Below are positions 1 to 35,387 of a DNA stretch of 35,387 bases, piece by piece (positions within the stretch are counted from its first letter, which is position 1; every line of letters starts with the position of its first letter). The notes beneath the pieces were generated by a model that worked only from the letters and a program-made list of their open reading frames with translations, made no database searches and was not told where the DNA came from. A program made the position numbers and the translations under genes. Source of the DNA: Perkinsus olseni (lineage: Eukaryota); NCBI GenBank assembly GCA_013115125.1, contig JABANN010000362.1:1-35387 (forward strand), given 5' to 3'.

Positions 1-68
<68 letters not shown>
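1..68. repeat. (ACT)n microsatellite at window start
   Basis: Perfect ACT tandem from base 1; likely an assembly break point. Confidence 0.97.
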
Positions 69-70
<2 letters not shown>

Positions 71-208
71 CTAAAGTTTATCATACTCTATGATCTCTGG
101 CTCTAGTATATTGTATAGTGTGGATTGGCATATTGATTCTTGTTGAGTTGATGGCACCCTGAACACCACGGTATAGTACGAGTAGTAGTATCATCATTTT
201 CTGTTTCT

Positions 209-3200
209 ATGGCGCAAGAGGTAACCACCGAAGAACCTAGCTCACCACCACATCTGAGTAAGTACTGGATAATGATGAGATTATCAATCCATTCTTATGA
301 GTAGGTAGGAGAAGGAGAGCATCACTTTGGTCCGGTCAAGTTGGCGGTGACACTTATCGAGTTGGAGATGATGTATGGATTACTCGAGATGATGAGCTTA
401 TGTTTGAGTTAGCGAAGGTAGTGTCGAGAGTATCATCTGGATAAGTACATTTGATGTGTAGGTTGTGAGTTTACCGCAAGCATCCCGTAATGATGGTCAT
501 CCTGAAGTTAGAGTCATGCCCAGATCCACCTCATCCTCGGCAGCCCGGGAACGTATGGTCCCCGTATCACAGTAGTATATGTGCACAGTGTATTATTTCA
601 ATAGTGGTGTTAGCAGGTTGTATCGAGCTGATGGTGGAAGTATTGATGTCGAAACTGTTAATGATATATCACAGTTACCTCTGGTCAATGAGCCAATAGT
701 AAATGATGTTATTAGGAGAAGGTATCTTAGTGACAGCATGTGAGTATGATGATAATAATAATGATACCACACCACCACCGCCAGTAGTATTGGTAGTAGT
801 ACTGGTTTGATGTAGATACACAGCCGCCCGTCCTATGCTTATTGCAGTGAATCCCTTCCGTGATCTTGACAATACAACAGCGGATATAGCTACATATTAT
901 AGGAATATGGTACCAGATGATAGGCGGATAGATGAGGTTGGGAAGAACGTTATCGACTAGGCCAGTGATGATGATGGTGATATTAGGCCGCCCCGCATAT
1001 CTTTCGGATAGCTGCACAGGCATTGACAGCTCATTATATTGGTGCTGGTCTAGTTGAAGAAGCAACGCATGATGATGACAATCTTATCATGAGTATGACG
1101 AAAGCACACTCAACATCATCATCATTGAGTGTTATGATGCAGGTGGAGGTCGAGGGTCCTCTGTAGCATCAGCCTACCAGTCCGGAGTTACTCCCGATGC
1201 TGCTGAACTGAACCTAGTAAATGGTGTGGTAGAGGCTGCTGAAGGTAACGTATCAATACTCATAAGTGGTGAGAGTGGGGCTGGAAAGACCGAGGTAATG
1301 ATATAATGATGATGGTACCGTTGCAGTAGGAGATAATGATGATGAGGATGGTCTTCTCACGTGTTCTGTCAGACATGTAAACATCTCATGAAGTTCTTCA
1401 CTGAGCCTGGTACTACGACTGCTACTGCAGACGACGAAGACTCATCATCCCTCTGCAATGCTCTCATGGCGTTCAACCCGATACTAGAGGCATTTGGCAA
1501 CGCTAAAACCTCGAGGAATGATAACTCCAGCCGATTTGGTAATGGTAGTAGCGGTAGTAACACAGGACTCTGATGCTGGGTATATTAGGTAAGCTGGTTA
1601 AACTATATTTATCACGGCCATCATCCTCGTGTGCTGCTGCTGACGACTTGCGCCATCATCCGACAGTAGCTGGAGGACAGGTCTTATCCTTCCTATTGGA
1701 GAAGAGTCGGATATGCTTGCATGAAGAGGGTCAGAGGAGGGAAGGCTTCTCTGCTGCTCATCGTCAGATAGCAACTCATCATTACAGGTGAACGTAACTA
1801 CCATATATTCTATCAGCTGCTACGTGGTGGTAGTCCTGAGCTACTAGGGCCAGGTGGCCTAGGCTTAGATCCTCAGAAGGAATCGTATAAGTATGTATAA
1901 CAGTAGTAATGCTACCTATTATGCTGCTGCTGCTGTTGTTAGAGTGTTGAATGGTCTCCTACCCTCAATAGCAGGGGTAGATGATGGTAAGGATTATCAA
2001 GTTACTATGAATGCTATGATAACACTAGGTATAGAGAATACTCAAAGTAAGTGATTCCTAAGACCAATGCTGTCTGCATCCTCTCCTACAGGGTTTGATA
2101 TATGTCGAGTATTGGCGGCTATATTACATATTGGTCAAATAGAATGGCAACAGCATCATCATGAAGGGAGTAATGTAGATGAGTCGAGTAAGGAGAGCAC
2201 CCACCACCTGTGGTCCGTACCACTGCTCTTCGCCTTCTGATCTAGCACCATGCATGCCTTCCGATGAGAATCGCTTCATCTTGGTGGCTAAGTTACTGGG
2301 TCTGCATCCTGAGGAGTTCCTCAAAGCAGTCACCGTACAGACGCGCCGACTTCCTGGCAATAATGTAGCTTTAACTGCCGGTCATGGCGGTAGTAGTACT
2401 ACGAGTTGTGGTGTAGGTGGTATTATCACCAGTATCACCACAACAGTGTAGCGATAATCTAGCCAGCATAAGCCGTTATTGCTATTCTATTATCTTCGAG
2501 TGGATTATTTGTAAGATTAACAGCAGTATATCGCCTAAGAGGGATGCTAAGCAAGATACACAACACACATTGAGGTAGTATACTCCCTTCTACCCGTCGT
2601 ATCATTATTATACGACTGAGTATTATCAGATGGGTGAGTGTATTGGACATCTTCGGTTTCGAGTCCTTCGAGTTGCATCGTAACTCACTGGAACAGTTCC
2701 TCGTCAACTTCGCCAATGAGAGGTTACAGCTATGCTTCACCCAAAGAGTCTTCGAGCTTGAGAAGAAGGTCACTACGCAGCATGATCCAACATCGCAGGA
2801 TGATGATGATAATACTATCAGTCTATTTATCAGGTATATGATGCAGAGGGTCTGTCAGGGGACAACCTTGCAGCAGAAGTTGTCAACTATGCTCCAGTGG
2901 AACCATTACTGAGGGTCTTGCAGGCTCCTAACTATGGTTGCATTAGCCATATTGAAAGTGCATGCTTACTACAGGTAGTGTTGAAGCAGTATTCCTCCAT
3001 ACTCTATCAACATTCCCTATCATCCTCATCAGACGGGTACTGATCAGTCTATAATGAACGCCTTCACCAAGGCTGGCTACCCTCTGGACCTACTCACTAC
3101 TGGTATGATACATCAACAACGGCAGAAAGCCTCCTCCTCCTCGTCATCATCCAAAGGGATGGCTAGGAAGGATAACCCAGCTGATATATTTATTATACAT

Positions 3201-6188
3201 CATACAGCGGGGAGTGTTACCTATAACATAAATGGTTTTAGAGATAAGAACATGGATCGTCTAAGTGACGATTTATATGCCCTTATATCACATACGAGTA
3301 ATGATGTATTGAAGGAAGCAGTAGCAGTAGCGTCACCATCATCAGAGGGAGCTCCTCAACAGCAGCAGCAAGGGGGTGGTGCTAGACGCTCCGCTTATAT
3401 AGCACAGAAGTTCGTGCATTCGATAGACTCCTTAATGGCTATGCTAGACCCTACTGAGGCATTCTTTGTACGCTGTGTTAAACCAAATACCCAGAAGAAG
3501 CCAAGGCTATACAATAGTCGTAATGTTGTTAGACAACTGCACAGTCTATCAGTATTCCATGCTATCAAGATGTCCAGCTGTGGCTATTGCTTCCGATTAC
3601 CTTTCCGTCAATTCATCCACCGATATCACCCTTTGAGGTTTCTAAAGGATACTAGTACCGCAACAGCAGCAGGAGCGAATGATGATGCATTATTGATGGC
3701 CATTGGTGATGGTCATGGAGAGGAAGGACAAGAGGAGTGTAGTCATCTCTTAAAGAGGTTCCTTGGTGATGATTATATGAAAGGGGCAGTACTAGGCAAG
3801 ACTATGGTATTGGCTCGGAAGGAATGTCATATGGTGTTAGAGAAGTCCTTAACTTGGGTATTATCGGGTATATTAGGACCGATAGCCACGACTATACGTA
3901 AGACACTGGACCACAAGCGGGCTTTGGAGAAGTTCATTATACGTAGTTCAAGATTGGTCACAATACAGTCTATGCTAAGGTCTTATCTTATCCGTCGTAC
4001 TGAGATGCAGAGGATTCAGTACCGTAGGAGTCTCATCACTGTAGCCCTCCTGCAGCGGAAGGTATACATGTTCCTAGTTGCGAGGGCTGCTGCTATGCAG
4101 TTACAAACGGCATCGAGGAATCTATTGGGTATGCTGGTATACGAGAGGAGACGTAAGAACCTTGAAGTTATGAATGCATCATCAGTATTACAGTCTTATG
4201 GTCGTGCTGCTTTATCAAGAGTAAGATATGAGTGCAGGAAGGAAAGTAGAATTAAGGATAGGGCTGCACGACTCATACAAGGGGCGATGAGGAAGGCCTA
4301 TACTCGACGATCATATGCTAAGAATTGGGTATGGCGTATGTTGGTATGGCCTATGAAAAGGCATTATCAAGTTAAAGTTGATGCTGCATTATTTATACAA
4401 AGTGCATGGAGAGCACATGTAGTTCGAAGGCAGAATCCGCATGTATTGAAGATGATCCAAGTAGCCCGAGAGAGGGTTTGGAGGAGGGTGATGGTAGAGC
4501 AGGCTAAGGGGCTCCTTACAGCGGTTATACAAGGCTTTATACTTAGGGCCACTATGGGTAGATATACACAGGCAGCCATTGTTATACAAACCAGGATGAG
4601 GGGTATACTCAGACCTCGGTGGATGAGGTTACAATTATCATCGGCTATCAAGATACAATCGTTATGGAGGGCTTATGTAGTAAGGGTAAGGGTTGCTATG
4701 GCGAAGGCTAGGATAGTAATAGTAGCATTAGATGGATGCAATAGACGTAGAAGGCGGGCTATGCATCATCTATGGCTTACCACGCTCCTCCAACAGTATC
4801 GTGATAGTAGTCATTCTGGATTATCAATAGTCCATCCAGAGGGTGGAGTATCCCAACAACTTATCGAAGGATACGTACACACTTACCGACATTATGGCCC
4901 CATCATGGACTTCACTGAGTTCCAGGATGGTACTCGCCGTAGCCTGGCCGTAGTATGCCGTCGAGCATCCCCATGCGTAGTAGTGTGGGGTAGTGAGCCC
5001 ATTGGTATGAGTTCATCACTACCTCAAGTGTTACCCCTTCCTAGTTGTCCTAAGCTACACTTCACCTCAGTGGATACTATCTCTTGTGGTGTCGATCATG
5101 CCTTGTTATTGGTCAAGTACAACAACACCAGTGTTATCGTAGCACTAGGGTCCAATACCCGAGGTCAGTGTGGGGTACCCAAGGACAGGCCCGAACTGCC
5201 TACTCCCGAGATAATACTCCAACCACCCGAGGATGGTAGTCGTATCACTAGCGTTGCAGCAGGACCGTTCCATAGTTTATGTACACTTAGTTCATCGTCG
5301 AATGATGGGACTATGGTATGGGGCGCTGCTGATGGGATATCCCTACCATACCACTTCCCACAGGATGTCTTCACACCAACCCCCATGCCCACTACCTTAC
5401 GCTTCAATAAAGTGTATGCCAATACTTGTGGTAATCTGGCTATCACCTCTGATGGCACTCTGGCTGCTTGGTCCGTTAATCCTAAGTTAGGAGTAATGTT
5501 GGGTCACATGGCTGGTGATGATGGTAACTTCTCCTCGCCAAAAGTAGTATCAGCTTTATCCAGCCCTATTGCTGGTGTAAGCACAGATGGTCGTAGGATC
5601 ATTGTCCTCACCAGTGATGGTGTACTATATTATTGGGGCTGTATACGATCTACTTGTATACCCGATAACCTATCAACAGCAGCACCAGGTATCATCTCTG
5701 GACGTGGTGCTTCAGCTTATGAGTGTAGGGTATTACAACCTCTTAGAGTGAATATACCTTATTATACTGCCCCTGTCGCTGAGGTGCATTTGTGTGATCA
5801 TTGCTATGGTGATAGGGTAGTGATTAGGTTGGTTGATGGAACACTACTTGGATGGGATAATATGACGATGAGATATGATACCCTGCATCCTGGGCTGTTC
5901 CAGTATAGACATGCTCACCGTGCTGAGGCAGTCCGAGTTGTACCTAGTGGTAAAGTACTGGGAGTGCTCCCTCCACACGCAGGGGTGGCCCACCATATAC
6001 AAGGGGTTAAGAAGGCTCTATCGAGGATAGAACCCGGGACCATGGATCGGAACCTACGGATACTCCCTATCAAGAGGGGTGGTGTATGTAATGCACCTGC
6101 CGTATCAAGGGCTCCAGGGCCTGATAGACGGTCCAGCCTCGTCATACGAGATCGTGTGGGAGGGAGAGTACCCCCCAGGGATAGGTAG
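209..6188 (+). CDS. Class XIV-type myosin heavy chain with about 8 IQ-like motifs and RCC1/ATS1-like tail (MyoH-like); multi-exon 5' half, single 3.1 kb terminal exon
   Basis: Spliced translation: N-terminal [21 protein letters not shown]-loop [13 protein letters not shown] (~1255-1294); [114 protein letters not shown] and [12 protein letters not shown] repeats. Start ATG 209 inferred. Confidence 0.93.
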
Positions 6189-6239
6189 TAGGTGGATCGG
6201 CATAGCATCAGGTATGTACAGGTTATCTATCATTCTCAG

Positions 6240-7655
6240 TCGATCGAAGCCACCACCTGACCCCCCTTACCCATCGATAGGACACCCTCAACGCACTTCG
6301 TCTCGTCACCATAAGGTGATCAGTCCTACTTTCCCCATTCATCATGATATGCTGCTTCAGAGATCATCCGACCGCCGAAACATAGGGCCTCGTCAAGCTT
6401 CTTGATGGCATGAATTGCCATGACATCTACCATTTTGGCATCCCTCTAATTATCGTTGATTCCTCGTGTGTAGCGTTGAGTATGGTACTAGGTTATATAG
6501 ACTTACTACTTGTGTGTTATATGACAATGCTACAAGGAGTGACTGCTCTAACTCAGACCATATTGGTGAGCATGACTATGATCAGTACCGCTTATTATGG
6601 ACTACCCCGTCAGGTGCCGATGATGGTGTTGATGCAGAAGGCCTTTGGTCTTGGTATGATTGGATATTTCGTAATATTAATATTGACCAGCGTTCACGTT
6701 TTGAGGCCGTCTCTCAGATATGGAAATCTTGGGAGAGCCCTGCATGATTACCATTATAAAGATATCATTATTACCCCATGATGGTGATTGTGGCCACACT
6801 GTTGGTTGTAGTAGTATGCTCTATCGAGGATTCTTCGTCTTACTCTTCCTACTAATCTCCCTCTTCACGACTGTAGAGTTCCACTTTATTATTAATATGG
6901 TGTTGCAGCTCCAGTCATTGAGAGGAGTTAGTCGGTTGATGTCAGAGTGAATGAGTTATCTAGACCACCTACTCAGCAGTATGCTGCCCCAACATGTTCA
7001 TTTTCAATATCACCCCCATCTTGTGTTCATCATTATCATCCTAACTCTCTCCATTACTACTGTAGCACTTCTTGCAATAATATAACACGATAATACAGTA
7101 TTATCATGACCTTCCCGCATCACTCGTCAACAGCATCTCCAGCTACTATCACCTCGAGCCCTAGTACTACTACCACTGGTGATACACTTGAATATCACAT
7201 ACCATACATTCACCAATCTATTCCCTCACAGGTACTGCAAGTCTCGTGACCATCTCTGTATGTGGTGTGGTTACAATGGCTGCAGTTGGTTTCGTATTCT
7301 GGCTCAACCCTATGAAGGAAGATAACGGCTCATCATCACCACAGGGGTAGTGCCATCATATTCGTGCGGTCGGGTATCATGTCTCTCCTGGTCTTCAGAA
7401 CGACATCAACAAGAGCAGCAGCAGCAGCAGGAGCAGATAAGATGACCGCAGGTGTAGGGGATTATCGATCTCTCACCAGCCGATGGTACCGCCCGCCGAG
7501 GCTCTTGTCAACTCTGAGTATTATTAGAGAAGAAGAGGGTGATTGTGAGGAGTACTTTGACGATGATTTCGAAGATGCATCTACTATGAGTTCTGAACTT
7601 GAGTATCAAACCTGAATACTACCAGACCGTCCAGGTATCGTGCTACAGCCTTCTG

Positions 7656-7700
<45 letters not shown>

Positions 7701-7990
7701 TATACCCCCGTTCATGATACGGGTAGAATATGGTATCAGAAGTCTCGAGAAGGCTATCCTCTCTCGATGATAAATAATGTTCCTGCTAATGATAATAGTC
7801 ATCGTCAGTAGATGAGTGGGTCACTTAGTATTACTAACACTACTACTTACTCTATTGACGATTTATTTCTTAGTTCTGTTTGTGCATTTCCTCGAATATA
7901 AGGGGAATTATGCTGTACTTTATTCATTACCACGTCTTGTTGCTCGAGTGTAGCAGCATCGTGATGTTGTTCTTGGTGTTGTTATCATTG
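6240..7990 (-). CDS. Probable multi-exon hypothetical protein; boundaries uncertain
   Basis: Minus-strand GT..AG intron-like segments separating open pieces such as DAKMVDVMAIHAIKKLDEALCFGGRMISEAAYHDEWG and TKCVEGVLSMGKGGQVVASID*; no family recognised and a full model could not be closed. Confidence 0.3.
7656..7699. repeat. (CTA)n microsatellite
   Basis: Direct observation. Confidence 0.9.
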
Positions 7991-8225
7991 ATCAAGGTTC
8001 CTGCACTGACCACCCATCGTAATACCGTCGCCTCTAGTCCCATCAGTTCATCATCTCCTTTAGAGAGTGTGGATAACTAATGGTGTATCGAATGTTGAAT
8101 AAGTCGGAGTTCTGAGTTGTTATGGTGGTTATTCAATAGCTTTCCCAGTAGCGGACATTCCTGTAATAAGCATTTCACCGTGCGACCCACTGCTATGTTC
8201 CTTATTTTTGTAAACCATTCCCAAC

Positions 8226-9855
8226 ATGTTGTTCCCTCTCTCGCCCCTTCTCAAGCAGCATCGACTATGCATCACCAAAGCATCATCCTCATCCTCATCA
8301 TCATCACAGCGTTGTTCATTTGCTAGTGGAGACTTTAAGCGGAAGAGGAGGCTCATCATTGAGAGCCCCTCAGAGGCTACGGCCCAACACATCAAACAGA
8401 CTACGGTATTCGATCCGTTTCCAACTTTTGAAGCTCCTGAACGATTCGGGTATGAAGCTGATAGAGATGGGCATTGGTATGTTGGCCATATGATGCGAAC
8501 TAAGCAGGCTCTTCCCGCCTGGGCCAATCGAGTTGATGTTGTTATAGAGGTGCGTCACTCCCCTCTTCCTCTTCCTCTTCCTCCTCATCCTCCTCATCCT
8601 CATCGTCCCCATTTGGAGTATACAGATACGGGATGCTCGAATTCCACTAACCTCAGCTCAGACAGAATTGAATAGTAATCTGAGGCAAGCCGGCATCCGG
8701 AAGCTACCAAGGCTAGTTGTCTTGAACAAATGTGATCTTGTTACACCTAGCATGGCCAGACGTGTAAGAGGGGCTATACCAACCCACAAGGGCATTGGGA
8801 CACTGCTCCTCAGGCGCAAGAGATGATCGAGGCACACTCTAATGCTAAATGTATCTTGGCAACCTCAGTATTGAAGAAAGGTGTTGTTAAGATAAAAGAA
8901 TTCATGTTGTCCGAGCGGGAGATACGGTTCCAGTCGTTGGGAATATATGGACTTCTAGTTGGCTTACCCAATACTGGTGATGATGATCATGCTAGTCGTC
9001 GATAATGCCTCTGCTCTTCATCATTCTCTTGTGTGCAGGGAAGTCAACAACCATAAACGCATTGAAACGGTTGGCCCTGTTGGCGTCGAAAACCCGGTAC
9101 GATTCTAGAGGGATGATGGCCGGTGTGAGCAGGGCTCAAGCTAGGTGAGTCGACTACTACTCGTGATAGTGACTGCCCTTTATCAGAGTTACAATGTCCC
9201 CTGGTACGACTGAGCTCATCAGAGCATACCAACTCAGCCACAACCCAACACTCTTTTTGGTCGATACACCTGGTGTTACCTTTCATAAGGTGCTTATCCT
9301 TATATCATCACGTACTCGACGCCGCTGTTATTAGGATAAAACTAATCCAGAACGGAATCTCAAGCTGGCCGCGGTTGGCACATTCCCTGATCACATATTC
9401 GGCGAATTGTACATTGCTGATTACATTTTATGGAGGCTCAACAATGCCCGTCTCTTTCAGTGAGCCCGACAACAACAACAACAGCAGCAGCAGCATGGGA
9501 TGATTGAATGCTGCTCAGATACGTGAATGTGTGTGGGCTTAGTGGCGGCCCTACTAATGATATCCGATCGGTATGTCGAGAGATCGCATTCCAACTAACC
9601 AACGATCCTTGTAGAGACTCTGGGGCAATGGATGTTCTGTCTGGGGTAAAGATACATGAGAGTGAAACATGAGGTGTAAGTTTGATCTGCCAGGCTCGTA
9701 CTTTCCTTAAATTCTATCGTAACGGCCTACTTGGTCGTTATTGCTTGGATGCATTGCCAAGTGAGGGTGAGCTCAGTCGATATTATAATAATTTGGTAGA
9801 GGAAGCTGAGCCACCTGGTCCATGGGGCCCCAATGCATACATACCCATTGGATGA
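8226..9855 (+). CDS. MTG1: Circularly permuted GTPase of the RbgA/YlqF/MTG1 family (organellar ribosome assembly)
   Basis: WYVGHM..VDVVIE/IRDARIPLTS; G4 VLNKCDL before G1 VGLPNTGKST; PGTT; G3 LVDTPG; C-terminal FYRNGLLGRYCLD; basic Ser-rich N-terminus resembling a mitochondrial presequence; stop TGA 9853-9855. Confidence 0.9.
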
Positions 9856-10249
9856 ACAACGGGCGGCGATACTCACATCATCATACTCTTGACATATGAT
9901 GTACCGATGTAAGAAGGCATACGATTTATCATGTTTCCGCTATGAGTGCATGACGATGTTGTGTCGTCATGGCGTACACTAGTATGCCGGTGATTATAAA
10001 CTCTGCACCAAGAAGAACGCTGATCGTCACCACTTACTCGGCAGTCATGTTGTGGGCTTCTGTAGTTGTCAAGATTACGCCGAACCTATCGTCACGATAG
10101 TATCGTGTCTGCATCTGTCCTCATGCTGGTCACTGATACTATCCCAACTCCTTTACTACTAACCCCAACCTAACCCCAACGATGTACGTAGGAAAACGTG
10201 GTAAAGTAGTGAGCAAGGATTAGTATGTAACAGTGGGGAGGGAATGCAA

Positions 10250-13040
10250 TCATCGCTTGCTGCGGATGTTGCCTCTCCGTAAAGAGGGTAAAGGGGTGGC
10301 AAGAAGGTCCTTAATCTCTGATAACTGTTTAGACCTCTTATCACTTCCCTTAGTGGATCCCCGTCTCCCAAGGCCTTGGAACTCATCCTGATTACCACAA
10401 TTCTGTAAAACCCAACATAACCCTACTACCTCATCGTCATCATCATTGGCATTATCATCATCTATATCACTTAGTGGTAGGTCAGCATCCTGAGCCATCT
10501 TTCTCATCCATGCCTTCTCCTTATTATCCCTCTGTTCTCTATGTTGGGCTCCTTCATAATCGTTAACCACCAACAGTAGATGTTTAATGAATGAGATATC
10601 CCTACAACCACACTGACGTTATCATGATGCTGGGCTATTCACCACTGACCTGCTGTTAACGATAATATCCTTTGCTGTGACATTAACAGCTTCTAATGTC
10701 CTCCGCCATGCACCATCCTCACATGGTGTCCTTATTATTATACAATTACCTTTGCGACCAGCCCTAGCGGTACGCCCAGACCTAACAATAAGAATGAAGA
10801 CCTTTACTAGCCATGCTGGTGATGCCCTTGCCTGTGGATGAACAACTCCAGCACTCTCGGACAGTTAACATGAATGACCGTATCCACATCAGGCAGGTCT
10901 AAACCTCTTGCTGCTAAATCAGTTGTCACCAGTACACCACAGCGAGAATTCCGAAACTTCTCCAACTTCTTCAGCCGATCCTGAAAGAGTTATGATGACT
11001 AACGAGTACGGTTGTTATTATATTACCTTCTGTTTGAGATCAGAATGCATACCACATACATTAACCTTATCAGGAGTAGCGAGAGATAGTATTGACGATA
11101 GACGATAAACATAGCTGATCGAGTTAACAAACATGATTATCTTACCACCAGCACCATGCTTGGTAGAGGCATGCCTGATCAATAGTAGTAACCAGTGGTG
11201 GTGACGTTGTTATATCTTACTCGTTGTCATCGTGCCCAGGGCCAAACCTTTTATGTAGATAGTACACTAAGGCCGCTTCTCTATCTTTATCAACACTAAC
11301 TCTGATCTCCTCAAACGTGAGAGTATCAGGCAATAACGTCGTGCTGCTGCTGCTGCTGCTGCTGCTTGATGAAGTTTTATTCGAGGGTACAACAACATTC
11401 CCTTCCTTGGTAAGGTCAATAACCTCTCTATGATTCTCCCCTCTCAATCGTAACTATCACAAACATTACGATATCAATGACATGAGGATGATGATGTTCA
11501 TTATGATGTTGATGATAATACTTTGCTGAGCAAGCGTGTTATCTTATCTCCTGCTACTTTCCTTGATCGCTCTATCCTCTTCTTCTCTCGTTTTGATACA
11601 ATACCCGTGATATGGGAGGATTCAGTGGCTAGTGTTGCCGAGAATACCAAATGCTGAGGATGATAACTATGACAACATGATTGAATGTATGTACTAAGGG
11701 ATGATTCCCCTCATCATCTTATTATTACCTGTATTTTGTTAGCCTGAGTAGTCGTGTATACAGCGTCCAACACCCGACTAAGATCCTTGAAATGTCCTTC
11801 ATCAGCAACTAGCCTATCAGCCTCATCTAGGACTATTGTCCTTAGTTGTGGTAATAACTCCTTCTTCAACTTATCCGACGCCTACACATCTCATCATCAT
11901 CAGAGTCCCCATTATCGATGCCTACTTGTATCTCAGTATCAGCCCTATCTAGCACATCAGCACTAGATTTAATAGTAGCACATCCTAATAAAGCTGCCAA
12001 TCGTCCAGGTGTCGCCACTATTATGTTCGGCACCTACACCACACTATTCGCCATGAAATTAGTAAATCATAAGCACCTTATTAATGAGCCTATGCTGCTT
12101 TTGTATAGACATGCCACCCACCATAGGAGCTATCAATAGGTGTGGTATGTATCGCCCAGCCTTGAGCAGATGGGAATGAACCTAGTACAGCTACTACCAT
12201 ACCTGCCATTATCCTAAACCATCACCTGCATGGCCAACTCTCGCGTTGGTACCACAATGAGAGCATCCAATTTACGACGCCCATCACTATTATTATCATC
12301 AACAGCAGCAGATGATGAAGTTTGCATGTAGAGGATATTGGTGAATAATGGTATACCTATTATTAATACTGAATACTACCATTCTCAATGTTATTGTTAC
12401 TGTTACTACCATAGGCGAGTGTTTTGCCACTACCAGTCTCAGCGGCAGCTAACACATCCTTCCCCAATGGTAATAATGCTGGTGGTATACTGTAACGCTG
12501 TATTGATGTAGGGGTAGTAAAACCCAATCCCTATTATTACATCAATATACCCCCAACTACTACCATAACTGTTATTACCTTCAACCCCATTAGGACTTGG
12601 TCAGGTAGTAATGATGATATCGCCTTCCATTCATTCATACCATTAAGATCTTCTATTCCATCAGTAGGTACATACGTTGCAGGAGCAGGAGTAGTGTGCT
12701 GCTGCTGCAGCTTCTTATTCTTCTTTTTCTTCCTTCGGTCCGTAGTGATATCATCATCGCCCTCAGTTTGATCTTCTGGTAGCTTCCTTTTTAGTATCCC
12801 CTTAATTGCCCCCTGAGTCCCTTCTTCGTCAGTCGGTGGTGTTGCTGTTGGTTTCAAGGCATGTATGAGTTTATCATATTCATCATTAGACGGTTCTAAC
12901 ACCTCTACCCCTAGTAACTGTCCAGCAGCACCTCCCTCCAGTTCCTCTACTGCTAAAGGCATCCATGCTTGCCCAGTCTTCTTACTACGCCTTGCCCCTG
13001 ATGATGATGGTCTCCGCTTCAAACGACGAAGAAGAGACAT
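10250..13040 (-). CDS. DDX24: DEAD-box RNA helicase, MAK5/DDX24-like
   Basis: Q motif [91 protein letters not shown]-terminal [13 protein letters not shown]. Confidence 0.9.
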
Positions 13041-13115
13041 AGAAGAGGAGCAACAGCAAACCTAACGAATAATAATAATAATCGCCACCGATATTCGCCC
13101 AAGCAGTCACGGGGA

Positions 13116-14927
13116 ATGGGCGCGGGTTCGATCCTATCACCTCTCGTTTTTATCGGCGTTTCTTTTCTATTGATCAACGGATTAGTTATGGTACGTTATC
13201 ATCGTTTATCATCATCAGCTGGAGGAGGGGGTAGTGTAACAGCCGCAGTAGCAGGAGTAGGGTCATCGTCATCATCAATATCATCATCAGGAGTATCTAG
13301 CAGAGGCCAACAACAACAACAACGTAGTGGTAATATTCACAGACGATGGCAGATGACAGTAATGGTGACAGTCATACTCAGGCGGCTTAGATCATCATGA
13401 AGACCCTCTCCCCACTACTACTGATACTCGTCTATTAGCCTGGGAGGCGGCATTCGCGTTGGACTTTGGGCATAACTGGGAGAATGCTTATCTAAGTACA
13501 GCAACAGTACAAGGTCATCATCATCATGATACATCATCGTCAATACAGGATGAAGTAATAGTCTCATCATCCAACAACCACTGTTATCACTACTCATGGG
13601 CACTTAGGCCAGAGTTGCTTGGATAACACAATTGATGGGTATTCATCATCATCATGCTCGACCATCAACCTCTGCCAAGGCCACCCCCATCAACACGCAT
13701 ATCGAGGATTTACAGGTTATCATCGTTAGCTACTACTAATGGTTATGTTGACCGATCCTTTTCAGTCCATTATGAGTAATAATTTCCAGGCTTTTTCGGC
13801 CTTGGTACGTAGTTCAATACCGAATAATAATCATCTTTACACCGATGGGTATGATACCAATCATCACGATACTCATCATACGACGACGACAACAACAGCA
13901 GCAGTACAGTTGAAGGTGATGCCATAATAATAACCTTTATCATTTCTGTAGCTTGTCAGAGAACCAGATCAGAATCATCATCAAGTCAGAGTGCAAAGAG
14001 GAGGGCTACTAATAACAATGGAGGTAGTTCCAATACTCATAATAAACACCCTAGCACGGTGCCTCAGTAGCTACTACTATCAACGACAACAATGATACAC
14101 AGTCTATTCATCATGACCCGTGTATCACTGCTGCTGGACCTGTACTGCATGTTACTGGTGGTATGTTCTTACCAATCCTACACCAACCTGCTGTGAACAG
14201 TACAGCTCATAGAAGATCATCATCATCAACCCGCATAAGGTGAGAATAACCACCCACTTGCAATAGTAATAACGATTATCGTCCCCACCATGTCTTTAGA
14301 TCAACGCTCGATACTATTATGGGCCAATCAAACCGCGGTCATACTGCTGATGCTGCTCTTGATTATGACGATGATGATGATGACATCGAGTTCGTTATTG
14401 GTAGAAGTACTAAGGATCTTATCACAGCAGCAGGGAGTCCCTCATCTATGGATGATGTAGTACCATACCAATACTTCCTTCATAATGTTGATGCTCAGAA
14501 GGGCAGCGCCAGATCTACCCATCATCAACTACCATCACTCAATCTAGCTAACCTACCAGGCTCACAAGCAGTGTCTCGGAGGCATGCTGTTATACGAAGG
14601 GTAGCTAACGACAAGCTTCACACACTACCATCAGGACCAAGGTCACAACAATATCATCATCAACAACACTCCTCTAGACGTCATAAGGGGGTACAAGAGG
14701 ATGCCTACTCAAGTGACTGGATACTCATCAACAACTCACTCAATGGTAGTAGTAGTACTGCTATTATCATCATACTCAAGGTTATTACCCTGGCAGGAAC
14801 AGAGGTTGATTCGAAGATACTAAGGTCAGTAGGGGAATCAGCACCATTGTACCATGGTAGCAGCATACGTATAGGAAGACAAACATTTGCTTTTTATAAT
14901 TATTCTTCGCCACATCTACAACAATAA
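13116..14927 (+). CDS. FHA-domain protein with N-terminal hydrophobic segment and low-complexity linker
   Basis: N-terminus MGAGSILSPLVFIGVSFLLINGLVMV; C-terminal FHA signatures FVIGR..VSRRHAVI..WILINNSLNG/TEVD..LYHGSSIRIG; intervening exons (LLAWEAAFALDFGHNWENAYL) open on the same strand. Single-gene linkage inferred. Confidence 0.65.
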
Positions 14928-15053
14928 CAGCATCATCATCCTCACTACTAGCGTTATTATCATTTCATATTCTCTTCAACAGCGTCCTCAGCAGTACATT
15001 GTGTTATTGTACTAGCATATTATCAGTACACCACTGGCAGTGATATTGAGAAC

Positions 15054-16783
15054 ATGTCCGATAGTCGTCACCATCACCACCACGTGGATGAGGCAACCTT
15101 CATGGTCGAAGCTAATGAACAGCATCATCATCTGCATAGGGAATCATCACTCATAATAAGCAAATTATCAGCATCTGAGAAACTACTTGAGAAGTTGGCC
15201 CAGTAATAACACCATACACTGCTATATCTCGACTTTCTCTCGACTCCCTCTCGGTCAGGTTCGATAGTAAAGTGAAACGTTTCAAGCATGGTGGTCATGA
15301 TGGTGATGATGGTCAGGAAAGTGGCCATCTTAATGAGAGACCGTCAGATGGAGTTGATGATCATGATTCGACAGAGGTGATGGTGGCTCTCTTAGGAGGC
15401 CGTACTAGCGTTGATGATGATGATGATGATGATCAGGAAGTAACAGACTCTACGGTTGTGTGTCTTCTTCCCGTTGGTGCGGTGCCACCAAGTGGTGATC
15501 AGATCTTGAAGCATTTACATCTTCCTGGGTGTATTATAGATATGGTAGCTTTGGAGGCCATACTCAATGCGAGGAACATCAGAGTCGTCGATGACCTTGG
15601 TTATACAGGTCATACCACAACACTACCACATCTACGACTATCTACGACTCATGATACTTAGATATTAAACATTTGTATACAGCTTTACTCGATGAAGTAG
15701 GAATTCGAACTACTCGTGTGGATGATGGTGCTGGGGCCTTGCTAGATCTGAGGAAGCTATTCAAGGTAGTACACAAGATGATGATGGTTGGCCACTAGAA
15801 TGCATCACCTACTTGTAGGTCAATGATGCTAACGGAGAGAGTACCTTGGAGGACAAAACCGATGATGATATCCGGTCAAGGTTCACAACTGATGAGAATC
15901 TTGTAGCCAATACACAAGGATTATACTCTATTAACGATGATGAGAGGATAATTAGAGGCCTTGCTGGGGAGGATATTATGAGTAATGATGAAGGGAAGAT
16001 TGATTCGGGAATGGTGAATGCAAGAGATAGGAAAAGTAGTACAACTTGGACGCCAGTGGTTATTACTATCAACACTCAGAGTCCAAGATCACTGCCTTGA
16101 ATGCTCTCCGCGTGGCGTACCTTCAACGGGGTAAGGAGATCAACAATCATGCTATAATAGAAGGAATCATCAAGTTACTGATGTTGGACAGTGACACGGC
16201 TGTTACCCTGAGTGTAGTCCTACTACCGGTACACTCGAACACATCATTATTCATCACAGGCGTTAAGTGCATTGGAGGGATTGTCGAAAGAACACGAAGA
16301 TGCGGTATCACAAGGGGTTGCAGCATATCTATCACGTCCCGCCATGACTTCAAGAGATGCTACCAGCAATGAGCTCAGAGCAGTTGTAGCAAGCCTTATG
16401 AAGGTTCACTTGAAGGCGGTACTGGAAGGATGCTATCAGTCGACTGATGCCAGAAGGAATGCTGCTGCAAAAAAGAAGAAGACTACAAAGTGGATACCGT
16501 ATCAACTTGTCACCGCTCATCTCAATCCTACCACAACGCCCTCTGAGGTATTAGTATTAGGAGAAGTTAGGGTAAGAATACTGGTATCGGTTTTTAGTTA
16601 TTGGACATCGGTAAAGCGTTACTAAGAGTTGATGAGACCTTCGATGAGGGTACCATAACTAAATTACGAGTGAGAAGAATGGTACTGTCAACCGCTGCGG
16701 TTGTTGGACCGTGAATGCATCAGGAACTGGCCGAGGAGGAGCTCACTCGCCTTGGAGTGTCCGATGTCTCTCATGGCGCTTGA
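15054..16783 (+). CDS. Hypothetical multi-exon, largely helical protein
   Basis: ATG 15054 (MSDSRHHHHHVDEATF..), successive open exons with GT-AG introns, ending ..EEELTRLGVSDVSHGA* at 16783; no family recognised. Confidence 0.6.
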
Positions 16784-16967
16784 TGCGATGAAGACCCCTC
16801 ACTGGTGGGAGTAGCATGATGCAAATTAGATTCGGTTTCCAACTTACATTTGTATTGAGTATACTTGCACTCACCTCCACTGTAGTTTAGCTCGGTTACC
16901 GTACTGGTATATACATCAACATCTTTCAACACAACAACCATCAACCGACCATCAACAATCAGTGAAC

Positions 16968-17956
16968 TTATACACACTTTAGATTGAGTATACCCGCACT
17001 TCTCGAGTGTACCTCCTTAATCTTGGTATGTTCCACTAGCGAACGAAGGTTATGCTCCCTTACACCACCTGATGGCAAAGATACCACGACCTCCGTACTA
17101 ACTCTACACACCTGCCATTATTATACTAATATCAATATTCTTCTCTGTGACATGTTGCTGGATATCTCGTAATACCTAAAGGTTGATATCATCTTCATTA
17201 TTGTCCAGTGTCTGATAATACATCCCTCCCTTCTTCAGCAGTTGAGTGGAGCCCGGAGGTAAGGACTCGTCGAACACCACAATGATGCAGTTGGTCAATA
17301 ACTCGCATGGCTGCTGCTGCTGCTGCTGCTGCTGCAGTACTACTCTGATAATGATAGGACTTCACACCCACTACCACACATCAGTACCCTCTTACTGTGG
17401 TATCAGCATCAGCATCAGCATCAGCATCAGCATCAGCATCAGCCGTTATACAGTCGATAGCCTTATGGAAGGTAACAGGCCATGGTGCTGCACATTCTAC
17501 GACCTTCGATACGGCATTGACGTCAGGAGAGGTGTTATCTTTTGATAGAGCTCCGAACTGAATAGAGATGGTTGATACTTGTGATGCCAACTAACTTCCT
17601 ACCACAACACCATCAAGTGATAGATGCTTCTTCCATGAACGTAATGTATTAAGCATGCTATCTATCTCGACTGAGGAATATATGAAATCCCCACCACGGC
17701 ATCTCAGCATCACTACGACCTCCACATTGTATTCAGAACATATCTTGATAGTATCTTTGATTAGCTCATCAGATGGGCTCAACCTGATTAGTGTTGCGTA
17801 TGGTCAGAACAGGAAGGCTTATTACCCATCAAACTCCATCTCTGAGCACAACTCAATTCTATCTGCTCCATTACTGCATGCAACCTGTACTTCCGATAAA
17901 CTGCTACAACATATCTCATAGGTTTCCACCAAGGGAGTCGCGAGTAATGATGACAT
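16968..17956 (-). CDS. CUTC: Copper homeostasis protein CutC (TIM barrel)
   Basis: YEICCSS..GADRIELCSEMEFDGLSPS; VVMLRCRGGDFIYS..EI..M; DGVVVGAL; PVTFHKAID; GVRRVLTSG; IMAGGGVR..N..EVHS. Confidence 0.93.
17402..17443. repeat. (ATCAGC)7 hexanucleotide repeat encoding (Ala-Asp)n in CutC
   Basis: Seven perfect copies; minus-strand frame reads TADADADADADADT directly after FHKAIDC. Confidence 0.9.
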
Positions 17957-18307
17957 TGCGAGTGCCGACTGAATGTTGAATCCGCTTTAAAAACAACTCG
18001 GCACTGGAAGGCACTTGAACCGCTAGCTTCGTGTCGCCCGTAGAGACGTTATTTTGTGCAGCAATGTGTGATGCATGTGTTTCCCCATGATGTTACTATA
18101 AGACCAACGCAAATCCCATACTATAGAGAGGAGACCTTCCTGATACACTGCTGATGGGAAAAACCTCTTCAAGATCTCTCAATGATAAGATGCGGCACGA
18201 GGTGAAGATGTTCACAACGATGCCATGAAGTGGTGGTGACCTTGGCAAGGTCAACGACATGAACCATGAAAAAGTGAGAAGAGCGGTGGTCGTCGTCGTC
18301 ATCGGAC

Positions 18308-21300
18308 TCAGCAAGTCTCTAATGATAGTAAAAAGTCTCGTAGCCTATCGCAAGCATCATTGATATCCTCTACCGATGTAGCGTATCTACCAATACATAA
18401 TCATCATCAATGATGATGATTATTATTATTACGATAGTCTAACCACGGGTTGTGTGGTGTAGAAACCTTCACCGGGTACAATAGATAAGCCTTGTGATGA
18501 GAGGAGTTGTTCGCCTGAGACACACCAGTAACAGCAATATTATGGCAATAGCAGTATTACAAAGTTGAGAAACTGCGAGTGTATCATCTCCCTTCAACTC
18601 TCTCATCTTGTTAACATAATAACCGAGATCGGGCATAGCATAGAACGCTCCTTTTGGAGGTTCTCTTGGGCAGACTACGTTTGGTATAGCCTGGAGACGA
18701 GCGAAAAGTAAATCCCTTTTATGTTGGAGTTGAGCCAGCTTCTTCTGATGCCATGATGATGGTACATCACGCAGGGCAGCCAAGCCCCCTGCTTGGGATG
18801 CCGTGCCTGATGATGATGATGATGATAGGGGGTGGCTGACTATGGTTATCATTATTCGATAGTATTATGATGATACTACATGCACAGCCAGTTATCTGAC
18901 CTAATATCTTCCCCATACCCTTTATCCATTTATCATCACTGCATACAGCATAACCCAGTCGTAAGCCAGTCATAGCGAATGCTTTAGAGAACCCTCCAAT
19001 GGTACTGACATAATATCGATAACGAATGATATCAGCAGCAGCAGCGGTGGTGGTGATGGTATTATTACATTATTCGACTCCTCACTGTTGGATTACATAT
19101 ACCTGCTAGAGTATAATGAACATCACCATCATAGACTAATCTTTCGTAACTAACTTAGGATCATAACAAGAGGGGGGGGGGGTTTCATTATTACAGATCA
19201 TCACATACCACCATGATATGGGTATGTTCCTCGAGGAGTGCCCCTATACGTATTAACCTTACACATTAGCGACATTAGCAACCCTACCAATACTAGTGAT
19301 TATTCTTACTCATCCTTCGGTATAACATGACCAGTTGGATTACATGGTGAGTTTAATAACAATACTCTAGTCTTGGGTGTGATAACCTAATGGGTGTTGG
19401 TATTAGGTGTACTCATGATACTGATGAGTATTACTGATGCTATGCTATGAGCTGTGATAGCATAGTCCGGTGAGGATGTATGAATGAAGACTGGAGTGGC
19501 GTTACACATGAGGGCCAAGTCAGGGAATGTAGGCCAACAAGGGGTTGGTATTATCATCTAAATGATACTATCACTATGACGATGATGACGATGATGGAAA
19601 TGTGGCAATGTACCTCATCTCCCGTATTAAGAATAGTCATAAGGGCAGCAGCTATGGCAGCCTTCCCACTGGCAGTGATGATGACATTACTACCATTAAT
19701 GCATTGGATATTCTTCCGCGTACCAAGATCATCAGCCACAGCTTCCCCTACATGTAATAGCGGCTACCATGATGATAATGATGATAACGAATATTATTAC
19801 TAAGTTCGAATATGCCGTTGGATGGTGAATATTTACACCCGAATCCTGATGTTAATGACGATACTATCGCTGATATAACCTTAAACATGAATAGGACATG
19901 AATCGTCGTCATGCTTCTTTGTTGTGGTTGTTGTTACCTGTGTTGGTGGTGAGAAGTCTGGTTCCCCTACCCCCAATGCACCTTGTATATCCTTACCCTG
20001 CCTCTTCAATTCTAATGCTTGTCCATGTAACCTAACGGTAGTACTTGATGGTACTCTGTTACATAAATCTGATAGACTAGTAGTATCTCCAGGGGTAGTC
20101 TGAAGACTGTGATTAACATGAGCGACGGTGGTGATGATGATGCATTACCCGTTCTTGTAACATATCTTTAACGGATTGTAGACTATTGTTGAAGGCTATG
20201 AGTTGTCGCCCAGAAGCTTTATTATATCGATATAGGCCTTTGAATAAGGCATCACTGAGTGCAATTGCAAGAGGACTAGTAGCAATACTGGACGATGATG
20301 ATGATGATGATGATGATGATGATCATTACCTATCATTGATAGTATTATGCATAAGCTTGATAAGGCTTCTGAAGCCTAATGTATCGATATTAGTAGTATG
20401 GAGTCTGGGTGTGATACCACCAAGTACCCTTCCAGTTAGATGTGTAATGAACTGTGTTGCAGCAGATATCTTATCATGTTCCGCAGTTGACATACTAACA
20501 AGTCTACATCCACATCGCTCGAATAGACTCAACCACCAACTTCTACTATCATCATCATCATCATCATCACCATGCGATGTTGGTGATGATGTGCTACCAT
20601 TACCATCATCATCATCATATACCAAGGGTAAGTTATACCAACCATATTTACCGCTATCGGGTCCAAACATCGGGTGTGTGCATAGGATACTCACGTTGGG
20701 ATAATCTTGGAACGCCTCTCTCATTATCTAAGGCAATCGTTATTGAGTGGCCATAATGATGATGATGATGATGATCCAGCTGGTGTGGAGTAGTACTACA
20801 GGAGTACTACCTGTTGTGGGTATTCCTTTACACTGCATACATCCACTAACAGGATATCCTTCCTCTTACCCCTCCCTCTTTCGGACTTCATGATTGCTGA
20901 TAGTTTATTGACAACTTCTGCAAATGATAATACTGAAGTTGCAATAACAATAATATCTGGCTTCTCATTATCCAGCATATCCTTCATATCTGGATAGTAT
21001 CTAAGGAGGACAATGCAGCATTGATCAGGAGTTATTATTATCATTACCTAATACCAAGAGTAGCAGCATGGTGAGCGCATCCAGTATCATCCTCCTTCCT
21101 GTTAGTAGCACTAAAATTGACGCTACCACCACCACCACCAGTACCACATAATCTTGTCAAGCGCTCACATAGGAATTGTGCAAACTTGCCGTATCTTAAT
21201 ATAGTGAGATGACGATATTATAATCACTGATAATAATAACGAATGATGATGATGTACCCTATGAAAGACACAGATCTCCTCTTCCCCTGATGTGGTGGTG

Positions 21301-22780
21301 GAGTGGTATGAGAAGTCTCAGGTAGGTTAGTAGGTGATCGAGTAGATGGTGATATTGTGTGGTGATAAGATGATGAGGAGGGATACACGGACAATACCTG
21401 ATATTGATGATGAGAGCACCGAAGATGATGATACGTATGATGAAACACCCACTCTAACAAAAGGGTTGAACTCCTTTAAGGTCTCTATTGCCCTGTCGAC
21501 CGCTTTATCCTGACCCGGCATCTTCAATACATCGATGTAGCATAGGTAATGATAATATCCCCCTGCCATATTCCCATGCTGTTGTGGATTGGAGTATGCT
21601 TCACCATCATCACTAGTATTATCAACTAACGATGTTTCCAGACTACCGAGAAGAAGAGGACATCAATAGTATGATGATTATGATGATGATGATGACATGC
21701 GTGTGGTACTACTTTGTCGTTTCGTCCAACATATCAGGCGGCACTGGTCTTGATTCCAATTTACATAACTGCAAGCCTCTGTGACTAAAAGCTGATAACG
21801 ATCTGTGTAGGCTACCGGGCCTGCACAACAACAACATGACTATGATGATGATTGGTATCATCCCCTTACGTATCATGGACTCTGAAGACCAAACTAACTT
21901 TAGTAGGTATAGGAGTGTTGTGCAGGGCTACGTATGGGGATGGGGCGCGGCCCAGTAATAAGAATCTTACAACAACAAAAAGAAGAAGAGTAGCAGTGAT
22001 GGCGGTATGATGATTACCTTGTATGATTAAAGCTAACATCCTGTATATCAGTATCAGCAACATGTAAGTTATAGATATCAGCCGCTAATCTGCTACTTAT
22101 AGCAGCACCAGCACCAGCAGCAGCAGCCTGTCTTGGTGTTGTTGTTGTTGTTGTTGTTGATAGCATTTTAGCTGCCCCTGCTGTATCAGAGTGTAACATT
22201 GGTTTAATATTATGTTTACGTAAATAGTGCGCACATTGTGCTAATGCTTGTGGATGGGAATATGCTACTTCAATGTCGTCTGGACTGAGCACCTTATCTT
22301 TAGTTAATAGACAATGTTTAACAGGGTAATCTAACTCCCCACGTATATACACACTACCACTGTAGCGTAGCAGTAAGTCTGAATAACAACACCATGCCTT
22401 CTTGTTATTGGTGATGATGATTATGATTATTACCATAATTAGCATGTATAGTTCCACCAAGAGTGTTCTCAATAGGTATCATGCCTAGATCCGCATGACC
22501 TGTCTTTGATGATGCTACAGCTTCGAATACATCCTCAAATGCTTCATAACCAACAGCCTGTATTCTATCTCTATCCACTTTAGGATAATGTATATTACTA
22601 CTATTACATAAATACTCGTATCTACTTAAGAGTGTAGCCCTCCTCCTCAGCCTCCTCCTGATGTTGATGTTGTTATTATTACATAGCAGCCTCGCTGTAT
22701 GCTCCCCTCTGTCCTTGGAATGCTACACGTAGTAGTGATGATGAGTTAGTGTCGGTGATAGGCTCATCATGAGTAGACAT
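18308..22780 (-). CDS. Trifunctional fusion: prephenate/arogenate dehydratase + ACT, TyrA (arogenate/prephenate) dehydrogenase, class Ib PLP aspartate/prephenate aminotransferase
   Basis: Dehydratase: VAFQGQRGAYSEAA, PIENTLGGTI, SHPQALAQC, DTAGAA, NHTRF, PGSL..LESRP, VRVLSVYP. TyrA: IGYGKFAQFL, LLVDVCSVKEYP, CTHPMFGPDSG, EHDKISAATQFITH, NDSDALFKGLYRYN. Aminotransferase: GVGEPDF, SGKAAI, LNSPCNPTG, GFSKAFAMTGLRLGY, PKGAFY, VPGEGF..VRLSYA; stop at 18308-18310. Confidence 0.9.
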
Positions 22781-22949
22781 GATGATAAGGATAATAATGA
22801 AAACTGTAAGAGCATTCGTTAACAGCAAGAGCACCATCATAACCATCACCATCAGTCCATGTTTCTAACACTGATACATGAGTATGCATAATGGTGGTAA
22901 GGTATTAACATCATTATCATGGTGGTGGTGGTGATGACGGTGGTATCAT

Positions 22950-24205
22950 CCCTCATCTCCATTAGGTTTTGCTAACCTCATAGCGGTCTAGAGTATAACG
23001 AGTACTCATGTTCTTCTTGTTAAGTGGGTACTACATTATATAATCCATTATCATGTGCTGCATCAACTGATGCTGCCCTTACTGCTGCCTTCCAGTCTAT
23101 GTGACACCATACACCACTACTACCCTTCTTGTCATCAACATCATCATCATCATCATCATCATGCTAACATGATAATAATAATAATAATACTCATCGCAGT
23201 ACATTGTTATAACTATTCCTACTGCTGCTGCTGCTGCTGTTCTTTGCCAATGTAATGAGCCTGCTGGTAATGGTAGACGGAAATCCACAGGAGCTGCTGC
23301 TTTGGTGGTGTCCATTGACTGTATGACGAAGGAAGAGGCATCCTCTTCTTTAGTATCATCCCCTTCCCGATTTACATCACCATCGTCGACCATATTCTCA
23401 TCAATTTCCTGAAATACCCTATCCCAAGGCGGCGTGATGATTCTGATTATCATTATTGCTATACTACATTATCATCACATTGTTCTTCATTACTGTTGGA
23501 GGCCTCAGCGGCAGCAGTGATAAGCTGCAATTCAGCCATTCTCCTATGCTCATGTGTATTCATTAATATATTCTTAACAACATGCACCACCCCTGCTGTT
23601 ATCTCATTAGGCATATACCCAATATTAATCAGGATACGTTCATACCTGCTCATCCACCACCACCATCAGCAGCAGTAACAGGAGTAGTGGTTGTTGTGGT
23701 ATTGATGTTGTTACGCATTTCTAATCTCTCTTTCCCTCTTCAACATCTCCCTCCATTTAGCGTTGGTCTTCATCAATTCATTCTTAAGTTTGATAACTTC
23801 TTCCTCATCATTATCATTACTCCTTCTCTGCCCTTGACGATGCTTATCATGATGATCATGGGTCACTACCGCATTGGTAGCTGTTATCTGCCATTCCAGC
23901 CGATCCCTGATCAACATCATCATCAAACAACAAGGATGGGTATAGTGTGGTAGCGACGATTACTACCCTCTGATAAGGTCCAACTCCTTCGTTTTATCTT
24001 CTATTACCGAGTGTAAGTCCCTAATCTTACCATTAGCATGATCCAAGTCATGTTTACATTCATCGAGTTGATGTTGTAAATTGTGTATACGCTCAGTAGC
24101 CAACGTACCACCACTGTTCTCATGTGATAATAATGACGATGATGATGATACTCTTCGACTATTAACTTTACTATCGTATGATGATGATGATAGACACCCA
24201 CCCAT
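22950..24205 (-). CDS. Coiled-coil protein with N-terminal MGGCLS myristoylation/palmitoylation-like motif; 3' end uncertain
   Basis: ATG 24205 MGGCLSSSS; heptad-like ERIHNLQHQLDECKHDLDHANGKIRDLHSVIEDKTKELD and EVIKLKNELMKTNAKWREMLKRE; several GT-AG introns. Confidence 0.55.
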
Positions 24206-24341
24206 CCGAAGGGAGTTCACACATCCAACGATTATGCTCTTTCAGAAACCGTCTAGGGTAAAAACAACACAAAATCGGAATATAATCAACAGCGCACCAA
24301 CGTCCGCAGCGGTGGGTCCACATCGTATCATACTCATCCTT

Positions 24342-25764
24342 ATGCGAAGTACTCTAAATCATTCACTGTATCATCACTATTGTTGTATGATGAGCAGCTG
24401 CCATAATCGGTATTGGGGTGGATGTACCCGCCGATTATTCATACATACATCATCATCAACTACTGCTATGAATAGTGAAAAGAATGGTAGTATGATAAGT
24501 AAACAAGGACATGATGTCATCACTACATCAACAACAACAAGCACCACCACCCAACCTAGAGTAACAGCAGATTATGAAAAAGCGTTAATGGAGTGAGTAC
24601 TAGTGGTGTCTCCAATGATCTCAATATTTATTATAGATATCGCATGAATGAACAACGTAAAAGAAAGAGAGATAGTATGGTAATAATAACAACAGTGATA
24701 ATAACATGATAACCACCGCGATGATGCTGTTCTATGATAGGGTAACATCATGTTTGGTATGTGTCTTGGTGCAGCAGTACTGTATATAGCTTCATCATTG
24801 GAAGATGTTACTAGTGTTTTACAGTAATAGCAACAGCAGTCTGATACTATCATACAAGGGTTATTATGTTGGTTTAGGTACTGTATACCACCAATGCTAG
24901 CTTCATTACCAATGAATAGTGTACAAAATATAATAACAAGGTTGGCTAGGTATGATTATCTACCAGTTGATTATAACAGCGAAGATCCGTATATGATTCA
25001 GAGCATTCAGGGTATAACATTTAACAATCCGATAGCACTATCACCTGGGATTGATGTTAATTGTGATGGGCCACATTCATTGATAAAACTAGGTTTTGGC
25101 GCTGTTGAGATTGGTACTATAACCATTGAACCGCAACAACAACAAAAAGGAGCATATGAACTACAATTGTCCGGTGCTGACGAAGATGATGATAAGAGTG
25201 TAGAAGGAGTGGTATCATCCAGAATTATGATTAATCAGGAAAATGAGGGCGGATCCCATAATATACTTCGCCGATGGTTGCGGATATTATATAATTTATC
25301 TACGGATTATAAGTCATGTATGGATAATAAAGGGAATGATGATGATGATGCTGCTGTTCGGGTGAAACGCGATATGAATACTTTCACTATACATTATCCA
25401 TCTGAAGATGATGTCCGCAATAGATGGTTAATGCTGCAAAGTGTTGGAGTACACGAGATAAGCAAAAGGCTTGATAACATTGATTTTACTCCGGATCTGG
25501 TACGTATTGGTAGAGTTGGTGTATCTATGAAAGCATCAACAACAAGAGAGGTTAGGATTGGTATTGAAGCATTAGCAGATAGAGTTCATTGGATATCGTT
25601 AGATTGTCGTCATATTGAAAATGACGTAATATCACAATCAGTCTGCTGCTGCTGCTGCTGCTGCTGCTGGACTTCTTTGTCGTAGATACCAAGAATACTA
25701 CATCTTTATCAAGCTGCATTAGCCCGGAGGAAGGACTTTGATGATCGTTATCGAAAGGAGTACG

Positions 25765-25803
<39 letters not shown>

Positions 25804-26507
25804 GAATGATATATGAGTTATACTCTTATTTTTGCAGGGTACATGATTGCAATGGGGATGAGGTCCAATTGATGCAACTACATCAACCCGCGCGGCTGTT
25901 CATCCGAGTATCCGTAAACCAGAATGATGACGCTCGGGAAGAATTGGCTAGGAAAATCGCGGAAGATGATAAGAATATCGAGGGCATAGTTATCAATGGT
26001 GCGGTATATAATAAGGATAAGAACGAAACTATTAGTGGTAGAGAAACCAGACCATTTATTAACGAATGTGTTGGTAAATGGTACAAGGAACTAAAGGGGA
26101 AGGTGATAATAATCCTATTAATATTATCACACATAATGTCAGTATCGTGTTGCTAAGGTACCTATAATAGCTTCTGGTGGTGTAATGAGAGGACATGATG
26201 CATTAGACCTCATCGAACATGGTGCATCTGTTATACAGGTAGTAGTAGTACTACTAGGACTCATGATGATGTGGGCGGCAGCAGCAGGAGCCACTGTGCT
26301 GTATAGAGTATCTGTATGATGAAGTTAGGTTTATTCGGCATTTATATTCCAAGGGCCTCAGGCAGCCAGACGATTGAAAGATCAATTATCTGATTTATTA
26401 TTGAAACGAGGATATTACAACATCGAAGAGGCGATCGGTGCCAAGCTGAAGAAGAAGAATAGTAGAAGAGTCAAGGAATTCCATCGTAAACGTATACCGT
26501 TCATAAC

Positions 26508-26511
<4 letters not shown>
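24342..26511 (+). CDS. Class 2 dihydroorotate dehydrogenase-like protein with degenerate active site
   Basis: Presequence-like N-terminus and TM helix (IMFGMCLGAAVLYIA); GITFNNPIALSPGID..LGFGAVEIGTIT.EPQ; ISGR; KVPIIASGGV..G.DALDLIEHGASVIQVYSAFIFQGP; EEAIG; stop 26509-26511. Confidence 0.85.
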
Positions 26512-26541
<30 letters not shown>

Positions 26542-26754
26542 CCTAGTCGTGGTAACGTGTTTCTGATAACATCTTTACTAGTGTTCATTATTATTGACCC
26601 CCTACTACTGCTGTCGGCTACATAATTACACATTGTGGAGAAGTACAATCATTAGAAGATGATGAGAGTAGTAGTGTAGCGGCCAAGCTGTGTATTACAC
26701 TGGACAATAACACAATACCACCCGACAACGATGGTGGTGAAATGGTCATAACAC

Positions 26755-27156
26755 TCAATCGACATGCGGTAGTATCTGTAATTCTGTACAACTGGGAGCG
26801 ACCACTGTGAATGGTTTCCTCAATTGAACGTACCTGTAAGGACATGATAATAAGATATATAATTATTATTATCATGATGATTACGGTCCACTTTTGGTTC
26901 GTGTAACCCACCACAATTCATATTCTCCTGTACATAAGCGTGACGTATCAATATATGTTGTAGCATATCCACTGAAGAGAGTATCACCCCACGAGTTCAA
27001 AGGCACCTAAGAAGAGATCGAGTAATAATCATGATGATCGGATGGTGGTGGTGGTGGTTCGGCGGTTAGTCACTATTCATTCTCACATCTGCTATAACTT
27101 CCTTAACTTCATCCACCAATATATTCCGCCTTTCCGCAATGCTCTGGATCATGATG

Positions 27157-27202
<46 letters not shown>

Positions 27203-27762
27203 CACTACTACTATCATCCGAAGATGATGATGATGATGTACTACTACTACTACTACTACTACTAGCAGCAACAGAAGCACTACTCGAGGAGGAAGCAGCA
27301 GCAGCAGTAGTTCCACCGAACTCATCAACATTTCGTGGACGTCCCTGAGCACGATGTACTTCTATATACGCCCCACAATTAGGGTCCTTCTCGTATTCTG
27401 TATTGATACATGTTGGTATTCTGGAATTTTGCATATATGCTACATGCATATCATCAGCATCAATACCACCGATAACATGATAGGGATGATCCTGATCATC
27501 ATGATGATACTGATGATGAGGTTCATTACGTATTGACTCACTTGACAGGCTGGTTGATTGGAATATAAGCAGCATTCATCATCTCGTCCACCTGTTAGTG
27601 TTGTATTATAACATGGATTTATCCGTATATCCATTTGATAATATATAGTCCATGTTCTCGGTGATGATGATATTCTACTCGAATCAATGGCGTTGGTATA
27701 ATCAACATCGTCAATTAATCTCATCTTATAGTCCTTCCTGATCATCATCATCATACAACCTT

Positions 27763-27803
<41 letters not shown>

Positions 27804-27955
27804 AAGTGTTGACTACACTACCTCAACTGGGACAGGTATCGACTGCTGCTACTAGAGGATGAGTATCCGCTATGTGTACCCCATCCATCATCATTCTTGT
27901 ATTCATGAGCATCATGATAAGGCATTGATGATAGGATGAGGATGATGATGATCAT
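26755..27955 (-). CDS. Hypothetical Cys/Trp-containing, possibly secreted protein with Ser-rich insert
   Basis: MIIIILILSS N-terminus; INPC..DECC..PAC; PTC..DPNCGAYIEVHR; final exons LCTGEYELWWVTRTKSGP/YVQLRKPFTVVAPSC..HVD*. Confidence 0.6.
27156..27265. repeat. Compound (CTA)n/(GAT)n microsatellite encoding poly-Ser on the minus strand
   Basis: Direct observation; lies in ORF 27066-27575. Confidence 0.85.
27763..27803. repeat. (GAT)n microsatellite
   Basis: Direct observation. Confidence 0.9.
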
Positions 27956-28789
27956 AGAATTCTTATCAATCTGCCGTTGAGCTGTTCTTCGTTATCCCTG
28001 CGTTTTTATTAACATCCGACTTATTGCTCTTAAATAAACCAACAACAAGGTTGTTAAGATCAACGAGCTAGTAGTAGTGGTACTTATGAGAGATATGATG
28101 ATGGTGATACGTCATCATCATCATCACCATCATACCGATAATTGACTATACTCATGTTACCGTATGTTAACTATATATTAACATATATAATTAAGGCAAA
28201 GACTCCAATGACCACACTAGTACGAGGAGGATCTTGTGGTGGTGGTGGTGAGGAAAGTCTGCTGCTGCTGCTGCCACCAGGCGCTGCTGTCGCTGCTCGA
28301 CGTTAGTTCATAGTAGGGCGGGTGATGATAGCTGTTAAAGGATGATACTTACAGTATACCAATAGACTTTATAATATTATGTTAACTAAGATGACGATGA
28401 TACAACAGCGGTGGTGCATCCTGGTGAGATTCGAAATTACTTTTATGACGCTGGTCGGAAGCAATATAAATCGATAATGATGTTGTTGCTGCTGTTGTTG
28501 TTGTCATTCATCATACGAGCAGTAATGATAGGATGCATTAGAAAAAAAGGATGATAGAAAACTGCTGCTTGGTGTTGCGGTGTTGACGCTGTTGCATGAT
28601 TGTAGTAGTGTTATCAATAACGTTCATGGTGATATATGAAGATAGATGACGAGAGGTGACGACGTAGAGTAGTAGAAGGCAGTCTGATGAGAAAGCATCA
28701 GCCTTGTTACTCTTGTTACGAATACACCAGACGTAACACTACCTCATTAATCGTCGTCATCATCGAATGCGCCGACTAAGAGGGAGGTA

Positions 28790-29946
28790 TTGTCACCTCC
28801 GGCATGACAGCCAAAACCCTGATGATGACGTAGGTAAGGATGAAAACCCATCATGATACTCGCGTTTCACCTTCTTCCTTGCTTCAGCAGCAGTACGCGT
28901 CTTCATTGGTGGTGGTATCTGATTGTCGTTATTGACTAGTAATAATGATAATAATAAGCTTCTTCCGTAGTAACATACAGTTGAGTTCTCATATCCCCAC
29001 ATAGGGTAATACTCCTCTTTATCGTCATCATCGTCATCATCATCATCATCATCATCCACAGCACCCTCCGAGGATCCATGAGGTCCCTGATAGATCTCAT
29101 CATCCCAACATCATTACAAGTGGACAAGTTATCACCACTAATGTTTTAGTACTCTGCTGCTGCTGCTGCTGCTGCTGCTCACTTCCTAAAGTATTACCGT
29201 ACCTTATAGTGACGAGACCAGCAGCATTATTATTACTGTTATTATTATTATTATCAGCAGAAACATGTGTATTAGAGTAGTGAACTACGTTACTTTTGTT
29301 ATCATCATCATGAAGATGAGTATGATGATGACAAGAATGTGAATTATTACTAAGGGAGAATCTGGTATCAGGATTCCCATTAGAATGTATAATTCTATCA
29401 GTATCAGATAAGTACCTAGGGAAGAAAAAAAGAGTATGACGATAATTAGTAGTAAAGATGCTTTTCGTTTCCCCTCTGCCATTACCTAAAAACTTTTATG
29501 GTACAACCATCGTCGCTTGCGTCGTGATCATGAGGTTGATGAACCTTATTTCCTCTTTCATCATCCTCCTCTTCTTGATTGGGTATTACCGCTCCCCATT
29601 TATCACCTCCTGTTACTATATTGCCGGTTACATCGACCATAGGTAGATAGACGCTTGATGATCCTGCTGATGATGATGGTGATGGTGATAGTATTAATGA
29701 GGGTATCTGTATCTCAGGGGGCGGTAATTGTTTACGTGGATGGAGGTAACTCCAAGAGCAGTCTAATGATGATGCCACACTCGATGGTGGCTGGCGTTCG
29801 GGTAGCATCGACGTATCATCATGATGATCACTTTGGGCAGATGCTAATACCAATACTGATGATGTTGAGGGAAAAGAAGAGATCTCCTTCTGTTCGCGGC
29901 CCTGCTTAATGTTGTTGGATTCGCCATCTTGTTTATGGAGATCATC

Positions 29947-29977
<31 letters not shown>

Positions 29978-30870
29978 CAGGTACGCAGACGATGATCGGG
30001 TAATATAACTACCGCTGATTGCATGATACCCTCACCGCCAGTAGTTATAGCACCGTCCCCCTCCCCCTCCTGATGCTGCTGCTTATCATCAGCCCCATCT
30101 TCTTGTTGCTCATGTTTATCATGACCATCGCCATGACCATCTCTTCTATCATCATCTTCGTCATCATCATCTTGGTTATCTAGGGGGGAGGCCATAGGGG
30201 AGGCCAATGCCGTGGACATGATTGTTGTTGTTGCAGCAGCAGTAGAAATAGTATCCTCCTATAAGTATATAATAATACACAGAGGAAAAAACTGCCACAC
30301 CGCCAATCGGCACCAATAAAGCAATGAAGAGCAGTACCACCCCACACCCAACTACTACTAATACAGACACTACCCCACCCCACCTATCCTGATGGGAGCG
30401 CTAGCATGATACGAATTGACAAATTCACTACTACCACAAAACTCACGGTTTATGACAAGTGTAGTAACTTTACAATGATTGTGATGGTGAGTATTATGAG
30501 ACAGAATATTCCCGGCTAGCCTGTGGGGAGATGATGATGATGATGATGATGATAATTGTCAGCATAATAACGAAAAGGGATGCACTATGATGATTACCAC
30601 CACCACCGCCTAGGTAGACATCCACAAAGGAGAGAATAATGATACTAGTCGGTGAAGATTGTGAGTATTAATATCATAATACAGCCGAGAGCTGAGATGG
30701 TGATGATGACGATGGAGGACTAACAATACAACAAGTTCCCATTACCTATGCTGATTGTAGTAGTGCTGGAGATAACCAATAGCAATGATGATGATGATTA
30801 AACTTAGGTAGTAGTACGATTATCATAACATCCATCTGAATATACTATGCGGTGGTGGTGATGGATACAT
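28790..30870 (-). CDS. Hypothetical membrane protein with long acidic/His/Ser-rich low-complexity region; boundaries uncertain
   Basis: 245-aa open frame 29482-30219, upstream hydrophobic segment VLVVVGCGVVLLFIALLVPIGGVAVFSSVYYY, further minus-strand open pieces to ~28793. Confidence 0.4.
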
Positions 30871-30976
30871 CAATGCCGATATTATTATCATCTCTGTATT
30901 ATTGTTGATACCAACATTATCGGTACTACCACCATAATCATTGTAGTAGTCGAATGATGTAGTATGATGGACATCA

Positions 30977-31382
30977 TCACATAATAGTGCAGAAACATTG
31001 AGAATGCTTCCCTTTCTCCCCTGATTCACCATTATCTAACAACAACGATAATCTAAACATTATTCAAAGTATAATACAGTAGTATTATTATTACCACTTA
31101 CCTGCTTTAACAGACTTAGGTACGGCACTAACATGAATAGGTGTTGGTACGGTAGGATTCACCATTATCTATCAATAAGAACAACAACGATACTATTCAT
31201 CATACCACATCATCGCCATCATGATCATCACCAAGTTAATACTACTACCTTGCTATCTGCCAAAGTCTTATTGTCCTCTAATTCTTTGCCACCGGAGAAT
31301 ATGCGTAGCCGCCCAACCTCACTCACTGGTAAGAAATCTAATACATCATCGTTCTTGGTAGTAGTAGTATTAGTAGCGAGCG

Positions 31383-31419
<37 letters not shown>

Positions 31420-31736
31420 AATAATAATAATGAGTATTAGTGCTACTACTACCTTTAGGCCACTTCTCCTCATGCATGATTCTCTTTTTAACATCCATCA
31501 CTGTATCAGTTAACTGAGTAATAAGCAGCAGTCCATGTACTACTATGGGTAGGTTGTGTTACATTAAACTTCTCTTCTAATGCTTTACCATCATGATTAA
31601 CAAATATAAGCCTTAATGTTACCATTTTGCCACTACCATCCACTGCCTGACCATGATCATGATGATGATGATGATGATGATCTATCATAGTTGTATCGGC
31701 TGTATGCTTATCATTATATGCTGTTGTAGTAGTCAT
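30977..31736 (-). CDS. Membrane-anchored ubiquitin-fold protein (MUB/UBL3-like) with CaaX box
   Basis: VTLRLIFVN..DVKKRIMHEEKWPK..LRIFSGGKELEDNKTLADSK..PTPIHVSAVP; last exon DNGESGEKGKHSQCFCTIM*. Confidence 0.8.
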
Positions 31737-31891
31737 AATACGACAGTATAAATATCCAAATTAACTACTAGCGACAATCTATTGTAGAAGACGCGGAGGC
31801 AACCCGACGATGAACTCTTGCTCATCTTGCTACTTCTTGCACTTCCTCAACGCCACCGCGCATCCCGTCTTCTCAGAAGGTGGCTCCGCGT

Positions 31892-31913
31892 AAATCGATC
31901 ACGTGATCGATTT
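31892..31913. promoter_or_regulatory. Perfect 22-bp palindrome with central CACGTG in the divergent intergenic region
   Basis: AAATCGATCACGTGATCGATTT equals its own reverse complement; regulatory role is inferred only. Confidence 0.4.
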
Positions 31914-31995
31914 GTAAGGTTCCATCGTCGGAGATGGTCTCTAGAGTCTGGTAAAACTACGTGTGGACCGCTCATCCCTACTTATCATATAGAAG

Positions 31996-32499
31996 ATGGC
32001 TCCTAAGTTCGACCCCAACGAGATCAAGATCATCTACGTCCGTCAGTATGGCGGTGAGGTTGGTGCCTCCTCCGTCCTCGCCCCGAAAGTCGGCCCTATC
32101 GGTATGTCTCCCAAGAAGATTGGTGAGGATATTCAGAAGGCTTCTCAGGACTGGAAGGGAATCAAGATTACTGCTCAGTTGGCTGTCCAGAATCGTAAGG
32201 CTACTGTTACCATCAAGCCTACTGCCACCTCCCTCCTTATTAAGGAATTGAAGGAACCTCTTCGTGATAGGAAGAAGACTAAGGATATCAAGCATAATGG
32301 TAACCTTACTATCGAACAGGTATTGGGTGTTGCTAAGAAGATGCGTGCTACCTCTATGGCTAAGGAGTTCAAGGGTACTGTTAAGGAGGTCCTCGGTACC
32401 TGCCGTGCTATTGGATGCAGCGTTGGCGGCCGCAGCCCTCAAGAATGGCAGAATGACATTGATACCGGTGATTTCGTTCCCGAGGAGCCATCTGATTAA
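31996..32499 (+). CDS. RPL12: 60S ribosomal protein L12 (uL11), intronless CDS
   Basis: MAPKFDPNEIKIIYVRQYGGEVGASSVLAPKVGPIGMSPKKIGEDI..KEPLRDRKKTKDIKHNGNL..GTVKEVLGTC. Confidence 0.98.
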   Translation: MAPKFDPNEIKIIYVRQYGGEVGASSVLAPKVGPIGMSPKKIGEDIQKASQDWKGIKITAQLAVQNRKATVTIKPTATSLLIKELKEPLRDRKKTKDIKHNGNLTIEQVLGVAKKMRATSMAKEFKGTVKEVLGTCRAIGCSVGGRSPQEWQNDIDTGDFVPEEPSD

Positions 32500-32681
32500 T
32501 GATGTAGCGATGATAGGAACGACGATGAAGGAGAGTTGATGATAAGCACATCAGCCTTGATAGTAGGTTGTTGTTGTTATGGCGGTTTCCTCACTATCAT
32601 CATATTGTTGGGTTGTTGATTTTAACGGGAATCGGTTATATTGTGGTGATACTACAGATCATCACGACAGCGGTAGTAGAA

Positions 32682-34347
32682 ATGAGCAAGCATCATGTTA
32701 ATGAAGAGGACGATAATATCAAAGCCTCTGCTGCCGAGTATGTCCCCTTTGAGGATTATCAGAAGGATATAATAACCTTGAGGGTAACTTGACGTATATA
32801 TGTAATATCCAATAGGGTCCTCCAACTGTTTCATAGGCACAGGCAGCTGCAGCATCAGCGACACCAGGGACTGATCATCATGGGGATGATGAAGGTGAAG
32901 ATAATAACATTACTTCACACCCAACAGCCCCTACCAATCCTTCAACAACAACAACACCACCAGCAGCAGGAGCAGCGGCACTGGTATCATCTAGATCCCT
33001 ACCTAATATACATGATGTAATAGTAGTGTTGTTATTAGTCGTTTTATTATAGTAGTATTATCAGACCGATGCATTGACAGCATCTGATATCGCCAAACCT
33101 GGTGGATTCAGACGTCATTACATCCAGGCAACAACAACAACTTCGCCTAACAACAACAATGATGATGATGATGGCATATTGACAAACACACCGGAGGAGA
33201 GTAATAGTAGACAAACACCACTAGTAGAGAATAGTAGTAATGCTGGCAATGATCTAAAAGTACCACTACTATCACTCCCCGAGGATAATAATAATAACAA
33301 TACTGGTACAGTACCCAAGAGACGCGATAACAAGGTAATATGTTAGTGTTGTTGTTTATTCTTGGACCTATAACCTTAGGATGATGTTACGCCAAGGCCG
33401 ACGTCGTTTGATGATGATTATCATGATAATAATGGAGATGGTGGTAGTTCCAATATCGACATTAATAGTCCAGCTATTGATGATGAAGATGAGAATCACG
33501 AGGCATTGAAGGAGTCTATTATGGATAACTTGACATACATGTTCGATTTCTTCACAGATGTTGAAAATAATAATGGTTACGATGACGATAGAGGTAGTAG
33601 TAGTAGTATAAGTTGGTGATGTATTATTATTATCTTATGTGGCTCCTCATAGGTGGCTTGTTTGATGATAGAACTTCAAAAGAACTGGCGTTACGTGTGC
33701 GGCCTCATAAAAAGAGCGGTATTATTAAAACGGTAATAGCACTAACAATCATGATAATAATAATACTATTATTATTACCAAACAGATATTGTCAATTTTC
33801 AAGTCCTTCATTGGTGTTGGTATCTTATTCTTGCCTAATGCGTTTCATAATGGTGGATGGTTATTCAGTTGTTTATGTATGATATTATCAGCATTATTAT
33901 CAACTATTGGAATGTATAAATTAAGTTCATGTCATGAGAGAACGCATAAGACATATCCGCAAATGGGCTATGTAGCATATGGTACTATTGGTTATTATAC
34001 CATATCATTCCAGCTAGCACTCAGCCAATTCTGTTTTGGTATAACAGGTGTTATATACATCACAAATACTCTGAGTAATAATAATAATACTGTCATCGTT
34101 GTTGTTATAATACCTATGTCGTTGTTATCAGGTCATATAGTAGCATGTATAGTATCCGGTGATATCTCAGAAGATGCCGGTGTTAGTGAGAGTGTTAGAG
34201 AAGGATTAGCTACCAACTATGATAAGATAGTACATGCCTTCTATGTTATAGTACTTCTTACGTATATACCATTATCCTTCATAAGACGGATTGGTAATAT
34301 GAAGTTTACTAACTTGGTAATAATAATAACGACAACAACAACAACAA

Positions 34348-34416
<69 letters not shown>

Positions 34417-34750
34417 CAATAGGACATAAGCATTTGTTGTTGTCAGGTCGGTGATCTATGTATCTTACTCGCAGTAATATTTGTTTTGATTGCTGCATGT
34501 AGGACACTTTCATCTAATGGTATAGCAGATAATGTTAAAGCTATAGAAGGGGATAGGATGTTGTCATTTATTGGTACTGCTGTATACTCTTTTGAAGGCA
34601 TTGGCCTGGTAATACCAATACGTGAGAGTATGGCCAAACCACAATATTTCAATATTCTACTGAGTTGTATGATCACCTTCATGGGCCTCATGCTATGTGC
34701 TTTTGGGTTGATAGCATATCTGGCCTGGGGACCGACGGTTGAACCAGTGG

Positions 34751-34808
<58 letters not shown>

Positions 34809-35006
34809 CTGTTGTTGTTGTGATAATGATACATAGCATACACATGACATTACCATTATCTTCTTCTTCTTGTTATTGTTCTCCCTATTGATAGGTCCTC
34901 AATCAATTACCGGTCACACCAACATCTATAGTTATACAGTTATTATACTGTCTTGCTGTAACATGCACATTCCCGATAACATTGTACTACTACGACTACT
35001 ATTCTC

Positions 35007-35039
<33 letters not shown>

Positions 35040-35315
35040 CTATCATCATCAGTGATGTTTGTTAGATATCCAACTTTCACCATAATGGAAATACACATAT
35101 TTAAGGATATTAAACCGAGTATGAGGAGGACTTGGCTCAAGAATGCACTCAGAACATGCGAGACAACTCTCTGTGTACTCTCAAAAAACAACAACAACAA
35201 TACTAATACCACATCATCATCGATTCGTCATTCTTTCATGACCATCATCAGGTTTTACTAGCATATTTTGCTGCTGAGGATGTTGAAATGTTCGTATCAT
35301 TTGTTGGAACCTTCT
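32682..35315 (+). CDS. AAAP-family amino-acid transporter (Avt3/Avt4, SLC36-like), 3'-truncated by the window end
   Basis: LTASDIAKPGGFRRHY; IFKSFIGVGILFLPNAFHNGG; PLSFIRRIGNM; FIGTAVYSFEGIGLVIPIRESMAKP; last visible exon EMFVSFVGTF followed by a GT donor at 35316. Confidence 0.9.
34348..34416. repeat. Intronic (TAG)n microsatellite
   Basis: Direct observation inside a transporter intron. Confidence 0.92.
34753..34808. repeat. Intronic (AGT)n microsatellite
   Basis: Direct observation just after the GTGAGT donor. Confidence 0.92.
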
Positions 35316-35316
35316 G

Positions 35317-35317
<1 letters not shown>

Positions 35318-35387
<70 letters not shown>
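35318..35387. repeat. (ACT)n microsatellite at window end, intronic
   Basis: Begins immediately after GT donor at 35316. Confidence 0.95.

What the first reader, a model, noticed from the sequence alone, without database searches (positions are those of the whole stretch)
18308..22780. One polypeptide appears to carry the whole post-prephenate Phe/Tyr pathway (dehydratase-ACT + TyrA + aminotransferase)
Seen: the dehydratase C-terminus (VLSVYP) runs without a stop, within one exon (~21397-21258), through a Ser/Pro/Thr/His linker into the TyrA Rossmann strand (SVSFIG/YGKFAQFL). TyrA's end (..VKDMLQER) joins in frame across a ~50-nt GT-AG intron (~20148-20100) to TTPGDTTSLSDLCNRV..GVGEPDF, and that exon has no in-frame ATG of its own. 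Known: these three families convert prephenate to Phe and Tyr; they are separate proteins in plants, and apicomplexans are generally aromatic amino-acid auxotrophs. Inference: a branch-point enzyme that could channel one intermediate to both products in an alveolate parasite lineage, and a pathway animal hosts lack. No chorismate mutase domain is visible. Related fusions may exist in other protists such as stramenopiles, so novelty is unverified.
Basis: partly seen in the sequence, partly recalled or inferred. Interest (0 to 1): 0.9.

Follow-up and report, generated by a model that had tools for sequence, protein, structure and literature searches.

The report
Fused Phe/Tyr pathway gene, Perkinsus-like
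One expressed gene of a Perkinsus-like parasite really does join the three enzymes that turn prephenate into phenylalanine and tyrosine, but the same fusion is already on record in many other protists, so it is a real yet ordinary member of a known, little-studied kind.

Summary
On the minus strand, 22780 (ATG) to 18308 (TGA), 22 exons and 21 GT-AG introns (45-83 nt) give one 1090-codon frame. Its order is prephenate/arogenate dehydratase, ACT, a 32-residue Ser/Pro/Thr/His linker, TyrA dehydrogenase, then class I aminotransferase.

Spliced contigs from three public runs show 15 of the 21 introns directly, including those at both domain junctions. The other six fit by contig-length accounting. 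One 2943-nt contig runs from inside the dehydratase domain to the 3' end. The 5' end carries a Perkinsus-type spliced leader 23 nt before the ATG. No listed internal loose end carries it.

The single polypeptide and the alveolate parasite lineage stand: 72% identity to Perkinsus marinus, inside a chromerid and dinoflagellate clade. Channelling and substrate route are untested.

Novelty fails. 104 of the 120 listed relatives carry the same three families. They include oomycetes, a labyrinthulomycete, a haptophyte, dinoflagellates, Chromera, Arcella and P. marinus. I found no biochemical study in nine literature searches. Verdict: new member of a known, uncharacterised kind; modest interest.

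The parts
22804..22805 (-). AG acceptor for spliced-leader trans-splicing; the mRNA body starts at 22803
   Evidence: table 7: contigs of X1 and X4 end their fit at 22805. They run on with letters whose reverse complement equals positions 7-20 of PmaSL1 as printed in PMC3101222. In X1 Illumina adapter letters follow. Genome context is ..CTTACAG|TTTTC.
22781..22803 (-). 5' UTR, 23 nt
18308..22780 (-). Coding region: 22 exons, 21 GT-AG introns of 45-83 nt, 1090 codons plus TGA, about 119 kDa
   Evidence: model and intron ends; 15 joints listed; 6 fitted by contig-length accounting; mass.
21947..22732 (-). Prephenate/arogenate dehydratase catalytic domain (residues 17-222; exons 1-4), with the TRF motif at residues 215-217
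   Evidence: Pfam PF00800: 92.1 bits on exon 3 and 28.7 bits on exon 2, cut-off 25.2. Alignment; coordinates.
21380..21901 (-). ACT-type regulatory domain (residues 238-353), with ESRP at 270-273, ending ..FVRVLSVYP
   Evidence: Aligns with the ACT region of the relatives. Pfam ACT did not match the exon pieces. In Arcella P0113 the ACT match is below cut-off (20.2 against 27).
21284..21379 (-). Linker 1: 32 residues rich in Ser/Pro/Thr/His, inside exon 7
   Evidence: Not conserved among relatives. No Pfam match on exon 7.
20149..21283 (-). TyrA (arogenate/prephenate dehydrogenase) domain, residues 386-674. It holds GYGKFA (394-399), HPMFGP (524-529), an acidic low-complexity insert, and Asp638 at the position of GmPDH1 residue 222
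   Evidence: phmmer of exon 10 against soybean prephenate dehydrogenase 1 (5T95), E 4e-20, with the aligned residues. Weak PF02153 match on exon 9. Alignment.
20100..20148 (-). 49-nt GT-AG intron between the last TyrA codon (..QER) and the first aminotransferase codon (TTPGD..)
   Evidence: Joint 20099/20149 in X1, X13 and X4. Phase 0 on both sides.
18311..20099 (-). Class I (Ib-type) aspartate/prephenate-like aminotransferase domain, residues 675-1090. It holds GEPDF, NPTG (856-859), FSKAF with the PLP lysine (919-923) and VRLSY (1062-1066)
   Evidence: PF00155 on exon pieces, best 29.1 bits against cut-off 19.7. N-terminal exon matches PDB class Ib AATs (6F77, 1BJW). Alignment.
18136..18307 (-). 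3' UTR up to the end of the contigs
   Evidence: X1 record 1 and X4 record 9 end at 18136; X13 record 5 ends at 18177. No poly(A) is visible in contigs.

Best explanation
This is the orthologue, in a Perkinsus-like alveolate, of a widespread protist gene. One SL-trans-spliced mRNA encodes one polypeptide of about 119 kDa, in the order dehydratase, ACT, linker, TyrA dehydrogenase, class Ib aminotransferase.

Shown: gene structure, splicing, the 5' cap site, one open frame, conserved collinear architecture, and retention of the family motifs in all three catalytic domains.

Inferred mechanism: the enzyme takes prephenate, made elsewhere by a separate chorismate mutase. Its aminotransferase domain makes arogenate. 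The dehydratase domain turns arogenate into Phe, and the NAD(P)+-dependent TyrA domain turns it into Tyr. The ACT domain would give Phe feedback on the dehydratase branch. With no N-terminal extension, it would act in the cytosol. Because each of the three parent enzymes is a homodimer or tetramer (recalled), it would act as a homo-oligomer.

The keto-acid route (phenylpyruvate and 4-hydroxyphenylpyruvate, then transamination) would use the same three domains and is not excluded.
For: Gene and mRNA:
- 21 GT-AG introns give a 1090-codon frame.
- 15 joints are listed in three runs of three studies, one of them a declared RNA-Seq library (X13). The other six fit contig lengths exactly.
- X4 record 9 (2943 nt) covers, by length accounting, about 22160 to 18136. 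That is the end of the dehydratase domain, ACT, TyrA, the aminotransferase, the stop and the 3' UTR.
- The SL letters lie at 22805 only.
- The share of sampled 31-mers held is 0.50-0.60 in 18 runs of the 19 that hold the stretch, which come from 10 studies. By my arithmetic, about 0.59 is expected from exon-only words.

Families: PF00800 and PF00155 pass their cut-offs on exon pieces. The TyrA core matches 5T95 at 4e-20.

Motifs, from the alignment (their roles are recalled): TRF, ESRP, GxGxxA, HPMFGP, NPTG, S-K, and the C-terminal Arg.

Arogenate route:
- The residue aligned to GmPDH1 position 222 is Asp. PMC7196213 names Asn222 of GmPDH1 as the specificity switch (passage). That arogenate enzymes carry Asp there is recalled.
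- The aminotransferase is of the class Ib group that includes Arabidopsis prephenate aminotransferase 5WMH.

Conservation: 42 of 45 best relatives align end to end. 104 of 120 listed relatives carry all three families. The tree puts the window protein with P. marinus (SH-aLRT 100), then Chromera and P0195 (97), then the Prorocentrum group (98).
Against: - No protein-level or enzymatic evidence exists here or in any paper I found.
- Contigs cannot show rare isoforms, so minor internally SL-capped or polyadenylated mRNAs are not excluded.
- No single contig covers the whole mRNA. There is a break at the (ACA)7 run near 22160-22168.
- Single contigs in X1, X13 and X4 leave the window sequence at two low-complexity coding repeats (20601/20604 and 21128/21140). 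This is unexplained.
- The Perkinsus pair sits on a long stem branch (1.23 changes per column).
- It departs from its relatives at several points: GxGxxA in place of GxGxxG, SGKAA in place of GAKQ, and Pro where Rhizobium AAT A (6F77) has Lys12. Lys12 is a residue I recall as linked to prephenate aminotransferase activity.
- Pfam ACT and PDH_N did not reach their cut-offs on exon pieces.
- Chorismate mutase and the shikimate pathway could not be sought, because no genome is held.
Confidence: 0.6

Rival explanations
1. The gene is one transcription unit, but the cell makes separate enzymes from it. This could happen by internal SL trans-splicing or polyadenylation at the junctions, or by proteolytic cleavage in the low-complexity linkers.
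For: Perkinsids trans-splice an SL onto mRNAs (PMC3101222, passages seen). Linker 1 is a 32-residue unconserved S/P/T/H stretch. Contigs drop rare variants (tool note).
Against: Of the 19 loose ends listed (3 more not shown), only those at 22805 carry SL letters. The aminotransferase's first exon has no Met. Both junctions stay in frame, and the same collinear fusion is kept in distant lineages, which argues for selection on the joined form. One contig of 2943 nt crosses both junctions.
Confidence: 0.1
2. A single trifunctional polypeptide that works by the keto-acid route. Prephenate goes to phenylpyruvate (dehydratase) and to 4-hydroxyphenylpyruvate (dehydrogenase). The aminotransferase domain then makes Phe and Tyr. 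It would act as a general aromatic/aspartate aminotransferase rather than a prephenate aminotransferase.
For: The Perkinsus-type aminotransferase has Pro at the position of Lys12 of 6F77. Its best solved relatives are bacterial aspartate aminotransferases (6F77 219 bits, 1J32 215 bits), ahead of Arabidopsis prephenate aminotransferase (5WMH 189 bits), for the P. marinus proxy. Nothing in the sequence tells prephenate from arogenate use by the dehydratase domain.
Against: Asp lies at the TyrA specificity position. The class Ib group contains the known prephenate aminotransferases. For Arcella's orthologue the best solved match is 5WMH itself (378 bits against 310). Position 12 varies across the fused family (Q, A, A, P, S, V), so it may not be diagnostic here.
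Confidence: 0.25
3. One or more domains are catalytically dead in the fast-evolving Perkinsus lineage. The protein then serves only part of the pathway or has a regulatory role.
For: Long stem branch of the Perkinsus pair (1.23). Altered GxGxxA and SGKAA motifs. Low-complexity inserts in the TyrA domain.
Against: All the motifs I checked are present in all three domains. Window and P. marinus are 72% identical over 736 columns, as expected under purifying selection. The gene is present as spliced RNA in runs of several studies.
Confidence: 0.05

Closest known systems
Perkinsus marinus ATCC 50983 XP_002773877.1 / C5LCL0, 'Aspartate aminotransferase, putative' (P0001, 807 aa)
   Same: Nearest relative: 72% identity over 736 columns and sister in the tree (SH-aLRT 100). 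Same order of dehydratase, TyrA pieces and aminotransferase in one model.
   Different: The public model lacks the blocks matching window residues about 285-394 (second half of ACT, linker, first Rossmann strand) and about 513-648 (TyrA catalytic core). These are probably missed exons, which I could not test. It is named for one activity only.
Three-domain proteins of oomycetes and other protists. Examples: Phytophthora infestans XP_002907870.1, Plasmopara halstedii XP_024579830.1 'tyrosine biosynthesis bifunctional enzyme', KAL7694755.1 'putative prephenate dehydratase, prephenate dehydrogenase, aminotransferase', Hondaea GBG24031.1, Chromera Cvel_15617, Emiliania XP_005777329.1, Prorocentrum CAK0793571.1, and the Arcella intermedia protein P0113
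   Same: Same domain order and length (about 950-1080 aa). End-to-end alignment at 33-37% identity. No N-terminal extension in most.
   Different: The window protein is the divergent Perkinsus-type form, with other linkers, an acidic insert in TyrA, and altered GxGxxA and SGKAA motifs. None of these proteins has, to my knowledge or in my searches, been assayed.
Nannochloropsis oceanica fused arogenate dehydratase-arogenate dehydrogenase gene (PMC3499364, legend of Figure S5C seen), and the two-domain proteins P0014 and P0101
   Same: Dehydratase-ACT fused upstream of TyrA, in the same order.
   Different: No aminotransferase domain. P0014 has an N-terminal extension of about 135 residues, which the window protein lacks.
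Plant arogenate pathway: separate plastidial prephenate aminotransferase (Arabidopsis, PDB 5WMH), arogenate dehydratases and TyrA arogenate dehydrogenases; soybean PDH1 (5T95, 5WHX)
   Same: The same three enzyme families. Asp at the TyrA specificity position, as recalled for arogenate dehydrogenases.
   Different: Three separate genes with plastid transit peptides, against one fused and apparently cytosolic protein.
Bacterial fusions: chorismate mutase-prephenate dehydratase (P-protein), chorismate mutase-TyrA (T-protein), and hisHb-tyrA of Rhodobacter sphaeroides (PMC1173090, passages seen)
   Same: Fusion of neighbouring steps of Phe/Tyr synthesis. An aminotransferase-TyrA fusion has a precedent.
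   Different: A different aminotransferase family (HisH-type against class Ib), a different order, and a chorismate mutase domain that this gene lacks. No three-domain form appeared among the best 80 of at least 582 candidate places in 185,579 prokaryote genomes.

Membership tests
Prephenate/arogenate dehydratase (Pfam PF00800 PDT) with ACT domain | Match to the PDT profile above the curated cut-off | tested here: met
   Exon 3 piece: 92.1 bits, E 4.9e-26. Exon 2 piece: 28.7 bits. Cut-off 25.2.
Prephenate/arogenate dehydratase (Pfam PF00800 PDT) with ACT domain | Conserved T-R-F motif of the catalytic domain and ESRP motif of the regulatory domain (roles recalled) | tested here: met
   TRF at residues 215-217 and ESRP at 270-273. 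Both columns are shared with the relatives.
Prephenate/arogenate dehydratase (Pfam PF00800 PDT) with ACT domain | Match to the ACT profile (PF01842) | tested here: inconclusive
   No match on the exon pieces, which split the domain over four exons. Arcella P0113 scores 20.2 bits, under the cut-off of 27. PF01842 is listed in the precomputed column for only 3 of the 120 relatives (P0204, P0212, P0230).
Prephenate/arogenate dehydratase (Pfam PF00800 PDT) with ACT domain | Substrate: prephenate or arogenate | not testable with these tools
   Needs an enzyme assay.
TyrA dehydrogenases (PF02153 PDH_N, PF26213 TYRAAT1_C) | Significant similarity to a TyrA of known structure or profile | tested here: met
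   Exon 10 against soybean PDH1 5T95: E 4e-20, chain residues 118-222. The PDH_N match on exon 9 is only 15.3 bits against a cut-off of 26.5. Relatives carry PF02153 and PF26213.
TyrA dehydrogenases (PF02153 PDH_N, PF26213 TYRAAT1_C) | N-terminal dinucleotide-binding GxGxxG motif and the HPMFGP block with the catalytic His (roles recalled) | tested here: met
   GYGKFA at 394-399, with the third Gly replaced by Ala, as in P. marinus. HPMFGP at 524-529.
TyrA dehydrogenases (PF02153 PDH_N, PF26213 TYRAAT1_C) | Residue at GmPDH1 position 222, the switch of prephenate against arogenate specificity (PMC7196213 passage) | tested here: met
   Asp638 aligns with residue 222 of chain 5T95. All aligned relatives except Emiliania P0213, whose alignment is poor in this block, have Asp in this column. 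That Asp marks arogenate enzymes is recalled, not seen in a call.
Class Ib aspartate/prephenate aminotransferases (PF00155) | Match to Aminotran_1_2 above cut-off, and nearest solved relatives of class Ib | tested here: met
   29.1 bits against 19.7 on the exon 19 piece. The N-terminal exon matches 6F77 and 1BJW. P. marinus proxy: 6F77 219 bits, 1J32 215, 5WMH 189.
Class Ib aspartate/prephenate aminotransferases (PF00155) | PLP-binding lysine and the NPxNPTG, D-x-x-Y and C-terminal Arg blocks (roles recalled) | tested here: met
   FSKAF at 919-923, NSPCNPTG, CDDLYE and VRLSY at 1062-1066.
Class Ib aspartate/prephenate aminotransferases (PF00155) | Lys (or Arg/Gln) at position 12 of the N-terminal arm, recalled as a marker of prephenate aminotransferase activity in class Ib enzymes | tested here: not met
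   Pro aligns with Lys12 of 6F77 and of 1BJW. The marker is recalled and I could not find the paper. The position varies across the fused family.
Protist three-domain dehydratase-ACT-TyrA-aminotransferase fusion | All three domains in one frame, in this order, collinear with the family | tested here: met
   (one frame). (42 of 45 best relatives align from residue 26 or earlier to 1078 or later)..
Protist three-domain dehydratase-ACT-TyrA-aminotransferase fusion | Expressed as one mRNA | tested here: met
   Spliced contigs cross both junctions in X1, X13 and X4. The SL is at the 5' end only. Contigs cannot exclude rare shorter forms.
Protist three-domain dehydratase-ACT-TyrA-aminotransferase fusion | Placement within the family as expected from the organism's kinship | tested here: met
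   With P. marinus (100), then Chromera and P0195 (97), then the Prorocentrum group (98), by SH-aLRT in a quick LG+G4 tree of 35 rows.

The most novel reading that the evidence does not exclude
The protist three-domain protein is a true trifunctional 'arogenate module'. It takes prephenate and hands arogenate directly to two competing active sites in one homo-oligomer. The ACT domain sets the Phe:Tyr split. This would be a cytosolic, self-contained branch-point machine that no one has yet assayed. In Perkinsus, a mollusc parasite whose hosts lack the pathway, it would be a single target for the whole post-prephenate route.
Probability: 0.25. Interest if true: 0.55.

Novelty: new member of a known kind. 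Interest (0 to 1): 0.3.

Why it matters
For genome annotation, it gives an RNA-supported, full-length model of a gene whose only close public relative (P. marinus) appears to be mis-modelled and is named for one activity.

For biology, it adds perkinsids to the lineages that keep the whole post-prephenate Phe/Tyr route on one polypeptide. The tree suggests the fusion was inherited vertically within the dinoflagellate-chromerid-perkinsid group, not assembled anew.

The fused enzyme family is widespread, yet I found no study of it in the papers I could search. Its route, regulation and possible channelling are open and easy to test with recombinant protein. Because animals lack the pathway, it may interest those looking for targets in Perkinsus.

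None of this is surprising to someone who has looked at domain architectures in UniProt or Pfam.

Tried and rejected
- Whole-genome context (chorismate mutase, shikimate genes, extra copies): no genome is held for this window, so this is not tested.
- Raw RNA reads of X24: only 29 reads laid, all partial and at (CAT)n-type repeats. They say nothing either way.
- Rfam and tRNA scans of the window: nothing found.
- Earlier notes of this scan: none for this genome.
- Literature. Nine searches and passages of 15 papers gave no description or assay of the three-domain fusion. I found only the Nannochloropsis two-domain gene, bacterial fusions, the Asn222 statement and the Perkinsus SL.
- Dornfeld et al. 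2014 is not held. One search, on the Lys12 marker, found nothing relevant. Supplements are closed; the figures of PMC3499364 and PMC12142466 that might bear on this were not seen.
- Prokaryote origin. A scan with P0220 alone found no relative. A scan with alignment A1 kept 80 loci, mostly Bacteroidota, all matching only the aminotransferase part (query residues about 522-928) at 31-39% identity. tblastn of P0220 found no dehydratase or TyrA match in any of the 80 loci, within 2 kb flanks at E 1e-5. So I found neither a three-domain bacterial form nor an operon precursor.
- ESM Atlas hits under 0.9 (dehydratase+aminotransferase clusters in Bacteroidota; chorismate mutase+aminotransferase in archaea) are leads only.
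- Rejected: assembly chimera or chance ORF, because of the spliced RNA contigs and the end-to-end homology.


Full report
What is there. The finding lies on the minus strand. Stop-to-stop frames and the raw sequence show short coding pieces separated by GT..AG stretches of 45-83 nt. Pfam on the pieces gave prephenate dehydratase (PF00800, 92.1 and 28.7 bits, cut-off 25.2) and a weak PDH_N match (15.3 bits, under the cut-off). It also gave Aminotran_1_2 on four pieces, best 29.1 bits against a cut-off of 19.7.

RNA evidence. One search for public runs found 19 that hold the stretch, from 10 studies. Eighteen hold 0.50-0.60 of the sampled 31-mers. By my arithmetic, about 0.59 is what exon-only words would give.

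I laid four runs on 17300-23700. X1, X4 (both 'RNA?', a guess) and X13 (a declared RNA-Seq library) gave contigs that skip parts with CT..AC ends on the plus strand, which is GT..AG on the minus strand. Fifteen such joints are listed; nine more were not shown.

The listed joints include 21194/21258 and 21395/21451, which flank the exon holding the ACT end, the linker and the TyrA start. They also include 20099/20149, between TyrA and the aminotransferase.

The six introns not listed (numbers 2, 3, 4, 10, 19, 21) were placed from the coordinates and lengths of the contig pieces (X1 records 1 and 4, X13 record 8, X4 record 9). GT-AG ends, reading frame and homology also guided them. The lengths add up exactly.

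The fourth run, X24 (raw RNA reads), gave only 29 partial reads at simple repeats and is uninformative.

Gene model. 22 exons and 21 GT-AG introns give 3270 coding bases plus a TGA stop. The ATG is at 22780 and the stop at 18310-18308, which are exactly the finding's limits. The protein has 1090 residues, about 119 kDa.

X4 record 9 is a single 2943-nt contig. By length accounting it begins near 22160, inside the dehydratase domain, and ends at 18136, crossing both junctions. A second contig (X4 record 10, X1 record 4) covers 22168 to the 5' end. The break lies in an (ACA)7 run.

At 22805 the contigs of X1 and X4 run on with letters that are the reverse complement of positions 7-20 of PmaSL1, the 22-nt Perkinsus marinus spliced leader printed in PMC3101222 (passage). 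The leader's last AG coincides with the genomic AG at 22805-22804. So the mRNA is trans-spliced 23 nt before the ATG.

Of the 19 loose ends listed (3 more not shown), none at an internal place carries these letters. Depth falls from hundreds to zero just upstream. Downstream it falls to a few per cent in the next gene. I do not use depth to rank expression.

Domains. In alignment with relatives, residues 17-222 are the dehydratase domain, with RVAFQG, IPIEN, SHPQALAQC, DTAG and TRF. Residues 238-353 are the ACT-type domain, with ESRP, ending ..FVRVLSVYP. Residues 354-385 are an unconserved S/P/T/H linker.

Residues 386-674 are TyrA. It holds GYGKFA, HPMFGP and EHD..TQFITHLTGR, plus an acidic low-complexity insert. 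It ends ..VKDMLQER. Residues 675-1090 are the aminotransferase, with GEPDF, SGK, NSPCNPTG, DDLYE, GGFSKAFAMTGLRLGY and VRLSY.

Exon 10 matches soybean prephenate dehydrogenase 1 (5T95) at E 4e-20, and Asp638 aligns with chain residue 222. PMC7196213 states that Asn222 of GmPDH1 is the single residue that switches TyrA substrate specificity (passage). That arogenate-specific enzymes have Asp there is my recollection of Schenck et al. 2017.

The aminotransferase's first exon matches class Ib aspartate aminotransferases (6F77 at 3.9e-05; Thermus 1BJW). In these alignments, and in that of the P. marinus proxy, Pro stands where 6F77 has Lys12. I recall Lys12 as important for prephenate aminotransferase activity. 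I could not find the source.

The protein has no N-terminal extension. The two-domain relative P0014 has about 135 extra residues. A cytosolic location is an inference from this.

Relatives. With the largest dehydratase exon as query, the best hit was Perkinsus marinus 'Aspartate aminotransferase, putative' (P0001, 807 aa, 66% identity). It carries PDT and Aminotran_1_2. It lacks the blocks matching window residues about 285-394 and 513-648, probably missed exons.

Arcella intermedia P0113 (958 aa) has PDT, ACT (below cut-off), PDH_N and Aminotran_1_2 in the same order. Searching with P0113 over its whole length among proteins of 526-1677 residues gave 298 hits. Of the 120 listed, 104 carry PF00800, PF00155 and PF26213 and/or PF02153. 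Fifteen lack PF00800 and one lacks PF00155.

PF26213 is named TYRAAT1_C in the Atlas output. Source names include several Phytophthora species, Plasmopara, Pythium, Globisporangium, Peronospora, Bremia, Hyaloperonospora, Albugo and Lagenidium. They also include Hondaea, Emiliania, Prorocentrum/Polarella, Chromera, Arcella, and one record filed under Batrachochytrium salamandrivorans.

Some are already named 'putative prephenate dehydratase, prephenate dehydrogenase, aminotransferase' or 'tyrosine biosynthesis bifunctional enzyme'. The Atlas holds a 63-member cluster with all three families.

The window protein aligns from residue 26 or earlier to residue 1078 or later with 42 of its 45 best stored relatives, at 33-37% identity.

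I built a quick maximum-likelihood tree: 35 rows that I chose from the 247 stored proteins, named ones first; 1000 columns; LG+G4; SH-aLRT only. It puts the window protein with P. marinus (100). Next come Chromera and an unnamed EukProt protein (97), then the Prorocentrum group (98). Oomycetes, the Hondaea group, Emiliania and Arcella lie elsewhere. The Perkinsus stem is long (1.23). This pattern fits vertical descent of the whole fusion within this alveolate group.

Prokaryotes. A pattern scan of 185,579 species' genomes with P0220 found nothing. All match only the aminotransferase part at 31-39% identity, and most are Bacteroidota. None of the 80 loci has a dehydratase or TyrA match within the 2 kb flanks. 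So I found no bacterial three-domain form and no operon precursor.

Literature. In nine searches and passages of 15 papers I found a fused arogenate dehydratase-dehydrogenase gene noted for Nannochloropsis (PMC3499364, legend of Figure S5C). I also found bacterial fusions, including hisHb-tyrA (PMC1173090). I found no description or assay of the three-domain protein. Subscription papers, Dornfeld et al. 2014 (not held) and supplements were out of reach, so 'not in print' is not established.

How it most likely works. Shown: one gene, one spliced SL-capped mRNA form, one frame, three intact-looking catalytic domains plus a regulatory domain, and a conserved order. Inferred: prephenate from a separate chorismate mutase is transaminated to arogenate. 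Arogenate is then dehydrated/decarboxylated to Phe or oxidatively decarboxylated to Tyr on the same homo-oligomer, with Phe acting through the ACT domain.

Asp at the TyrA switch position and the class Ib aminotransferase favour the arogenate route. The missing Lys12 and the divergent Perkinsus motifs leave the keto-acid route open. Channelling is speculation.

Unexplained. Single contigs in X1, X13 and X4 leave the window sequence at the Asp-run (20601/20604) and the Gly-run (21128/21140), while window-like contigs cross both. Alleles or strains with other inserts, or assembly forks, are possible.

Verdict. The arogenate mechanism is plausible (overall 0.6 for the full statement). The architecture is already widespread in public databases, so this is a new member of a known but unstudied kind.

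Noticed in passing
window 18387-22682 (introns of the gene), and the whole window: 10 of the 21 introns hold three or more tandem CAT/ATC/TCA units (up to 30 nt in intron 10). CATCATCAT occurs 52 times on the plus strand and 96 times on the minus strand of the window. Similar triplet runs lie in coding sequence: the (ACA)7 Thr run near 22140-22165, the (GGT)5 Gly run near 21126-21140, and the (GAT)n Asp runs in exon 10.
   Followed up: partly
window 20601-20604 and 21128-21140: Single contigs in X1, X13 and X4 fit the window on one side of these coding repeats and run on unlike it for up to 255 letters, without spliced-leader letters. Window-like contigs cross both places. The cause is unknown.
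   Followed up: no
P0001 (Perkinsus marinus XP_002773877.1) against window residues 285-394 and 513-648: The public P. marinus model lacks the second half of ACT, the linker, the first Rossmann strand and the TyrA catalytic core. This is probably an exon-skipping annotation error.
   Followed up: partly
window 17594-17986, minus strand: The next gene downstream is of the CutC family (PF03932: 33.9 and 27.5 bits on two exon pieces). It begins less than about 150 nt beyond the end of the contigs of the fused gene.
   Followed up: partly
window 2985-6185, plus strand: A 1067-codon open frame holds the C-terminal part of a myosin head, an IQ motif and an RCC1-like domain. This looks like a myosin with an RCC1-type tail.
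   Followed up: no
window 24831-25682 (+) and 33729-34451 (+): Open frames with a dihydroorotate dehydrogenase fragment (27.7 bits) and a transmembrane amino-acid transporter (Aa_trans, 68.6 bits). No other aromatic-pathway gene was seen among the ten longest frames tested.
   Followed up: no
proteins (for example P0122, P0124, P0127, P0164, P0193): 15 of the 120 listed relatives carry TyrA and aminotransferase families but no dehydratase family (566-841 aa). They may be truncated transcripts or true two-domain forms.
   Followed up: no
ESM Atlas output for P0113: Low-scoring leads. One is a Bacteroidota-dominated cluster with dehydratase plus aminotransferase families (0.83). Others are archaeal clusters with chorismate mutase plus aminotransferase (0.76). 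The 80 mostly Bacteroidota loci showed no dehydratase next to the aminotransferase.
   Followed up: partly

Follow-up and report, generated by a model that had tools for sequence, protein, structure and literature searches.

The window, which is the whole stretch of 35,387 nucleotides of DNA from the shellfish parasite Perkinsus olseni analysed here, contains at positions 24342-26511 one gene of eight exons, which encodes a DHODH-like protein of 575 amino acid residues without internal stop codons. Its seven introns are of the GT-AG type and are 44-90 nt long. Also located in the window are a gene for a myosin that has IQ motifs and, at its C-terminus, an RCC1-like domain (1346-6185, plus strand), an FHA-domain gene (14250-14924, plus strand), a CutC gene (17200-17803, minus strand) and an amino-acid transporter gene (33729-34833, plus strand). 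Exons for prephenate dehydratase, a prephenate-dehydrogenase-like protein and an aminotransferase are arranged head to tail at 18470-22870 on the minus strand and possibly represent a fused or clustered gene of the Phe/Tyr pathway; THPMFGP is presumably the motif of the prephenate-dehydrogenase-like exon. The region 31000-32496 contains an intronless gene for cytosolic RPL12, with a single match in the genome; this gene and a UBL3-like gene are in head-to-head arrangement. RPL12 and UBL3-like genes are also neighbours in the part of the P. marinus data that was covered.

The predicted introns of the DHODH-like gene are absent from the contigs of three public runs, one per study, among the four runs aligned. 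These runs carry no RNA label on record, and their contigs are regarded as mRNA because they are intron-free. All six listed splice joints are present in the contigs of X1 and X16, and five of the six in those of X15; one listed joint spans both of the introns that flank the 74-nt exon 5. The 748-nt exon 4 is read through unspliced in the contigs of all three runs, and the presence of an in-frame intron inside this exon is thereby ruled out. Only three reads fall on the gene in the fourth run, X21, which consists of raw reads. No sequence difference between the aligned runs and the gene is listed. The preliminary description of this DNA, made from the sequence alone, regarded the open reading frame and the splice sites as intact, and the splicing seen in three studies agrees with this view.

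The annotated product retrieved by the homologue search, FOZ61_006174 of Perkinsus olseni (P0001, 474 residues), begins at Met102 of the 575-residue model. This NCBI model omits the first two exons (101 residues; 24342-24740), both of which are spliced in according to the transcript contigs, and their omission conceals a presequence-like N-terminus, in which the first 40 residues include four Arg/Lys, eleven Ser/Thr and no Asp/Glu. At the other end of the protein, the C-terminal tail has a net charge of +9. The positions of the exons and motifs are summarized in Table 1, together with that of a second DHODH gene of the same genome.

Table 1. Positions of exons and motifs of the DHODH-like gene in the window, and of the second DHODH gene (last line)
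Feature	Position	Strand	Basis or remark
Exon 1, start codon and presequence-like N-terminus	24342..24592	+	Contigs begin at 24316/24318; not in NCBI model
Exon 2, basic stretch ahead of TM helix	24637..24679	+	Model and contigs
Exon 3, predicted TM helix (about residues 99-119), D120	24741..24823	+	D120 in 18/22 dead rows
Exon 4, membrane helices, linker, barrel strands 1-4, lineage-specific insert	24878..25625	+	Contigs, AF2
NSVQ, quinone-tunnel His position (Pf H185) = Gln142	24915..24926	+	His in 5/22 dead rows
Linker motif LPxDYxxxDPY, residues 154-164	24960..24992	+	Linker identity from accessible part of PMC7762340
SPGIDVN, Pf K229 position = Val186	25041..25061	+	Lys in 0/22 dead rows
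Insert of ~75 residues in place of PRxFR/NRxGFN lid	25137..25361	+	Low pLDDT
SLDCRHI, catalytic loop; Pf N342, S345, P346 and N347 all replaced	25596..25616	+	Alignment
Exon 5	25686..25759	+	74 letters between joints
Exon 6, IRVSVN (25902-25919), NGAV (25995-26006), retained SG motif	25838..26102	+	Alignment
Exon 7, retained ASGGV phosphate-binding loop, E508	26158..26238	+	E508 in 21/22 dead rows
Exon 8, retained YS, last helix with R529 and K532, basic C-terminal tail, stop	26329..26511	+	Alignment
Motif-complete class 2 DHODH with Cys base	G000:C222 about 39300-41900; L006 1800-4402	-	Predicted model

The AlphaFold2 model of the protein, built with a 26-row alignment, has a mean pLDDT of 85.8, with low values in the insert alone. 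Its best structural match is P. falciparum DHODH (6i4b; Z 45.9, rmsd 2.4 A over 352 residues), and all of the best 50 structural matches listed are class 2 DHODHs. The top PDB match by sequence is Eimeria DHODH (1e-37), followed by the Plasmodium, rat and human enzymes. The protein also passes PF01180 with 93.6 bits against a cut-off of 27. The class 2 scaffold proposed in the preliminary description is borne out by the Z score and the Pfam match. A TM segment is predicted as proposed, but its hydrophobicity is only moderate (19-residue Kyte-Doolittle mean of 1.68).

To locate the replaced residues, the protein was aligned with MAFFT and numbered according to P. falciparum DHODH (P0109). Replacements relative to the P. 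falciparum protein are H185 by Q142, K229 by V186, N342 by D368, S345 by H371, N347 by E373, K429 by R423, N458 by G454 and T459 by A455. None of K229, N274, N458 and T459, which we take to be orotate/FMN residues, is kept, and of H185 and R265, which are presumably the His and Arg of the quinone tunnel, the His is lost. PRxFR is absent. In contrast to these replaced motifs, S477-G478, S505-G506-G507 and Y528-S529 are kept, as are T249 and a basic residue at the position of K429. The catalytic Ser is S345, a numbering confirmed in the accessible part of PMC6611227. Every motif quoted in the preliminary description (SPGIDVN, SLDCRHI, IRVSVN, NGAV and NSVQ) is present in the gene, and the alignment with Plasmodium DHODH confirms that the catalytic residues are replaced rather than intact: V186 and H371 fall on K229 and S345, as expected from the proposed changes of AAGFDKN to SPGIDVN and of the NVSSPNT loop to SLDCRHI, and the motifs retained at the C-terminus would still match an FMN-phosphate region. 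The proposed change of NRYGFNS to NRWLMLQS is correct as to the loss of the motif but ambiguous as to its mapping, because an insert of about 75 residues occupies the expected site of the PRxFR/NRxGFN lid and MAFFT places the motif elsewhere. The NRW stretch is not conserved in P0093, the closest relative.

A search of 1.84 billion representatives yielded 3360 matches, of which the best 150 are listed. In a FastTree of 237 rows of at least 300 residues, derived from these matches and P0001, a clade of 21 rows lacks the DHODH motifs. The 22 rows designated here as dead rows are those of this clade, with the 575-residue model replacing P0001, and the fragment P0093; the counts leave out the fragments P0094, P0104, P0130 and P0233. 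K229, R262, G277, K314, N342, N347 and N458 are kept in none of the 22 dead rows, S345 in two, H185 in five, and R265, N274 and T459 in one each. In contrast, K229, R262, N342, N347 and N458 are kept in all active rows of the three groups compared (11/11 apicomplexan-like, 26/26 other eukaryote-like and 14/14 bacteria-like), and K429 in 10/11, 26/26 and 14/14 of them, respectively. Because the same columns are kept across the active rows, the loss is not a matter of chance. Among the residues in the S345 column of the dead rows are H, N, A, N, K and Q, without a conserved replacement.

P155, D157, D162 and Y164 of the linker, which connects the membrane domain to the barrel, and R529 are present in 22/22 dead rows, and E508 and K532 in 21/22. 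In the dead clade, no element is better conserved than the linker LPxDYxxxDPY, which is a candidate interaction surface. In 19/22 rows the tail was measured as basic, with a charge of +5 to +10; in the other three, one of them a fragment, no tail was detected by the script. The identity within each of the two dead subgroups is 23-57%, and that between the subgroups is about 25%. In most of the other dead rows the lid region is deleted rather than replaced by an insert. The window protein and P0093 are identical at 61/75 and 67/89 barrel positions (75-81%) but at only 13/69 positions of the insert (19%), indicating that the dead form is under purifying selection. The SG and SGG positions and Y528 persist in P0095, P0096 and the window protein. 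In the 16-row subgroup, Y528 and S477 are each found in 0/16 rows, and T249 is replaced by Pro in 15/16. This subgroup appears to be dinoflagellate-like, as judged from its position as sister to the Perkinsus-containing subgroup and its high GARP/FYMINK ratio (1.4-3.0). Relatives that share the loss do exist as a 22-row clade, in which the dinoflagellate-like label of 16 rows is an inferred one.

TIGR01036 scores, for which the equivalog cut-off is 200, separate the two types: the window protein scores 111.7 bits and all five dead rows tested fail with 90-112, whereas all three active rows tested pass with 319-356. A profile of the dead clade has Eimeria DHODH as its top PDB match (3.5e-65), and no member of the clade is found among the best 60 PDB matches of either the protein or the profile. 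By its defining residues, the predicted protein is outside the class 2 DHODH enzyme family (EC 1.3.5.2), though it is descended from this family. The dead-clade members retrieved by the profile search are P0163 (JGI, a 1443-nt contig), P0001 and P0093 alone. In the Atlas, fungal DHODH clusters were the sole matches under 0.9, and no match of use was obtained for C222. The 80 loci given by a metagenome scan all have the FDK motif; none is a member of the dead clade, and the scan detected no spliced leader. No published description of the dead clade was found in a literature search, which most subscription papers lie outside, and no dead DHODH was found in the accessible parts of the Plasmodium complexome and ATAD3 preprints, an Amoebophrya paper and a Toxoplasma review.

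In an IQ-TREE analysis of 35 rows, the dead rows form one clade (99/96), which is grouped with nine apicomplexan-like active rows (100/98). A similar grouping is obtained with 41 rows (98/97, with the bootstrap not fully settled) and in a quick search of 63 rows under LG+C20 (SH-aLRT of 99 and 99), in trees that, like the 35-row tree, left out seven other degenerate sequences. In the FastTree of 237 rows, the dead clade is joined to five other degenerate sequences and not to apicomplexans. When all seven degenerate rows are added, the apicomplexan grouping is recovered (94/98), and the long-branch alternative is not rejected (p-AU 0.16). D157, L154, E508 and L333 are found in 82-100% of the apicomplexan-like active rows but in 35% or less of other DHODHs, and these shared signature residues favour common ancestry with apicomplexan DHODH; K532 is likewise found in 82-100% of the former. 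The label apicomplexan-like is mostly inferred, with P0002 (Plasmodium) as the sole row with a source name; P0109 is nearly identical to P0002 and matches P. falciparum PDB chains. These results indicate that the dead clade probably shares ancestry with apicomplexan DHODH. P0117, P0236, P0123 and P0159 form a separate second DHODH-like clade (97/90), which lacks the FDK Lys and the SSPNT loop and has no long N-terminal extension.

The genome contains at least two PF01180 loci, the gene in the window and C222. The predicted C222 product is a protein of 462 residues with an N-terminal hydrophobic segment, encoded with 11 introns, one of which is GC-AG, as read from the sequence. AU tests reject both the union of C222 with the dead clade (p 0.00075) and its placement inside the myzozoan clade (p 0.034), and a Perkinsus-specific duplication as the origin of C222 is thereby ruled out. 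A stretch of C222 fetched 75 prokaryote loci, and among the 60 near-full ORFs, 44 have the Cys base. In a tree with the 16 best prokaryote rows, which were chosen for their likeness to C222, C222 is sister to 13 Cys-base rows (99/91), with eukaryote relatives of C222 outside the sampling. It is thus very likely that C222 has a separate, prokaryote-like origin, and C222 is a likely case of prokaryote-to-Perkinsus transfer. A canonical paralogue, for which the preliminary description proposed a search, is present in the sense that a motif-complete DHODH exists, but paralogy is not favoured by the trees. ATC-like and OMPDC-like exons are also found in the genome, and OPRT is found in the P. marinus proteome.

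C5K5A0, the sole named DHODH in the accessible complexome tables of P. marinus, peaks in slice 14 (~37 kDa apparent) and slice 15 (two replicates), which corresponds to monomer size (PMC13623125). Its synteny with a polyprenyl synthase is suggestive of C5K5A0 being the C222 orthologue. The search for the dead gene's orthologue in P. marinus found none in the supplement rows listed, possibly because it is unannotated (PMC13623125). In the same tables, as far as accessible, IDs for the amino-acid transporter, RPL12, UBL3 and the aminotransferase are present and no candidate for the dead gene is found between them, and the accessible main text does not mention a dead DHODH.

The gene in the window is a real, conserved, intact and spliced gene and, as read from its sequence, encodes a DHODH-derived pseudoenzyme. 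Its retention as a pseudoenzyme rather than a pseudogene, as the preliminary description put it, is supported by the splicing, the constrained barrel, the loss common to a deep clade and the motif-complete second DHODH. The protein almost certainly does not oxidize dihydroorotate. The Perkinsus form may hold FMN structurally, and the 16-row subgroup is probably without FMN. We consider it rather likely that the ancestral myzozoan DHODH has been kept as a membrane scaffold after the prokaryote-like C222 took over catalysis. According to this scheme, the separately acquired Cys-base enzyme would have taken over orotate synthesis, and the ancestral apicomplexan-type protein would have stayed. The presequence would direct import into mitochondria, and the TM and amphipathic helices would anchor the protein in the inner mitochondrial membrane, as in class 2 DHODHs. 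The invariant linker, the face of the last helix (E508, R529 and K532) and the basic tail would bind a partner protein or an anionic lipid, and the scaffold would support the respiratory chain or membrane integrity. D157, L154, E508 and L333 are common to active apicomplexan-like rows, suggesting that this surface predates the catalytic loss; a scaffold role older than this loss would explain the survival of the gene after displacement.

A second function of DHODH has been reported for Toxoplasma. The DHODH null fails even when uracil is supplied, and auxotrophs carrying a catalytically deficient replacement are viable (PMC8345934, second-hand in its accessible part). This essential function is independent of pyrimidines and unknown in nature (PMC6611227), and the non-catalytic role is called unknown in the accessible text of both the 2019 and the 2021 papers (PMC6611227, PMC8345934). 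The accessible part of PMC13232951 words the Toxoplasma result the opposite way. The same part reports that knock-down of P. falciparum DHODH in blood stages is fully rescued by uracil salvage (PMC13232951), indicating that the second role is not a general one. Toxoplasma DHODH migrates below 140 kDa (PMC7987180, in part) and Eimeria DHODH is monomeric (PMC7762340, in part), so that no large stable DHODH complex is known. Tentatively, the DHODH orthologue of perkinsids and dinoflagellates might be only a non-catalytic scaffold, whose linker, helix face and tail carry the Toxoplasma second function. If so, the two functions of DHODH would be naturally separated, and the dead clade, stripped of catalytic requirements, would provide a short, directly testable list of invariant surface residues.

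Other explanations of the retained gene are less likely. The protein might be a repurposed flavoprotein that still binds FMN and quinone and either oxidizes a different substrate or acts as a quinone-pool sensor. In its favour, SG, SGG and Y528 are retained in P0095, P0096 and the window protein, and the last of these also has T249 and, at the K429 position, a basic residue; it is nonetheless unlikely, given that the catalytic positions have no conserved replacement residue, that the 16-row subgroup has lost Y528, S477 and mostly T249, and that R265 and H185 are rare in the dead rows. A distinctly unlikely alternative is that the dead protein binds the C222 DHODH and activates, stabilizes or anchors it, as dead paralogues activate enzymes in trypanosomatids (PMC3663545, in part). 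The two genes do share one genome, but they differ in origin, and C5K5A0, the putative C222 orthologue by synteny, is found at monomer size in the accessible tables, where the detergent could break a weak complex.

It is very unlikely that the protein gained a new role after the catalytic loss that is unrelated to the Toxoplasma second function, such as binding of nucleic acid or import machinery via its tail. Y158, D162 and Y164 are near-invariant in the dead rows and present in 18-27% of active apicomplexan-like rows, the tails of the dead rows are longer and more basic, and Plasmodium is reported, in sources covered in part, to be without an essential second role, all of which would fit a new role; D157, L154, E508, K532 and L333, by contrast, are common to 82-100% of active apicomplexan-like rows. 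Finally, a recently decaying gene or pseudogene would fit the long branch and the poorly conserved insert, and is compatible with the lack of an identified P. marinus orthologue in the accessible complexome tables. It is nevertheless extremely unlikely, since the frame is intact and spliced, the core is far better conserved than the insert, and the loss is common to 22 sequences with about 25% identity between subgroups. Retention as a membrane scaffold is therefore the reading preferred here.

DHODH is a malaria drug target, and the working Perkinsus enzyme is apparently a prokaryote-like cysteine DHODH, which matters for reading drug-sensitivity data. Annotation as DHODH can point to the wrong gene in these lineages, since Pfam passes the dead protein.

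The window protein has its nearest active relatives in the IQ-TREE trees among the apicomplexan class 2 DHODHs (Eimeria 6aj5 and P. falciparum 6i4b/1tv5; PF01180, TIGR01036), with which it shares the fold, the TM and membrane helices, the linker motif, the C-terminal helix and the phosphate loop. It differs from them by substitutions at the orotate, catalytic and quinone positions. The group closest to C222 is formed by the Cys-base class 2 DHODHs of the Patescibacteria/DPANN type (L097, L122, L091 and others), and it bears on C222, not on the gene in the window; C222 differs from them by its 11 introns and N-terminal hydrophobic segment. The situation in Perkinsus resembles that of Toxoplasma DHODH, in which a catalytically deficient protein is still needed. 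In Toxoplasma, a single protein has both roles and its dead allele is an engineered one, whereas in Perkinsus the dead form is natural and fixed, and catalysis is assigned to a separate gene. It also resembles the trypanosomatid prozymes, such as the dead paralogue of deoxyhypusine synthase that activates the enzyme (PMC3663545, in part), in that a protist has a conserved dead homologue as well as an active enzyme. The prozymes, unlike the Perkinsus pair, are paralogues of their enzymes and form stable complexes with them, whereas the two Perkinsus proteins would differ in origin, and the P. marinus protein taken to be the orthologue of the active one migrates at monomer size.
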